Origin: an uncultured Acidobacteriota bacterium
Lineage (GTDB): Bacteria; Acidobacteriota; Blastocatellia; RBC074
Direction of reading: 5' to 3'
DNA length: 64,000 nt
NCBI GenBank assembly: GCA_963796275.1
Contig: CAWCKY010000002.1
Coordinates: forward strand, 416,001 to 480,000
Shown here: positions 1 through 64,000 of the stretch, piece after piece
Numbering within the stretch: position 1 is the stretch's first letter
How the letters are laid out: each line of letters starts with the position of its first letter
Made by a program: the position numbers and the translations under genes
Notes under the pieces: model-generated
Database searches by the model: none
What the model was told of the DNA's origin: nothing
The model's input: the letters and a program-made list of their open reading frames with translations, nothing else

Positions 1-642
1 GCCGGGCAGATGCGCGGCATGGTCGAGCTCTATGCCAATTTGCATAAAGCCAACGTCCCAATCGAAGCGCACTTCTTCGCCAGGGGCGTACACGGCGTAG
101 GCTTCGCGCAAGGCGATCCGGTATTGGGCGAATGGCCGTATCTGATGCATCGCTGGTTGACGGCGGGCGGCTGGTTGACGGACAAAGCGCGCGTGGCGCT
201 GAAAGGTGTGGTCAAACTTGATGGCGCGCCGCTAGTGCGCGGCGTCGTGATCTTGACGCCGGTAGATCAGCCCAATGCGCCTTCGGTAACGGCATACATC
301 ACGAATGCCCACACCAACGAACTCGGCTCATTCATCGTCAGTCAGGATCAAGGGCCAGTGCCGGGCCGCTATCGCGTAGAAGTGCGGCAAGATGCGACGC
401 GATGGATGAGCAATTCGCGCGATCCGTTGATGATCAAAATGATGTCCAAGCAGCGAGGCCGCACCTTGACTGAGGACGATCGCAAAGAATGGGGCGAATA
501 CATCCGCCGGCGCGACCTTTCGCCGAGCATCGAAAACCAGCGCGTTTTCAAGCGCCAGCGCCCACGTCACAATCACGATTACATCGTCGAAATCAAGGCG
601 GCTGGTGAAAATCAGTTGAGCGTCGATGTGTTCAGTAAATAG
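1..642 (+). CDS. 5'-partial alpha/beta-hydrolase (esterase-like) C-terminus fused to a carboxypeptidase-regulatory-like/planctomycete-type beta domain
   Basis: Frame open from the window edge. 'VPIEAHFFARGVHGVG...W' matches an esterase C-terminal His loop; 'LKGVVKLDGAPL..GVVILTP..GPVPGRYRVEV' matches the beta-sandwich domain. Stop TAG at 640-642. Confidence 0.6.
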   Translation, partial: AGQMRGMVELYANLHKANVPIEAHFFARGVHGVGFAQGDPVLGEWPYLMHRWLTAGGWLTDKARVALKGVVKLDGAPLVRGVVILTPVDQPNAPSVTAYITNAHTNELGSFIVSQDQGPVPGRYRVEVRQDATRWMSNSRDPLMIKMMSKQRGRTLTEDDRKEWGEYIRRRDLSPSIENQRVFKRQRPRHNHDYIVEIKAAGENQLSVDVFSK

Positions 643-700
643 TTTTTAGTTTTTAGTTTTTATATGTGTTGTCTTAGTCTGCAACTGAAAACTGAAAACT
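641..700. repeat. Inverted heptamer arrays (AGTTTTT)x3 ... (AACTGAA)x2.5
   Basis: Read directly; the two arrays are imperfect reverse complements that could form a hairpin. Confidence 0.7.
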
Positions 701-713
701 CATGAGGAGACGT

Positions 714-2003
714 ATGTCATTCAATATTCGTGCCTCCCTCTGCGCCATTCTGCTTTTTATAGGTGCAATAAACAGCCAAACGCAAAACGCGCCACGTTCC
801 GAAGTCGCTGGCATTGCGGTCAACTACGATGAGGCTCGAGTAGGTACCTACACGCTACCCGATCCACTGACGCTCAGTAATGGCAAGCCAGTGCGCGACG
901 CACAAACCTGGTACAAAAAGCGCCGCCCTGAGATCGTGCGATTGTTCGAGGAGAATCAGTTTGGCCGCAGTCCGGGGCGCCCCGCAGGAATGCGCTTCGA
1001 GCTATTCGATAAAGGCACCCCCGCCCTCGACGGCAAGGCCATTCGCAGGCAAGTCACAGTCCATTTTTCGTCCGACAAAAACGGGCCTAAGATGGATATG
1101 CTCCTCTACTTGCCGGCCGATGCGAAAAAACCGGTCCCGCTCCTGCTCAATCTAAGTTTCACCGCGAACTCCAACGCCGTTAACGATCCAGGCGTCAAAC
1201 CGGGGGAAATCTGGAACCGCGAAAAGAAGCGCGTGCCGGCGCCTAAGGACGGAAGGTTCGGCCGCCTGAATGTACTGCCGTTTCTGGCGCAGGGCTTCGG
1301 CGTCGCGACGGTATATTACGGCGATATCGATCCCGATTTTCTCGGCGGCATCCCGCACGGCGTGCGCGCCCTCTATCTCAAGCCCGGGCAGACTGAACCC
1401 GGCCCGAATGAATGGGGCGCGATTGGCGCGTGGGCGTGGGGTTTGAGCCGCGCACTCGATTATTTGGAGACCGATCGGAAGGTGGATGCCAAACGCGTCG
1501 CCATCGTGGGCGTGTCCCGACTCGGCAAAACCGTGCTCTGGGCGGGCGCGCACGATCCGCGTTTTGCGATGGTGATTGCCAGTTGTTCCGGCGAAGGCGG
1601 CGCCGCCGTCAGCCGTCGCAATTATGGCGAGACGATCAACCATCTGACGGAGCCGACTCGATATCCGTATCAGTTCTGTGCCAATTATGGAAAGTACGGC
1701 GCCCGCGTCCATGAATTTCCGATAGATGCGCATATGCTGTTGTCATTGATTGCACCGCGGCCCGTGTTGCTGCAAACAGGCGATACCGATGTCTGGTCTG
1801 ATCCGAAAGGCGAATTTCTGGCGGCAGTCGAGGCAGCGCCTGTTTTCAAATTACTCGGCAAACAGGCGCTCGACACCGAGCAAATGCCGGCCGCTGGGCA
1901 GCCGATTCTTCACACGCTCGGCTACATCATGCACGCGGGCGGACACGGCACAATTCCCGCCGATTGGGAACTGTTTCTGAAATTCATGCAGATGCACTTG
2001 TAG
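714..2003 (+). CDS. Secreted CE15-family glucuronoyl esterase / acetylxylan-esterase-like protein
   Basis: Signal peptide; 'GAIGAWAWGLSRALDYL', nucleophile elbow 'GVSRLGK', 'SGEGG', 'IAPRP', 'WSDPKG'. GAGGAG RBS before ATG 714 (alternative start 702). Confidence 0.85.
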   Translation: MSFNIRASLCAILLFIGAINSQTQNAPRSEVAGIAVNYDEARVGTYTLPDPLTLSNGKPVRDAQTWYKKRRPEIVRLFEENQFGRSPGRPAGMRFELFDKGTPALDGKAIRRQVTVHFSSDKNGPKMDMLLYLPADAKKPVPLLLNLSFTANSNAVNDPGVKPGEIWNREKKRVPAPKDGRFGRLNVLPFLAQGFGVATVYYGDIDPDFLGGIPHGVRALYLKPGQTEPGPNEWGAIGAWAWGLSRALDYLETDRKVDAKRVAIVGVSRLGKTVLWAGAHDPRFAMVIASCSGEGGAAVSRRNYGETINHLTEPTRYPYQFCANYGKYGARVHEFPIDAHMLLSLIAPRPVLLQTGDTDVWSDPKGEFLAAVEAAPVFKLLGKQALDTEQMPAAGQPILHTLGYIMHAGGHGTIPADWELFLKFMQMHL

Positions 2004-2058
2004 TAAATATCGATCGTTGGAGTTCGCGATCAATACTTGTCTCAGATACAATTATGGC

Positions 2059-3249
2059 ATGAAACGCACGGGAATCGCAGACCTTCCTCTCCATGGCGGG
2101 CGAGTTCCGCAATGGCTGGCCGAACGAATGACCAGACTTGGCACAGCTATCACGGAAACTATCGTTCGGGACTACGGCACCTCTGCTTTCCTCTCGCGTC
2201 TGAGCGATCCCTTCTGGTTCCAGGCGCTCGGATCTGTGATGGGGATGGACTGGCACTCCTCAGGAATAACCACGTCAGTTATGGGCGCCCTCAAGCGCGG
2301 CCTCGCTTCGCGGGGTGATGAACTCGGCATCTATATCTGCGGCGGCCGCGGAAGATTCTCTCGCCACACGCCGCATGAATTGCGGTCGATCGCCGAGCGT
2401 CGCGGCTTCGATGGCGAGGCGTTGGTCCGCGCCAGCCGGCTCACCGCGCGCGTCGACAACAATGCAATCGCCGACGGGTTTCAGATTTACCTCCACAGTT
2501 TCATCGTCACGTCAAACGGTGAGTGGGCGGTGGTTCAGCAGGGTTTGAATGATGGCAGCGGAATGGCACGCCGTTATCACTGGCACTCGGCTTCTGTCCG
2601 AGATTTCGTCGCCGAACCGCACACTGCAATAGTCGGAGAGAATCAGGGGATAATCATCAACCTCGTAGATGCTCAGGCCAAGCCCATACAGACCGCGATG
2701 CTCGACATCGCTCGCGAGAATCCGGCGACGACTCTGGGCGATGCACGCCATCTCGGCATGCCGCGCCATCACGATGTCCGTCGTGAAAATATCGACCTGA
2801 AACGACTCGGTGCGGTGCTCGCTATCGCATATGAGCGTGATCTCCACGACTTCGCCGAGCTCCTGCTCTTGGAGAAACTGGGTCCGCGCACTCTCCAGTC
2901 GCTCGCCTTGATCGCCGAGGTCGTACACGGCGCGCCAAGCCGCTTCACCGATCCGGCGCGTTTTTCATTTGCACACGGCGGCAAGGATCGCCATCCATTC
3001 CCTGTCCCGCTGAAGACCTACGATGAATCCCTCAATTTCCTCAGAACCTCGCTCGAGGCAGCGAGGATCGGCGATGGAGAGAAACTCGACGGCTTTCGTC
3101 GCCTCGAACGCTTCGCCCGCACGGTCGAAACCGAGCTCGAACCGAAAGCCGATTTCGATGCTGCCATCGCATACGAAAACGCGATCTCTCCCTCGTTCGA
3201 CGGCCGTTCAGTTTTCGACGTCAAACCGAGGCAGGGATCACTTTTCTGA
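2059..3249 (+). CDS. DUF763 family protein
   Basis: 'ADLPLHGGRVPQWL..RM', 'SDPFWFQALGSVMGMDWHSSGITT', 'SFAHGGKDRHPFPV' are characteristic of the family. Confidence 0.88.
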   Translation: MKRTGIADLPLHGGRVPQWLAERMTRLGTAITETIVRDYGTSAFLSRLSDPFWFQALGSVMGMDWHSSGITTSVMGALKRGLASRGDELGIYICGGRGRFSRHTPHELRSIAERRGFDGEALVRASRLTARVDNNAIADGFQIYLHSFIVTSNGEWAVVQQGLNDGSGMARRYHWHSASVRDFVAEPHTAIVGENQGIIINLVDAQAKPIQTAMLDIARENPATTLGDARHLGMPRHHDVRRENIDLKRLGAVLAIAYERDLHDFAELLLLEKLGPRTLQSLALIAEVVHGAPSRFTDPARFSFAHGGKDRHPFPVPLKTYDESLNFLRTSLEAARIGDGEKLDGFRRLERFARTVETELEPKADFDAAIAYENAISPSFDGRSVFDVKPRQGSLF

Positions 3250-3298
3250 GTTCAAGTAACAATACATACAGAATGAACCGATCACCTTGGAGGAAGCC

Positions 3299-4906
3299 AT
3301 GAAAGAGACATTGAATACAACTCTCGCGCCGGCTGGTGTCGAGATCAAGGGCCCGGTCACCGGGCAGTATGCGGAGGTATTGACGGAACAGGCTCTGGCA
3401 TTTCTCGCGCAACTTGCCCGGAAATTCGAGAACCGCAGACGTGATTTGCTTGAACGAAGAGCCGTACGCCAACGCGAGATATCCGCTGGTCAGCTTCCCG
3501 GTTTCCTCTCTGCCACGCGTGAGATCAGAGAGGCCGAATGGACCGTTGCGCCGATACCGGCCGACCTGCAAGACCGACGGGTTGAGATCACCGGGCCAGT
3601 CGACCGGAAGATGATCATCAACGCCCTCAATTCGGGGGCTAACGTTTTCATGGCCGACCTCGAGGACTCCCATACGCCCACCTGGGATAACAGCCTTCAG
3701 GGCCAGATCAATCTGAGAGACGCGGTTAATCGCACCATTACATTCATTAGCCCGGAGGGGAAGAACTATCAGCTGGCAGACAAGGTGGCTACGTTGATGG
3801 TGAGGCCCAGGGGCTGGCACATGGTGGAGCGGCGCCTGTTCGTCGATGGCAATCCGATCTCGGGCTCGCTTTTTGATTTCGGTCTGTTCTTCTTTCACAA
3901 CGCGAAGAGACTGGTGGAACGGGGCTCTGGCCCGTATTTCTATCTGCCCAAGCTGGAAAGCCATTTCGAAGCGAGGCTTTGGAACGACGTCTTCAATTTT
4001 GCGCAGGATGAGCTTGGGCTTGCGAGGGGGACGATCCGCGCCACGGTCCTCATTGAAACTATCCTCGCCGCATTCGAGATGGATGAGATACTGTATGAGC
4101 TGCGAGAACACTCGGCGGGGCTGAACTGCGGCCGGTGGGATTACATTTTCAGCTTCATCAAAAAGTTTCGCGACCAGCCGGAGTTCCTCTTACCCGACCG
4201 TTCACGGGTCACGATGGATCGTGATTTTCTAGCAGCCTACGTTCAGCTTTTGATCAAGACCTGTCACCGGCGCGGGATTCATGCCATGGGTGGGATGGCC
4301 GCGCAAATTCCGATTAAGAACGACGCGGCTGCCAACGCGCGCGCTCTCGACAAGGTCAGACAGGACAAATTGCGAGAAGTCGATGCCGGCCACGATGGGA
4401 CATGGGTGGCGCATCCGGGCCTGGTCGCGGTGGCGAAAGAGATATTCGACGAACGGATGAAGGAGTCTAACCAAATACGAACGCTCCGGAAAAATGTGGA
4501 AATATCAGCCAAAGACCTGTTGAGGGCCACCCAAGATGAGATTACGGAGGAGGGACTGCGCCTCAATATTGATGTCGGCATTCAATACCTGGAATCCTGG
4601 CTGCGTGGGATCGGCTGTGTTCCTATCTACAATTTGATGGAAGATGCAGCTACCGCCGAAATCTGCCGCGCCCAGGTCTGGCAGTGGATCAAGCACGGGG
4701 CCCGGATAAACGACGGGCGCACTATTACGCAGGTACTGGTCAGAAAGGCCATTGCCGAGGAGTTGGAGAAGCTTAAAGCGCTTCAAGCCGCGGCCGGAAA
4801 TGAATCGCACAAGTTCGATCTGGCGGCCGAGCTTTTCGAACAGATCACTACGGGGACTGAGTTTCCCGAATTTATGACTCTCATCTCTTACGAACATATC
4901 GCTTGA
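3299..4906 (+). CDS. aceB: Malate synthase A
   Basis: 'DRRVEITGP', 'VRPRGWH', 'GPYFYLPKLESH', 'LNCGRWDYIFS', 'HAMGGMAAQIP', 'GHDGTWVAHP', 'LMEDAATAEI'; GGAGG RBS. Confidence 0.97.
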   Translation: MKETLNTTLAPAGVEIKGPVTGQYAEVLTEQALAFLAQLARKFENRRRDLLERRAVRQREISAGQLPGFLSATREIREAEWTVAPIPADLQDRRVEITGPVDRKMIINALNSGANVFMADLEDSHTPTWDNSLQGQINLRDAVNRTITFISPEGKNYQLADKVATLMVRPRGWHMVERRLFVDGNPISGSLFDFGLFFFHNAKRLVERGSGPYFYLPKLESHFEARLWNDVFNFAQDELGLARGTIRATVLIETILAAFEMDEILYELREHSAGLNCGRWDYIFSFIKKFRDQPEFLLPDRSRVTMDRDFLAAYVQLLIKTCHRRGIHAMGGMAAQIPIKNDAAANARALDKVRQDKLREVDAGHDGTWVAHPGLVAVAKEIFDERMKESNQIRTLRKNVEISAKDLLRATQDEITEEGLRLNIDVGIQYLESWLRGIGCVPIYNLMEDAATAEICRAQVWQWIKHGARINDGRTITQVLVRKAIAEELEKLKALQAAAGNESHKFDLAAELFEQITTGTEFPEFMTLISYEHIA

Positions 4907-4985
4907 GAAATGACCAGCACGATACGGGTCTCTTAATAATGCTGTTTGCGCTTCGTCTACTGAAGCCGAGAAGCGATTACTCCCA

Positions 4986-5009
4986 CCGAGTTTTTATCCG
5001 AAAACTCGG
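4986..5009 (+). terminator. Hairpin downstream of aceB
   Basis: CCGAGTTTT-tatccg-AAAACTCGG inverted repeat. Confidence 0.5.
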
Positions 5010-5361
5010 CTGATAAAATTTTGTGTAGATAGAAAGTCCATAAGAACAAAAATATAATCTAAATATATAGGATCGGCTCCGGCGATATGTTGCTTTTCGC
5101 TCATCTCATGGCTAATATAAAATTTATAGTCAAAACGAAGCTCGGTAGCCTGTTGATTTAAGCACCACCCCTGGCTCGATCCGATGCCGCTTCAAGATTG
5201 AATTATTGGGCGAAGGACTGTTCAATGCCCATAATTTCATTACTTGGCTATTCTCAGTCAGTCGATACTGGCAATCGGATTCTAAGATTCTCTAAACCAA
5301 GCCGGATACAATCGCGGTTTGCTTGTATCCAATTTCCCCAACAATACATAGGAGGTTATTG

Positions 5362-8214
5362 ATGAGACCATGTGTGAGATTCCTTCCCATAGTACTGGTT
5401 GCGCTAGCTTTAGTGACCAGTAGTTCAAATACCATCTTACGCAAAGCCATCGCACAGCAAAACGAGGCACAGTTGAGTGCTGCAGGACAACAACAGATCA
5501 ATGCCCTGCTCAGGGAAAAATCTTCGCGTAACACCGCGCAGAAAAAGCTGAACTCGCAACTAATCTATGCGGCGAAAGCGCAGCGCGGCGAACCGATGAC
5601 CGCCGGCGGTGAAGTCAGTACGATGCGTTCAGCCACGGACGCGGCTAGACTCGATGACAGGGGCCGTGTACTCGTCGATATTAAAGCTGTTGTCAGTAGG
5701 CAGTTACTGGCGAACATCGAGAAGCTCGGAGGAGAGATCAAATATGTCTCGGAAAGGGCCGGGTCGATTAATGCTCTCCTGCCGCTCGATACATTGGAAG
5801 AACTGGCGGGTGCTCCGGCTATCAAGTCAATTAGCCCGGCCGCAAGGGCTGTTACTAACCGTCAGGTTACCGGCTCTGGCTTAAAAGGGACGGCATCACC
5901 GCTTCGAATAAACACCTTTCGCCCCAATTTCGACCAACGTGCGATGAATGTTCGCGCGCAGCTTCCCGCAGCTCTCGCAAAAGTCGGGCGAACAGCGAAT
6001 ATACAGGGCCCGGTGACCAATACCGGGAGCATAAATTCACAGGGCGATGTGGCCCACAACGCTGTGATGGCGCGCAATTTCTTCGGCGTTGACGGAACCG
6101 GGGTCAAGATCGGCGTTCTCTCAGATAGCGTCGATTTCCTGGCGCAATCGATCGCCACCGGCAACTTGCCTCCGGACGTGACGGTTCTGCCTGGCCAGAG
6201 CGGCATTCCAGGCATCGGCGAGGGTACGGCTATGCTCGAGATCATCCACGACCTGGCGCCCGGCGCCAAGCTCTTCTTCGCAACCGCCTTCATCAGCCTC
6301 GGAAGCTTCGCCGATAACATCCGCGCCCTACGCGCTGCGGGCTGCGACATAATCGTCGATGATATCATTTACTTCGTCGAATCGCCGTTTCATGACGACA
6401 TAGTTTCAACAGCGGTAGAGGAGGTTGTCGCAGATGGCGCACTCTATTTCTCCTCTGCCGGCAATGAAGGAAACAGGAACGACGGGACGTCCGGAACCTG
6501 GGAAGGCGACTTCAAAGACTCCGGAGCATCGCTCCCTTCCCTCCCCGGTGGCACGCTCCACGACTTCGGCAAGGGGGCCATCTCTAATTTCGTTACAGTC
6601 GGCTCTCCGAATGTTCTGACGCTGCACTGGTCTGATCCTCTCGGCGGATCGGACAATGACTACGACCTATTCATTATGGACAGAACGCTGACCACGGTGG
6701 TGGCGGCCTCAACTACCGTACAAGACGGCGATGATGACCCCCTCGAAATAACGCCAGGCGCGCCTGCGGGTACGCGCGTCATCATTTTCAAGGCGGAGGG
6801 AGCACAGCAACGTGCCATACATCTGAACAATTTTCGCGGCGAGTTGGGGGTCACGACAACCGGCACGATCCGCGGCCACGCTGCTGCCGCCGGCGCCTAC
6901 GGTTTGGCGGCGATTGACGTGGCGCTCGCTGGTAGCGGCACGTTTCCCGGCGGCCCGACCAATTTCGTCGAAGACTTCAGCGCCGACGGCCCGCGTCGAA
7001 TATTTTATAAATCCGATGGTACACCTTTTACGCCGGGCAACCTGTTGTTCGGCAGCAATGGCGGAGAGGTGCGCAAGAAACCTGATCTGACCGCAGCCGA
7101 TGGCGTCGCGACCAGCGTGCCCACTTTTCCCTCATTCTTTGGCACTTCGGCTGCCGCACCGCACGCAGCAGCAATTGCCGCATTGCTCAAATCCGCCAGA
7201 CCGGGGATATCGCAAAACAGGATTCGACAGGCGCTCACCAAAACAGCTATCGATATTGAAGCGCCCGGCTTTGATCGCGACTCCGGAGCCGGTATCGTAG
7301 ACGCGTTCGCCGCGTTGCTATTTATCAATGCGAGGCCATCGCCATCTCTGAACGTCGGAACGGTAGCAGTGACGGCAGTCGGCGGAGACGGTGACAACTT
7401 TATCGAACCGGGCGAGGGAGGCACGATTTCTGTCACGCTGACCAATCTCGGTGGTGCGACGGCGCTCGGCATCAGCTCGACGATCACGACATCAGTTCCA
7501 GGTGTCACCATCACGTCCGCATCTTCCACCTATCCGAACATAGGATCCAATGGCCAGAGTGCGACCAACCCCATTCCGTTCACTTTCACTCTCGCCGACA
7601 ACGCGCCATGTGCTCTGTTGATCGACTTTACTATAACGGTTAACTACGCCAACAGCCCCAACGGACCGTTAACATCAACCTTCCAAGTTCAGACGGGAGA
7701 ACCAACCGATACGGTCGTCAGTTATACGGGACCGCCAGTAGTGATTCCCAGTGCTACCGTCGGCACTATCAGTATCCCGATTGAAGTCAGCGGCCTTTCG
7801 AGCGCCATCGGTGACCTCAATTTCAGCTTTGATGGAACTGGTTGTACGAGTGACATCGGCGCGACAACGGTGGGTCTAGACCACACCTGGGTCGGCGACC
7901 TTGTTATCACACTGACCTCGCCGCAGGGTACCGTCGTCACGCTGATGAGTAATCCAGGTAGCGCTAATAACAGTGGGAACAACTTTTGCAACACTGTGCT
8001 CGACGACAGCGCTACTGCGTTGATTCAAAGCATTTCGCCCACCGGCGCGCCCTACACTGGCACATTCAAGCCGGCCAGCCCGCTCGCGGCATTCACAGGA
8101 GAGAATGGGAACGGCGTGTGGACTTTGAGTATCTCCGACGTATTTCCTGCCGATGGCGGCAACTTGCGTGCGTTCTCGTTATCAATTAGAACTTTTACGT
8201 GTAGCGGTCCCTAA
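5362..8214 (+). CDS. Secreted S8/S53-like serine protease with propeptide, Ig-like domain and C-terminal proprotein-convertase P domain
   Basis: Signal peptide; 'GVKIGVLSDS', 'GEGTAMLEIIHDLAPGA', 'SAGN', 'FFGTSAAAPHAA'; P domain 'HTWVGDLVITLTSPQGT..GVWTLSISD'. GGAGG RBS before ATG 5362. Confidence 0.88.
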   Translation: MRPCVRFLPIVLVALALVTSSSNTILRKAIAQQNEAQLSAAGQQQINALLREKSSRNTAQKKLNSQLIYAAKAQRGEPMTAGGEVSTMRSATDAARLDDRGRVLVDIKAVVSRQLLANIEKLGGEIKYVSERAGSINALLPLDTLEELAGAPAIKSISPAARAVTNRQVTGSGLKGTASPLRINTFRPNFDQRAMNVRAQLPAALAKVGRTANIQGPVTNTGSINSQGDVAHNAVMARNFFGVDGTGVKIGVLSDSVDFLAQSIATGNLPPDVTVLPGQSGIPGIGEGTAMLEIIHDLAPGAKLFFATAFISLGSFADNIRALRAAGCDIIVDDIIYFVESPFHDDIVSTAVEEVVADGALYFSSAGNEGNRNDGTSGTWEGDFKDSGASLPSLPGGTLHDFGKGAISNFVTVGSPNVLTLHWSDPLGGSDNDYDLFIMDRTLTTVVAASTTVQDGDDDPLEITPGAPAGTRVIIFKAEGAQQRAIHLNNFRGELGVTTTGTIRGHAAAAGAYGLAAIDVALAGSGTFPGGPTNFVEDFSADGPRRIFYKSDGTPFTPGNLLFGSNGGEVRKKPDLTAADGVATSVPTFPSFFGTSAAAPHAAAIAALLKSARPGISQNRIRQALTKTAIDIEAPGFDRDSGAGIVDAFAALLFINARPSPSLNVGTVAVTAVGGDGDNFIEPGEGGTISVTLTNLGGATALGISSTITTSVPGVTITSASSTYPNIGSNGQSATNPIPFTFTLADNAPCALLIDFTITVNYANSPNGPLTSTFQVQTGEPTDTVVSYTGPPVVIPSATVGTISIPIEVSGLSSAIGDLNFSFDGTGCTSDIGATTVGLDHTWVGDLVITLTSPQGTVVTLMSNPGSANNSGNNFCNTVLDDSATALIQSISPTGAPYTGTFKPASPLAAFTGENGNGVWTLSISDVFPADGGNLRAFSLSIRTFTCSGP

Positions 8215-8221
8215 AATAAAA

Positions 8222-8317
8222 CCTCACGCAAAGCCGTAAAGGCACAAGGCTAAAAAGAGAAAGAAGCACGTTTATCTCATTGCTTCTTTCTCTGCGCCTT
8301 TGCGGCGTTGCGTGAGG
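8222..8317. repeat. Long imperfect inverted repeat (REP-like / bidirectional terminator)
   Basis: CCTCACGCAAAGCCGTAAAGGCAC..AGAGAAAGAAGCA paired with TGCTTCTTTCTCTGCGCCTTTGCGGCGTTGCGTGAGG, between convergent genes. Confidence 0.75.
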
Positions 8318-8384
8318 CATTCTCAAAACATTTTTACCGACTTTTCACCGAAACGCCTGTGCGCATACCCAATCCACGCCCGGT

Positions 8385-9818
8385 TCAGGCCAGCAACTCA
8401 TTCAACACGTGCCCGTGCACATCCGTCAGCCGGCGGTTCGTTCCGTTGTGATAGTAGGTCAACCTCTCGTGATCCAAGCCCAATAGATGCAAAACCGTCG
8501 CATAAAAATCATATACTGTTGTTAAATTTTCGACTGCGCGCCGCCCGAATTCATCGGTCGCGCCATAACTGACGCCCCCTTTGATCCCCGCTCCCATCAT
8601 CCATACAGTGAATCCATCCGGGTTGTGATCGCGCCCCGTCGTCCCTTCCTGATGCGTCGGCATACGACCAAATTCCGTCGTCCATAGCACGAGCGTATCT
8701 TTGAGCATGCCGCGCTGTTTCAAATCGGTCAGCAACGCGGCTGTGGGTTGGTCGAAGATCGGGCAGTGGCGCTCGTAATCGGTCTTGAGGGTGCGATGGG
8801 CATCCCAGTTCAACAATCCATCAATGCCGCTCGCCCGAGATGCGCAATAAAGACTGACATAACGCACGCCGCGTTCCAGCAGACGCCGCGCGAACAGACA
8901 ATTGCGTGCGTACGCAGCCTTCAGCGCGTTGCTATCGGCAGTGCCATAGAGTTTGTGCACATGCGTCGGCTCACTAGCGAGATCAGCCGTTTCGGGGGCT
9001 GCAAGTTGCATCTTCGCGGCAAGCTCATATGCTGACATTCGCGCACGCAATTCGCTTTCACCCGGATGGCGCACGGCGTGCCCATCATTCAGCCGCCGCA
9101 AAAAATCGCGCGTCGCCAGCTCTTCCGCTTCGGTAATCTGCGCCGGGCGATTCAGATTGCGGAGCGGCTGATGCGCCGCCAGCATCACGGCCTGATGTTG
9201 GGCCGGCAAAAAACCGCTCGTCCAATTCGCCTTGCCGTTAGGCGGTTCGCCTCGCACATCAGTGACCGCAACGAAAGTCGGCAAATTGTCGTTGAGGCTG
9301 CCGAGCGCGTAACTCGCCCAAGCGCCAGCGGCGGGAAAGCCTTCGCGCACAAACCCCGTGTTCATAAAGACGCTGGCCGGCCCATGTGTATTGGAGCGCG
9401 AGGTCATCGAGTGAATAAAAGCAATCTCGTCGGCGTGGCGCGCCACCTGGGGCAGCAGCGTCGAAATCGGCTTACCGCTCCGGCCCGCGGGCTCAAAAGG
9501 CCAAGGCGATTTCATCAGATTGCCGTTCTTCCCTTGAAAAGTGACCTCCCGCTCGGCGCCGGGCAACGGCGTGCCGTCGTATTTCGCGAGCGCCGGTTTG
9601 TAATCCCACAAATCCACGTGTGAAGCAGCGCCGGGACAGAATATTTGTAAGACCTGTTTCGCCTTGTGCGCGTGATGCTGAATATTTTGGGCGGCGACCA
9701 ACTCTTCGCCCAGCAAATCGATCAACGCTACGCCAGCCAAACCGGTCGCGGTATCGCGGAGAAAATGGCGGCGCGTCAGAGCAAGCGGAGAAAGAGCATC
9801 CATATGTTTCTGTTCCAT
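8385..9818 (-). CDS. DUF1501 family protein (Tat-exported, sulfatase-like)
   Basis: 'TRRHFL' Tat motif; 'AKQVLQIFCPGAASHVDLWDYKP', 'ARRLLERGVRYV', 'WDAH', 'EFGRMP', 'GRDHNP', 'GATDEFG'. Confidence 0.92.
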   Translation of the reverse strand: MEQKHMDALSPLALTRRHFLRDTATGLAGVALIDLLGEELVAAQNIQHHAHKAKQVLQIFCPGAASHVDLWDYKPALAKYDGTPLPGAEREVTFQGKNGNLMKSPWPFEPAGRSGKPISTLLPQVARHADEIAFIHSMTSRSNTHGPASVFMNTGFVREGFPAAGAWASYALGSLNDNLPTFVAVTDVRGEPPNGKANWTSGFLPAQHQAVMLAAHQPLRNLNRPAQITEAEELATRDFLRRLNDGHAVRHPGESELRARMSAYELAAKMQLAAPETADLASEPTHVHKLYGTADSNALKAAYARNCLFARRLLERGVRYVSLYCASRASGIDGLLNWDAHRTLKTDYERHCPIFDQPTAALLTDLKQRGMLKDTLVLWTTEFGRMPTHQEGTTGRDHNPDGFTVWMMGAGIKGGVSYGATDEFGRRAVENLTTVYDFYATVLHLLGLDHERLTYYHNGTNRRLTDVHGHVLNELLA

Positions 9819-9869
9819 ATTTCTCTATTACGAAATCAGCTCATTCATCAAATGGTTCAATGATTGGTT

Positions 9870-12785
9870 TCAATTTAAATATAACAGCTCATTCGCATTC
9901 AGCAGCGCGCGCATAAATGCCCGCCAGCCGTATTCGGCGATTAACGCCGAAGCCGCCCGCTCCTCCTCCGCCGTCGGCGGGCGTTGAAAAACGAGCGCGA
10001 ACGCACGGCGTGCCTGCGCGATTTCATTCCGCGTTGCTTCGCGTTTCACGCGCTCAACCAGCGCGTCCGCCATCACAAGCGTGAACGCGTGATTGAGCAT
10101 AGTCAAAGCCTGTAATGGTGAGGTCGTGTGGATACGGTTGGGCGCTGCCGAAGCGTTGTCAGGCAAATCGAAATCGGTCAACCCATCTATCAGCGAGGAG
10201 CGGGCGTTCTGATGATAGACTGCGCGCCGGTAAGTTTCAGGCCCGTGCTGATCGAGCGGGACGAAGGTCGCTACATTGTCTTCAAGATAACGGTAGAGCC
10301 GGAAGCCTGGGCCGCCCATCCGCAAATCCAGCTTGCCGCTTACGGCGAGCAGCGTGTCGCGAATCTCCTCTGCATCAAGCCTTCGCGGCGGGAATCGCCA
10401 CAGCAGGCGAGCGCCGCCGTCGGCCTGCGCCTCGGATTCGCGATAGTCGCTACTCTGCCGGTACGTTTGCGAGAGCAGAATCTCGCGGTGCAGCGCTTTC
10501 AACCGCCAACCATGCGATAACAACCGTCGCGTAAGCCAATCGAGCAACTCGGGATGAGTGGGTTTACCGCCCAGGTAGCCGAAATCGCTGGGAGTGTCTA
10601 CCAGTCCTGTCCCAAAGTGATAATGCCAGATCCGGTTAGCCAGCACGCGCGCGGTCAGCGGGTTTTCATCGCTGGCGATCCATTGCGCCAACGCTAACCG
10701 GCGCTCACCTTCCGGCGCGGTGGGAGGCAAGTCAAACGGCTTCAATGCGCGTTCCAGGACAGCCAGACTGGAAGGCGTCACCTCCGCTCCGCGGCGTAAC
10801 GGATCGCCGCCTTTTTGCACGTAGGTGATCTCCTTCGGCTGTTCGAATTTACCCGCCCAAACGAGCGGAAGAGGTGAAATGGCTTGCAGCCCGCGGTTGA
10901 TCTGCGCCAATTCCTCGTCGAGCGTCTTCAGCGTTTGCCGCTCCGCATCCGTAATTACCGCGCGCGAAAACCGCTCGATCAAATGCGCCTCGTTGAGCGG
11001 CGGGCGCTCCGTGGAGTCCGCGACCGGTCTCCACCTTTTGCCGTCCAGCGAGATCGACACCTCATATTCGGCGACGAAGGGCCCCAGCCCAGCGCCCGGG
11101 TCATTCGGAGAAGCCGTGCGGTCATGCGAAAAGAGTATGCGCTCGATGGTTTCGACCTGCGGAAACGTCAAGATGAGCTCCGCCGGATTGCCCACAAACC
11201 AGCGCTCACCGAATTTTCCATCATTTACCAACTCAACGCCGTATGCGTCCGCGCCTGCGAGATCTTCTGCGCGTCGAGCTGTCACGCCAGTCGCCCTGGC
11301 GCCGGAGCTCGCCAGCGCGATGTTTCGTCCCGCCGGCGAGAAGACTTCAAATTCATCCAGGCGCGCATTGACGGCAGACTTCGGATTCTCTGAATGCGCA
11401 AGCATTTTGAATTTCAAATAGCGCGCGGGGACCGGCGTAAAGCGGTGCTCATTGAAATGGCGCGTGACTTTCGCCAGTGGATAGCTGGTGAACTGCGCCG
11501 CCTTCTCTTTCGCACGCCGGGCGATGCTTTTCTCCAACTCTGTCTTCTCTCGCGCCAGCTCGGTGCGGCGCGATTCGAGCGGGCGCGCGGCTGCGGCGTA
11601 CCGCTCTTTCGCCGCCGGGGGCGCCACCACGCGATCACCGTGCGTTACGCCTTCGAATGCTGCGCGCATTCGATAGTAATCCTCGGTGGGAATCGGATCG
11701 AATTTGTGGTGATGGCAACGCGCGCAATTCACAGTCAGGCCGAGGAAAGCGTTGCTGGTCGCTGTAATCATATCGTCGAGCGTGTTGGCGCGAATGATCT
11801 GCTTCTGTGCTTCATCCTGATTGCCGACCGTATCGTAAGGCCCGCAAACCAGGAACGCCGTGCCGACCTCCACCGCCGGATCGCCTCTCCCGATCACGTC
11901 CCCAGCCAGCTGTTCGATGATGAAACGGTTGAACGGCTTGTCGTCATTGAAAGAACGAATAGCATAATCACGGTACGGCCAGAGATTGTTGATGATGTGA
12001 TTCTGCTCGAACCCTTTGCTCTCGCCATAACGCGCTACGTCCAGCCAGTGCCTCCCCCACTGTTCGCCATAACGCGGCGAGGCCAACAAACGATCGATGA
12101 GTTTCTCATACGCTTGCGGGTCTTTGTCGCTAACGAACGCTTCGACCTCCTCGGGTGATGGCGGCAGGCCGGTCAAATCGTAGCTCACCCTGCGAATCAG
12201 CGCGCGGCGATCCGCCGGAGGATTCGGCCGCAGATTGCGTTCGGCAAGCTTCGCGAAAATGAATCGATCTATGGGCGAGTTCGCCCAATTATCCGGGATG
12301 CCTTTGGGCATCGGCGGTTCCGTTTTCGCTATCGGTTGTATCGACCACCAATCTTTTTCGGCGCGCCTGGCTTCCGCGGTCGTCTTATCATCAGGCCAGT
12401 ATGCGCCGGCGTCGATCCACGTCTTGAGCAACGAGATCTCGCGGGGCGTCAGGCGATCGCCTGTTGGCGGCATCATCTCGGTTTTATCGCTGCTAGTTAC
12501 ACGTCGAATGAGTTCGCTGGCCCCGCTATTTCCGGGAACGATCACGACGCCGCCCGCGCCGCCTTTCAGCGCGCCGGCTTTGTGATCCAGCCGCAAGCCG
12601 GACTTCTGTTTATCAGAGCCGTGGCATTCGATACAACGGTTATGCAGCAGAGGGCGGATATCCCGCTCGAAATCTACCTGGCGGTTGCTGCTGGATGCCC
12701 TGGACGCCTGTTCACCAAATGCCCACCAGCTGAATGCCAGAGCAGCTGACGCGCACAGCAATCTGATTGTGTTTCGGCTTCTCAT
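9870..12785 (-). CDS. PSD1 / DUF1549-DUF1553 planctomycete cytochrome c domain protein with central discoidin (F5/8)-like insert
   Basis: Signal peptide; CxxCH motifs CIECH and CARCH; 'LIRRVSYDLTGLPP', 'YGEQWGRHWLDVARY', 'PTHPELLDWL', 'PLQALTMLN'. Confidence 0.92.
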   Translation of the reverse strand: MRSRNTIRLLCASAALAFSWWAFGEQASRASSSNRQVDFERDIRPLLHNRCIECHGSDKQKSGLRLDHKAGALKGGAGGVVIVPGNSGASELIRRVTSSDKTEMMPPTGDRLTPREISLLKTWIDAGAYWPDDKTTAEARRAEKDWWSIQPIAKTEPPMPKGIPDNWANSPIDRFIFAKLAERNLRPNPPADRRALIRRVSYDLTGLPPSPEEVEAFVSDKDPQAYEKLIDRLLASPRYGEQWGRHWLDVARYGESKGFEQNHIINNLWPYRDYAIRSFNDDKPFNRFIIEQLAGDVIGRGDPAVEVGTAFLVCGPYDTVGNQDEAQKQIIRANTLDDMITATSNAFLGLTVNCARCHHHKFDPIPTEDYYRMRAAFEGVTHGDRVVAPPAAKERYAAAARPLESRRTELAREKTELEKSIARRAKEKAAQFTSYPLAKVTRHFNEHRFTPVPARYLKFKMLAHSENPKSAVNARLDEFEVFSPAGRNIALASSGARATGVTARRAEDLAGADAYGVELVNDGKFGERWFVGNPAELILTFPQVETIERILFSHDRTASPNDPGAGLGPFVAEYEVSISLDGKRWRPVADSTERPPLNEAHLIERFSRAVITDAERQTLKTLDEELAQINRGLQAISPLPLVWAGKFEQPKEITYVQKGGDPLRRGAEVTPSSLAVLERALKPFDLPPTAPEGERRLALAQWIASDENPLTARVLANRIWHYHFGTGLVDTPSDFGYLGGKPTHPELLDWLTRRLLSHGWRLKALHREILLSQTYRQSSDYRESEAQADGGARLLWRFPPRRLDAEEIRDTLLAVSGKLDLRMGGPGFRLYRYLEDNVATFVPLDQHGPETYRRAVYHQNARSSLIDGLTDFDLPDNASAAPNRIHTTSPLQALTMLNHAFTLVMADALVERVKREATRNEIAQARRAFALVFQRPPTAEEERAASALIAEYGWRAFMRALLNANELLYLN

Positions 12786-12823
12786 CTAATCTGGCTCCTG
12801 TTTTGTGATCCATCGAGAGCGCA

Positions 12824-14008
12824 TCAGCGCCCGATCCCCTGTCGCATTACGCGCAAGAAATTGCCCCCCAGTATCTTCTTCACATCGCCTTCGCTATAAC
12901 CGCGCTGAAGCAGCATCGCCGTCAGGGCTGGCATCTTCGATACATCCTCCAGCCCAGAGGGCACTGTGCTGATACCGTCCCAATCGCTGCCGATGCCGAC
13001 GTGATCTGCGCCGACGAGTTTGACGACGTGGTCGATGTGCGCGACCGCGTCCTCGATCGTCGCCAGGTTCGGTTTCATTACGCTGTAGGTGTCGAGATAA
13101 TCTTTCGCCGCGAATTGATCGAGAGCGCTGCCCGTAAGGTTCGGTTCGACAGCGGCTCGTGCGGCGAAACCGCGACGACTCGCCTCGACCTCTTTCTGGC
13201 TGAGAAAACTCGCGCCGAAGTTGATCCCGATCACGCCGCCGTTTTTCGCCAGCGCAAGGATCATCTCATCTGTCATATTGCGCGGCACGTCGACAAGAGC
13301 GCGGCAGCTCGAGTGCGAGGCGATGACCGGCTTCGTCGTGACCGCCAGCGTGTCATAGAAGGTTTTGTCCGAGACGTGCGAGATGTCCACGATCATACCG
13401 ATGCGGTTCATCTCGCGCACCACTTCCCTGCCGAATTCGCTCAGGCCATTATGCTGCGGTTTATCGGTGGATGAATCGGCCCAATTGGTGTTGCGGAAAT
13501 GCGTGAGCGTCATAGAGCGCACTCCCAGGCGGTGATACATACGCAGCGCGGCCAGATCGTCGGCAATCGCGTGGCCGCTCTCGATCGTCAACACGGCGGA
13601 GATTTTTCCGGCTTTGACGATGCGTTCGACATCACCGGCAGTCAGAGCCAGCTCGATTTGATCGGGATGCTCGTCGAGGACACGCTGCATAGCGTCGCGT
13701 AGTTGTAACGTGCGCCGCACGGCCTCTGAGCCTTTGTAATAGGTCGGGACGTAGAGAGCGAAGAAGGGAGCTCGCATCCCGGACTCCCGCAGGCGCGGCA
13801 GATCGACGTGTCCCCCGGCGGTGCGCTTTGAGATGTCTTCGCCGCCATTCAACGTGCGTTGGATGGTGTCAATGTGGCTGTCGACGCCGAGCGCTTCGGC
13901 GTGGATGCGACGGGCGCGGGCCAAATCCTGACTCCTCTCCGCCGGTGCATCGGATGGCGCCATAGACAAGACCGCGGACATCATGAAAATAATGAATATA
14001 TTTCTCAT
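12824..14008 (-). CDS. Membrane dipeptidase (M19, renal dipeptidase family)
   Basis: 'DSHID', 'LGVRSMTLTH', 'VDISHVS', 'PVIASHS', 'RNMTD', 'HIDHV', 'VGIGSDWDG', 'ILGGNFLRV'; signal peptide. Confidence 0.92.
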   Translation of the reverse strand: MRNIFIIFMMSAVLSMAPSDAPAERSQDLARARRIHAEALGVDSHIDTIQRTLNGGEDISKRTAGGHVDLPRLRESGMRAPFFALYVPTYYKGSEAVRRTLQLRDAMQRVLDEHPDQIELALTAGDVERIVKAGKISAVLTIESGHAIADDLAALRMYHRLGVRSMTLTHFRNTNWADSSTDKPQHNGLSEFGREVVREMNRIGMIVDISHVSDKTFYDTLAVTTKPVIASHSSCRALVDVPRNMTDEMILALAKNGGVIGINFGASFLSQKEVEASRRGFAARAAVEPNLTGSALDQFAAKDYLDTYSVMKPNLATIEDAVAHIDHVVKLVGADHVGIGSDWDGISTVPSGLEDVSKMPALTAMLLQRGYSEGDVKKILGGNFLRVMRQGIGR

Positions 14009-14178
14009 AAAGACCGACGGAACCTTATGGTCTGCGCGGAAACCAGGGCGCGACCATTGTTTAACGGCGATGATCAGTGGATGCCGTGTGAAAACGACAT
14101 AGGAGTTCCAGATACCGCCCCGTTATGCACCAAATGCATGGCAAAGACAAGGGCTTCCGTTTTCTGGCTGTGTGGATT

Positions 14179-14315
14179 TTAGCTAATGAAAACAACGTGG
14201 TACTTGCAATCCAACCTCGAGTGGTAGAAGCTTGGGAAAGTTTCTTATCTATCGTTTCCTTCTGGTTTGGTTTCAGCATCCATGTCAGTCGCGCCTTTAG
14301 GGTTGTTAGTTCACA
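14179..14315 (-). mobile_element. 5' remnant of an IS200/IS605-family Y1 transposase (tnpA) with probable left-end sequence
   Basis: Minus-strand frame at 14235-14179 reads 'PSFYHSRLDCKYHVVFIS*', matching the IS200 TnpA N-terminus 'SLSHxRWDCKYHVVFIPK'. Too short for the ORF track. Confidence 0.65.
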
Positions 14316-14341
14316 GTACATTTTGTGAGGAGGAAAATCAG

Positions 14342-15580
14342 ATGCTCAATCGTCGCGGTTTTCTCAAGAGTTCGTTGTTAGGACTGGCGGGCGCGAGTCT
14401 GAGCGCATCGCACAATGGGGCATTGAACGCAGCCGTGCCAAAGATGAAGATCACGCGAGTTCGCTTTTACGAATCCCCGATCAGCCGTCCGATGGTCAAT
14501 CAGAGCTTCCACATCGTCACGGTCGAAACAGATCAAGGTCTTACCGGCATCGGCGAAGGCGGCTATTTGGACGGCGTGCGCGAGTGCGCCGAGACGCTGA
14601 TCGGCGAAGATCCTGCCAACATTGATCGCTGCTGGCAGTTGATGTTTCGCGGACGGTTCTATCCGGCGGGGCGGGAAAAGCTCCACTCAATGGGTGCAAT
14701 AGATCTGGCTTTGTGGGACATCAAGGGCAAGGCGCTCGGCGTACCGGTCTACGAGCTGCTCGGCGGCAAATCGCGAGACTACATCGAATGCTATTCCACC
14801 GGCTTCGTTCCCAGCAAAGGCAATTTGAAAGAGACCGCGAAGGCCACCATTGAAGAGGGCTTTCGGGCATTCCGCACTTCTGTGTCTGAACTCAGCGGCG
14901 GCGATCCGACATTCAACTCGCAGCGAATGGTGAGAAAGACGCACGAAAACTGTATTGCTATCCGTGAGGCGATTGGGCCGGACGCCGACTGGTGCATCGA
15001 CTATCACACGCGGTTGGATTTCCCAGACGCTGTACGGTTGAGCACACTGCTGGAATCGCTGGAGCCGTATTTCTGCGAAGACCTGGTGCGGTCGGAAAAC
15101 CCCGGCGTCTATCGCCAGCTTCGCCCGCAGGTCAAAGTGCCCATCGCCGTCGGCGAACAGTTCGGCACGCGCTGGGAGATCAATGAACTGATCGAGGGGC
15201 GCCTGATCGATTATAACCGCGTCACCATCCCTAACTGCGGCGGCATCACCGAATACGCCAAACTCGCCGCCCTGTGCGAAACGCATTACGTCGGTTTGAC
15301 GCCGCACTTCACCGGCCCGGTCTCGGAAGCCGCTCTGGTTCACGCCTGCGCGGCCTTCTCTGGACCAGTTATGATGGAATTGGCCGGGACATACAAACTC
15401 GACATCCCTTACTTGCCGCGCCATTTCGATTATCGCAACGGCAAGCTGTGGCCGAATGATCGTCCGGGACTGGGCGTCGAATTCGACTCTACCAAGTTGA
15501 AACTGATGGCGGAGTTCACGACGCCCAACCAGCCGCTCAAACTGTTCCGCCGTCCCGACGGATCACTTACGAACTGGTAG
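14342..15580 (+). CDS. Mandelate racemase/muconate lactonizing (enolase superfamily) acid-sugar dehydratase, galactonate-dehydratase-like, with Tat signal
   Basis: GAGGAGG RBS; 'NRRGFLK'; 'VETDQGLTGIGE', 'AIDLALWDIKGKALGVPVYELLGG', 'IDYH', 'FCED', 'PIAVGE', 'PGLGVE'. Confidence 0.9.
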   Translation: MLNRRGFLKSSLLGLAGASLSASHNGALNAAVPKMKITRVRFYESPISRPMVNQSFHIVTVETDQGLTGIGEGGYLDGVRECAETLIGEDPANIDRCWQLMFRGRFYPAGREKLHSMGAIDLALWDIKGKALGVPVYELLGGKSRDYIECYSTGFVPSKGNLKETAKATIEEGFRAFRTSVSELSGGDPTFNSQRMVRKTHENCIAIREAIGPDADWCIDYHTRLDFPDAVRLSTLLESLEPYFCEDLVRSENPGVYRQLRPQVKVPIAVGEQFGTRWEINELIEGRLIDYNRVTIPNCGGITEYAKLAALCETHYVGLTPHFTGPVSEAALVHACAAFSGPVMMELAGTYKLDIPYLPRHFDYRNGKLWPNDRPGLGVEFDSTKLKLMAEFTTPNQPLKLFRRPDGSLTNW

Positions 15581-15628
15581 TCGAGGTAATTATCTGGAGG
15601 GCAGTCGGGCTATTAATATTGTTCACCA

Positions 15629-15658
15629 AACTGCGAATTTCCTGGGAAACTCGCAGTT
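15629..15658. terminator. Hairpin between convergent genes
   Basis: AACTGCGAATTTCC-tg-GGAAACTCGCAGTT near-perfect stem. Confidence 0.55.
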
Positions 15659-15696
15659 GCGATTCTGTGTACCGCCGCGTTTGGTTGGCGGAGCCC

Positions 15697-15733
15697 ATGG
15701 AGTGCGGTAGCTCGCTCGCTACCGCTTTGGTAG
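15697..15733. repeat. REP-like palindrome GCGGTAGC-tcgctc-GCTACCGC
   Basis: Inverted repeat read directly; its reverse complement shares GCGGTAGCGAGCG with 35273-35293. Confidence 0.5.
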
Positions 15734-15841
15734 TGCATTGCTCAATTGACTCGCTAAGGGACAACTGAGCAATTCTCAATCTTCGGTCACTGTGGCAGGC
15801 CACCAAGTGGGTTTCAGCTACAGCCTGAGTCAAGGAATTGA

Positions 15842-17005
15842 CTACGTGAACCCTGTGGCAATCCTTCCGCGATGTTTTGATTCCCCAAATTGCTGGGCGG
15901 GCTCAGTTGTAAGAGAAGCGAGAATCTGGCGAAAATTCATTCCTGCATCGGCCATCAGCACATATTCATCGCTCGGATCATAATCACTCACATAGCCGGT
16001 ATCCGTCCCGAACAAAACCACCCCTCCCGACGCATTCCGCAACTGACCAATAGCGGTCCCAACAAACCGATCGCGAACCGATGTACGCTCGTGCCGCAGC
16101 TCGTACTTCCACAGTTTCAGCGTTGGTATGAGGGAGACTCCTCCCTGCCTCATCGTCGACAGTACAGCTTCATCCCATGGACCCGACCCCGGTGTTGTGT
16201 GCACCAACACATCGAATCCACTTCGGACCGCGGTCAGTAATGCCTCGCGGTTCGTCGGATGAGCGAAAACAGGTTTTCCTTGACGGTGAGCTTCATTAAC
16301 GGCGGCTTGCATGGCGCTCTCGGGAAGAGCGACAAATGGGGGATACCAGGTTGCCGCATAAAGCTTGATCCCATCCGCGCCCCCATCGAGAAGCCTCTTC
16401 GAAGCGGCCAGCGCTTCCGCAGCATCTGCTACCTCGGGAGACTGGACCCTCATCGCCCCGACGACATCCAAAATCTCCGGTTTCCACGAACCACCCTTCG
16501 GAAATAATATCTCGCCAGTCGAGCGGATTTTCGGACCTGGTATTTCGCCTGACTCGATGCGGTCGCGCATCCGTCGCGTGTTCTCCCACATCGATCCTGT
16601 ATCGAATACGCTCGTAAATCCATACCGCGTGAGCATCGCCTGAAGCTGTTCAGTGAACTCGGCCGCCGGAATATTGGCCGCATCTGCCCATTTCCTCTCA
16701 GTGAAGTTGACATGGCTGTTCCAAAAACCTGCGGTGATCGTCAGCCCGGTACAGTCGATGGTCTGGGTGCCCTGGGGTATCTTTAGCGACTCGATGCTCC
16801 CCACCGCAGCGATCTTGCCGTCTCGGATGAGAATCGCACCGTCCCGCATCGGCTCCTCCGTCGGGCCGACGTAAACCGTGCCGCCGACGAGAGCCAACTG
16901 CCGCTTCGTGATCAACCTAGATTGTCCGAGGAGTATGCTGCAAAAGTAGGCCAGGAGAACTACCACCCCGAGACCGAGAAAGAGTATTGAAAGTCTGGGA
17001 CGCAT
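15842..17005 (-). pseudogene. Amidohydrolase family protein, probably C-terminally truncated and degraded
   Basis: 'DGAILIRDGKIAAVG', 'AGFWNSHVN' (HxH changed to HxN), 'GADGIK', 'FAHP', 'LFGTD'. Stops at 'GRIATGFT*' without the usual 'ADLVVL...G' closing strands. Confidence 0.7.
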
Positions 17006-17337
17006 AATATTGATACGGTGCAAGCCGGCATTTGTTCCCGGGGTAGCAGACAGACGGATCATTGCAATTTCTCTTTGGTATATCTCCCCAGGGCGACTCC
17101 TGGATGATTCTCGGTCAAAGTGCGCTGCCTTCTTTTATGTACGTGATCTTCTTCAGTCTGCTGTGAAACTCCTTCCGAAGAGCGAGCCTGACGAACCATC
17201 GATTCATTGAACGTCAGGGTTTATGGAATTCGTGCCCAATGGCCAAAGTGGAACCCTCATCTATTGCACTCCCATATGAGATGTGCCAGGCTTATATTGG
17301 AACCTAATAGGAGGTATCGCTGCAATGTAGAAGAAAG

Positions 17338-17403
17338 ATGGACAGGGGGACTCTCGCCCTCATCGTGCTGCGGACACTAGAAATGGCCGCCTGGAATGGC
17401 TTC
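17338..17403 (+). pseudogene. N-terminal remnant of an acidobacterial-type PadR regulator
   Basis: 'RGTLALIVLRTLEMAAWNGF' resembles 'QGTLDLMVLKTLEAMGPLHGY'. AGGAGG lies upstream; similarity ends where the convergent gene ends. Confidence 0.5.
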
Positions 17404-17426
17404 TTAAGCGGCCGACATCGGGGCGC

Positions 17427-19319
17427 TCACAGCCCGATATCTCGGACAAGTTTTGAGAATCTCAAATCTGAACGAAGACTATCCCAGAATGGATCGATTT
17501 TAAGGAACATCAGCCGGTCGTCCCGTTCATCATAGGCTTGTTGCAGCGAGGCGAATGCCTGATCTTTATCTCCGAGGGCGCTGTAAATAGTGGCGAAATG
17601 ATAAGGCATTACATAACGTCGCCCGGATAGCTCTTTCAAGTGTTCCAATATCTTCCGTGCTTCGGCCTGCCTTCCGGAGATTGCGTATGTGCGTCCAAGC
17701 GGCCCCAGACAATGGGTGTAATCCGATCTCAGTTTGAGCGCTTCCTGAAAGGCCGCAATCGCTTCCCCATACTTTCCTTTTTGCTCATATGACCTCCCGA
17801 GAAATTCGTATGCTTGAATGAATCGCGGATCCATCTCCAGAGTCCTACCCGATTGTTCAATAGCTTGGTCGAAGCGGCGAGCGAAGTAGTTCATAATTGC
17901 CACATTCACGCCAGTCGCGAGTGAGAGCGGGTCGATCTCCTGCGCCCTTTTCACTTCGGCGATAGCATCGTCGAACCTTTCCGCGATGACGAGAGAGAAC
18001 GCAGCATACCATTGATGTGCCCCGGCATAGCCGGGATTCAGATCGAGAGCTCGTTTGAAATCCCTTTCAGCGCCCGCCCAATCCCAGTCGTACCGCGCTC
18101 TAGCAATAGCGAGCACAGTATGAGCTTCGGCCAGTTGATCATCGATTTCCAGCGCTTTAATCGCGGCAGCCTTCGCTTTCGGATAGGTCTCCTTCGGCGG
18201 CAGTAGACCGTAACCGCCAAGTAAGTGATGGCAATCGGCCAACCCGGCATAAGCGAGGGCATATTTGTGGTCTTTATTAACCGCCTGCTGGAAATATTCG
18301 ATGGCCTTGTGAAAACCCTCCTCGGTTCTTTTATCCATGAAAAACCGGCCTTTGACGTACGCCTGATAGGCCTCGGTATTCTCGGTGTAATGTTTCGCGA
18401 GCCTGTTCCGCTCCGCGCCAGTCAGTTCCGGCGCAAGGGCCTTAGCTATCTTTTCCGAGATGGAGTCCTGAGCGGTGAAGACATCGGTAAAATGCTCATC
18501 GTAATGATCTGACCAGAGCGACGATCCATCTCTGGTGTTGATGAGACGTGCAGTGACACGCACTTTATCGCCATCTCGATGCAGGCTCCCCTCAAGCACA
18601 GCATCGACTCGTTGTTCTCGCCCTGCCGCTACCGGGTCTTGATCGAGCGATGAGTATCTACGGATCGCGCCGGTTGGTCTGACTATGATCCGTCTCAGAT
18701 TGCTGAGCCTGGTGATCAAAGTATCCGCCATCCCAAGCTCAAATGCCTCATCGCGATGATTCGCTACCAGTGGTTTGAACGGGAGCACGGCAATTGTCCT
18801 CGGAATTTCAGTAACCGGCTGGACGGTTTTCCAGGGCTTCCACCAGAAGACGAGAACCAGTGCCAGTACTGTCGATACAAGCCCTATCACCAAAACAACG
18901 TCTTTGCGATCGACGCCTCGATCAGAAGGCTCTTCTCTCCCCTCTACCAGTATAGTGTCCGGCGTCCCTGCATTTTTACTGGGAGCATCGGAGATTTCAG
19001 CGATGAAACGGTAGCCTCGTTTAGGTACAGTCTCGATGTAGCTCGGGGCATCCGCATTGTCGCCGATCACTTGACGTATCTCTTTGATCGCTCGCGACAA
19101 GGCGTTGTCGCTGACGAAGGAATCTTTCCAGACCTGTTCGAATAGCTCTTGCTTATCGACGACGCGCTCACGGTGTTCTATCAGATAGTTGAGCACCTCA
19201 AAGGCGCGCGGAGTGATTTTCTTCGACTCCCCAGCTTTCACCAGACAATAGCGATCGAACTCCACCACCACATCAGCAAAGCGGTAAGTGCGAAGACCGA
19301 TTTCATCGCCATTTTTCAC
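17427..19319 (-). CDS. CadC/ToxR-like membrane regulator: winged HTH + TM + TolB-N-like domain + TPRs
   Basis: 'YIETVPKRGYRFIA'; TM 'VVLVIGLVSTVLALVLVFWW'; 'IAVLPFKPL', 'LGMADTLITRL', 'AYQAYVKGRF', 'WDWAGAERDFKRALDLNP'. AGGAG RBS before GTG 19319. Confidence 0.9.
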   Translation of the reverse strand: MKNGDEIGLRTYRFADVVVEFDRYCLVKAGESKKITPRAFEVLNYLIEHRERVVDKQELFEQVWKDSFVSDNALSRAIKEIRQVIGDNADAPSYIETVPKRGYRFIAEISDAPSKNAGTPDTILVEGREEPSDRGVDRKDVVLVIGLVSTVLALVLVFWWKPWKTVQPVTEIPRTIAVLPFKPLVANHRDEAFELGMADTLITRLSNLRRIIVRPTGAIRRYSSLDQDPVAAGREQRVDAVLEGSLHRDGDKVRVTARLINTRDGSSLWSDHYDEHFTDVFTAQDSISEKIAKALAPELTGAERNRLAKHYTENTEAYQAYVKGRFFMDKRTEEGFHKAIEYFQQAVNKDHKYALAYAGLADCHHLLGGYGLLPPKETYPKAKAAAIKALEIDDQLAEAHTVLAIARARYDWDWAGAERDFKRALDLNPGYAGAHQWYAAFSLVIAERFDDAIAEVKRAQEIDPLSLATGVNVAIMNYFARRFDQAIEQSGRTLEMDPRFIQAYEFLGRSYEQKGKYGEAIAAFQEALKLRSDYTHCLGPLGRTYAISGRQAEARKILEHLKELSGRRYVMPYHFATIYSALGDKDQAFASLQQAYDERDDRLMFLKIDPFWDSLRSDLRFSKLVRDIGL

Positions 19320-19704
19320 AATGAATGTATCTCCTACGCAAAGACAGGAATTACAGAATCGATGCAAATCCAGAAAAATTCCGTAAATCTTTATCTATTC
19401 CATCATTTTAGGTCGTGACGACATGAAGGACTCCTCAAGGATGGAGGCTGCGGTCACAAAAAAATCACATCCCGGTCAGTATTTCGTCATTACGAGAAAC
19501 CGAACTGTGATTATAGTCCGAGATCGTGAGACAACAAATGATCACTGCGAAACTAAGCGGCCCTAGCCAACTACCTGGCTGTATAGCCCATATACAGATA
19601 TGGACAGGTGAACCGATGTTTTATAGCAACTTTCGTCGATTTCCAGACCTTCTTTCGGCCTTCTTTCGTTACTCGGTGATCAATAAAGTAATAAGGAGGA
19701 AAAT

Positions 19705-21075
19705 TTGAAGATCCGACTACTACTCACATCTCAAAGTTTATCACTGCTGTTAATCACGCTCGGCCTGTTTTACACGAGAATTAACGCATCATCGGCTCCA
19801 CTGCAGCAGGATGAGAAAACCCTTGCTATCTCTTTGCCGGTTCAGTCAGGCGGCAGCGGTGTCGATGGTGTGACGCATAATCAATCTACCAGCGCCGTCA
19901 CGCGCTGGAACGCGATAGCGATCCAGGTTCTTCCCGTCGATCCTGGGCTGATTCTGGATTCGCGAGCTTTCGCCATCATGCATGCCGCCATTCACGACGC
20001 AGTAAACGGTGTGGAGCGGCGTTATCAATCCTATACGTTCAGTCTATCTTCGCCAGGGGCTTCGATCGATGCTGCCGTGGCAGCTGCAGCACGCGACGTT
20101 CTCGTGGCGCTTTCACCGAGCCAGCAAGCAGTGGTCGAAATCGCATACGCAGCCGCGTTGCTTGCGATTCCCGACGGACCCGCAAAGAATGCGGGCATAT
20201 CTCTGGGCCAGCAAAGTGCAGCCGCGAATCTCATGCGAAGAATGGGAGATGGTTCCGATATCGCAACAGGCCCGGCGTATGTTCCAACCGGGAACCCGGG
20301 CGACTACGATTTCACGCCTCCCTTCGATCAGGCGCCGTTGGGGCCCGCGGCACTGTTTCCCGGGTGGGGCAATGTCACACCATTCGGCATTGGCCTGGAT
20401 CGACATCAGCTGCCCGGGCCCGATCCGCTCAACAGTGATCGTTACGCGCACGATTTCAATTACGTCAAGTCCATCGGCAGATTGAACAGTACGACGCGCA
20501 CCCCGGAACAGACGGACATCGCGCTCTTCTGGTTCGAGTTCTCGCCGGTGGGCTGGAATCGCATCGCCAACACGATCGTGCGCCAGCAGAATGTCGATAT
20601 CTGGGAGGCGGCACGTATCATGGCGCTGGTTAACTTCGCACTGGCAGACGGATACATCGTCGGATTCCACGCTAAATATAAATTCCGCTTCTGGCGGCCT
20701 TACACGGCCATCCGAAAAGCTGCTGAGGATGGCAATCCGCACACCAAGCCCGATCCACAATGGCTTCCTCTGCAGGCGCCGGCGTTTTTCACTCCGCCTG
20801 TTCCGGACTATCCGTCGACGCACTCGGTGCTTGGCGCCGCTGCGGCTGAAGTGCTGATCCAGAGCTTCGGCGATCACGTACGTTTCGATGTGATCAGCAC
20901 GACCCTGCCAGGTGAGACCCGACGATTCGACAGTCTGACACGGGCAGCCCTGGAAAACGGCCTGTCACGCGTTTATGGCGGCATTCATTTCCTCCATGCC
21001 GTACAAGACGGTCTTCAGCAGGGAAAGAAAATCGGTCGAGCGGTAAGTGGATTACTACCAGAGGTGAATCGGTAG
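19705..21075 (+). CDS. Secreted vanadium-dependent haloperoxidase (PAP2 superfamily; chloroperoxidase/bacterial type)
   Basis: Vanadate motifs 'KYKFRFWRP', 'TPPVPDYPSTH', 'SRVYGGIHF'; N-terminal 'RWN..A..SRAFAIMHAAIHDAVN'; AAGGAGG RBS with TTG start. Confidence 0.88.
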   Translation: MKIRLLLTSQSLSLLLITLGLFYTRINASSAPLQQDEKTLAISLPVQSGGSGVDGVTHNQSTSAVTRWNAIAIQVLPVDPGLILDSRAFAIMHAAIHDAVNGVERRYQSYTFSLSSPGASIDAAVAAAARDVLVALSPSQQAVVEIAYAAALLAIPDGPAKNAGISLGQQSAAANLMRRMGDGSDIATGPAYVPTGNPGDYDFTPPFDQAPLGPAALFPGWGNVTPFGIGLDRHQLPGPDPLNSDRYAHDFNYVKSIGRLNSTTRTPEQTDIALFWFEFSPVGWNRIANTIVRQQNVDIWEAARIMALVNFALADGYIVGFHAKYKFRFWRPYTAIRKAAEDGNPHTKPDPQWLPLQAPAFFTPPVPDYPSTHSVLGAAAAEVLIQSFGDHVRFDVISTTLPGETRRFDSLTRAALENGLSRVYGGIHFLHAVQDGLQQGKKIGRAVSGLLPEVNR

Positions 21076-21284
21076 GACCGCAGATCGCTACAAATCTATG
21101 AATTCAATATTCCAGCGTAGTGGTGGACCTGGTGTGTCCGGGATTCGGTGTACCTCAGCAGACACATAGGTCCCTACGCTGGAATCCATATGAAAATCCG
21201 CTGTAGTCGAACTTTAGCCGACTTTTCGCCATTTCTTCGTTTTTTTTCGTTACACTGAGTATAAAAAACGCGGATATTACATCA

Positions 21285-22037
21285 ATGCCAAAAAGGCTGG
21301 ATATAACAGAACACATCTCGTCCAAACAGAAGAAGCAGCTGTATGTCAACCAACTGTTTGAGACTATCGCTTCGCACTACGATTTCTTCACGGTCTTTTT
21401 CTCTTATGGAATGGATCGAAGTTGGAAGCGTAAATTGATTGAGATGCTCAATCTGAGAGCGGACGAGAAAGCGCTCGATATAGCGTGCGGGACCGGTGAT
21501 ATCGCGCTTGCGCTCGGAGAGGAGTTCCAATCAGGAAATGTTATAGGTTTGGATATCACTCAGGCGATGATCGAGATCGCCGAAAACAAGCGTCGCGCTA
21601 AAAATCTCAGCAACGTCTCATTCCACCGCGGCGACATCATGTCCCTTCCCTTCACCGATGCTTCATTTGATTGCGTGTCATGTGGTTATGCGCTACGCAA
21701 TGTCCCCGATGTGATGCTGGCATTAAGTGAGATCAAGCGGGTTCTCAAACCGGGCGGGCGTTTCTACTCACTCGATTTCGCCCACCCTCAGAACAGGATT
21801 TATCGATGGCTTTATCTCTATTATCTTGTCATCACCGGCTCAATTGTCGGATATTTATTGCATAGAGACTCAGATACCTACCGCTATATTGCGGAAAGCC
21901 TGAAACGATATCCCGGCCAGATCGGTGTGCTGGAGGTAATGAATCGCCTCGGTTTCGTCGAGACTGGATTTCACGAGTTCGGTGGGGGCATTACAGCAAT
22001 CAATTATGGGACGAAACCGAATTGCGACGAGCTATAA
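21285..22037 (+). CDS. UbiE/MenG-family SAM-dependent methyltransferase
   Basis: '[22 protein letters not shown]', 'LDIACGTGD', 'LPFTDASFD', 'YALRNV', 'RVLKPGG', 'YRYIAESL'. Confidence 0.88.
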
Positions 22038-22044
22038 CCGGCCC

Positions 22045-22992
22045 TTATAATCGCTTTGTTCGCTCCAATTCCGAGCGGTCCCATGTCCCATTATTGGCAG
22101 CTGCCTCATAGCTGCTTTGCAGGAACTCAAGCAACGCCCGATCCGGGGATGCCGATTGTCGAACCTCGTCATAGGGAAAGATATACTCTCGAAGCTCCGA
22201 ACTGTATATTGCTCCGCCCGGCCCCACACTCGCAGTAGAGAATCCATCGGGCTCAGGATAGGCATAAGAATAAAACAGCGGGTAAGGCATCTGCTCACTT
22301 CCTGGCCAGAACCCGCAACTGCTCACTTCGTGAGAGTATGCTTCGCGCGCGATCCAATCCGGGAGGTGAGGAACTCCACCGGGATGTTCGGGGGCCCTTC
22401 GCCCGGAAAAGCGCGTTACCGCCAGGTCGAAACTTCCCCAGAAGAAATGCACAGGGCTGCATTTGCCCATAAATCGAGCACGGAATTGCTTGAATACTCG
22501 GTCAGCCTGCACCAGCGCGCGCCAGAACAGGTTGGCATAATGAGCATCATATGAAGCATGTTCTCTATCTTTATTAAACGGAATGGCGGTTGCCACTTCA
22601 TTGGGCATCGTATTAATCGTCACCTTCAGATTCAAATGGGTCAATGCGGCGAGCAACTCTTCGTAAAAGTCTGCTACTGAGCGGGGTGCGAGCGATATTA
22701 TTTTAACCTGGCCATCGCTCGTTTGGACTAATAACTTGTGGTCAATGAAATCGAAATCGATCTGAAATGTCCGAATCCCATAAGGAATAGGCGACGTGGT
22801 CAGACCGCGTGATGTGACGTAAAGGGAAGTGTGCCACGAGTGATTGATCCAGGGAGTCTGGACAAGCCTGATCTTCCCAACGATCTGCGTCCACATATGG
22901 AGCGTTGCATAGGTAGCTTTCCACTCCTGGAAAGGCAGGCTCGGCCAACCGTCACTAGTTGGAGCGCTGCCGAAAGAATTTAGATTAGTCAT
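22045..22992 (-). CDS. DUF5996 family protein
   Basis: 'TLHMWTQIVGKIRL..PWINHSWH', 'FMGKCSPVHFFWGSFDLAVTRFSGR', 'AYSHEVSSCGFWPG', 'FYSYAYPEP'. Confidence 0.85.
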   Translation of the reverse strand: MTNLNSFGSAPTSDGWPSLPFQEWKATYATLHMWTQIVGKIRLVQTPWINHSWHTSLYVTSRGLTTSPIPYGIRTFQIDFDFIDHKLLVQTSDGQVKIISLAPRSVADFYEELLAALTHLNLKVTINTMPNEVATAIPFNKDREHASYDAHYANLFWRALVQADRVFKQFRARFMGKCSPVHFFWGSFDLAVTRFSGRRAPEHPGGVPHLPDWIAREAYSHEVSSCGFWPGSEQMPYPLFYSYAYPEPDGFSTASVGPGGAIYSSELREYIFPYDEVRQSASPDRALLEFLQSSYEAAANNGTWDRSELERTKRL

Positions 22993-23019
22993 ATACCCTC
23001 CCTGTAATCGCCATCTTTC

Positions 23020-25245
23020 TCAGAGCAACTTGTCGAGCGTGATCGGCAGATCTCGCACGCGCTTGCCGGTCGCGTGGAAAATGGCGTTGGCAATTGCTGC
23101 GGCGACACCGACGATGCCGATTTCGCCCAGGCCTTTGATGCCAAGCGGGTTGACGATCGAATCATTCTCTTTGACGAAGATCACATCGATCTCATGCACG
23201 TCGGCGTTGACCGGGACATGATACTCTGCCAGATTGTGATTGATAAAACGTCCGAAATTCTGATCCATCACGCTCTCTTCTTCCAACGCCATCCCGATGC
23301 CCCAGATGATCGCGCCCATTATCTGACTCCGCGCCGTTTTGGGATTCAGGATGCGCCCTGCGGCGACTGCGCTGACGACGCGCGTGACGCGAATCACACC
23401 GAGGTCCTGGTCGACTTTCACTTCCGCGAATATAGCCGAGTGTGAAAACCGGGCGTATTGCGATTGCTTCTGTTCGTCTGGGCCGGTGGCAGCCTCTTCT
23501 TCGATTATGCTGACTCCGCCCTGGCGCATGACGTCCTTGATAGTCACGGATCGAGAAGCGGCGCCATTCAGCATGATTCGCCCGTCAGAGAACGTGACAT
23601 CTTCGTATCTGGCGCCGGCGAGCGGAGAATTCGCGTCCTTCAGCGCAAGATTGAACAGCCTTTCGCGCACCCGATCGCACACTGCCTTGACCGCCGATCC
23701 AATCGTTGCCGCCGTGAACGAACCGCCTTCGACTGGCGCCTGCGGGAATGACGAGTCGCCGAGTCCGAATGTCACATTCTCAAGCGGCAATCCGAGCATT
23801 TCGGCGGCTATCTGCGTCATGATCGTGTAAGTCCCGGTTCCGATATCAGCGGTTGCGCTGCTCACATTGAATTGGCCTTCAGCGGTTAAAACGGCGCGTG
23901 CGGCCGCCATCATTTGATCTGACTCCCAAACTCCGGTCGCCATGCCCCAACCGATCAGCTGATCGCCATCCTTCATAGATCGCGGTTTGTGATTGCGTTT
24001 TGACCAACCGAACTTTTCCGCCCCTTGCCGGTAACATTCGCGCAGTTCCTTACTGGAAAAAGGTTTGTCTTGATTCTGATCCTTTTCGGTGTAGTTCTTC
24101 AGCCGCAGCTCGAGCGGATCAACCCCGAGTTGATGGGCGAGTTCGTCCATCGCGCTTTCGAGCGCAAACAGACCCCAGGCTGCGCCCGGCGCGCGCATAT
24201 CAGTGGGCGTATTAACGTCGAGCTGCGCGACTTTGTGTTCGAGCCTGGTGTTTTCGCAGCGATAGAGCATGCCCGACCAATGGACTACGGGCTCGCTGTA
24301 ATCTTCAAATCGCGAAGTCTCTGCGAACACATTGTGGATGATGGATTCCAACGCACCATCAGGCGCGGCGCCGAGCCCTAATTTCTGTTGAATCGCGGGA
24401 CGATGGCCCAAGGAGAACATCTGCTGGCGCGTCAAAGTGACTTTGACCGAACGTTTGAGTTCACGCGCCGCCAACACCGCCAGGAATACTTGATACTGCG
24501 GGCGCAAACCCAAACCGAACCCTCCGCCGACAAAAGGCGAGAGTACGCGGATGTCGTTTTTGGAAAGACCGAAGATATTGCAGATGTATTCCTGGACATT
24601 TTGCACACCCTGCGTTTTGTCGAAGATGGTCATCTTACCGTTATCTTCCCAGACCACGGTCGTCGCGAACGGCTCCATCGGATTGTGATGTTCGAAGGGC
24701 GAGCCGTATTCAGCTTCAAACTGTACGGCGGCTTTGGCAAAAGCTTTTTCGGCGTCGCCGCGCGGTTCTGGCACCGGCGGGATAACTGTTCTGGGTTTCG
24801 GTATGTACGCCTCTTCGTGCAATTCATTCAAATCAGTTGCGTGCGGCTCGCTATGATACTCGACGCGGACGAGCGTCGCCGCGTAGCGCGCCAACTCAAG
24901 ATTTTCGGCGACAACCAGCGCGATGGGTTGCGCGCTGTACTTGATAATGTCGTCGTGAAGCGGGCGGAACGGCGAACCGGGAGGCGCGACCTGGTCGGTG
25001 TAACTATCGTCAGACTGCGCCAGGCGAGGCGCGTTTTCGTGTGTGAAGACCTGCAGCACGCCATCGAGCCGTAACGCATCGCTTGCGTCTATCTTCGTGA
25101 TCCTGCCTTTGGCGATCGCGCTTGAAACGACGTAACCGTAGGCCAGATTCGGAACATTGTATTCAGCGGCGTACTTCGCCGCGCCCGTCACTTTGGCGCG
25201 CCCGTCAACGCGATTGGTGGGCTCTCCGATGTAACTTGTCTTCAT
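23020..25245 (-). CDS. Xanthine dehydrogenase family molybdopterin-binding subunit (PaoC/YagR-like)
   Basis: 'RVDGRAKVTGAAKY', 'HHNPMEP', 'VGGGFG', 'MRAPG', 'DIGTGTYT', 'GIKGLGEIG', 'HATGKRVRDLPIT'. Likely start MKTSYIG at 25245. Confidence 0.93.
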   Translation of the reverse strand: MKTSYIGEPTNRVDGRAKVTGAAKYAAEYNVPNLAYGYVVSSAIAKGRITKIDASDALRLDGVLQVFTHENAPRLAQSDDSYTDQVAPPGSPFRPLHDDIIKYSAQPIALVVAENLELARYAATLVRVEYHSEPHATDLNELHEEAYIPKPRTVIPPVPEPRGDAEKAFAKAAVQFEAEYGSPFEHHNPMEPFATTVVWEDNGKMTIFDKTQGVQNVQEYICNIFGLSKNDIRVLSPFVGGGFGLGLRPQYQVFLAVLAARELKRSVKVTLTRQQMFSLGHRPAIQQKLGLGAAPDGALESIIHNVFAETSRFEDYSEPVVHWSGMLYRCENTRLEHKVAQLDVNTPTDMRAPGAAWGLFALESAMDELAHQLGVDPLELRLKNYTEKDQNQDKPFSSKELRECYRQGAEKFGWSKRNHKPRSMKDGDQLIGWGMATGVWESDQMMAAARAVLTAEGQFNVSSATADIGTGTYTIMTQIAAEMLGLPLENVTFGLGDSSFPQAPVEGGSFTAATIGSAVKAVCDRVRERLFNLALKDANSPLAGARYEDVTFSDGRIMLNGAASRSVTIKDVMRQGGVSIIEEEAATGPDEQKQSQYARFSHSAIFAEVKVDQDLGVIRVTRVVSAVAAGRILNPKTARSQIMGAIIWGIGMALEEESVMDQNFGRFINHNLAEYHVPVNADVHEIDVIFVKENDSIVNPLGIKGLGEIGIVGVAAAIANAIFHATGKRVRDLPITLDKLL

Positions 25246-26236
25246 GTTTCTGCTCCATTTCTGCGGCTTGCCGCAACGCGCGCACGATGGCGCGTTTCGC
25301 CAATTCAATTTTGAATGTGTTATAGCTGAAGCCTTTTGCATCGCGCACGATCGCCTCGGCGGCTCTTTGAAAGTTCTCTTTGGTGGCGTCCTTTCCGTTC
25401 AGCATTCGCTCGGCTTCCGCATCGCGCCAGGGCTTGTGCGCCACTCCGCCGAGCGCGAGCCGCGCCTCTTTGATCCTGCTTCCATCCATTTCAAGCGCGG
25501 CGGCAACCGATACGAGCGCAAATGCATACGATGCGCGGTCACGGACTTTCAAATAGGTGTAATTTTTGGCGAAGCCTCTCGCGGGCAGGTCGACCGCGGT
25601 GATAATTTCGTCCGCCTGCAAATTAGTGTCGATCTGCGGCGTGTCTCCCGGCAGACGGTGAAATTCGGCGAAAGGTATGATGCGGTCGCCCTTCTTCCCC
25701 GTTACACGCACCGTGGCTCCCAGCGCGGCAAGTGCGACGCACATATCCGACGGGTGGGTAGCGATGCAGTGTTCGCTTGCGCCTAAAATCGCGTGTATGC
25801 GGTTGAAACCATCGATCGCGGAACAGGCTGTCCCCGGCTCGCGTTTATTGCAGGGCGTCGCCGTATCGTAAAAATAGTAGCAACGGGTGCGCTGCATAAG
25901 ATTTCCGCCCGTCGTTGCCATGTTGCGCAATTGCGGCGATGCGCCCGCCAGAATAGCCTGTGAGAGGAGCGGGTAACGTTTTTCGACCTGCTCGTTGTAA
26001 GCGACATCTGTATTCGTGACGAGCGCGCCAATTCGCAATCCGCCATCCCCGGTATCTTCGATTCGGTCCAAAGGCAAATGTGTGATATCGATTAAACGCG
26101 TGGGGCGCGCGACGTTCTCCTTCATCAAATCGATCAGGTTCGTACCGCCTGCGATAAAACGCGCCGCGCCATCTTTCGCAATCTCGTTGACGGCGGTCTC
26201 TACATCGGAGGCTCGCGTGTAAGAAAACCTGTTCAT
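25205..26236 (-). CDS. Xanthine dehydrogenase family FAD-binding subunit (PaoB/YagS-like)
   Basis: 'FIAGGTNLIDLMK', 'GASPQLRNMATTGGN..QRTRCYYF..CNKREPG..C', 'CIATHPSDM', 'YLKVRDRASYAFA', 'GGVAHKPWR'. Confidence 0.94.
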   Translation of the reverse strand: MNRFSYTRASDVETAVNEIAKDGAARFIAGGTNLIDLMKENVARPTRLIDITHLPLDRIEDTGDGGLRIGALVTNTDVAYNEQVEKRYPLLSQAILAGASPQLRNMATTGGNLMQRTRCYYFYDTATPCNKREPGTACSAIDGFNRIHAILGASEHCIATHPSDMCVALAALGATVRVTGKKGDRIIPFAEFHRLPGDTPQIDTNLQADEIITAVDLPARGFAKNYTYLKVRDRASYAFALVSVAAALEMDGSRIKEARLALGGVAHKPWRDAEAERMLNGKDATKENFQRAAEAIVRDAKGFSYNTFKIELAKRAIVRALRQAAEMEQKHEDKLHRRAHQSR

Positions 26237-26841
26237 GATTTCGCCTTTCTTTTAACTGCCTGCCCTTTTTTGCTGGCCTGCCCCTTTTTACCGGACCGCC
26301 CCTTTGCCCTTCCCTTCTCACGCCCATTCCCCTGCATGACCTGCTGAATCGCCGCTACGATGTTCGGATAAGCGCCGCAACGGCAGATGTTGCCGCTCAT
26401 CAATTCGCGGATATCATCCACCGTCTTCGCTCTGCCCTCACTGATCAACCCGATAGAAGAGCATATCTGCCCCGACGTGCAATACCCGCATTGAAAAGCG
26501 TCGTGGTCGATAAAGGCTTGCTGCAAAGGATCGAGTGAATCTTCTGTGGCCAGCCCCTCGATCGTCTGCACTTCCGCGCCATCTTTCATAATCGCCAAAG
26601 TCAGACATGAGTTGATGCGCCGGCCATTCACAAGGACGGTGCAAGCTCCGCATTGCCCATGGTCGCACCCTTTTTTCGTACCCGTTAAATTTAGATACTC
26701 GCGCAATAAATCGAGCAAGGTCGTCCAAGGCGCAATCTCCAATCTTTTTTCCGCGCCGTTAACTTTGAGCGTGATCAAACTCTTCGAGAGCGCCGCAGAC
26801 GGGACTTTTCCAACGATCTCTTCGCCTGATTTGTTATTCAT
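26233..26841 (-). CDS. 2Fe-2S subunit (PaoA/YagT-like)
   Basis: 'GTKKGCDHGQCGACTV..NSC', 'QCGYCTSGQ', 'MSGNICRCGAY'; ATGA overlap with the next gene; no Tat peptide. Confidence 0.93.
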   Translation of the reverse strand: MNNKSGEEIVGKVPSAALSKSLITLKVNGAEKRLEIAPWTTLLDLLREYLNLTGTKKGCDHGQCGACTVLVNGRRINSCLTLAIMKDGAEVQTIEGLATEDSLDPLQQAFIDHDAFQCGYCTSGQICSSIGLISEGRAKTVDDIRELMSGNICRCGAYPNIVAAIQQVMQGNGREKGRAKGRSGKKGQASKKGQAVKRKAKS

Positions 26842-26928
26842 ATTGAATCCTGACAATCCTATTGGAATGCAGCAGGCAAAAGTCATGCTGCCGGATTTTT
26901 TACAGGAGGGATGGATGACGGCCTAATA

Positions 26929-26972
26929 TTAAATGTTGGGATTTAAAAGTTGGGAATTTAAAGTTGGGAACC
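26929..26972. repeat. Three direct repeats of ~14 bp (TAAA(A/T)GTTGGGA(A)TT)
   Basis: taaatgttgggatt / taaaagttgggaatt / taaagttgggaacc, read directly in a divergent intergenic region. Confidence 0.7.
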
Positions 26973-27069
26973 TTAATATGAGCCAACACTAATTCTATTA
27001 TAAAAAGATGGCGTTTCCAAGCATTGTCCGCGAGGTTGATGCGAAGTACGAAATAGACGAAAGGATCAG

Positions 27070-27621
27070 ATGCGTAAAACTATTTCTCTTAGCGAATATA
27101 CCGAGCAACTCCTCGCGTTTGGAGTGAAGCAGGGGGGCGTTTTACTTGTGCACACAGCGTTCTCGCGGGTGAAACCGGTACAGGATGGGCCGAGCGGTTT
27201 GATCGCGGCGCTCCAGGCAGCAGTCGGACCGTTGGGTACGCTGGCGATGCCGAGCATGAGCGACGACGACGATCATCCTTTCGATCCGAGAAATACGGCC
27301 TGCCGCGGGATGGGAGTAGTCGCCGACACTTTCTGGAGACGGCCGGGCGTCCTCCGCAGCGACAGCCCACACGCTTTCGCGGCGATCGGTCCCAGAGCCG
27401 CCGAAATCACGGCGGATCACCCGGTGGACGTCCCTCATGGCTTGGACAGCCCCGTCGGACGTATCTATGAGCTCGACGGGCAAGTGCTATTACTGGGAGT
27501 GGGACACGATGCAAATACGTATTCCTCCATCCCACTGGCGTGGACATCGAGTGCGATGAGGCCAGGGCGAGTCTTGCTAATTGTTGATTTCGTGGTATGC
27601 GGAAATACAGCCTGGATCTAA
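27070..27621 (+). pseudogene. Truncated aminoglycoside N3-acetyltransferase, AAC(3)-IV/-VI-like
   Basis: '[62 protein letters not shown]' closely follows AAC(3)-IV. Similarity stops at ~27519, just before the conserved 'TLHLAE'. Confidence 0.85.
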
Positions 27622-27693
27622 AGTATTGATGCTTTCCGGCAGTTCGAAATGCTGGACGAAGCAACGACACGGAGGTTAAAGATGATAAGAAAA

Positions 27694-29001
27694 TCAATCG
27701 CGCATCGACAGCACACGGTCGAGCAATTGGCGGACAATCGGTGACTCTGGATTTGCCTCGCGTAACCTGAGAAATTCAACCTCCGCTTCATCCAGCAGCC
27801 CGTCTCGCGTATAAAGCACCCCCAGCGTCAGATGTGATCCGGCGTAGATGCGCTGCGACCGCTTCAATTCATCCGCCCGGGCGCGATCAAGAATACGGAA
27901 TCTCGCCTCCGGCGCAGGTGAGCGCGGAGAGGTGAATTCCTGCCCATCTTTTATGGCTTTCACTACCCAGAAATAGACTTTGCCTCGAGTGAGTGTTTTA
28001 GACGCTGTCCACGTATTATCGATTAGTTGTGGGCTGTTTATCACGGGAATGAGCTGATCATCGTATACCTCAACGACGTAACTCACCGCACCATCCAGCC
28101 GCGACCAGCGAAAAGTCGGACGGTCTGACAGAATTACACTTCCTACCGGTTTGATAATCGAGAACTCTCTTTCGTGGCGTTGGCTGCCTCTTATCTGCAT
28201 TTCATCCGAACGGGTCAATCCTGACAGAAGCGGTGATTTTTCGAGTTTCTGATCGGTGAGCACGCCTTTTATCAGCTTCAGGTAACCGGGAGATAAGTTA
28301 TCAATTCCCGATAAATTTCCGATCCTGTCGAGCGTTACCTTACGATTACCATCATTGAGCCGGACCACAATCATCTCTGGTCCGTCTTCCCGCTCGGGCG
28401 TGGGTGAGACCGGCGTTAATGCGGGCGCGGCATGCGAGAGGGGCGTCTCGACAAGTCCCGGATCTTTGCCTCCTATCGATTTCAAAATCAACCAACCGCC
28501 TAGAATTAGGAAGAGCGTCGCCATAGTTGAGCTGAAGACGAGTGCGCCGGGTCCCGGAACGAGCGAGGCTATAGGTGCAAATATGCGATGCCACCATTTT
28601 TCAGCCACGGCCGTAGCAGGCCGATATTCGCGATTAAGATCGTCGGCGACGCGAGCCCTGAAAGCCCGTAGATCATTGACGGCCATCTCGCACAGTTCGC
28701 ATCCGGTCAAATGATCTTTGACTATCTGCAGCACCTCCCCGACAAGAAGATCATCGATGTACCCGGCAATTTCTTCGGGAGTCAAATGCGCTCGCCCTCC
28801 AGGTGGAAAAGGCATCTCTGCTTCGCCGAATGCCTCGGACTTCAACAGGAAGAATGCCGTATCGCTGCGCAGCGCTCTTTCGACTTCACTGCCGCACTCC
28901 TCGCAGACACTCAGGTGATGGGAGACAGAGAACAGTTCCGTTGCCGAGAGTCTATGACGCCCATAATCTTCAATCTGGGTTTTAGTAAGATGCTCAGACA
29001 A
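27694..29001 (-). CDS. Membrane anti-sigma-factor-like protein: two zf-HC2 (HxxxCxxC) motifs, TM helix, extracytoplasmic DUF928-like/Ig domain and TPR-like tail
   Basis: 'HHLSVCEEC' and 'DHLTGCELC'; TM 'MATLFLILGGWLIL'; 'SDRPTFRW..GAVSYVVEVYD..LTRGKVYFWVV'; TTG start with GAGG RBS; directly downstream of the sigma gene. Confidence 0.75.
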   Translation of the reverse strand: MSEHLTKTQIEDYGRHRLSATELFSVSHHLSVCEECGSEVERALRSDTAFFLLKSEAFGEAEMPFPPGGRAHLTPEEIAGYIDDLLVGEVLQIVKDHLTGCELCEMAVNDLRAFRARVADDLNREYRPATAVAEKWWHRIFAPIASLVPGPGALVFSSTMATLFLILGGWLILKSIGGKDPGLVETPLSHAAPALTPVSPTPEREDGPEMIVVRLNDGNRKVTLDRIGNLSGIDNLSPGYLKLIKGVLTDQKLEKSPLLSGLTRSDEMQIRGSQRHEREFSIIKPVGSVILSDRPTFRWSRLDGAVSYVVEVYDDQLIPVINSPQLIDNTWTASKTLTRGKVYFWVVKAIKDGQEFTSPRSPAPEARFRILDRARADELKRSQRIYAGSHLTLGVLYTRDGLLDEAEVEFLRLREANPESPIVRQLLDRVLSMRD

Positions 29002-29102
29002 TCGTCGTTACCTCACAGCCTTTTCTATTGTGCTCCTGCACCTCTAACTATCTGACTTATAATCATATAAGTTGCTTAAATTCTCCTTCTATTACCATCA
29101 GT

Positions 29103-30215
29103 TCAAATAAATCCTTTCATCCGCCGCGTCAATCGTTTACGTGCCGCCTTCCGAACATTGATAACCTGCTGACGCGTCAATCGTAACATTTGAGCGATCT
29201 TCGCATCTTCAAGCGGCAACTCGTTCCACATCCCGGCCAGCTCTTCCGCGCTCATCTCCATCGTCTCCGCAAGTTGGTGTATTGTTGCGATTCTCAGCGC
29301 CGGAAAAAGCGTAATTCCACCCCCTCCTTCGGTATCACGCAGGTTGAGGAGTAATGCCACGCGCTGATTGGGCGGAAGTTGGTTTATCTCCTCCCATAAT
29401 CTCTGCAAAAATATCCGTTTTTCAACTCGCCACGCCGCATCGCTTCCTCCGGCCGAAGCCTCAAATCCGACGGTATCCTTAATATCTTCAAGGGATTCAA
29501 GAGGCTGATCTTCGTATTGTAAAAGCCCAGCCAGGGCACCTGCCAGTTTATCGAATTCGACCGGACTGCCGAGATAGTCGAATATCGCCGCCAATGTGCC
29601 CCCCCAATCTTCCTGCCCCATCTGCTCACCCGTTTGCCCCGCTTGCCCCGTTTGCCCCGTTTGCCCCGTTTGCGTTCTGGTCTTTAGCAAGCGTATTCGT
29701 CTTCGCAACGCTTCATCATCTACTAACCGTTCGAGCTGCAAGTCGGCGCTGACATTTTTTACTCCTTGCCAACTCGCGAAACCAGCGATCAATTTTTTGT
29801 TCTTATTGCGCCAGAGAGCAAAACCGCGTTGTCGGGTCAGAATGTAATAAAGTCGATTCTTAAATGCGTGGCGTTCTGGAAACTGGCGGCGCATCCAGCG
29901 GGAACAGGCGCGATGAGTTATCACCGCCGCCAACCCGCGCAGATCGTTGACCGGATTGGCATCGGGCCGTTCACGAAGCTGGTATATCGCCTCCAGTAAG
30001 TGCAAAACCGCTTCCTGATAGATATCCCCAGCATCGGTATGCCCGTTGGCTGAATAGCAATATAGATGGAGTTTATAACTGATGATCCCTCTGATCACCG
30101 GGTCGGCGTGCGAGGCGATAAGTTGTGAGAGAATGTCGTCGACCTGTTGGTCGCTGGCCGCCAACAAGAGTGGTTTGAGCAAGGGATCGATCTCTGTCGA
30201 TTGCTTTCTCACCAT
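29103..30215 (-). CDS. Atypical ECF/sigma-70-family RNA polymerase sigma factor with long region 2-4 insert
   Basis: Region-2-like 'DAGDIYQEAVLHLL..LRGLAAVITHRACSRWMRR'; region-4-like 'INQLPPNQRVALLL..DAKIAQMLRLTRQQVINVRKAARKRL'. Confidence 0.75.
   Translation of the reverse strand: MVRKQSTEIDPLLKPLLLAASDQQVDDILSQLIASHADPVIRGIISYKLHLYCYSANGHTDAGDIYQEAVLHLLEAIYQLRERPDANPVNDLRGLAAVITHRACSRWMRRQFPERHAFKNRLYYILTRQRGFALWRNKNKKLIAGFASWQGVKNVSADLQLERLVDDEALRRRIRLLKTRTQTGQTGQTGQAGQTGEQMGQEDWGGTLAAIFDYLGSPVEFDKLAGALAGLLQYEDQPLESLEDIKDTVGFEASAGGSDAAWRVEKRIFLQRLWEEINQLPPNQRVALLLNLRDTEGGGGITLFPALRIATIHQLAETMEMSAEELAGMWNELPLEDAKIAQMLRLTRQQVINVRKAARKRLTRRMKGFI
29629..29673 (-). repeat. Intragenic 9-bp tandem repeat x5 (CCCGTTTGC) encoding QTG/QAG
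   Basis: Read directly; protein reads 'QTGQTGQTGQAGQTG'. Confidence 0.9.
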
Positions 30216-30806
30216 TCATTTTGGTCATCTGGCTGATATTGGCCGATTCTCAGCTGCATTAATAAATACCCCGCAATAAATACCCACCATTGTGTCAAAC
30301 TCATCCGGTTGCGCACTGAGAACAAAGATGGCAAAAAAGATGTGCCACTCTTCAGCCAGTAAAATCACAAAAGAATATCTTATACATGTTCAATCGTGGC
30401 GGTCATCTATCGACTCTCCATTTTTCACGAAATTTTCTCCATAAATTCTCCATTCCGTAACAACTCTCGAGGAGGAGCATTGAAAAGCTTAGATACACCT
30501 GAATCATCTGACCCTGCGATTGAAATTATGGAATTTCACTAACCGAGCACTCATACGGCTCGATCTCATTTCGTCTTCACAGATTTACAGAAAATTTTTA
30601 GGAGAGGGTAATATCCCGCGCGGTTCAGCAACTTCCCTTTTTGGCGTTCACACTTTGAATACCAAAGGCTAGGTGCTTGGATGTGCGACTTGAAACAGAG
30701 GGCCTGAGGTCATGGGTCTTGATTCAACACCGAGCCTCGGGCATCAGCCCCCCAGCCCTCAGTTTCCATCCGCACCATATTTCTAAGAGTTTATTTAGCT
30801 GGAGCA

Positions 30807-31259
30807 TTGATGCAGAAGAATTCTCGCCAAACCTACTCTTTCGATGATTTCACCCTCGACCTAAACCGAGGCTGTTTGCTGCGCTCCGGACAGGAGATCA
30901 AGCTTCGGCCCAAATCCTTCGAGGTATTCAAGTATCTGGTCGAGCACCACGGGCGGCTGGTGAGTAAAAACGATTTGATGCGGGCCGTTTGGTCAGATTC
31001 ATTCGTGACCGACGATTCGCTGGTGCAGTGTCTGATCGAGGTGAGGCGGGCACTGGGTGATGAGTCGCGACGCTATATCAAGACCGTCCCCCGACGGGGC
31101 TACATCTTCGAAGCGCTGTTGCACGAGAGTGCAGCGGAGATTCATAACCACGTGCCAATCATCCTTCGTGGAGACCCGTCCTTCGGCCCAGGCCATAGAT
31201 CGAGACTTGCGCGCAACCTTTTAGCGATAGTGATGATATGGGATAGAAACTCTGGTTGA
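30807..31259 (+). pseudogene. CadC-like winged-helix domain only (probably a truncated regulator)
   Basis: 'YSFDDFTLDL..EIKLRPKSFEVFKYLVE..VWSDSFVTDDSLVQC..IKTVPRRGYIF'. No TM or sensor domain after ~31115. Confidence 0.7.
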
Positions 31260-31409
31260 TCTAAGGAGTTTTTCATCGTTTCTTCGTCATTCTTCGTACT
31301 TTTTTCATCACCAGTGCTCCGGCGAAGAAAATATCTATTCGGATTTAAATAGTAATCGAGGTTGCGCCTTGATATCGACAATGTCATTACCGTCCTCAGC
31401 AATGCGACG

Positions 31410-31443
31410 ACGGTACCTCAAAACTATGATGAGGTACCGACGG
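31410..31443. terminator. Hairpin between convergent wHTH genes
   Basis: CGGTACCTCA-aaactatga-TGAGGTACCG. Confidence 0.55.
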
Positions 31444-31571
31444 GTGGCCTGAAATTCGTGGAAAAGGAAGGCTGATCTACTCGGAACCCACGACTCCACT
31501 AACGCAATGGCGGTCGTTGCGGAATTGGAGAGGTATCGGGCCGTACTTCAACTGCCCAGCTGGCCCATTCC

Positions 31572-33749
31572 TTATCGGAACCCCAGCTTTACATTCGGGT
31601 ATTTGATTCTGACGAGCTGGTATTTGACCGGGCCGCGCAGGATAGCGAGATTCCCTTTACTCGAGATGTCGAATCCGAAAATCCCATCGCCGGAAAAGTT
31701 TGTCAGTTGCTGCGGCGGTCCGCCGGCCACTGGCTGTTTCCAGAGATTCTCGCTGCCGCCGACCCTGTCAGTGTAAACGATGCTTTTGCCGTCGGGCATC
31801 CACCGCAACCTGGCTCCCCCGCTATCGGCGGGGCGGGCACTCACGCCCCCGAGGTGCCGGATTGTCCCATCGGTTAGCGAGATGAGTGTCAGCATGGTTG
31901 GCATGACTGAAGCGCTGGATTTAGCTTCAGCTTTTAAATATGCGAGGTAGTTTCCATCGGGAGATACGACCGCCTCCCCCCCATTCTCCAGGCCCAATAA
32001 TTCCGGTACACCGCCTTCTACAGGCACTCTCTTCAGAGTGTATGCGCTCTTACTGCTCGCTGATGTGTAGACAACCCATTTGCCATCCGGCGTACATTGC
32101 GGCGCAAGGTCTCCGGTACCGAAAGTTAATTGTTTCGGATTCGATCCGTCATTATCCATTCTCCAGATGTTTGCCGCTCCATTGCGAGTGGATGTGAAAA
32201 AAATGTAGCGGTTATCAGGTGACATTGAGGGCAGGATGTTGTCATACGTACCGGTAGTCAGCTGACGTTGGCCCTTTCCATCCGCATTCATCACCAGGAT
32301 GTTCCAAAAGCCGTTGGTGTCAGAAGAATAGAGTAGCCGCCCATCCGGCGTCCACGACAGACCCTCGTAATTACCGCCACCTGATGTGATCTGTGCGGTG
32401 CGGTTCGGGGTAACGGCGCTTGACACCCAGACGTCAGCAAATCGGATCCTTTCAATGCATACAAGATCATGAGCATCGTCGGTTAAACTCACCCCACGCC
32501 ACATCTGCACGCCAGTCGTAAGCCGGCGGGGCAAACGTGTGCCGTCTTCCGATAGCGGTAGTAACCAGGCGTGTCGGAGATTAAACCCCTCATCGGCTGC
32601 AACTACCAGTCCTCCCCCGTGCTTCAGCCAGGAGGGGCGCCGGATAAATTTCCAGGATGGAGTAGACAGAATCCGTTCCGAGTGGTTCTTCAGGTTTATT
32701 TCGAGCAACTGCGAACGCGACGTCGTGTTATAGACGCAGACGATTCGGTTTCCATCCGGCGACCAGGCAGGATAATCCAGATACTCAGGCGTTTCGCGGG
32801 CGGCCAGTATCTTCTCCTCAGAACCGTCAAGCGTCGCAATCAGCAGAGAAGAGCGGCCCCGGACGTGATCTTCCCGCACAAAAGCGAACTGGCGGCCGTC
32901 GGGTGCAAAGGAGACAGTTGAATTGAGTCTCTCTACGATCCTGCGCGCGTTTCCACCGGTAATCGGGATCTGGTAGAGCGTCTCAGTTTGATCCGGCTTT
33001 CTTGTGGTGTAGTAAACGAACTTGCTGTCCGGCGAAAAGGCCAGACAACCCAACCTGAGTGTTGACGGGGGCACTATCTGTGTCTCGCTCCCGTCAGCCG
33101 ATACCTGTAGCCACAAGCTCTGCTGCCGCTTCTCTTTCACTATCTTGACGATGTATTTGCCATCGGGCGATACCAAACCGTCGACCAAATTGCCAGTGTT
33201 TGGCAACCTAACAATTATCGGGTCTGGCGGCGATTCATTTATCCGGGCACGCCCGCCGATAATGAGTGCGGCTAACAACACAATCGCGCTGAGCGCGACC
33301 AAGCCGACCAGCGCGATCAGAAGCCGATACTTCAACCGCAATCCCGACCTGAAAGGATGAGGAGGAGCCGCGTCCTCCCTTACGATTAGTGGTCCATCGC
33401 TCTCACCGATCGCCGGGATTTCGGTCTGAACATCCATGACGAATCGATAGCCGCGTCCCGGGACTGTGAGAATGTATTGATGCTCACCTCCTGCCTGGTC
33501 ACCAAGGGTCTTGCGTAGTGTGTAGATGTGGCGAGCAAGGTTCGCCTCTTCAACATGACTATCAGGCCAGACCTGCTCCATTAGTTCTGCTTTGCTTACC
33601 ACGCGCCCTTGCTGATCAACGAGGGCAAGTAAAACTTCGAGCGACTTTAATGGCAGAGGTACGATCTCGCCGTTGCGCCGGAGCACACGTTCGGTTGCAG
33701 CAAGTCGGTAATCGCCAAAACGATAATCCCCCTCTTGTTTATTACTCAT
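31572..33749 (-). CDS. CadC-like winged helix + TM + TolB/PD40 beta-propeller regulator
   Basis: 'VWPDSHVEEANLARHI..ILTVPGRGYRF'; TM; many 'SPDG/TPDG' PD40 repeats. Confidence 0.9.
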   Translation of the reverse strand: MSNKQEGDYRFGDYRLAATERVLRRNGEIVPLPLKSLEVLLALVDQQGRVVSKAELMEQVWPDSHVEEANLARHIYTLRKTLGDQAGGEHQYILTVPGRGYRFVMDVQTEIPAIGESDGPLIVREDAAPPHPFRSGLRLKYRLLIALVGLVALSAIVLLAALIIGGRARINESPPDPIIVRLPNTGNLVDGLVSPDGKYIVKIVKEKRQQSLWLQVSADGSETQIVPPSTLRLGCLAFSPDSKFVYYTTRKPDQTETLYQIPITGGNARRIVERLNSTVSFAPDGRQFAFVREDHVRGRSSLLIATLDGSEEKILAARETPEYLDYPAWSPDGNRIVCVYNTTSRSQLLEINLKNHSERILSTPSWKFIRRPSWLKHGGGLVVAADEGFNLRHAWLLPLSEDGTRLPRRLTTGVQMWRGVSLTDDAHDLVCIERIRFADVWVSSAVTPNRTAQITSGGGNYEGLSWTPDGRLLYSSDTNGFWNILVMNADGKGQRQLTTGTYDNILPSMSPDNRYIFFTSTRNGAANIWRMDNDGSNPKQLTFGTGDLAPQCTPDGKWVVYTSASSKSAYTLKRVPVEGGVPELLGLENGGEAVVSPDGNYLAYLKAEAKSSASVMPTMLTLISLTDGTIRHLGGVSARPADSGGARLRWMPDGKSIVYTDRVGGSENLWKQPVAGGPPQQLTNFSGDGIFGFDISSKGNLAILRGPVKYQLVRIKYPNVKLGFR

Positions 33750-34202
33750 AATTATTATCCGGAACACCGAATGGAGAATTTATGGATACCTATCCATTGG
33801 AATTTAATCCCAGCTTATGAGGAGTGTTCAAATCACGGCGGTCGAATCTTCGATGAGCTTTCTGATCGTCCTTCAGACGTGGCCGACGTTTATAGCATTG
33901 ATGACAGTACTCACTCCAAGCTCCAGGGGTGGCCTGGGAGATTTCGATGATCGAGTGATATAAATATTCGGAGCGTCTGGGGCTAAGACATATAACATTG
34001 ATTCCAGAGGCTTTGCACTCTCCTCAAGTTTTATGAATTTGCCGAGGACGTGAGTTTATTAACGTAAGTATGATTGAGTCAAGTGCCGCCCTTCGTTTAT
34101 GGCCAAATGTACTCCTGAGGCAGATAACGGCTGAGACCTCCGACTGAACTGCCATCTGCCGGGCTTAATGACGAGTGCAGGATATACGAGTCCGGACTTG
34201 GA

Positions 34203-34565
34203 TTACAGATGTCGTTTCCCCTTGTGATCACACGTCTCGGTGTTAATACACTCCTCGTTCAACTTCAGTCGTGTCACATGGCGATGATTGATAAGGTGAG
34301 AATCGATAATTTCAACAACGTCTTCGTGCTTAACCCTACCGTACCAAATTCCTTCCGGGTAAATCACTACCGTCGGCCCATGCTCACACTGATCAAGGCA
34401 GCCGGATTTATTAGCTCGGACGCTAGCCTTAAGGCCGCGAGCGGCCAGTTCTTTTTTAAACAGAAGTTGTAAAGTTCCCTGCCCTTCGGGATCACAACAC
34501 CCGCGAAGATTTTCCGGCGGTCGTTGGTTGGTACAAATAAAAATATGATATTCAAACTTTGCCAT
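34203..34565 (-). CDS. Thioredoxin-like [2Fe-2S] ferredoxin
   Basis: 'HIFICTNQR..GCC..VRANKSGCLDQCEHGPTVVIYPEGIWY'. Confidence 0.92.
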   Translation of the reverse strand: MAKFEYHIFICTNQRPPENLRGCCDPEGQGTLQLLFKKELAARGLKASVRANKSGCLDQCEHGPTVVIYPEGIWYGRVKHEDVVEIIDSHLINHRHVTRLKLNEECINTETCDHKGKRHL

Positions 34566-34581
34566 ATTGTTCAGTTCAGTT

Positions 34582-35033
34582 CCGTTCCATAAAATATGGT
34601 CGAATATGACTCATATTTTACGCCGGCGCTTTTGTTTATTTGCCGCCGGCAGTTTCGCTCTCTGATTGACGCGCGATTTGATCTCAGGCGCTCCGGCGCG
34701 TTCTAGAGTCGGCCCCGGAACGGTCACCGTCCTGGTCTTCCCATCCTGAGATGAGGCATTCCGGTGTTCCAATCGGGACTCGTACCTTTCGACAAGAATC
34801 TTCCTGACGGTCTCTTTAGGCGTGTAAAGAGTGATCCTCGGATCATTGACTCTTGCCTTCTGGTTGATTGCCGCGATCACATCCGCATGGCCCGCGTGCC
34901 CGCATTTGACGCACTGAAACCTATCTCCCTTGCGATTCGCCTTACTCAAATAATCACAAGCGGGACAGGTTTGCGAGCTGTATGCCGGATTGACCTGCTC
35001 TCGACGGCATCCTGCCGCCGACGCCTTGATGAT
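34582..35033 (-). mobile_element. tnpB: 3' remnant of a TnpB-encoding IS (IS200/IS605 or IS607 group): RuvC-II/zinc-ribbon/RuvC-III fragment plus probable right end
   Basis: 'QVNPAYSSQTCPACDY..NRKGDRFQCVKCGHAGHADVIAAIN'. The N-terminal two-thirds are absent. The right-end boundary is inferred. Confidence 0.8.
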
Positions 35034-35678
35034 CATCATTGCTCATTGCTGTGGTCAACCCCTGCGATGAAACATTTGATCGCGGTAGACGGCACCGCGC
35101 AGTTCGCATACTGTTCGCCTTTGAATTCTGAATTATGCAGTTGCAGCACAATATTCTAATCTAACCACCGGACAAGCCTATGTCCAGCGGACAACCAATT
35201 CGGATCAGAAAAAACACAGCCAGCGATAGCCGTGAAACAAGCTACTTGCACACCCTGAATGCATAAGTTGAATACCGCTAGCGGTAGCGAGCGCGTCGCT
35301 CTAACCTCACATATTTCGCTCTTCGGAAGCTCCTAATATTCTAAGTCAGCAATGATTTCTTCGTGTTTCGAATTGAGAGGTTTGTGTTTGTATTTTTGTG
35401 TTGGTATTAATGCTGAGCACACGAATAGTGGCACTTTCTTTGCTCGCTATCTGATGTTGGTATTCCCCTTCCGTAATTATGAAATCAAATCTGACGTTTT
35501 GATACGAGTGCATACACATGCCTGTCCAGGATGCATACGCGCGACTGAATATGTGGGGCAGCGGACAGTTATTAATGAACTGACTGCAGTGTCCTGTTTA
35601 TGCAAGGGCAGACATAAGTAAATGCCCATTATCCGAGGACGATGGGCGGACAAGAAACAGCCAAAGCTCGCATAGGAG

Positions 35679-37001
35679 ATGATAATGAATCAACGACATA
35701 ACATGTTAGTGGTCTTGTCAGTCGCTGCCGGATTAATAATGGCTGCGGCATTCTATGATGCGTTCGGGATAGACTCGGTTATAAGCAGTCGGGAGAAGAA
35801 ACCGGATGCGCCAGACGCGCCGGGCGTGCGTCATAAGCTGACGCCTGCCGATCTTCCTCCGGCGAATGCAACGGGATCGGTGGTAAATCACCCAAATCTG
35901 GTTCCCCAGCCAAAGGGCGTGATGCCACAAGTCCCGAAAGGTTTCCGCGTAGAGAAGTTCGCCTCCAATCTCACCAACCCTCGTATGATCCGCACCGCGC
36001 CTAACGGGGATATTTTTGTAGTAGAGTCGCAGGCGAACCGTATTCGCGTGTTGCGTGACGCAGAGAGCGACGGAACGCCTGAAATCAGCGAAATCTTCGT
36101 TGAAGGATTGACCCAGCCGTTCGGCGTCGCATTCTACCCGGTTGGAGAAAACCCGCAATATGTTTATGTTGCGAACACAGGTTCAATCGTGCGCTTTCCC
36201 TATCAGAACGGGGATACCAGGGTGCGCGGTTCAGGCGAAACGATTGTTGACAACATCCCCGGCGGCGGCATGCTCGAAGGCGGCGGTCACTGGACGCGCG
36301 ACATAGTTTTCTCAAATGATGGGACGAAGATGTACGTATCCGTAGGCTCGCGCTCGAACGCCACTGATGACGAATTCGAGGTCCGGCGCGCACGCATCTT
36401 CGAGTTCACGCCCGACGGCAGAAACGAGCGTGTTTATGCATATGGCATCCGCAACCCAGTCGGTCTGGCAATACATCCCACCACCGGCAAGCTGTGGGCC
36501 TCGGTCAACGAGCGCGATGAACTGGGCGACGACCTTGTGCCGGACTACGTGACAGAAGTACAGGATGGAGGATTTTACGGTTGGCCCTGGTATTACATCG
36601 GGCCGAATCAGGATCCGCGGCACGAGGGAATGCGCCCGGAATTGAAAGACCAGGTAATCTTGCCGGACGTGTTGCTGCGTTCACACAGCGCGTCACTGGG
36701 AATGACGTTCTACACGGGCGATCGATTTCCCGCCAAGTATCGTAACTTCGCTTTCTCTGCGCTGCACGGTTCGTGGAATCGGTCGATTCGCACCGGCTAC
36801 AAGGTGATTTATATACCGATACGCGGCGGACGCGCGACCGGCGAATACATAGATTTCATGACCGGATTTGTCACACCCGAAGGAGATGTTTGGGGTCGTC
36901 CGGTTGCAATTACGGTTGGACGCGACGGCGCACTTTACGTTACGGATGATGGTGGAAACGCTGTCTGGCGCGTGTCATACGAGAGGAGGAGGCAGTTTTA
37001 G
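35679..37001 (+). CDS. L-sorbosone dehydrogenase / PQQ-dependent sugar dehydrogenase family protein
   Basis: 'PKGFRVEKFA..PRMIRTAPNGDIFV', 'GHWTRDI', 'GIRNPVGL', 'VNERDELGDDLVPDY', 'FYGWP', 'HGSWNRS..GYKV', 'GRPV'; AGGAG RBS. Confidence 0.9.
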   Translation: MIMNQRHNMLVVLSVAAGLIMAAAFYDAFGIDSVISSREKKPDAPDAPGVRHKLTPADLPPANATGSVVNHPNLVPQPKGVMPQVPKGFRVEKFASNLTNPRMIRTAPNGDIFVVESQANRIRVLRDAESDGTPEISEIFVEGLTQPFGVAFYPVGENPQYVYVANTGSIVRFPYQNGDTRVRGSGETIVDNIPGGGMLEGGGHWTRDIVFSNDGTKMYVSVGSRSNATDDEFEVRRARIFEFTPDGRNERVYAYGIRNPVGLAIHPTTGKLWASVNERDELGDDLVPDYVTEVQDGGFYGWPWYYIGPNQDPRHEGMRPELKDQVILPDVLLRSHSASLGMTFYTGDRFPAKYRNFAFSALHGSWNRSIRTGYKVIYIPIRGGRATGEYIDFMTGFVTPEGDVWGRPVAITVGRDGALYVTDDGGNAVWRVSYERRRQF

Positions 37002-37085
37002 TCATGACAATCGGCCGCTGAAACCGATGTCGCCGCCGCACATTTGAGCGGATAGCCCTAAATCATCAGCGTTAATCTTTTTCGA

Positions 37086-37118
37086 CTCCTGGTCCTCCCC
37101 TTGCCGGCGGACCAGGAG
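37086..37118. terminator. Hairpin between convergent genes
   Basis: CTCCTGGTCC...GGACCAGGAG. Confidence 0.55.
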
Positions 37119-37154
37119 CGGTTCTCTTCCACTTCGGGTGTTGAGTGGCGACTA

Positions 37155-38219
37155 CTATCGTACTCCCTTAACTTGCAACTTCCTGAACTCCTCCATCTCG
37201 CGCGACGCTTCCTGTAGTTTGCCCTGTTTGCGGTAGATATTCGCCAGCCCGAAATGGGCCTGTGCCGCGAGGGGGCTTCTCTTCTCGAGCTCGATCACTT
37301 TGGTCCAGGCTTTCTCGGCAACAGCGGGGTCGCCGTCGAGGGAGGCAGCCTTGCCAAGCGAATAGAGGGTCTCGGGCATCTCTGGTTTCAAACGGTCTGA
37401 TCGCTCCAACTCGACCAGCGCCGCCTGCGCCTTTCCCAGCTGTAATAATGCGCTTCCCAGACGATAAGCGGCTTCTGCATTGCCCGGTTGCAACCTGGTC
37501 TCAGCGCGAAACTCCTCTTCCGCTTTAACCCATTGCGAGCCCATGGCGTAAACTTGACCGAGCGCCAGGTGCACGCCGGGCACATCCGGCCGCAACCGCA
37601 ACGCTTCGCGGTACTCTTTTTCGGCCTCCGGCAAACGCCGCAGGGCAAAGTAATTCTCCCCCAGGGCCTGATGCGCGCGAAAGGAGTCGGGATAGGCGGA
37701 GATCAGCGCGTCGGTGATCTGTTTCGAGAGCGATCCGGAGGCGCGGCCGAGATAGTAGAGCAGATCCGGATCGTTGGGCCGCTTAGCCAGAGCGGTCTGT
37801 AGATTGGCCACCGCTTCGGGCAATCGGCCAGCTTCGAGTTGGGCGATTCCCAGCGCGCCCTGATCCTGAACCTTTTCGAGATGCGGAATCGCCTCGGCGG
37901 CATAGCCCCCGGCGAGTAATGCATAGCCGAGCAACTGGCGAGCGCCCGCCATATCCGGATTCAGTTCCAGCGCCCGTTTCAATGGTGCGATAGCGCCGCC
38001 ATAATCACGGTTCTCCATGTAAGCCTGGCCGAGGTTGACGAAGGCCGGGGCCAGTTTCGGCTCGATCTCTGTCGCTTTGCGAAATTCCGCGATCGCAACG
38101 TCGAAGCGCTGCTGCTTGCGCGCCTCCATTCCCGCCTGCAGATGCTCGAGCGCCTCCGGTGATATTTTCTGCGAAACCGGCCACAGAAATAACCATAGAA
38201 ATAAGAAAATGAAGTTCAT
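37155..38219 (-). CDS. Exported TPR-repeat protein
   Basis: Signal peptide; repeated 'A..NLG..Y..A...L.RAL.L.P' TPR units; ATGA-coupled to the CRTAC1 gene. Confidence 0.88.
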   Translation of the reverse strand: MNFIFLFLWLFLWPVSQKISPEALEHLQAGMEARKQQRFDVAIAEFRKATEIEPKLAPAFVNLGQAYMENRDYGGAIAPLKRALELNPDMAGARQLLGYALLAGGYAAEAIPHLEKVQDQGALGIAQLEAGRLPEAVANLQTALAKRPNDPDLLYYLGRASGSLSKQITDALISAYPDSFRAHQALGENYFALRRLPEAEKEYREALRLRPDVPGVHLALGQVYAMGSQWVKAEEEFRAETRLQPGNAEAAYRLGSALLQLGKAQAALVELERSDRLKPEMPETLYSLGKAASLDGDPAVAEKAWTKVIELEKRSPLAAQAHFGLANIYRKQGKLQEASREMEEFRKLQVKGVR

Positions 38220-39937
38220 GGTTGCTCCGGTTCACGGACCTCCAAAAATTGGTCGGCGCGAATCTCTTTCAGCGTCTGGCGCAGCCCGGACGGCCACCAG
38301 ATCTCAACCTTAGCGGTCTCGGCCGCCCCCAGTCCGAAATGAAGGCGTTTGTCACTAGCCGATAGATAACTTCCAGCTGTGGTAGCGTACTTTGTCTGCC
38401 CATTCACTCGCACGCGCGCGCCCAGACCGTCACGGTTGCTGCGCGTGCCACGCAATGAAAGCACGAGGAAGTGTTGGCTCCCCCCACGGTTCATAAACAT
38501 CTGCGGGCGGCCACCGATGACGTTCATCAATACGTCCGCCCAGCCATCGTTATTGAAATCGCCGCTGGCCGCCCCGCGACCCGCAACCGGAGAAGCCGTT
38601 CCCACATCGGCGCGCTCGAACCGCCCCATACGATTCAACGCCGCCAGTGGCGGCTCCAGGTAGCGCAGCGAAGGGTCGATCTGCTCAACATTGTCCATGA
38701 CGTGGCTCTGCGCGACGAAGAGGTCCTTCCAACCGTCGTTGTTATAATCCCTCATCAATATTCCCCATCCCGAACTTCCCGACGACAGCGCCCCGAGGCC
38801 GGTTTCGAGGCTGTTGTAACTGAATGAACCCTGTCCGTCGTTGTGATAGACCGCATAGATCTGCCGGGCGAGATTAGTGATGATAATGTCCGGGCGGCCA
38901 TCGTTGTCGTAATCTTGAAACTCGATGCCCATACCGGCATATGGCTTGCCGTCTTCCGACAATGCAACACCGGCTTCAAGACCGCGTTCCGTGAACGTAC
39001 CGTCCTTGTTGTTATGAAAGAGAAACTGCTCCATTCCGTCATTGGCTACCGCGATATCGATAGCTCCATCATCATCATAGTCGGCGAATGCCACCCCCAG
39101 GGCGGCCCCCTTCTTGGCGGCAATGCCTGAGCGCTGGCTGACATCTTCAAATGTGCCGTCACCCCGGTTTCGGTAGAGAATATTGGTGGTGGCCGGAAAC
39201 TCTCCGGGGGGACAGTAGGTACGATGCTCTCCACCACAGACCTTGCTCCGCTTGGCATCCCATTCCAGGTACCTCGTCACCAACAGGTCCAACCGCCCGC
39301 AGCCGTCATAGTCGAAGAATCCTGCCGAAACCGACCAGCCGCCCGCCCCTACTCCAGCTCTGGCCGTGACATCCGTAAAGGTACTATTGCCGTTGTTATG
39401 GTAGAGAATGTTTCTCCCGTAATTGGTGACATAGAGATCGGCATAGCCGTCATTGTCATAATCGCCCGTCGCCGCTCCCATCCCATAGTTCCCTTCTCCG
39501 GCGTTTGCCAGGCCTGTTGCCACCGTCACGTCGGTAAAGCTTCCATCGCGATTCCGCCGGTAGAGTCGATTCCAATAGCGCCGGTCGCCGCGATTAAAAC
39601 TCTCCGGCACCTTCATCGGGGCTGTCAGGTAACCGCTGTTCACGAGAAAGATATCCAACATACCGTCATTGTCGTAATCGATCAGGGCTACTCCGCCGCC
39701 CATCGTTTCGATCAGGTATTTGTTGGGTGTGGGTGAATTCTGATGTGTGAAATCCAGTCCGCGTGGCAGCTTAACATCGAAGAGAGGCATCGCCAGGGCT
39801 GAAACCGATGATCGCCCCCGCAAGCTATATTGCAATACGAAGCAGGAGAAAATGAAGAAACAAACAAAAGCTGAAGAAAGATTTCCCTTTGTTTCCCCGG
39901 TAATTTTGTGAATTTTGCGGTGAATCCTCCTCATCAT
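38216..39937 (-). CDS. CRTAC1/ASPIC-UnbV family FG-GAP beta-propeller protein
   Basis: 'KYLIETMGGGVALIDYDNDG', multiple 'DYDNDG..D' FG-GAP repeats, C-terminal 'SNRDGLGARV..GSYLSASDKRLHFGLG..WPSG'. Start uncertain. Confidence 0.9.
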   Translation of the reverse strand: MMRRIHRKIHKITGETKGNLSSAFVCFFIFSCFVLQYSLRGRSSVSALAMPLFDVKLPRGLDFTHQNSPTPNKYLIETMGGGVALIDYDNDGMLDIFLVNSGYLTAPMKVPESFNRGDRRYWNRLYRRNRDGSFTDVTVATGLANAGEGNYGMGAATGDYDNDGYADLYVTNYGRNILYHNNGNSTFTDVTARAGVGAGGWSVSAGFFDYDGCGRLDLLVTRYLEWDAKRSKVCGGEHRTYCPPGEFPATTNILYRNRGDGTFEDVSQRSGIAAKKGAALGVAFADYDDDGAIDIAVANDGMEQFLFHNNKDGTFTERGLEAGVALSEDGKPYAGMGIEFQDYDNDGRPDIIITNLARQIYAVYHNDGQGSFSYNSLETGLGALSSGSSGWGILMRDYNNDGWKDLFVAQSHVMDNVEQIDPSLRYLEPPLAALNRMGRFERADVGTASPVAGRGAASGDFNNDGWADVLMNVIGGRPQMFMNRGGSQHFLVLSLRGTRSNRDGLGARVRVNGQTKYATTAGSYLSASDKRLHFGLGAAETAKVEIWWPSGLRQTLKEIRADQFLEVREPEQP

Positions 39938-40000
39938 AACCGGCCTTGTAAAATTACTATCACGGGCATAAACTTCGTTTGGCAAGAACCTCCAGTATAG

Positions 40001-40037
40001 TTCCCAAACAGATTTCCCCAACAGATTTCCCCAACAG
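40001..40037. repeat. 13-bp tandem repeat (~x3) TTTCCCCAACAGA
   Basis: ttcccaaacaga-tttccccaacaga-tttccccaacag in the divergent promoter region. Confidence 0.75.
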
Positions 40038-40095
40038 CAGAACCTTCACATTTAGAACCCATCACTAGCTATAAGATAGGAGGAGGTATAGACCA

Positions 40096-43000
40096 ATGTG
40101 TTCGCACAGGTTTTCAAAGATAATATTCTCATTGGCTCTCGTGTGTTTATCGTATCATGTGGCAGGCGCACAATCTACATATGGTTCGATCGCGGGATCC
40201 GTCACCGATTCGACAGGGGCGATGATAAGCGATGCCCAGGTAACATTGACGAGCCTCGGCACATCGCAAAAACGAACTCAGATCACGGGCAGTGACGGGC
40301 TCTACTCATTCGTCAACTTGATTCCGGGCCGATATCGCCTGGAAGTTGATAAGCAAAGCTTCAGACACTTCGTCCGCGAGCCGATCATAGTTGAGGTACA
40401 GCAGAGTCTCCGTATCGATGCGGAGATGCAGGTCGGCGACTACAGTCAAACAGTAATAATCAGCTCGGAGACGCCTTTTCTGCAGCCCAACACCTCGTCG
40501 TTAGGCCAGGTTGTGGAGCAGCGAAAGGCCAACGAGCTGCCATTGAACGGGCGCAACGTATTCAATCTCGTGGGGCTGTCTCCGGCGGTGGTGCCGCAGG
40601 GACAGTCGAGCGGCACGCCTGTTGGCACCAATCCATTCGGCTGGGGCAACTATCAGATCGGCGGCTCTTTCGGCAATCAGAGCGCGGAATACCTGGACGG
40701 CCAGCCGCTCAACATCGGGTACGTCAACCTGCCGGTTCTGATTCCGACCCAGGACTCGGTACAGGAATTTAAGGTCCAGACCAATAGCCTGGGGCCGGAA
40801 TGGGGCAAATTCTCCGGCGGGGTGATTAATATCAGCACCAAATCCGGGACCAATCAGATCCATGGCCAGGCCTACGAGTATCTTCGTAACAGGGTCTTCA
40901 ACGCCAACAACTTCTTCAACAACCAGAACGCGGTCGAGAGGGCTCCCTTCACTCAGAATCAATTCGGCGCGAATGCCGGCGGGCCCGTCTACATTCCGAA
41001 ACTTTATGATGGCCGCAACAAGACCTTCTGGTTTTTCAATTGGGAAGGTTTTCGGCTGCGGCAGGGACAGACCTTCACCACTACCGTCCCGACCGATCTG
41101 ATGAAACAAGGCAACTTCTCTGAACTCCTCACGGGTCCCAATCCCCTAACGATCTTTGATCCGCGTCCGAACGGCGTGCGTGTCCCTTTCGCGGGCAATA
41201 CAATTCCGGCCGGCCAGATCGACCCGACGTCCAGGGCTCTTTTGAATCTCTGGCCAGCGCCCACTGGTCCTGGTATCGTCAACAACTATACGGTTGCTTC
41301 TAGCGTGGGTGGAAACCAGAACCAGGTCGTAACCCGCATCGACCATAATATCGGCCAAAAGCAGCGTATCTACGGCCGGTTCAGCTACTGGGATGTCCTC
41401 AACCTGCCGGTAGATCCGCTCGGAACGGGCATGTGTGTGGATCGCTGCACCGAGGTCTACTCCACCTATGCGGCGGTCATCGGTTACAACTATACTTTCA
41501 GTCCCTCCACCATCGCCGACATCAACGTTAGCGCCAGCCGGTTCAAATACAACCGGAATCCGATAAATGCGGGATTTGACCTGACGCAGATCGGCTGGCC
41601 GGCTGCTTTTAACAGCCAGGTGCCCGATGTCATGCGGACGCCACCGACACCCTGCGTACTCGGTATGACCGACAATATCATGTGCACGCAGGGCCAGAGC
41701 TTCATTCAGGATCGCAACACGCAGTTCAACCTCTCCCCCACGATGACGATGATTCGAGGTCGTCATACCTTCCAGTTCGGTGGGCAGCTCCAGATCGGCC
41801 GTGACAATTATACCCAGACCAACATCGCCAGCGGCGCTTTCGCTTTCGACAATAATTTCACGGCCAGCGCGGTCGAAAACGGCACGGGCGGATTTGGATT
41901 CGCCACCTACCTGCTCGGATTCGCCAACCGGCAGGGGAATGTCGTGAATCATTTCTTCGGCGCGGCTCAGGTTCCGGCATTTACCGCAGGTCAGCAGATA
42001 TATCGCGCCCTATTTTTCGGCGACACCTGGAAGGCGACAAGCAAGCTGACCCTCAACCTGGGTCTCCGTTATGAGCAGCAGGGACCGTGGTCGGAGCGAT
42101 TCAACAATATGTCCTACTTCAATCAGCCTTCCATCAGTGCCCTGGCCGGACCGAGTGGCATTCCTGATTTGAGGGGAGAGGTCTTTCTGGTCGAGACGGG
42201 TCCGTTCGACTCCCGGAACAACTTCAGGCTCGACAAAAAGAATTTCGCGCCGCGTATCGGGCTCGCTTACAGCATTACGCCGAAGACAGTCATCAGATCT
42301 GGATATGGAATATTCTGGATTCCGAACTATGTCTCGTTCGGCGTCAACCCGCTAAATGATTCGGTAAGCCTCGCCACCACGGTCTACGTCGGGTCGACCG
42401 ACGGAGGGAGGAACTTCGTTAACCCGATCAGCAATGCATTTCCGGATGGCATTGCTCCGCCTCCCGGGCGGAACGTCGACCTCACACAGTTTCTCTCGGG
42501 TAAGGCGCTGCAGGTGGTCGATTACGATGACCATCCCTATGGTTACGTGCAGCAGTGGAATCTGAATATCCAGCGCGAACTGCCGGCGGGATTCTTTGTC
42601 GATGCTGCTTATGCGGGATCGAAGGGAACCCATCTGCCTGCTTACAGCACGCAGATCGATCAGTTGCCGAACGAGTTCCTTTCACTGGGCCCGGGGTTGC
42701 TTGCGAACGTGCCGAATCCATTCTTCGGCGCTCTTGGTGGTAACGGCACAATCCTCGGTGGTCCGACGATCACACTGGGCCAGCGCCTACGGCCCTATCC
42801 TCAGTTTGACGGGGTGCAACTGGGCGGCCAGGGGGTCTACGACAGCAGCTACAACTCGTTCCAGCTGTCGGTGCAAAGAAGGTTCTCGGATGCGGGAAGC
42901 CTGCTCGTTGCTTACACGGTTGCGAAGCTGATCAGCAATACCGACACCATCACGACATGGCTGGAGGGCGACTCCGGTGGCGCGGGAGGAATCCAGGATA

Positions 43001-43605
43001 ACTACAACTTGCGCGGAGAACGTTCGCTCTCGTCACAAGATGTGCCTCAACGACTGATCATCAGCTACGTGCTCGATCTTCCGTTCGGAAACGGCAAGAA
43101 ATACTTATCCGGTTTGAGCGGCGTGACAGATAAGCTGGTGTCGGGGTGGGGCGTTCAGGGCGTAACATCGTTTCAGAGCGGGTTTCCATTGAAGTTCAGC
43201 GATACCAACCTGACGCAGACGTTCGGCGCGGGCGCACGGCCCAACCGCATCGCCGGTTGCGATGCGAAGCTCTCCGGCAGCTCTTCATCGAGGCTCGGTC
43301 AATGGTTCGATACCTCGTGTTTCCAGCAGGCGCCTGATTGGACTTTTGGAAGCGAATCGCGTGTAGATCCACAACTGCGTCAGCAGGGGATCAACAACTG
43401 GGACTTCGCAATCTTCAAAACGACGTCATTCGGCCCCGACGGTAGGCTTGGTGTTCAGTTCCGGACTGAATTCTTCAATATCTTCAACCGCGTTACGTTC
43501 GGTCCGCCAACCACGAATATCTCGGACCTAACGAACTTTGGAATCGTGAACAGTCAAATAAACAATCCGCGACTCGTCCAGTTCGGATTGAAGTTCATAT
43601 TCTGA
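40096..43605 (+). CDS. Oar-type TonB-dependent receptor with N-terminal carboxypeptidase-regulatory-like domain
   Basis: 'GSIAGSVTDSTGA', 'LPLNGRN', 'DSVQEFKVQTN', 'KSGTNQIHG', 'LTLNLGLRYE', 'NFAPRIGLAY', 'QQWNL', C-terminal 'PRLVQFGLKFIF'; AGGAGG RBS. Confidence 0.95.
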   Translation: MCSHRFSKIIFSLALVCLSYHVAGAQSTYGSIAGSVTDSTGAMISDAQVTLTSLGTSQKRTQITGSDGLYSFVNLIPGRYRLEVDKQSFRHFVREPIIVEVQQSLRIDAEMQVGDYSQTVIISSETPFLQPNTSSLGQVVEQRKANELPLNGRNVFNLVGLSPAVVPQGQSSGTPVGTNPFGWGNYQIGGSFGNQSAEYLDGQPLNIGYVNLPVLIPTQDSVQEFKVQTNSLGPEWGKFSGGVINISTKSGTNQIHGQAYEYLRNRVFNANNFFNNQNAVERAPFTQNQFGANAGGPVYIPKLYDGRNKTFWFFNWEGFRLRQGQTFTTTVPTDLMKQGNFSELLTGPNPLTIFDPRPNGVRVPFAGNTIPAGQIDPTSRALLNLWPAPTGPGIVNNYTVASSVGGNQNQVVTRIDHNIGQKQRIYGRFSYWDVLNLPVDPLGTGMCVDRCTEVYSTYAAVIGYNYTFSPSTIADINVSASRFKYNRNPINAGFDLTQIGWPAAFNSQVPDVMRTPPTPCVLGMTDNIMCTQGQSFIQDRNTQFNLSPTMTMIRGRHTFQFGGQLQIGRDNYTQTNIASGAFAFDNNFTASAVENGTGGFGFATYLLGFANRQGNVVNHFFGAAQVPAFTAGQQIYRALFFGDTWKATSKLTLNLGLRYEQQGPWSERFNNMSYFNQPSISALAGPSGIPDLRGEVFLVETGPFDSRNNFRLDKKNFAPRIGLAYSITPKTVIRSGYGIFWIPNYVSFGVNPLNDSVSLATTVYVGSTDGGRNFVNPISNAFPDGIAPPPGRNVDLTQFLSGKALQVVDYDDHPYGYVQQWNLNIQRELPAGFFVDAAYAGSKGTHLPAYSTQIDQLPNEFLSLGPGLLANVPNPFFGALGGNGTILGGPTITLGQRLRPYPQFDGVQLGGQGVYDSSYNSFQLSVQRRFSDAGSLLVAYTVAKLISNTDTITTWLEGDSGGAGGIQDNYNLRGERSLSSQDVPQRLIISYVLDLPFGNGKKYLSGLSGVTDKLVSGWGVQGVTSFQSGFPLKFSDTNLTQTFGAGARPNRIAGCDAKLSGSSSSRLGQWFDTSCFQQAPDWTFGSESRVDPQLRQQGINNWDFAIFKTTSFGPDGRLGVQFRTEFFNIFNRVTFGPPTTNISDLTNFGIVNSQINNPRLVQFGLKFIF

Positions 43606-43639
43606 TCGCCGTTGTGTTTTACGCATCGGCCTGCCAATT

Positions 43640-43690
43640 AACCACGGTAACACGGTGAAACTGAATCCCCGCGTTACCGTGGTTTTCTCT
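43640..43690 (+). terminator. Rho-independent terminator-like hairpin after the TonB receptor
   Basis: AACCACGGTAACACGG...CCGCGTTACCGTGGTT followed by TTCTCT. Confidence 0.65.
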
Positions 43691-43839
43691 ATCACCAATT
43701 AGATCGTCCCTCCGAGCCGAGGCGAGTGGGGTGTCTGAAACGCTCGCCAATCATCTCTTACGATCTCCCTGCCCCCCGTGAGTCCCAGATCGTCAGTCCT
43801 GAAACGACATCCAACCAAGTTGAATGACTCGTCGCCATC

Positions 43840-44064
43840 CTAGCTTTCCCTCGCGATTTCGCAGCGTTCCCTCCGGGATGAGTAGATCGCTAACACGGCG
43901 ACTACCGAATTAGCAGCGACTACCGGCGCGGCCTCGATGATCAGGCCATACCCGATCCACATCAGCGCGGCCAGCGCCTGCAGGCGACGCAATGTTGCCG
44001 GTTGCTTACAAAAGTATGAGCTCGCAAAAACAACAGTGGCAACCCATCCTATCATCTCAAACAT
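43840..44064 (-). CDS. Small 3-TM membrane protein (YgjV / PQ-loop-like)
   Basis: 'IGWVATVVFASSYF..LRRLQALAALMWIGYGLII.A.PVVAAN'; GGGAGG RBS. Confidence 0.7.
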   Translation of the reverse strand: MFEMIGWVATVVFASSYFCKQPATLRRLQALAALMWIGYGLIIEAAPVVAANSVVAVLAIYSSRRERCEIARES

Positions 44065-44273
44065 CGGCTGCCTCCCTGGACGGTAAACTCATCTTTCGAA
44101 GACACAATAATTTCTTCTTCATCTTCACTCTCCCTCTCCGTGAGCCCGTTCTTATCGACAGACTACTAGTAGACAATTCGCATATGCTATGCAACATACG
44201 ATCGAATGCGAGCATATCAAGACATATATCAGATTGCAAAGCTGACATGAAGTTGATATAACAGGTTTTATCT

Positions 44274-45395
44274 ATGGCCGGCGTAGACTCGAACAAACCA
44301 CTATATCTGACTATCTTCGAGCGATTGTGTCATGACATCGCGGCCGGCCGTTACAAACCAGGTCAGAGATTCCCGAGCGAAGCAGCGCTGGTGAAGCGAT
44401 TTAACGTGTCACGCATCACGGTCACGCGGGCGGTACGCGAGCTTCAGCAGCGCGGGCTGGTAGATCGAATCGCGGGATCAGGCACATATGTCCGCGATCC
44501 CGTACGGCGCCCACGCGAGAACCTGCTCTTCGGTCTAATCATCCCGAACCTCGGCGATGCCGAGATATTCGGGCCGATCTGCCAGGGGATCGCCGCTTCG
44601 CCGGATGCAAGCGGACATGGACTTCTATGGGGCCATGCGGACTCAAGATCGTTGAGCAAGGAAGAGCAAGCGCTACAGCTTTGCCATCAGTGCATCGCGC
44701 GAGCCGTCTCCGGCGTTTTCTTTGCGCCTCTGGAACTGAGCGCGCTGAGCGATGAAGTAAATCGACGAGTGATGAAATTGCTCAAAAAGGCCGGAATTCC
44801 GGTTGTTTTCCTCGATCGTCGCCCGGAAGAGGAATCATCCGGTCGCGCGCGCTGCGATCTGGTCGGCATCGATAACCACCGCGCGGGATACCTCGCGGCT
44901 GAGCATCTTTTGCGGCTAGGCGCGCGCCGCATCGGTTTCATCGCGTATGAGCGACAGGCTTCGACGGTGAAAGCGCGCATCAGAGGATACCAGGACGCGC
45001 TATCAGCTAATACCAGAGGCGCGACCGGGAAACGCGTCTTTATCGTGCGACCGGGCGATCGTCTCGAATTGACCTCGACATCGCGTGAATGCGATGCGTT
45101 CGTTTGTGCCAACGATCGGGTCGCCGGAAAACTGATGCATGCTCTTCTCGGTCAGGGTATCCGTATCCCTCAGGATGTGCGGTTGGTAGGGATTGACGAT
45201 GCCGGCTATGCGGATCTGCTTCCGGTGCCGCTCACAACAGTCCATCAGCCCTGCCGCGATATCGGTGAGACTGCTCTTCGTATAATGCTTGAACGACTGG
45301 ATCGGCCGCAGATGGCAGCCCGCGACATCCTGCTAAGCTGCGAGTTGGTCGTACGGGAATCTTGCGGAACCAAAAAACGTCTTCCATCTGCTTGA
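44274..45395 (+). CDS. GntR-HTH / LacI-type ligand-binding regulator (AraR-like)
   Basis: 'FPSEAALVKRFNVSRITVTRAV..GSGTYV'; 'VGIDNHRAGYLAAEHL', 'AFVCAND', 'IPQDVRLVGIDD', 'PLTTVHQP'. Confidence 0.92.
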   Translation: MAGVDSNKPLYLTIFERLCHDIAAGRYKPGQRFPSEAALVKRFNVSRITVTRAVRELQQRGLVDRIAGSGTYVRDPVRRPRENLLFGLIIPNLGDAEIFGPICQGIAASPDASGHGLLWGHADSRSLSKEEQALQLCHQCIARAVSGVFFAPLELSALSDEVNRRVMKLLKKAGIPVVFLDRRPEEESSGRARCDLVGIDNHRAGYLAAEHLLRLGARRIGFIAYERQASTVKARIRGYQDALSANTRGATGKRVFIVRPGDRLELTSTSRECDAFVCANDRVAGKLMHALLGQGIRIPQDVRLVGIDDAGYADLLPVPLTTVHQPCRDIGETALRIMLERLDRPQMAARDILLSCELVVRESCGTKKRLPSA

Positions 45396-45465
45396 TATTT
45401 GTCATTCGACAATTCTCATTGGAAAGATATTCGATCGAGCGGTATAGTTTCCCTGGAGGTGAGCG

Positions 45466-45864
45466 ATGTCGATTCGCTTAGATCACACTATCGTACCGGC
45501 GAAAGACAAGGTGGCTTCAGCCAGGTTCTTCGCCGAAATCTTCGGCCTGTCGGTAAAACTCGGATACTTCGCGCAAGTGCAAATCAACGAGAGCCTGACT
45601 TTTGACTTCGCCGACGAGTCGGAAACATCGGGTGAATCTGCCGTAGTGCAGATACCTAGCCATCATTACGCCTTCCATGTCAGCGACGCAGAGTTCGATG
45701 CCATCTTTGACCGGGTGAAGACCAAGGGTCTCTCTTACGGGAGCGGCCCGTTCAACAGCACTGACGGCCAGATATACAGCCGCCGCGGCGGGCGTGGCTT
45801 CTACTTCGAGGATCCTAACGGCCACTTGCTGGAAGTAATGACAGTACCGGAGACGGGGAGCTAG
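45466..45864 (+). CDS. VOC / glyoxalase family protein
   Basis: 'LDHTIVPAKDK..SARFFAEIFG', 'HYAFHVSDAEFD', 'GGRGFYFEDPNGHLLE'; GGAGG RBS. Confidence 0.9.
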   Translation: MSIRLDHTIVPAKDKVASARFFAEIFGLSVKLGYFAQVQINESLTFDFADESETSGESAVVQIPSHHYAFHVSDAEFDAIFDRVKTKGLSYGSGPFNSTDGQIYSRRGGRGFYFEDPNGHLLEVMTVPETGS

Positions 45865-46053
45865 ATGCGTTTTACAGAACGGTCGGTAGAGCGGGGGCGA
45901 ATATCGCATTTACCCGCGAGGATATGCTGGTCAGGAGCCAGCCATCGTTCTGATGCATGCTGAGGGCTGACTAAACTACCGTCTGAGGCTCTGCCGCCCG
46001 ATGTGCGGAAGACCAGATGTAACCGCTTCATCAGGCGGCGAATACCAGATTCC

Positions 46054-46887
46054 CTACCCCTTAATGAAAGCAAGCAAATCCGCGTTGATCCGATCCTTTT
46101 CAGTGGCGGTTATTCCATGCGCACCGCCGGGATAGATTTTGAACACGGAGTTCTTTACGATCTTGGAAGAGAGCATTCCAGCGGCGCCGATCGGCACAAT
46201 CTGGTCGTCATCCCCGTGAATGATGAGTGTGGGCACATCGAATTTCTTCAGGTCTTCGGTTTGGTCCGTCTCGGAAAACGCTTTGATGCACTCGTAGACG
46301 TTTTTGAAGCCGGCCATCATACTCTGGAGCCAGAACGAGTCTCGCAGACCCTGCGATACCTTGGCGCCCGGCCGGTTGGCACCATAAAACGGCGCACTAA
46401 AATCTCTGAAGTATTGCGATCGGTCGGCTTGCATGCCTGCCCGTATATCGTCAAAAACCTCTATCGGCAGGCCTCCCGGGTTGGCGGGCGTTTTCAGCAT
46501 CAACGGCGGAATCGCACCGATCAACACGGCCTTGGCTACCCGTTTTGTGCCGTTGCGGCCAATATAGCGGGCGACTTCTCCCCCACCCGTGGAATGTCCG
46601 ATGTGAACCGCTCCCTTCAAATCGAGCGCTTCGACTAGTTTGGCCAGGTCAGCGGCGTAAGTGTCCATGTCATTGCCGCCCGAGGGCTGGGTCGAACGGC
46701 CGTGTCCGCGACGGTCGTGGGCGATGCAGCGATAGCCTTGGGACGCCAAATAGATCATCTGGTCATCCCATGCATCTGCGCTGAGCGGCCAGCCGTGGCT
46801 GAAGACCACGGGCTGTCCGTTGCCCCAGTCCTTGTAGTAAATATTGATATCATCCGAATTTTCTTTACCGACACTGATATATGGCAT
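46054..46887 (-). CDS. cpo: Non-heme (cofactor-free) chloroperoxidase / perhydrolase, alpha/beta hydrolase
   Basis: '[24 protein letters not shown]', 'HDRRGHGRS', 'GHSTGGGEV', 'HGDDDQIVP', 'YPGGAHG'. Confidence 0.9.
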
Positions 46888-46966
46888 TTGAGATACTCCT
46901 TTCAAATTCCACTGGAATTATTTGGTTTCAATCACCCGTACGCAGATTATTGGATGGTATGCCGGC

Positions 46967-47431
46967 TCATCGAAGCGCGATTCCGATCCACAATGCTGCG
47001 CCAATAGCTATCGCGTCCTCTATCAAAGCGGCGGGGCGATCGGATCCGAATACTCTCGCGAGCCGTGAGCGGAAAGCGCGTCCTCCGAGAGTCCCGATGA
47101 TCGCGCCGATTATTCCCGCCAGCAGTCCGGGAATCATCAACCCTTGATCAGTTCCAACCGCGGCTCCGGAAAGCGCACCCGTAACGATGCGAGTACCGAA
47201 CTGAACCGGCACCGTGCGACTGGGAGTGGACGGGAGTTGATCCGTGACCAGCTCAAGGAGCGCAAGCAAAGTCAGTATCCACCGAGCCCATGCATTGCCT
47301 AGAAAAGAGAGGAATGTCTCGCTCAGATCGAGCCATCCGAGATACGCTGCCCAGCTAACCATCGCCGGTGCTGTAATCGCTCGCAATCCAGCGACAAAAC
47401 CGACCAGTAGCGCGAGTAGATAGATAGTCAT
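46967..47431 (-). CDS. DUF4126-like membrane protein
   Basis: 'GFVAGLRAITAPA', 'ELVTDQLPSTPSRTVP.QFG.RI', 'PAALIEDAIAI'. Confidence 0.75.
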   Translation of the reverse strand: MTIYLLALLVGFVAGLRAITAPAMVSWAAYLGWLDLSETFLSFLGNAWARWILTLLALLELVTDQLPSTPSRTVPVQFGTRIVTGALSGAAVGTDQGLMIPGLLAGIIGAIIGTLGGRAFRSRLARVFGSDRPAALIEDAIAIGAALWIGIALR

Positions 47432-47923
47432 GCTTCGATACTCCCTCCTATTCCTTCCCCCTAACGTACACCAATAAAGCCGGTATCTTATGACGCGTCC
47501 GACAACGAGATTGATTCGTTCCGCCCGAATCGGAACCTTGCTGAATTCGATGGAGGTGACTGTTCTTATGCGGGAGCCAAAATACAGAGCAGAATACAGA
47601 AGGCTTGAGGAAAGTAACCCGGATATGGGCGAATCCCAGCAACTATATCACGAGCGAATTATCATCCTCACCGCTCGATCAATTCCGATCACATCCGGCC
47701 TCGGCCATCACGATTAGTATAGACTTAATCCCAAGCAAGCATCTAGTGGGAATGAGGTGAATTGCGCAGATACAAATAAAACGATGCTGTGGTATCTTGT
47801 GCACCTCTATTTCTGAGGGGCCCCTGAAACAATAATGTGTCTTGGAGCGCATCGCGCGCCGGATTCCGATCTTGGCGCAGGCGAGCAGGCGGGAGCGTTC
47901 CCAAGATACACAGAGGAACGATA

Positions 47924-48310
47924 ATGAAGAGATACATATTGGTAGCTATTTTTTGCGCGGGAATAGTGGTTGGAATTACGGGTGGAGTGGGAGCGACGCT
48001 ATATTTCGGCAAAATAACCTCTGCCGCAGAAAAGAACAGCAGCAAGATCATCCTTGAAAATGACAAGGTCCGAGTCAAAGAAGCGATCTTCGTGCCCGGC
48101 GATAATAAACCGGGGATGCACACGCACGAATATCCGCACGTGGGCGTATCGATTGATGGGGGAAAGTTAAAGTTTAACTATCCGGACGGGAAGACCGAAA
48201 CTTTAGATTTAAAACCCGGCGGCGCGGGATACCGTGAAGCGAATGTCACGCATGAAGCGGTTAACATCGGGAATAAACCGGTTCGGGTGATCGAGGTTGA
48301 GATCAAATAA
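47924..48310 (+). CDS. Exported cupin-domain protein
   Basis: Signal/TM; '[37 protein letters not shown]'; GAGG RBS. Confidence 0.8.
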
Positions 48311-48345
48311 TCATCGCGGATGCCGTTATCCCGATATGATACTAC

Positions 48346-49254
48346 TCACTTTTGCGCTCTCAGGAAGATTCCCTGCTCGAGTTCCTCGAACGCCTGCCGG
48401 AGTTGTTCCTGAGTGTTCATGACAATCGGCCCATACCAGGCAACAGGCTCTTGAAGAGGTTTACCGGAAACCAGAAGGAACCGAATTCCATCGTCACCGG
48501 CTTGCACAACTATCTCATCGCCGCTGCCGAATAGTAAGAGCGAGCGGTTCTCTGATTCGGTAGGAGGGGTTGTATCCAACCACCCAACGCCTTCGGTCGG
48601 CACAGCGAGTGGTCCTGAAGCATTGCAGAACTTACCGTTCCCAGCGAAGACATAGGCGAACGCATGGCGCGATGTTTCAACCGGTAGAATCTTTCTCTTT
48701 CCGGGAGGAATGGAAATATCGAGATAGATCGGATCCGCGGCGATCCCGTTCACCGGTCCGGTCGCTCCCCAAAAGTTCCCGCAGACGATGCGGGCGCTGG
48801 TTCCGTCATCATCCGTAACAACAGGGATGTCATGCGCCTTCACATCCTGGTAGCGAGGCGCGGTCATTTTGAGCGATGAGGGGAGGTTCGCCCATAATTG
48901 GAATCCGTGCATCCTGCCGGCCTGGTCTCCCTTCGGCATCTCCTGGTGGATGATCCCGCTCCCCGCCGTCATCCATTGTACGTCCCCTGCGGCTATCGAT
49001 CCGCGATTTCCCAAACTATCCCCGTGGTCGACAGTCCCCGCCAGGACATAAGTGATTGTCTCTATCCCCCGATGAGGATGCCAGGGGAAGCCGGCCAGGT
49101 AATCCTCCGGTATATCGTTGCGAAAGTCATCGAGTAACAGGAACGGATCGAACTCAGACGTGTTGCCGAACCCAAATGCGCGGCGCAAATGTACGCCCGC
49201 GCCTTCGATGGTCGGCTTGGACTTGCTAAGCCGTTTAATGGGTCGAATGGACAT
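48346..49254 (-). CDS. Pirin family protein
   Basis: 'DPFLLLDDF', 'GFPWHPHRGIETITY', 'QWMTAGSGIIHQE', 'GFQLWANLP', 'GPIVMNT'. Confidence 0.95.
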   Translation of the reverse strand: MSIRPIKRLSKSKPTIEGAGVHLRRAFGFGNTSEFDPFLLLDDFRNDIPEDYLAGFPWHPHRGIETITYVLAGTVDHGDSLGNRGSIAAGDVQWMTAGSGIIHQEMPKGDQAGRMHGFQLWANLPSSLKMTAPRYQDVKAHDIPVVTDDDGTSARIVCGNFWGATGPVNGIAADPIYLDISIPPGKRKILPVETSRHAFAYVFAGNGKFCNASGPLAVPTEGVGWLDTTPPTESENRSLLLFGSGDEIVVQAGDDGIRFLLVSGKPLQEPVAWYGPIVMNTQEQLRQAFEELEQGIFLRAQK

Positions 49255-49653
49255 GTGGCCTTCTTCTCCTGCGATCAATACATATCGTTGAAAGCTGATT
49301 ATTGTATTTTGCCGAGCAGCGCTCTTGATTTTAGCCCGGCCCTTAACTCTTGTCATGTCACCCAGACTGGGCTGTCCGAGTACTCAACGTTTGTTCACAG
49401 ATTAAACAACACCAGCTTCTTGACGGGGGACAGTTCGATTCCTCTCTTCAAATACTCTGGAATAATGAACCCTTCATCAACGTTATACGAATCGAAGCAG
49501 CGAGGTGCTCCGGAGAAGGCCGGATGTTTATCGGCCTCAAGCTCCGGGGCGACCTGTGGGGAGGAAATTTGCGTAGTCCTGACAGGTGTTATGTGGCCGG
49601 AGCGCGCCTCCGCCGCTTACTTCCGAGACAATCGATTCCGGTAAACCACTTAC

Positions 49654-50394
49654 TCAAAACCGGAAGGTCACTCCGATCTGAACAGAAATGATGTCCGTTC
49701 TCGAAGAGAAGACGTCATATATGACTTGCCCGTTCTCCTCGCGGATAGAGCCTTTCTTTAAGTACTCGCCTCGAGACCCTCTTAAATAACGAACATTTCC
49801 GTCCAACAGGATTGCTCGCTCGCCTTTCTGTGATAGGGGAATCTGTACACCGCCTCCGAATCCATAACTGAACGTCGTGTCGCTCAAATCGGTGGTGCTG
49901 GCGATCTCCATACCATCAGCATCGTTTGAGATCGAGGTTCTGGTAAACAGATGTTTCAACCCAATCAGTCCGTCGGCGTAAGGGCGGATCGAGCCGGTTC
50001 GGGGTTGGATCCGCAACACGGAATGTGCGAGGAGTATGTTGTTGCTGGTGCGAACTCTGACCTCCACGTTGGGAATGGTGGTACTGAACGGCTCAAAGCG
50101 GGTATCGGAACCGTATATAACAACTCCGGCATCACCACCCACCAGAAAAGGGCTGGGACCAAGTCGTACGAGAAATTGACCGCCACCGCCATATCCATTA
50201 TTGGTGATGTTCTCCTTTAACTCGCCGCGCGGGATGACGGTCGTAAAATAAACACCGGCCTGATACTCTTGCCCACTTACGGTTGTTGCCCCGCCCATCC
50301 ATATAGTCAGAAGGATGATAGAAGCCGTCACGACTAGATTGTCGGCGGTTACATGGAGTCTGGTGGTTTTATAGCGATTCTGAAAATGTACCAT
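49654..50394 (-). CDS. Outer-membrane beta-barrel protein
   Basis: Signal-like N-terminus; amphipathic strands 'IRPYADGLIG', 'FSYGFGGGVQI'; C-terminal 'IGVTFRF'. Confidence 0.7.
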   Translation of the reverse strand: MVHFQNRYKTTRLHVTADNLVVTASIILLTIWMGGATTVSGQEYQAGVYFTTVIPRGELKENITNNGYGGGGQFLVRLGPSPFLVGGDAGVVIYGSDTRFEPFSTTIPNVEVRVRTSNNILLAHSVLRIQPRTGSIRPYADGLIGLKHLFTRTSISNDADGMEIASTTDLSDTTFSYGFGGGVQIPLSQKGERAILLDGNVRYLRGSRGEYLKKGSIREENGQVIYDVFSSRTDIISVQIGVTFRF

Positions 50395-50486
50395 TTCCCC
50401 TCCTACTAGTGTAATGAAAACGGCATCATTCTATTCAGTCTCGCATGCCTTTCATGACAGCTTCGAACAGACAGGCTCGCGCATAT

Positions 50487-51235
50487 TCATTCCGCCACGC
50501 TTGTTGCAACGGGTTCTTCTTTGCGCCTTCCAGACAGTAGTTTCTTAGATAAGAGCCCGAGCAGAGGAATCGCAATTATCAGTAGTTTCCAGCTTTTGGC
50601 GAGTAATACCAACAGCAGTTTAAACAGCCCGGCCTTGGCAGCGACTTTGCCGGCGATCAAGGCGCCGATGCCGTATGCAGCAACCTTATCCGCGCCCCCT
50701 ACATAATCGCCGTAACGGTGACCTTCGTTGAATTCGACGAAGGCGAGCACCTGCTGCATATCTTTCTCGACCATTTGCAACTGGCCCATCGATGCGACGG
50801 CATTTAGCGAAAGCACTCCGCGGCGACCCAGCGCACGGATGTCGTAGTTCAATGTGTGCTCAGGGTCTCCGCCAAAGCTCAGTTCCCTTGCCCAGAAAAG
50901 CTTGTGGGAATCCTTGTCGTAACGCGGGGGCGCCGCCCATCCGATCAACTCGACACTGTCATAGCCCTGCTTGGTCCTCTCCTCATTAGCCTCCCAGCTA
51001 CACCGTCCTTGAGCTTGATTTCACCTGTCTGAAACTTCAGCCTTGATACTGTCTCCTCCCGTTTCTTGAATTCCTTGAGCAGCATCTCCGCCTGCTCCGG
51101 GGACAATTGATCTGTTTCGCTCGCCGGATCTTTACCGGATTTCTCCTCTTTCTTTTGCGCGCATACGAAAAGTGGCTGCGGGAGCGTCAAAAGGACCGCG
51201 ACCGTAAAGATCAGACATACGAGGATGTTTTTCAT
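50487..51235 (-). pseudogene. DUF2167 family membrane protein broken by an internal deletion and frameshift
   Basis: 5' part ends 'LKFQTGEIKLKDGVA'. The sequence continues in another frame as 'EANEERTKQGYDSVELIGWAAPPRYD..LNYDIRALGRRGVLSLNAV..DKVAAYGIGALIAG'. Junction at ~50995. Confidence 0.82.
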
Positions 51236-51411
51236 ATAGGTTCTCCGATTTGATGAGGATGACTGAGTCCTCCCGTCCTATTTGGTTGAAGAGATAAATC
51301 GACCAGACCCGTGTGGATCAACGAGTCCATTTCTAGGGATGGCGTGCGTAAGATACACTAATTGGAGGGAAGCCTGTCAATATAACTTTAGGCTTTTTTC
51401 AGATTTTCACA

Positions 51412-52143
51412 TCAATAACCGAGTTCGGCCCCAGGGCTTTGATCTGTAGATGATTCGTGCGACAAGCCCAGACGGCGTTTTGCTTCTTCGAGCATGGAGA
51501 CGGTGGCTGTTGCGCCTATTCTGGTTACACCGAGCGCGCGAACTTCGAGCAGACGATCGAACGTGCGCACACCTCCGGCTGCCTTTATCTGCACATTCGG
51601 AGGCGAATGTTTCCGCATCAAAATCAGGTCTGCGTCAGTCGCGCCACTGGGAGCATAACCTGTCGAGGTCTTCACCCAGTCGGCATTCAATTCCCCGCAG
51701 ATATGGCAGAGCCTGATCTTTTGATCGTCGTCGAGATATGCGTTCTCAAAAATTACTTTGACCTTCCGGTCGTGCGCGTGCGCCACCTCGATGACGGCTC
51801 TGATATCCGCCTGAACATTCTCCCAGTCGCCGCTGAGGACGCGGCTGATGTTGACGACCATATCGAGTTCCTCGCCGCCATCCTCCAGAGCCTGGATCGC
51901 CTCAGCGACTTTTATGCTCGTCATATGGCCGCCGTGCGGAAAGCCAATGGTAGTGCTCGCTTTGACATTACTATCCGCAAGCTGTTCGGCGACCCATTTG
52001 AGCGAATAAGGCATGATACAGACGCTCGCTACGTCGTAAGCGAGCGCAATCCGTACTCCCTGCTGTAAGTCCGCCAGCGTCAGCGATGGGTTGAGCAACG
52101 AATGATCAATCATCTTGGCGACACTCTGATAGGTATATTCCAT
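51412..52143 (-). CDS. deoC: Deoxyribose-phosphate aldolase
   Basis: 'IDHSLL.P', 'ASVCI.P', 'IGFPHG', 'ELDMVVN', 'KVIFEN', 'WVKTSTG', 'IKAAGGVR', 'GVTRIG'. Confidence 0.93.
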   Translation of the reverse strand: MEYTYQSVAKMIDHSLLNPSLTLADLQQGVRIALAYDVASVCIMPYSLKWVAEQLADSNVKASTTIGFPHGGHMTSIKVAEAIQALEDGGEELDMVVNISRVLSGDWENVQADIRAVIEVAHAHDRKVKVIFENAYLDDDQKIRLCHICGELNADWVKTSTGYAPSGATDADLILMRKHSPPNVQIKAAGGVRTFDRLLEVRALGVTRIGATATVSMLEEAKRRLGLSHESSTDQSPGAELGY

Positions 52144-52165
52144 AATATTAATGGGAAGCTTATCT

Positions 52166-55100
52166 CTATTGCCGCCGGCCGTCCAGGTTCGCCCATTCTC
52201 CGGAGTGAATGAATGCCGCCCAGTAAAACGGATGCTGATGCTCCTTGGGCCCGCGAAGCATCTTCAGTTGTACTTGCCTCAATCCCTCGCTTCGCCCTTC
52301 TCCATTTGTGAGGGCTTTGTAGTAGGGAATCATTAAATCTTTGGTCACTTCGTCTGAGACGGGCCAGAGGCTCATCACCTGGCTCTGTGATCCAGCCAGG
52401 ACAAATGCGCGACGCAGCCCCTGCACTCCTTCACCATTCTTCACATCTCCCACACCTGTGTCGCAGGCCGAAAGGACTACCAGTTTGGTACCCGATAAAT
52501 ACAGATAAGCCGCCTCCAGCGCAGTCAACACGCCGTCATCATCTCCTCGCTTTTCGAAATTTGCTCCCGCCAGCGCGAGGCCTGAGCGCAACAATGGATC
52601 TTTGACCCTGGCGAGAGACATTCCGATCCGCAGCTGGGAATCGGGCGCGGTGTAGAGTGCGACGAAGTATTCGCTGGCGAGACCCCTCTCCTGCAGATCG
52701 GCGCCATACTTCTGGGCATCGGCCTGAGTCGGAAAATTTCCGCTCCGTACTCGGAAGAAAATCCTTTTGCCACTCGCCCTCTTTTTTAGAATGTATCCAT
52801 CTACCCCATGAGACCTGAGCCGTTCCACGGCCTCTTGCGCGGTTTCGAGAGCGGGAGTCGCCTCAAGCTGAACTGTGTAACTTTCACCTGTTGCAGCGAT
52901 AAATCCTGATGAACCAGCGTTCTGCGCTTGATTTCCCCCAGATGATGGCTCCTGTTTATTGATGAAGAAACCGTGCGTTGCGATGTGAAGAATTTGCGGC
53001 CCCCTGGTCTGTTTCAACGCCGTCTCTGTTGCGTCATCTCCCTGGAGCACCGATGCGTTAGGGAGCAAGGCTTTGATCGCGAGCGCTTCATCTTCCGTGC
53101 TCGGCAGAGGTTGGAAGAAGAACTGAGACGGACCATCCTGTGATTTCGATCGGTTGCTTCCGCGCGTTTTTCCCTGATCTCTACGTAAGGCGATGGTGGC
53201 GAAGCTGCCGAAGTCAGGATTGGCCACCACCAACGGAGCGTCCTTGCTCGGCTCGGGTGATTGGAGACGCAGCAGGTCACGTCCGCTGGTCAGGTAGCTG
53301 AGAGAGTAGCGCTCGATCAGATATCGATTCTGCTCATCGACCAGGGCGGCAAAAGGGATGAGGTTTAATGCCCCGTCGGGGGAAATCAGCAAATGACGCG
53401 TATCGTTTAGCACTTCACTGATGACCGCCCGCACGGGTCGCATCAATTTCTCATCAACGGCGCGCGCGAGCCGGTTGACGTCGGTCCGGCTCGAATCGCG
53501 CAGCGCATTGCGCCATTCCTCCATTGCCTGATCAATCGGCGCGGCTTCGCCAAGATCTACCCACTTCGGCTCAACTTGAGATGCGAGCACATATGCGATG
53601 TAGTGCGGTTCTCTGCTCTTCCCGGTCTTCGGATCAGACGGCGTGAAGTAGGCGAACTCGACCAGTGAGGTGCTCGTGGGAAGAGCGGCTTGAACGGCGG
53701 CGAGTGTGACCGGCTGAACTTGATTGCGAAACTCGATGCTGCGAGCACTGAGCTTCCCTTCTAAATCATCGACCTCGACTTCGAGTTTTTTCACCCGCGT
53801 CAGATAGGTATCCGGCTTAACCGCATCGGGCACGTTGAGTTTGAGCATTGCCAATTGCGAGCGAGCCGTTATGAGTCTATTGAAGAGCGCTTGAACCTGG
53901 GGGCTAGCGTGCCGGCGCAACGTGGCTATCGTATCGGCCATCGCATCGAGGCCGCGCCCTTTTCGGCATAAGAGAGTCGTTAAAGCCAGATTGAGCGCCC
54001 GCGAATCGTCAGGCGCTGCCTGGCTTTGAAGAGAGAGCGTGAAATCGATCCTTTCCGAAAACTTAGAGACATAAAGCAGTTTCTGGCGTTCGGAGCCGAT
54101 AGCGATAGTGCCGGTGAAGTTCCGTTCTTCTACGGCATTGGAGCGTGAGAGAAAAGAAATAGCCTGCGCGTATTCACCTTTTGCCAACTGCAGCCGGGCG
54201 AGGTCAGCGAGAGATTCAGCGAAATCTTTGTGTTCACTTCCAAGAACTTTTTCCCTGATGCTCAGTGCGCGCGCGAAGAGCGGCTCGGCCTTGGCGAACT
54301 CGCCTCTCACTCGATAGAGGTTGGCAAGATTGTTGAGACTTTGTGCCACTCCCGGATGCTCCGGACCCACCGATCTCTCCCCGATCGCCAGCGCCCGTTG
54401 ATGGAGCGGTTCCGCCTTGGCATATTCGCCTCTATCGCTGTAAAACCTGCCGAGGTTGTCGAGAGTGAGGGCGACAAAGGGATGCTCGGGACCCAGCACC
54501 TTCTCCCTGATTGCCAATGCACGCAGATAAAGCGGCTCTGCCTTAACGTATTCGAGTCTGTCCTTATAGAGATCAGCGAGATTTTCGAGAGGGCGGGCGA
54601 CATCCGGATGTTCTGGCCCCAGAGCTTTCTCCCTGATGGCCACTGCGCGCCTGTAGAGCGGCTCCGCCTTTTCGTAATCACCTCTATTGTAATAGATATT
54701 TGCAAGATTGATCAGTGAAGAAACGGCCTGAGGATGCTCCGGTCCCCATACTTTCAGATCGATGGTCAGTGCGCGTTGAAGCCGCGACTCTGCCTTTGCA
54801 TAGTCATTTGTCGCGCTATAAAGAGCGGCCAGGTTGCTGAGGGCGATAGAAACATTGGGGTGTTCGGCCCCCAGCGCTTTCTCCCAGGTGGTTTGCGCAC
54901 GTTGAAAGAGAGGCTCCGCTTTATCGAACTCGCATCTCTCAAAATAGAGTTTGCCAAAACTGGTAAGAACGGCGGCGACATCCGGATGCTCAGCTCCCAG
55001 CGCTTTCTCATTGATTGTTACTGCACGTTTATACAACTCTTCGGCCTTCGCGAACTCGCCTTTCTCGTTGTAGAGATAGGCAAGGTTGTTGAGGGTGGAG

Positions 55101-55879
55101 GCAACATCCGGGTGTTCCGGCCCTAAGACTTTCTCTCTAATCTTCAAAGCGCGTTGATAGCCTTCCTCCGACTTTTCGAAATCACCCTTGAGATTGAAAA
55201 GGTTCGATAGATTGTTAACTGCAAGAGCTACGTCTGGATGATCCGGTCCTAACGTCTTTTCACGAATCTCCAGTACTCGTTCACCTAATGGGCGCGCTTC
55301 ATCATACCTGCCTTCACGATAAAGTCTGAGAAACTCTGTATTTTGCTTCATCGCTTCGTGCAAGGCGCGGTCTCCATCCGTGGCGACGCCCAACTCCACC
55401 ACTCGAATCCGATATCGGCCGCCCGCCGCATTGCTATATTTTGCCTTTAGACCCAGTCGGTAGCTGCCCTCCTGTTCCGCTACCCAGGATGCGGTCTCCT
55501 CTCCCTCTTTCCTGCGCTCAGAATCAAATTCCGCGATCTGCTTTTTATCGGGCCCGATCAGTTTTAAACCCACGTCGATGCCTCGTTGATCCACAACTAC
55601 CTTAATATATTGATCGGCGGCGAGAGTTATCTCATAGGTATGTGTTTGTCCCCCGGCCAACTCTCGTTCAATCGGTTTGCCCTGTTTGAGTTGTCGAACT
55701 TGCGGATCTTCCTGCGTTACAGTGGCAGGAGAATTGTAGGGCTCAACTCCTTTCTCTGTGGAAAATGTATCCGGAGAACCCTGAATTCGGAAAAGTAGCA
55801 GGCTGATTGTGAACGCGAGTCCGCCGTTGACGAGTCTCAAGCGAAAAGTCGTCCTGGTTGAGGTAGGTGGGAGAACCAT
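52166..55879 (-). CDS. TPR-CHAT (caspase-like cysteine protease) with N-terminal hydrophobic segment, PPC-like domain, nine 42-aa TPR repeats and an internal SPOR domain
   Basis: GGAGG RBS; 'GKPIERELAGGQTHTY' beta domain; 9x 'LG(P/A)EHPxVA'; CHAT 'SPDGALNLIPFAAL', 'YLTSGRDL', 'HIATHGFF', 'LVVLSACDTG', 'SLWPVSD', 'HPFYWAAF'. Confidence 0.92.
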   Translation of the reverse strand: MVLPPTSTRTTFRLRLVNGGLAFTISLLLFRIQGSPDTFSTEKGVEPYNSPATVTQEDPQVRQLKQGKPIERELAGGQTHTYEITLAADQYIKVVVDQRGIDVGLKLIGPDKKQIAEFDSERRKEGEETASWVAEQEGSYRLGLKAKYSNAAGGRYRIRVVELGVATDGDRALHEAMKQNTEFLRLYREGRYDEARPLGERVLEIREKTLGPDHPDVALAVNNLSNLFNLKGDFEKSEEGYQRALKIREKVLGPEHPDVASTLNNLAYLYNEKGEFAKAEELYKRAVTINEKALGAEHPDVAAVLTSFGKLYFERCEFDKAEPLFQRAQTTWEKALGAEHPNVSIALSNLAALYSATNDYAKAESRLQRALTIDLKVWGPEHPQAVSSLINLANIYYNRGDYEKAEPLYRRAVAIREKALGPEHPDVARPLENLADLYKDRLEYVKAEPLYLRALAIREKVLGPEHPFVALTLDNLGRFYSDRGEYAKAEPLHQRALAIGERSVGPEHPGVAQSLNNLANLYRVRGEFAKAEPLFARALSIREKVLGSEHKDFAESLADLARLQLAKGEYAQAISFLSRSNAVEERNFTGTIAIGSERQKLLYVSKFSERIDFTLSLQSQAAPDDSRALNLALTTLLCRKGRGLDAMADTIATLRRHASPQVQALFNRLITARSQLAMLKLNVPDAVKPDTYLTRVKKLEVEVDDLEGKLSARSIEFRNQVQPVTLAAVQAALPTSTSLVEFAYFTPSDPKTGKSREPHYIAYVLASQVEPKWVDLGEAAPIDQAMEEWRNALRDSSRTDVNRLARAVDEKLMRPVRAVISEVLNDTRHLLISPDGALNLIPFAALVDEQNRYLIERYSLSYLTSGRDLLRLQSPEPSKDAPLVVANPDFGSFATIALRRDQGKTRGSNRSKSQDGPSQFFFQPLPSTEDEALAIKALLPNASVLQGDDATETALKQTRGPQILHIATHGFFINKQEPSSGGNQAQNAGSSGFIAATGESYTVQLEATPALETAQEAVERLRSHGVDGYILKKRASGKRIFFRVRSGNFPTQADAQKYGADLQERGLASEYFVALYTAPDSQLRIGMSLARVKDPLLRSGLALAGANFEKRGDDDGVLTALEAAYLYLSGTKLVVLSACDTGVGDVKNGEGVQGLRRAFVLAGSQSQVMSLWPVSDEVTKDLMIPYYKALTNGEGRSEGLRQVQLKMLRGPKEHQHPFYWAAFIHSGEWANLDGRRQ

Positions 55880-56411
55880 GCCAATGCCTCCTTTAGCGGT
55901 AAATTTGAGTTTTTGCTAACTGGGGCACGTATCTACTTGGGAGAGTTCGATTTGGGAGGCTGAGAGATGGAAACTGAAAAACACTCCGCTCTTAACTATT
56001 TAACTCAATTGTTTTCAGCCTTTTGATTATCCTCCCTTTAACAAGTGACAAATTTGTTGAGCACGTATCGGCGAATCGTACGTCTACCTGAATTAGGTTC
56101 GAACAGATCAGTAATATTTTCTAACTCTCGGGATTTCAGATGGCGGCACTGCGAAAAAGGAGTTTCGAAAATTCGCCACATTGATAGCAAAATTGAAACG
56201 CGAATTATCGCGAATTATTTGGTATAGAACTTGTTAGGTGATGTTCGGTTTCTTCCAACCCCCTCCAATAGCGGTATGTGAGGTTCATCAATCGGCCGCA
56301 CGTATCTCTCGTATACCCAAAACCTATATCAATAGATAGGTGCGAGATTGGCTCGCTCGAGAAGAAGTCTGTTCATTTCAACACTCAATTTAACTAGGTA
56401 GGAGGACCGCA

Positions 56412-58112
56412 ATGAAAAACCAGTGCCCTGAGAAAAGTTCATCAGACCAACCCGATAGTAAGCGCGAAATTGAATCACCCGGTCGTCGTCAGTTTCTATC
56501 GGCTGCCGGAGGGTTCACAGCGGCAACATTTGCAACCGGTGAGGTGGGGTTGTCATCGCTGACCGGAGCTACCGACAGGGTAGCGGAACCACCACCTCAG
56601 TCGACACCGACGCCTTTACAGATGCGCCGTGCGCGTGCTTTGGAAATACGAAACAAGGCAGCCAACTTTCAATTAAGCCAGGACTTTCCGGTCCCTCAAA
56701 ATAATGGAGACGAGGATAGATTCCCGCTCGGATTGGCGAGTTTTAGCAAGGCGCTACCTCATAATAAATTAGGCGAAGTCGATCAAGCCGCGTATAGGAA
56801 GCTATTACAGGCTGTCAACAGTGGTCGGGCATCGGATTTTGCTCAGATCCCGCTTGCTGGAACTACCAGACTCGCCAACCCGCAGTGCGCATTCGCCTTC
56901 GAAATGGAGGGGGCAGACCCACACTCTCTTACCGTCGAGGCGCCTCCAAGCTTTACGTCCGAAGAGTTCGCAGGAGAAATGGTCGAATGCTATTGGCTCG
57001 CATTGACGCGCGATATCCCATTTTCACAGTATGGCAATGAGCCCCTGACCGCAGCAGCGATCGATGATCTGAGGCGGTTCCCGGAATTTGCGAATGTCAA
57101 TCCCGGAAATCTGTTCCGCGCCGATATCCCGGGCGTTCAAACCGGCCCGTATCTCTCGCAATTCCTGCTTCAGCCCTACACCTTCGGTTCCACCATTATG
57201 GAGCAGCGTTACCGCACATCTCTCAAGGGGGTCGACCATGTGACCTCCTATCAAACCTGGCTCGATATACAGAACGGTATTGCTTCGGGATCCGATGTCT
57301 TAGATGATACTCTGAGTTACATTCGTGACGGTCGCGTCCTGGGGGAATGGGTACATCGCAACTTCCCGTATCAGGCTGCCCTCATCGCGGCGCTCATCCT
57401 ATTGGGTTATGGCAATGATGCGCTCGACGACGCCAATCCATACAAGAGTCCTACGAATCAATTGGGATTTGCCACTTTCGGCGCACCTCATCTCCTTGAC
57501 CTCATCGCACGCGTTTCAAATCACGCGCTTAAAGCGGCGTATTATCAGAAATGGGCGGTTCATCGCCGCATCCGCCCCGAAGAGTTCGCAGGGCGTATCC
57601 ATAACCATATGACAGGCGCAGCTCAATATGAGCTCAACTCGAAACTGCTCGACTCGGCGGCGCTCTCATCTCTATTCAGCAAAAACGGAACTTACCTATG
57701 CCCGCAAGCTTTTCCCGAAGGCTGCCCGACGCACCCATCTTATCCCGGTGGTAATGCGACGTTCACGGCCGCCGGCGTAACCATGCTCAAAGCCTTCTTC
57801 AACGAAAACTTCGTGATCCCGAACCCGGTCGTCCCGAGCGAAGATGGATTGTCGTTGCTTCCGTGGACGGGTGATCCTCTGACTGTCGGCAATGAATTGA
57901 ACAAGCTGGTTTTTAATGCCGCTTTCGGTCGAAATACAGCGGGAGTACATTATAGGAGAGACGAAGTTCGCGGAATCTTGCTCGGCGAGACATCGGCTAT
58001 CAGCGTGGCGACCGATTTCAACGCGACATACAACGAAAGTTATCCCGGATTCAGCCTGACGACATTTGATGGAACTCCCACAACTCTGAGCACAAATCCA
58101 GTCCTTCTGTGA
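56412..58112 (+). CDS. Tat-exported vanadium-dependent bromoperoxidase-like protein (algal/cyanobacterial VBPO type)
   Basis: AGGAGG RBS; 'GRRQFL'; 'FSKALPHN..GEVD', 'GPYLSQFL', 'KAAYYQKW.VHRRIRPE', 'EGCPTHPSYPGGNA', 'GRNTAGVHYRRD'. Confidence 0.88.
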   Translation: MKNQCPEKSSSDQPDSKREIESPGRRQFLSAAGGFTAATFATGEVGLSSLTGATDRVAEPPPQSTPTPLQMRRARALEIRNKAANFQLSQDFPVPQNNGDEDRFPLGLASFSKALPHNKLGEVDQAAYRKLLQAVNSGRASDFAQIPLAGTTRLANPQCAFAFEMEGADPHSLTVEAPPSFTSEEFAGEMVECYWLALTRDIPFSQYGNEPLTAAAIDDLRRFPEFANVNPGNLFRADIPGVQTGPYLSQFLLQPYTFGSTIMEQRYRTSLKGVDHVTSYQTWLDIQNGIASGSDVLDDTLSYIRDGRVLGEWVHRNFPYQAALIAALILLGYGNDALDDANPYKSPTNQLGFATFGAPHLLDLIARVSNHALKAAYYQKWAVHRRIRPEEFAGRIHNHMTGAAQYELNSKLLDSAALSSLFSKNGTYLCPQAFPEGCPTHPSYPGGNATFTAAGVTMLKAFFNENFVIPNPVVPSEDGLSLLPWTGDPLTVGNELNKLVFNAAFGRNTAGVHYRRDEVRGILLGETSAISVATDFNATYNESYPGFSLTTFDGTPTTLSTNPVLL

Positions 58113-58383
58113 TTGATTGAGTATCAATATGGAAGAGAAAGGAGGTGACCGCGAGAGCCCGGACAACGCACGACTGGCATCCGCAGTAATCTCAACATCG
58201 CAAGCATCGCAAGTATATTCCGTTTGCAATTGAGCGGAGAGAACGGGATTAACAGCGAGGAGCGTCCGGTATACCTGGATATATAGTCCGCTAAACCTTC
58301 TCAGGTTGAGGAAGGAGGATAAATGTGCGATGTTTCATTAATGCCATATTCGTGAATTTCGCGGCGAAAATAACTGTTCGCCA

Positions 58384-58410
58384 TGTCGATAATCGGATGT
58401 GCCGTTCGAC
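58384..58410 (+). promoter_or_regulatory. ECF42-type promoter (TGTCGA-N17-CGAC) upstream of the YciI/DGPF gene
   Basis: tgtcga-taatcggatgtgccgtt-cgac. ECF42 sigma factors are known to recognise TGTCGA/CG(A/T)C promoters of DGPF genes. Confidence 0.65.
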
Positions 58411-58483
58411 TTATAGTCGAAAAGGGGGATAGAGCCGGTCGATTCCGTCCGGTCTAAACTCCCAACACGAAACCAAAGGAGAT

Positions 58484-58921
58484 ATGTCGATGCGATTCAT
58501 GGTTATAGTAAAAGCCAACAAAGACACCGAAGCTGGGGTTATGCCGAACGAGGAACTCCTGACCCAAATGGGCAAATACAACGAAGAACTGGTAAATGCC
58601 GGCGTGATGATCGCGGGAGAAGGGCTTCACCCGAGCTCTAAGGGAGCGCGCATCAAGTTCTCGGGAAATAAACGTACGGTGTTAGACGGCCCTTTTCCTG
58701 AAACAAAAGAACTGATTGCCGGATATTGGATATGGCAGGTGAAATCAAAGGAAGAAGCAATCGAATGGGCCAAACGCTGCCCCAATCCTACGGGCGAAGA
58801 ATCTGTACTCGAACTCCGCCAGGTGTTCGAATCGGATGAATTCGGCGAAGAGTTTACGCCGGAGCTGCGGGAACAAGAAGATCGGTTACGCGCGAAAATC
58901 GAGAAACGCCAGAAAAAATAA
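58484..58921 (+). CDS. YciI / DGPF-domain protein
   Basis: 'MRFMVIVKA..EAGVMP', 'GEGLHPSSKG', 'DGPFPETKELIAGYW', 'EEAIEWAKRCP'; AAGGAG RBS. Confidence 0.93.
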   Translation: MSMRFMVIVKANKDTEAGVMPNEELLTQMGKYNEELVNAGVMIAGEGLHPSSKGARIKFSGNKRTVLDGPFPETKELIAGYWIWQVKSKEEAIEWAKRCPNPTGEESVLELRQVFESDEFGEEFTPELREQEDRLRAKIEKRQKK

Positions 58922-58992
58922 TCAGACGATTTATATAGTTGAAATCATTCTGCCATCAATGATGTGCGCGGTCAGAAACACCACAAATTCAG

Positions 58993-59030
58993 CGACCTCT
59001 TCATGCCGGCCTGGCCGGCTCGAAGAGGTC
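58993..59030. terminator. Hairpin between convergent genes
   Basis: GACCTCTTC..GCCGGC-ctg-GCCGGC..GAAGAGGTC. Confidence 0.55.
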
Positions 59031-59090
59031 CTTAGATACTTTCAAGATAATTCAAAGGCGTTCTGAGGCATTACCTATCATGATACCGAC

Positions 59091-60551
59091 CTAAGCGAGA
59101 ATTCCGTTCACCACCTCGCCCGACACATTAGTCAAGCGGGCATCTATCCCCTGAAACTTCACCGTCAGACGCAGATGATTGATTCCCAGCAGGTGCAATA
59201 GTGTAGCGTGGAGATCATGGACGCTGACAGGTTTATCTTCCGCGGCATATCCGAGCTCGTCCGTCGCGCCATAGGCAACTCCCCCTTTGATCCCGCCTCC
59301 TGCGAGCATGAAGGAGAAGCCTTTGATGTGGTGATCCCGGCCGCTGCTGCCCTGCGACATCGGGGTTCGCCCGAATTCACCGCCCCAGATGACCAGCGTG
59401 TCATCCAGCATACCGCGCTGCTTCAGGTCTTTGATCAGCGCCGAGGTCGCGCGGTCGACCTCCTGCGCCTTGTGCGGCAAGTTGACCGGTATTCCGGAAT
59501 GGTGATCCCAGTCGCGATGATATAGCTGAATGAACCGCACGCCGCGTTCTGCCAGCCGCCGGGCCAATAGACAATTGGACGCGAAAGAGCCGTCGCCGGG
59601 CTGAGCGCCGTACATCTCAAGGATGTTCTTCGGCTCATTGCTCGTATCCACAAGACCCGGAATGGACGACTGCATTCTGAAAGCCATCTCGTACTGCGCG
59701 ACGCGCGTCAGTATTTCCGGATCATTCGTCACCTCGTGCTGCATCCTGTTCAACTCATTGATGGCGGCGATCGAGTCGCGCTGAGTCCCGGCGCTCATCC
59801 CGCTCGGACTGTTGATGTAGAGTACCGGATCGCCGGCCGAGTTGAGCTTCACACCCTGGAACTTGCTCGACAGGAAACCGGCCGACCACTGCCGTTGGGC
59901 GATCGGCTGGTTCTGTCCGCCCTTGCCGGACGACATCAGAACGACATAGCCGGGCAGGTCATCGCATTCGGAGCCAAGGCCATAGAGTATCCAGGCACCC
60001 ATGCTCGGGCGTCCCGTGATGATCGAACCGGTGTTCATGATCGTGTGGGCCGGATCATGATTGATCTGCTCCCCCCACATCGAGCGGATGATGCATACAT
60101 CGTCAGCCACTCCGCCGATCTCTGGGAACAGTTCGCAAATTTCCTGGCCCGATTTGCCAAACCGTTTAAATTTGAATTGCGGGCCGAAACAGACGAGCCT
60201 CTGGTTTTGCAGTTGGGCGATCTGTTGCCCCTTGGTAAATGACTCAGGCATTGGCTTGCCATGCATCTCGGCCAGCTTCGGTTTGTAGTCGAAGGTCTCC
60301 AGATGCGATGGGCCGCCCGCCTGATAGAGGAAGATTACAGTTTTGGCTTTTGGCGGGTGATGAAGCGGATTGACTATGCCTTTTGATTGCAAGTCGCGAG
60401 TTGAAGATTGCGGTGTTGCGCCGGCTCGCGCCTCTCGTCCGAACAACGAAGTCAGCGCGATCGTTCCCAAACTGGCAAAACTCTGACCCAGAAAGGTACG
60501 GCGGCTTGCGTAACGATTGGTGTCGTGTGCCATTGCTTGTTCTTCTTTCAT
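59091..60551 (-). CDS. DUF1501 family protein (Tat-exported)
   Basis: 'SRRTFL'; 'KAKTVIFLYQAGGPSHLETFDYKP', 'NHDPA', 'LARRLAERGVRFIQLY', 'WDHH', 'WGGEFGRTP', 'GRDHH'. Confidence 0.93.
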   Translation of the reverse strand: MKEEQAMAHDTNRYASRRTFLGQSFASLGTIALTSLFGREARAGATPQSSTRDLQSKGIVNPLHHPPKAKTVIFLYQAGGPSHLETFDYKPKLAEMHGKPMPESFTKGQQIAQLQNQRLVCFGPQFKFKRFGKSGQEICELFPEIGGVADDVCIIRSMWGEQINHDPAHTIMNTGSIITGRPSMGAWILYGLGSECDDLPGYVVLMSSGKGGQNQPIAQRQWSAGFLSSKFQGVKLNSAGDPVLYINSPSGMSAGTQRDSIAAINELNRMQHEVTNDPEILTRVAQYEMAFRMQSSIPGLVDTSNEPKNILEMYGAQPGDGSFASNCLLARRLAERGVRFIQLYHRDWDHHSGIPVNLPHKAQEVDRATSALIKDLKQRGMLDDTLVIWGGEFGRTPMSQGSSGRDHHIKGFSFMLAGGGIKGGVAYGATDELGYAAEDKPVSVHDLHATLLHLLGINHLRLTVKFQGIDARLTNVSGEVVNGILA

Positions 60552-60560
60552 CGCTTTTTC

Positions 60561-63500
60561 TCAATTCCGGGTTATCGTTTCGTGCAGATTAAGAATCGCA
60601 CGCGCTACCGTTGTCATCGCGGCGAGCGCTGGAGCACTCATGTTCTTCGGCAGCAGCGCATCGCCGATGCTGATGAATTCCTTGGCCGACGTAGGGTCGC
60701 GCTGATATGCTGCCAGGCTCTTCCGATGCAGCTCGGCCAACGCGCGACGCTCCGGCAGCGCCGGTTTGCGGCCGAGAGCACGCAGGAAAGCCCATTCTAT
60801 TCGGGCATCAACCGTCCCTCCGCCCTGCCTCAAGATTTTCTGAGCGAATACGCGGGCGGCCTCGACGTAAGTCGGATCGTTCAAGAGCGCCAACGCCTGC
60901 AGCGGGGTGTTGGAACTGACGCGGTTGACCGTACACTCCTCACGCGGAGGCGCATCGAAGACCAGAAGGCTCGGATGCAGAAACGTGCGCTGCCAGTGCG
61001 TGTAGATGCCGCGCCGGTAAAGGCTCTCGCCGCGGTCCGCCGAATAGTCGCGCATCGGGAAGTTGAGCATGGCCAGGTAGCGTTCGGGCTGGTATGGCCG
61101 AACCGATGGTCCACCGAATTTTTCGACGAGCAGACCGGAAATCGCCAGTGCGATGTCCCGCACCATCTCGGCATCGACGCGGAATCGGCTCTGCCGCGCA
61201 AGCAGCCGATTATCCGGATCGAGCTCAGATAACTGCGGACTGGTAATACTGGCCTGCCGATAAGTGTGGCTCGTGACGATCAAGCGTATGATGTGTTTGA
61301 TGTCCCAGTCGTGTATTTGAGACCCAGCCAATCCGCTCGATCGGCATTCCGCGTTCATCCCGCAATCATTCGAGGGATGCATAAATTCGCTCGCCATCCA
61401 GTCGAGCAGTTCTGGATGCGTCGGCCACTCACCCTGAGAGCCTAAATCATCGAGCACCTTAGATAAGCCGGCCCCGAAGAACTGCCGCCACAGACGGTTG
61501 ACGAAGACGCGAGCGGTGAGAGGGTTATCCTTCGATGATATCCAGCCGGCCAGGTCCGAGCGGGTAGCGCGGCGGTTGCCAGCCTCCAATTTGCCGAAGA
61601 CCACAGGAATCGCGGGCTCGACGACCTCGCCTGATTCATCCAGGAAATTGCCGCGCGCCAGCACGCGCGACAAGGCGGGCATCGCAATCTCGGTAGTCAC
61701 GACGCGCGGTATCTGAGAAGCGAGCAAGTCAAGCTCCGCTTCGAGCCGGGCGCGGCGCACAATCAGCGGCTGCAGTTCCGGCGATGACCATTTGAAAAAA
61801 TCAAGCAGGGCAGTCTCCTGTGCTCCGGTGCGCTTGCCTGCCGGTGCCTTGAGAGCCCGCACGACCGCATCAGAAAGCCCATTCATCGGTGTGGGAGTCT
61901 TCGCCGTGTGATCCGGCCAGGAAAATTGCGCCGATGAGAGCGCCAGGCGAAAGCGGCCGATAGTCGCGCGGCGCGACCGTGAATCCTGGTGCAGCCGTAC
62001 TTTGATGATCGAATTCTGTCCGGTCCGCAGCTTCGGCGCCAGGCGCAGCGCCAGGAACGAGCCGCGATTGTCGGCATAGGAGACACCCCAGCCCGTCTTC
62101 GAATCTCCATCGATCGCATTCATCGCGCGGTTCTCCGGTAACTCCCCTACTCCATCGGTTGTCGACAGGATGAAATCCAACTTCCGCGAGCCGTTTCCTT
62201 TGAGTGCCTTTTTTGCTCCGTTTTTTGCCCCGTTCACCTGGTCATGCGCGACCGGCTCAATTTCAGCTTCGACTTCGGTCAGAACGAAACGGTCGGCCCC
62301 GCGCGCGAGTCGATTAGCAGGCAAGCTGGCGTCCTGTACCACCTCAATTCCGAGGGCCGTCCAGTCGCCCTCGCCCGGCTTGAAGCTGATTGTATATGTC
62401 TCGTTCTCCGGATTGGCGCCGCTCGCGACGACCAGGCCATCACCCGTGATCTCCTCTGTAATCAGGTTCCCGCCGCGATAGACCGTAACCGTCAGCGGCT
62501 CGTCGTTATAGACCGTCAAAGTCGTGCCGTGCGCGGCTTTCGCAGTGATCGGCCGTTGGAATCGCCAGCTCAGTACACCCGCATCGTGAGATTGCCGCAG
62601 TTTTTTCTCCCATACCGTACTTCGCGCGAACAATTCACCGGCTTTAATATCCAGTTCTGCGTTCAGCCATTCGATTTGCCTGGTTAAATCGTCATTGCGC
62701 TTCTGCTGTTCGGTGGATGGCAACATCAACTTCGCCCCCCAGGCATTGCTGCCTCTGTCGGGCACCAGCCCCGTCTCCTTTATATCGGCGAAGAAGGCCT
62801 TCATCGAGTAGAAATCCTTTGTCAGGATCGGGTCGAACTTGTGATCGTGACATTCTGCGCACCCCATCGTGAGGCCCAGCCAGACCGCGCTTGTCGTGCG
62901 AACGCGATCGGCGGCGTATTTAGCCAGATATTCTTTGGGCTGGAGGCCGCCTTCCGCCGACACGCGATTCATGCGGTTGAAAGCCGAAGCGATGCGCTGT
63001 TCGGTGGTCGCATTCGGAGACAGATCACCGGCAATCTGTTCACGCGTGAATTCGTCGAAAGGCTTGTTGTCGCGGAACGCGCGCAGCACGTAATCGCGAT
63101 ACGGCCACGCCGGAAAGGCATTATCCCCATGAAATCCTGATGTATCGGCGTACCGCACCGCGTCTAGCCAGTGCATCGTCTGTTTTTCGGCGTAGCGCGG
63201 AGACGCCAACAGGCGATCCACCAGCTTTTCATAAGCCTCGGGCGATCTATCGCCGACAAATAAGGCGACCTCTTGAGGAGTCGGCGGAATGCCGGTCAGG
63301 TCCAGCGAGACGCGGCGAATGAGCGTGCGGCGATCGGCCTCGGGAGATGGCGGCAATCCATCGTTGGCGAGTCGCTTCTGGATGAAAGCGTCGATCGGGT
63401 TGCGTATGTTTGCGGGCGCGCGCTCGCCGATATCTGGGACGGCGGGACGCCTTAGAGGCTGGTATGCCCAGTGACCTTCGTACTTAGCGCCCTCGGCCAC

Positions 63501-63896
63501 CCAGCGCTTTATCAATTCTTTCTGTCTCGCGGTGAGCTCTTTGTGCGCCCATTTAGGCGGCATCACCTCGAATTCTTCACTGGCAAAGATGCGACGAACG
63601 ATCTCGCTCTCATCCGGCTTGCCGGGTACGATCGGAATGACCCCCGTCTTGGTCTTCTTCGTCGATTCTTCCCTGAGATCGAGACGCAATTCCGCCTGGC
63701 GCGCGTTTTTGTCCGGCCCATGACAGCGGTAACATGTGTCGGAGAAGATCGGTCGTATATCACGGTTGAAGCTGACCGCATCTTGCCCCTCGGCTCCTAC
63801 TTCTCCGTCTGGAGTTATGGCCGTTATGATCAGCAATGCTGCGATAAGACAAAAGAAGACCTTGGCGTAATATATATGTGAAGACATTTGTCTCAT
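60561..63896 (-). CDS. PSD1 / DUF1549-DUF1553 planctomycete cytochrome c domain protein with large central carbohydrate-binding-like insert
   Basis: Signal peptide; CYRCH and CAECH heme motifs; 'LIRRVSLDLTGIPP', 'WLDAVRYADTSG', 'NPLTARVFVNRLW', 'PTHPELLDW', 'SNTPLQALALLN', 'LNLHETITRN'. Confidence 0.93.
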   Translation of the reverse strand: MRQMSSHIYYAKVFFCLIAALLIITAITPDGEVGAEGQDAVSFNRDIRPIFSDTCYRCHGPDKNARQAELRLDLREESTKKTKTGVIPIVPGKPDESEIVRRIFASEEFEVMPPKWAHKELTARQKELIKRWVAEGAKYEGHWAYQPLRRPAVPDIGERAPANIRNPIDAFIQKRLANDGLPPSPEADRRTLIRRVSLDLTGIPPTPQEVALFVGDRSPEAYEKLVDRLLASPRYAEKQTMHWLDAVRYADTSGFHGDNAFPAWPYRDYVLRAFRDNKPFDEFTREQIAGDLSPNATTEQRIASAFNRMNRVSAEGGLQPKEYLAKYAADRVRTTSAVWLGLTMGCAECHDHKFDPILTKDFYSMKAFFADIKETGLVPDRGSNAWGAKLMLPSTEQQKRNDDLTRQIEWLNAELDIKAGELFARSTVWEKKLRQSHDAGVLSWRFQRPITAKAAHGTTLTVYNDEPLTVTVYRGGNLITEEITGDGLVVASGANPENETYTISFKPGEGDWTALGIEVVQDASLPANRLARGADRFVLTEVEAEIEPVAHDQVNGAKNGAKKALKGNGSRKLDFILSTTDGVGELPENRAMNAIDGDSKTGWGVSYADNRGSFLALRLAPKLRTGQNSIIKVRLHQDSRSRRATIGRFRLALSSAQFSWPDHTAKTPTPMNGLSDAVVRALKAPAGKRTGAQETALLDFFKWSSPELQPLIVRRARLEAELDLLASQIPRVVTTEIAMPALSRVLARGNFLDESGEVVEPAIPVVFGKLEAGNRRATRSDLAGWISSKDNPLTARVFVNRLWRQFFGAGLSKVLDDLGSQGEWPTHPELLDWMASEFMHPSNDCGMNAECRSSGLAGSQIHDWDIKHIIRLIVTSHTYRQASITSPQLSELDPDNRLLARQSRFRVDAEMVRDIALAISGLLVEKFGGPSVRPYQPERYLAMLNFPMRDYSADRGESLYRRGIYTHWQRTFLHPSLLVFDAPPREECTVNRVSSNTPLQALALLNDPTYVEAARVFAQKILRQGGGTVDARIEWAFLRALGRKPALPERRALAELHRKSLAAYQRDPTSAKEFISIGDALLPKNMSAPALAAMTTVARAILNLHETITRN

Positions 63897-64000
63897 TGGT
63901 GTCCTCTCAACTCACGTCTGCCTTGATTTTTCATATCTACACTGACCGTAGGTCGCACAAACACCGCCAATATCAACACAATTGTGAAAACCCTGGCTTC

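Follow-up and report, generated by a model that had tools for sequence, protein, structure and literature searches.

A SPOR domain nested within the catalytic domain of a putatively periplasmic TPR-CHAT protease of a soil acidobacterium

Organization of the gene and its product

The gene analyzed here lies in a window of 64,000 nucleotides (the whole stretch of DNA examined) from a soil acidobacterium with a 9.46-Mb genome that encodes ~27 full-length CHAT paralogues (31 CHAT ORF pieces). The ORF is uninterrupted, and its product (P0001) is ordered as signal peptide, PPC-like domain, TPR array, helical region and a CHAT domain carrying a SPOR insert. The translated upstream motif 'GGIGM' was found again in paralogues, from which we infer a conserved ribosome-binding site and start. 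All features are on the minus strand:

52166..55879, minus: whole gene, 1237 aa (ORF list and translation; Pfam TPR_12, CHAT, SPOR)
55887..55892, minus: Shine-Dalgarno sequence AGGAGG, 7 nt 5' of the ATG at 55879 (read from the sequence)
55778..55879, minus: predicted Sec signal peptide, residues 1-34 (read by hand, recurs in relatives)
55448..55648, minus: candidate PPC-like beta-sandwich, residues 78-144 (weak PF04151 match)
54080..55312, minus: TPR array, residues ~190-600 (TPR_12, TPR_10)
53474..54079, minus: helical region between TPR array and CHAT, residues ~601-802 (no family match)
52940..53473, minus: N-terminal half of CHAT, ending just past the catalytic His (PF12770 positions 2-162)
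52973..52975, minus: codon of catalytic His969, 'THG' within 'HIATHG' (computed position)
52886..52963, minus: N-linker, residues 973-998, rich in Gly/Ser/Gln/Asn (low pLDDT, low identity)
52652..52885, minus: SPOR insert, residues 999-1076, predicted beta-alpha-beta-beta-alpha-beta (PF05036 and predicted fold)
52604..52651, minus: C-linker, residues 1077-1092 (low pLDDT)
52463..52465, minus: codon of catalytic Cys1139, 'LSACDTG' (computed position)
52196..52603, minus: C-terminal half of CHAT with the catalytic Cys (PF12770 positions 156-289)

The TPR array matched TPR_12 over 8 stretches (378.7 bits) and TPR_10 over 9 stretches. The PPC match (PF04151; 19.7 bits, E 0.0016) falls under the Pfam cut-off of 25.9 and is a hint only. 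A scan of window positions 53400-54100 gave no significant Pfam match in the helical region; residues 780-823, the first 44 of the fragment modelled, were helical in the predicted model. In the whole protein, CHAT (PF12770) matched over two stretches and reached 278.4 bits (cut-off 24). The genome profile search assigned PF12770 positions 2-162 to G000:C2:468940-469473 (E 1.1e-37) and positions 156-289 to G000:C2:468196-468603 (E 2.3e-43), with the SPOR match filling the break in the profile at ~155-162.

A first-pass annotation of this DNA had described a 78-residue in-frame insert at 52652-52885 between a catalytic His codon (52973-52975) and Cys codon (52463-52465). Computation placed these codons at His969 and Cys1139 and the insert at residues 999-1076, with a translation that matches the quoted sequence exactly. 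The profile checks that it had proposed bore out both assignments, PF05036 matching the isolated insert at 43.9 bits (E 3.1e-11, cut-off 21; 39.7 bits in the whole protein) and PF12770 matching on either side of it in two stretches (278 bits).

The insert is a SPOR domain by sequence and predicted fold

Profile comparison against the PDB returned the SPOR domains of CwlC (E 7.6e-6), DamX (0.039) and DedD (0.38). A fragment model built from a diverse alignment (pLDDT 84.8, pTM 0.77) predicted the succession E221-229, H232-244, E250-255, E261-270, H273-285 and E292-297 in fragment numbering. As a check by structure modelling, the insert (fragment 221-297) was compared with the SPOR domain of RlpA (6i05) and superimposed at 2.3 A over 75/76 residues (Z 10.1); the comparison with CwlC SPOR gave Z 9.9, and a Foldseek search was also run on the model. 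By Pfam, profile and fold the insert is thus the same domain as in FtsN, DamX, DedD, RlpA and CwlC. The solved chains that were matched (CwlC, RlpA, DamX, DedD) are independent modules, presumably at or near the end of their proteins, whereas the SPOR domain of the window protein is nested in the catalytic domain of a protease.

Among 82 aligned SPOR-CHAT proteins, Gln1004 (82/82), Ala/Ser1007 (81/82), Phe/Tyr1042 (82/82) and Arg1043 (82/82) are conserved. According to Alcorlo et al. 2019 (PMC6895207), FtsN contacts glycan through Q251, S254, W283, R285 and I313, and FtsN Q251, S254 and R285 are equated with RlpA Q270, A273 and R309. Gln1004 aligns with the beta-1 Gln of DamX and FtsN. Arg1043 and Phe1042 would correspond to FtsN R285 and W283 and are putative glycan contacts; this equivalence was taken from motif position because alignments with FtsN were unreliable, MAFFT misaligning FtsN owing to the internal repeat of SPOR, and the global pairwise alignment of insert and FtsN was weak (z 1.8). 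A caveat for binding to denuded glycan is that Amidase_3 (AmiA/B/C-type) had no match in the genome, which is 94.7% complete; matches to Amidase_2 (n=3) and SpoIID (n=2) are present.

The SPOR domain splits a CHAT domain with a conserved His-Cys dyad

The CHAT part is a caspase-like fold in the predicted model. Structure comparison gave Csx29 as its best match (Z 21.8, 3.1 A, 266 residues), along with separase (Z ~20), DdvA (Z 18.5), gingipain (Z 17.9) and caspase-9 (Z 10.2). The SPOR domain lies between His969 and Cys1139 of an intact CHAT domain, at a dyad spacing of 170 residues. Cys1139 is Cys in 82/82 of the aligned proteins, and His969 is His in 80/82 and Arg in the other two. Mean pairwise identity was 64% for SPOR and 70% and 85% for the CHAT halves, compared with 33% for the N-linker and 57% for the C-linker (fragment 298-314); the conservation pattern across these sequences is that of purifying selection.

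The linkers reported to flank the insert were recovered in the model as stretches of pLDDT <50 (fragment residues 207-218 and 301-305). By this prediction, the insert sits on two flexible linkers in a naturally variable loop just past His969. His-Cys spacing ranges from 167 to 217 among insert-bearing proteins; this variation and the low-confidence linkers are more in keeping with a tether than with rigid allosteric coupling.

Evidence for export

The hydrophobic, export-like N-terminal segment noted at first pass is present and conserved in relatives. Read by eye, it consists of a basic n-region, a 12-residue h-region (GGLAFTISLLLF) and then 'IQG|SP'. Nearly every full-length relative shares this n-h-c layout with 'IQA|SP', as do most of the CHAT paralogues in the genome, and the three-part signal with its AxA-like site is conserved in relatives with the insert and in those without it. 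This conserved, hand-read Sec-type signal makes a periplasmic or other extracytoplasmic location likely, in agreement with the placement first proposed, and the window protein is likely exported to the periplasm. SPOR domains work extracytoplasmically (PMC6895207). The host genome also encodes SPOR of this subtype as a free-standing protein (C6:539561-540781), which is 46-52% identical to the insert and has a classic signal peptide immediately N-terminal to its SPOR domain.

Distribution of the architecture

The nested arrangement was found in 97 of the 119 closest database proteins, in 5 of the best 150 representatives at 50% identity and in 2 of 87 species genomes of the host's family. The host genome holds four intact SPOR-CHAT genes (the window gene and three others, whose CHAT profile is likewise split at ~155-162) and one broken copy. 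Rarity did not hold within one narrow Blastocatellia-like lineage, where the design is frequent. The statement that no SPOR-in-CHAT protein had been described stood: literature searches for combinations of CHAT, SPOR, caspase and peptidoglycan, judged largely by search listings, returned no published description of SPOR nested in CHAT, and database annotation of the relatives always reads just 'CHAT domain-containing protein'. The design is conserved across relatives and, as far as searched, new to print.

Gene neighbourhood and association with sigma-factor-like genes

The neighbours of the window gene encode DeoC, DUF2167, a PAP2-like protein, YCII, DUF1501 and PSCyt/DUF1549/DUF1553 proteins. 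Within 10 kb, it has neither a sigma/anti-sigma-like neighbour nor any other partner that recurs, which makes its substrate a guess.

Elsewhere in the host genome, a divergent ECF-sigma-like family has 8 of its 10 members no farther than 2.5 kb from a CHAT ORF (expected 2.7%). Because two CHAT neighbours served as seeds for this family, just 6 of the remaining 8 members are independent observations. The same distance applies to 7 of 11 anti-sigma-like ORFs, and all sigma and anti-sigma assignments score under curated cut-offs. Sigma-like neighbours occur at 3 of the 4 other SPOR-CHAT loci (3 intact, 1 broken) and at the SPOR-CHAT locus of genome G262. On metagenome contigs, most with <2 kb of downstream flank, a sigma-like gene adjoins SPOR-CHAT in 1 of 10. 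The CHAT-adjacent sigma-like proteins match ECF models across almost their full length, and at two paralogue loci they gave weak, sub-cut-off matches (E 1.2e-5 and 0.0092) to the NCBIfam model 'type III-E CRISPR-associated RpoE-like sigma factor'. One paralogue (C1:218056-221847) bears an anti-sigma-like N-terminus. No secretion-system genes recur beside the CHAT paralogues.

Comparison with known systems

DdvA provides a periplasmic TPR-CHAT precedent (PMC11506125). It shares TPR-CHAT and a His-Cys dyad with the window protein, whose location is likewise predicted to be extracytoplasmic, and its structure matched the CHAT model at 3.4 A over 249 residues (Z 18.5). The circuit in which DdvA operates is of the ECF sigma/anti-sigma kind, and ECF-sigma/anti-sigma-like genes adjoin paralogues of the window gene. 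However, DdvA is itself the anti-sigma factor, with a cytoplasmic zinc domain and a membrane helix, whereas the window protein has a cleavable-looking signal and no membrane anchor; the dyad spacing of DdvA is 45 residues, without SPOR, compared with 170 residues and a nested SPOR domain. Assignment of the window protein as a DdvA-type anti-sigma factor was rejected, its N-terminus consisting of a 34-residue signal-like segment followed by the PPC-like region with no zf-HC2/anti-sigma match, as was a DdvA-type gene pair, there being no ECF sigma gene within 10 kb.

Csx29 of the type III-E Craspase, the closest structural match, shares the TPR-then-CHAT order, is allosterically gated and has an output that involves a sigma factor. 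In contrast to the SPOR-bearing window protein, it is cytoplasmic, RNA-guided via Cas7-11 and without a wall-binding domain. A Craspase-type locus was rejected: a scan of 15 ORFs surrounding the window gene showed no cas genes (Cas7-11/gRAMP, Csx30 association).

HetF of Anabaena, the founding CHAT protease and a divisome component, acts at the division septum and is recruited there via FtsI binding rather than by a wall-binding domain (PMC8406250). It is without SPOR, and its overall architecture is unlike that of the window protein. Bradyrhizobium A5ECX2 combines a signal peptide and a Peptidase_C14 caspase with putative peptidoglycan-binding YARHG repeats; its description is bioinformatic only (PMC3355149). 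There, the YARHG repeats are fused C-terminally to the C14 caspase, whereas in the window protein SPOR is nested in CHAT.

Possible function

Our best reading, held with about even confidence, is a periplasmic TPR-CHAT protease tethered to denuded glycan by its nested SPOR domain. A Sec-exported cysteine protease of the caspase/separase/Craspase fold would reside in the periplasm, where SPOR would most likely bind peptide-stripped glycan strands of the septal or remodelled wall. The bound domain would tether or concentrate the protease and so limit substrate cleavage to such sites, while the TPR array, as elsewhere among TPR-CHAT proteases, would hold its substrate or a regulator. The sigma-flanked paralogues and the analogy to DdvA and Craspase suggest a membrane anti-sigma factor or some other envelope protein as a possible substrate. 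The design may thereby couple regulated proteolysis to cell-wall state. Death as a proteolytic output, one of the outcomes first suggested, found no result in the analysis pointing toward it.

Alternatively, SPOR might act as a peptidoglycan-gated switch, glycan binding pulling the His969 loop, aligning the His-Cys dyad and activating the protease. The insert is anchored directly after the catalytic His, and in resting TPR-CHAT proteases the dyad is misaligned and activation requires an allosteric trigger, that of the periplasmic CHAT protein DdvA being not known (PMC11506125). The genomic association is consistent with such a switch, with ECF-sigma-like (8/10) and anti-sigma-like (7/11) genes near CHAT ORFs, sigma/anti-sigma-like neighbours at 3 of 4 other SPOR-CHAT loci and the G262 locus, and matches to ECF models including the type III-E CRISPR-associated one. 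However, linkers of variable length, poor conservation and low confidence would transmit force or shape poorly. The association itself is tempered by assignments below curated cut-offs (with 6 of the remaining 8 family members independent), by the 10 kb around the window gene being free of sigma/anti-sigma neighbours and by the 1 in 10 metagenome contigs with an adjacent sigma-like gene (most with <2 kb of downstream flank). We consider gating unlikely. It is likewise doubtful that a gated SPOR-CHAT carries out site-1 cleavage of a membrane anti-sigma factor to free an ECF sigma, and only tentatively can the nested SPOR be proposed as the long-sought ligand sensor of periplasmic CHAT proteins, licensing anti-sigma cleavage. 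Were this so, the triggers would be glycan stripped or damaged by division, by lytic attack from phage or competitors or by wall stress, and cell-wall state would act through caspase-like site-1 proteolysis on an ECF sigma programme, in a split, peptidoglycan-sensing form of the DdvA/DdvS and Craspase/Csx30/RpoE logic.

That the protein is released as a scavenging or antagonistic protease, SPOR docking on stripped debris or foreign walls where proteins are then degraded, seems quite unlikely. The signal peptide and weak PPC-like domain, a type frequent in secreted peptidases per its Pfam description, would suit this role, as would the gingipain match (Z 17.9), which illustrates that secreted caspase-fold proteases exist, and the large 9.46-Mb genome with its ~27 full-length CHAT paralogues. 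However, the PPC match is under cut-off, no secretion-system gene recurs beside the paralogues, the family's association with sigma/anti-sigma-like genes suggests a signalling role, and the TPR-CHAT enzymes known to date are specific, regulated proteases (PMC11506125).

Loss of peptidoglycan binding by the insert, in favor of a role as a protein-interaction module, as a lid or pseudo-substrate covering the active site, or as a removable pro-segment, is improbable. The RNP-like fold is versatile, a lid would be well placed beside the active site, and the flexible flanking linkers could serve as cleavage sites. Against this, the putative glycan contacts, equivalents of residues in solved SPOR domains, are virtually invariant, and the insert is close to the free-standing signal-peptide-SPOR protein, whose subtype has matches in 70 of the family's 86 other genomes; identity to so widespread a subtype argues for an unchanged ligand.

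Finally, a cytoplasmic protein, its hydrophobic N-terminus not an export signal and its SPOR domain a fold relic without wall ligand, is very improbable: the Craspase and separase TPR-CHAT units reside in the cytoplasm (PMC11506125) and the export signal of the window protein was read by hand, but the tripartite AxA-like signal is conserved with and without the insert, SPOR domains function outside the cytoplasm (PMC6895207), and the insert's relatives are signal-peptide or TAT-signal proteins, the latter represented in genome G091, where its SPOR subtype is joined to a TAT-signal oxidoreductase.

A SPOR domain is nested within the CHAT protease domain

The minus-strand ORF at 52166-55879 is intact by ORF list and translation and encodes a product of 1237 residues. 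A Shine-Dalgarno sequence (AGGAGG) was read 7 nt 5' of its ATG, and a scan for promoter and terminator consensus sequences gave results equal to shuffled sequence at best. The catalytic His and Cys codons lie where the first-pass annotation placed them. The relevant parts of the gene are:

52166-55879, minus strand, TPR-CHAT protein with a SPOR domain nested in CHAT
52973-52975, minus strand, codon of catalytic His969
52652-52885, minus strand, 78-residue insert (residues 999-1076)
52463-52465, minus strand, codon of catalytic Cys1139

Pfam searches identified a TPR array (TPR_12, 378.7 bits, 8 stretches) and a CHAT domain (PF12770, 278.4 bits) split into two stretches. His969 and Cys1139 are 170 residues apart, and SPOR (PF05036) matched residues 999-1067 between them. 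The insert by itself scored 43.9 bits (E 3.1e-11; cut-off 21). In the genome profile search, the CHAT profile was interrupted at positions ~162/156, precisely where the SPOR match sits. With SPOR on the insert and CHAT in the two flanking stretches, the SPOR-in-CHAT arrangement proposed earlier stands.

As a single-sequence query against the PDB, the insert matched no SPOR chain (best E 0.19). Matches to SPOR structures required a profile built from 8 SPOR sequences of the genome holding the window (G000), which found CwlC (E 7.6e-6), DamX (0.039) and DedD (0.38). A first AlphaFold2 model of the C-terminal fragment, based on 82 close homologues, reached a pLDDT of 54 overall and was poor for CHAT, with 84-95 in the insert. 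The second model, from a trimmed 84-row alignment to which distant CHAT paralogues of G000 were added, had a pLDDT of 84.8 and a pTM of 0.77. Its CHAT part was closest to Csx29, the TPR-CHAT protease of Craspase (Z 21.8, 3.1 A over 266 residues); separase followed at Z about 20, DdvA, an anti-sigma factor with a periplasmic CHAT, at Z 18.5, and gingipains at Z about 17-18. The structural check suggested in the first-pass annotation gave a predicted SPOR fold: model residues 221-297 (fragment numbering, starting at protein residue 780) matched the SPOR domains of RlpA (6i05; Z 10.1, 2.3 A, 75/76 residues) and CwlC (Z 9.9), with elements in the order beta-alpha-beta-beta-alpha-beta. Both linkers flanking the insert were modelled with low confidence (pLDDT <50 at fragment residues 207-218 and 301-305). 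By profile and by predicted fold, the insert is a SPOR domain.

Putative glycan-binding residues are conserved

Alcorlo et al. 2019 (PMC6895207) place FtsN residues Q251, S254, W283, R285 and I313 on the glycan-binding sheet; they give Q270 and R309 of RlpA as the homologues of Q251 and R285, with RlpA A273 in the position of FtsN S254. Conservation was analyzed in an 82-row alignment comprising the window's protein and 81 of 97 insert-bearing database matches; the other 16 were mostly fragments or close relatives of included rows.

Table. Conservation of insert and catalytic residues among the 82 aligned SPOR-CHAT proteins
Residue; presence
Gln1004 (putative glycan contact); 82/82
Ala/Ser1007; 81/82
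Phe/Tyr1042; 82/82
Arg1043; 82/82
Gly1047; 82/82
His969 (catalytic); 80/82, Arg in 2
Cys1139 (catalytic); 82/82

Gln1004 pairs with the beta-1 Gln in the alignments with DamX and FtsN. The FtsN alignments were otherwise poor: global pairwise alignment with the insert gave a weak score (-10 versus -28 +/- 10 for shuffles; z 1.8), and we therefore claim residue equivalence for the beta-1 Gln alone. Because these alignments are unreliable, it is from motif position only that we infer the equivalence of Arg1043 and Phe/Tyr1042 to the Arg and aromatic residue of FtsN. Note that a MAFFT placement of the FtsN SPOR was rejected, as it fell on the wrong half of the insert owing to the internal repeat of SPOR domains.

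Mean pairwise identity across the 82 rows was 64% for SPOR, 70% and 85% for the CHAT halves and 33% for the N-linker (residues 973-998). The insert is kept up like a working domain, and the N-linker acts like a spacer.

The protein is probably exported

Read by hand, residues 1-34 show basic residues, a hydrophobic core of 12 residues and then 'IQG|SP', with the putative cleavage site after Gly34. A matching pattern with 'IQA|SP' occurs in nearly all full-length relatives, insert-bearing or insert-less, and in most CHAT paralogues of G000. Behind the signal, Pfam gave a weak PPC-like match (19.7 bits, below cut-off). The genome also encodes a free-standing SPOR protein (L064; C6:539561-540781) in which a classic signal peptide immediately precedes the SPOR domain. 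With the insert region of a CHAT+SPOR HMM this protein gave 112.7 bits, with Pfam SPOR 46.5 bits, and its SPOR is 46-52% identical to the insert, depending on the alignment. The free-standing subtype is a likely donor family of the insert. Another genome (G091) encodes a TAT-signal GFO/IDH/MocA oxidoreductase fused to this SPOR subtype. We infer that the window's protein is exported and extracytoplasmic, a location that fits the PPC-like domain, the exported free-standing relative and the TAT-signal fusion.

Downstream of its SPOR, the free-standing protein has a Pro/Ala-rich linker and a ~170-aa C-terminal domain without Pfam match; orthologues occur within the taxonomic family. The oxidoreductase fusion (L082; contig C32 of G091, ORF 772-3225, minus strand, 818 aa, SPOR at residues 494-566) is a second unusual enzyme-SPOR fusion.

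The architecture is narrowly distributed

When residues 780-1237 were searched against the database, 97 of the 119 top-ranking proteins carried the insert. These proteins (54-91% identity) came mostly from JGI metagenomes and were annotated as CHAT or TPR protein, nothing more; three were NCBI-named, two as 'Blastocatellia bacterium' and one as 'Acidobacteria bacterium'. His-Cys spacing was 167-217 residues with the insert versus 80-101 without. CHAT relatives at E <= 1e-10 numbered 70,066, and at 50% clustering 5 of the 150 best representatives carried the insert. A protein Atlas search returned generic CHAT clusters only (0.88-0.89), and residues 927-1237 searched against genome contigs matched 11 loci, every match being too short to contain the insert.

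Among 87 species genomes of the family (including the unpublished G244), the SPOR subtype occurred in a CHAT-size frame in G000 and G262 only; the free-standing subtype was matched in 70 of the 86 other family genomes. The same two genomes were the only ones with a His-to-Cys match spanning the insert when 301 genomes of the class were searched (including the unpublished G244 and G199), among the 150 of 424 matches listed, with at most 11 candidates scored per genome. This search also gave one partial match in G264 (query residues 49-186) within a 1274-aa frame.

G000 holds four intact SPOR-CHAT copies: the window's gene, C1:1217786-1221328, C3:621518-625072 and C3:1544447-1547218. A fifth, C6:1194097-1196652, is broken into at least 5 ORF pieces (250, 172, 325, 142 and 126 aa), with 57-77% identity to the intact copies over its three CHAT/SPOR pieces; it reflects either a pseudogene or a frameshift in the assembly.

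Loop length was bimodal in an alignment of 144 CHAT sequences (<=46 residues in 110 rows, >=116 in 34). Within G000, C6:2473449-2477021 is an insert-less paralogue with the short loop. In a quick FastTree tree of these 144 CHAT cores, built after deleting the columns of the insert, all 34 insert-bearing rows fell within one 41-row clade together with 7 insert-less rows. Insert presence required at least 4 state changes, 3 of them forced by well-supported branches. A single gain followed by losses is possible on this tree.

SPOR-CHAT genes and a recurrent sigma/anti-sigma-like module

The next gene downstream of the window's gene, at a distance of 22 nt, is deoC, and the other flanking genes are unrelated (DUF2167, PAP2-like, YCII, DUF1501, PSCyt/DUF1549/DUF1553). 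In an all-against-all BLAST of the five SPOR-CHAT loci (+/-10 kb), the window's locus had no neighbour in common with the other copies; the sole exceptions, carboxypeptidase-regulatory/outer-membrane barrel paralogues, are taken as chance. Two flanking regions showed peculiarities:

50487-51235, minus strand, DUF2167 gene that looks split, possibly by a frameshift: a 153-aa ORF (50487-50948) covers only DUF2167 profile positions 109-237 of 238, and an upstream, overlapping 96-aa ORF (50945-51235) has a signal-peptide-like start and no Pfam match
56412-58112, plus strand, 566-aa protein encoded divergently from the CHAT gene; it starts with a TAT-like 'RRQFLSAAGG' and has only a weak PAP2 match (18.4 bits, below cut-off)

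Two kinds of neighbour recur beside other SPOR-CHAT copies, a protein of ~190 aa and a single-pass membrane protein of ~330 aa. The former matches ECF sigma models along almost its whole length (TIGR02989, E 4.6e-10; TIGR02937, 30.5 bits versus a cut-off of 42.9; type III-E CRISPR-associated sigma model, E 1.2e-5) and the latter weakly matches anti-sigma models, all below curated cut-offs. Genome-wide, 8 of 10 sigma-like ORFs lie <=2.5 kb from a CHAT ORF, versus 2.7% of the genome; because the family was seeded from two CHAT neighbours, the independent count is 6/8. The same holds for 7 of 11 anti-sigma-like ORFs. Such pairs adjoin three of the four other SPOR-CHAT loci (3 intact, 1 broken) and several insert-less CHAT paralogues; the anti-sigma-like neighbour of C1:1217786-1221328 is C1:1222094-1223095. 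The SPOR-CHAT gene of G262 is likewise followed by sigma-like and anti-sigma-like ORFs. On 10 metagenome contigs carrying 11 SPOR-CHAT genes, most with <2 kb of downstream sequence, a sigma-like gene was found on only one. Examples of the three-part module are:

C1:1221207-1223095
C3:643802-645481
C4:627250-629054
C4:988193-989899
C7:970575-972263

The module resembles the DdvA/DdvS arrangement in split form. In DdvA the anti-sigma domain is fused to CHAT, and G000 also has DdvA-like fused forms, C1:218056-221847 and C4:484655-488269. Both are CHAT paralogues with an anti-sigma-like N-terminus. The first, which scores 65 bits against the anti-sigma-like HMM, lies 33 nt downstream of a sigma-like gene, and the second has a Cys/His-rich, zf-HC2-like N-terminal motif, recognized by eye. 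The recurrence of the module in G000 points to a possibly wider role in Acidobacteriota for site-1 cleavage of anti-sigma factors by caspase-like proteases, and provides a second testable link besides the SPOR domain. Elsewhere in this genome, C6:1727413-1740906 holds five same-strand, insert-less TPR-CHAT ORFs in tandem, of which two, at 618 and 304 aa, are short.

Possible roles of the SPOR domain

CHAT proteases are the bacterial relatives of caspases and separase, and the triggers known for them are an RNA-guided complex (Craspase) and cyclic nucleotides (SAVED-CHAT). SPOR-CHAT is a natural, conserved, multi-copy design that puts a domain of a type specific for denuded peptidoglycan beside the catalytic His. 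It offers a testable handle on localising or gating an envelope caspase-like protease, and is relevant to researchers on envelope proteolysis. Full-text literature searches, with most subscription journals outside their coverage, found no description of SPOR in CHAT in the accessible text. The closest precedent there, published in 2012, was a C14 caspase that is secreted and ends in YARHG repeats (PMC3355149). Extracytoplasmic TPR-CHAT proteases are an already known group, and SPOR-in-CHAT is undescribed as far as searched.

We favor a role of the SPOR domain as a tether, a reading that we give an even chance of being correct. The exported protease would dock via SPOR on peptide-stripped glycan, and docking would confine proteolysis to septa or remodelling sites. 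This reading is preferred because the linkers are variable, long and disordered, because the SPOR is otherwise unchanged from its free-standing relatives, and because HetF sets a precedent for septal CHAT proteolysis (accessible text of PMC8406250). Alternatively, glycan binding might reshape the His loop and activate the enzyme, perhaps as an anti-sigma site-1 protease. We consider such activation unlikely; what makes it attractive is that TPR-CHAT dyads rest misaligned and that the signal for DdvA, the only periplasmic CHAT studied, is called elusive by the authors (PMC11506125). The "death" outcome put forward in the first-pass annotation finds no support in any result.

Docking and activation by glycan alike are weakened by the lack of a match to Amidase_3 (AmiA/B/C-type) in the whole G000 genome, which is 94.7% complete. 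G000 does contain three Amidase_2 and two SpoIID matches. At C1:580983-583340, an FtsN-like SPOR gene has one of the Amidase_2 matches ~0.9 kb downstream of it. In the product of this SPOR gene, the SPOR domain is C-terminal and is preceded by a zinc-ribbon-like N-terminus and a membrane helix.
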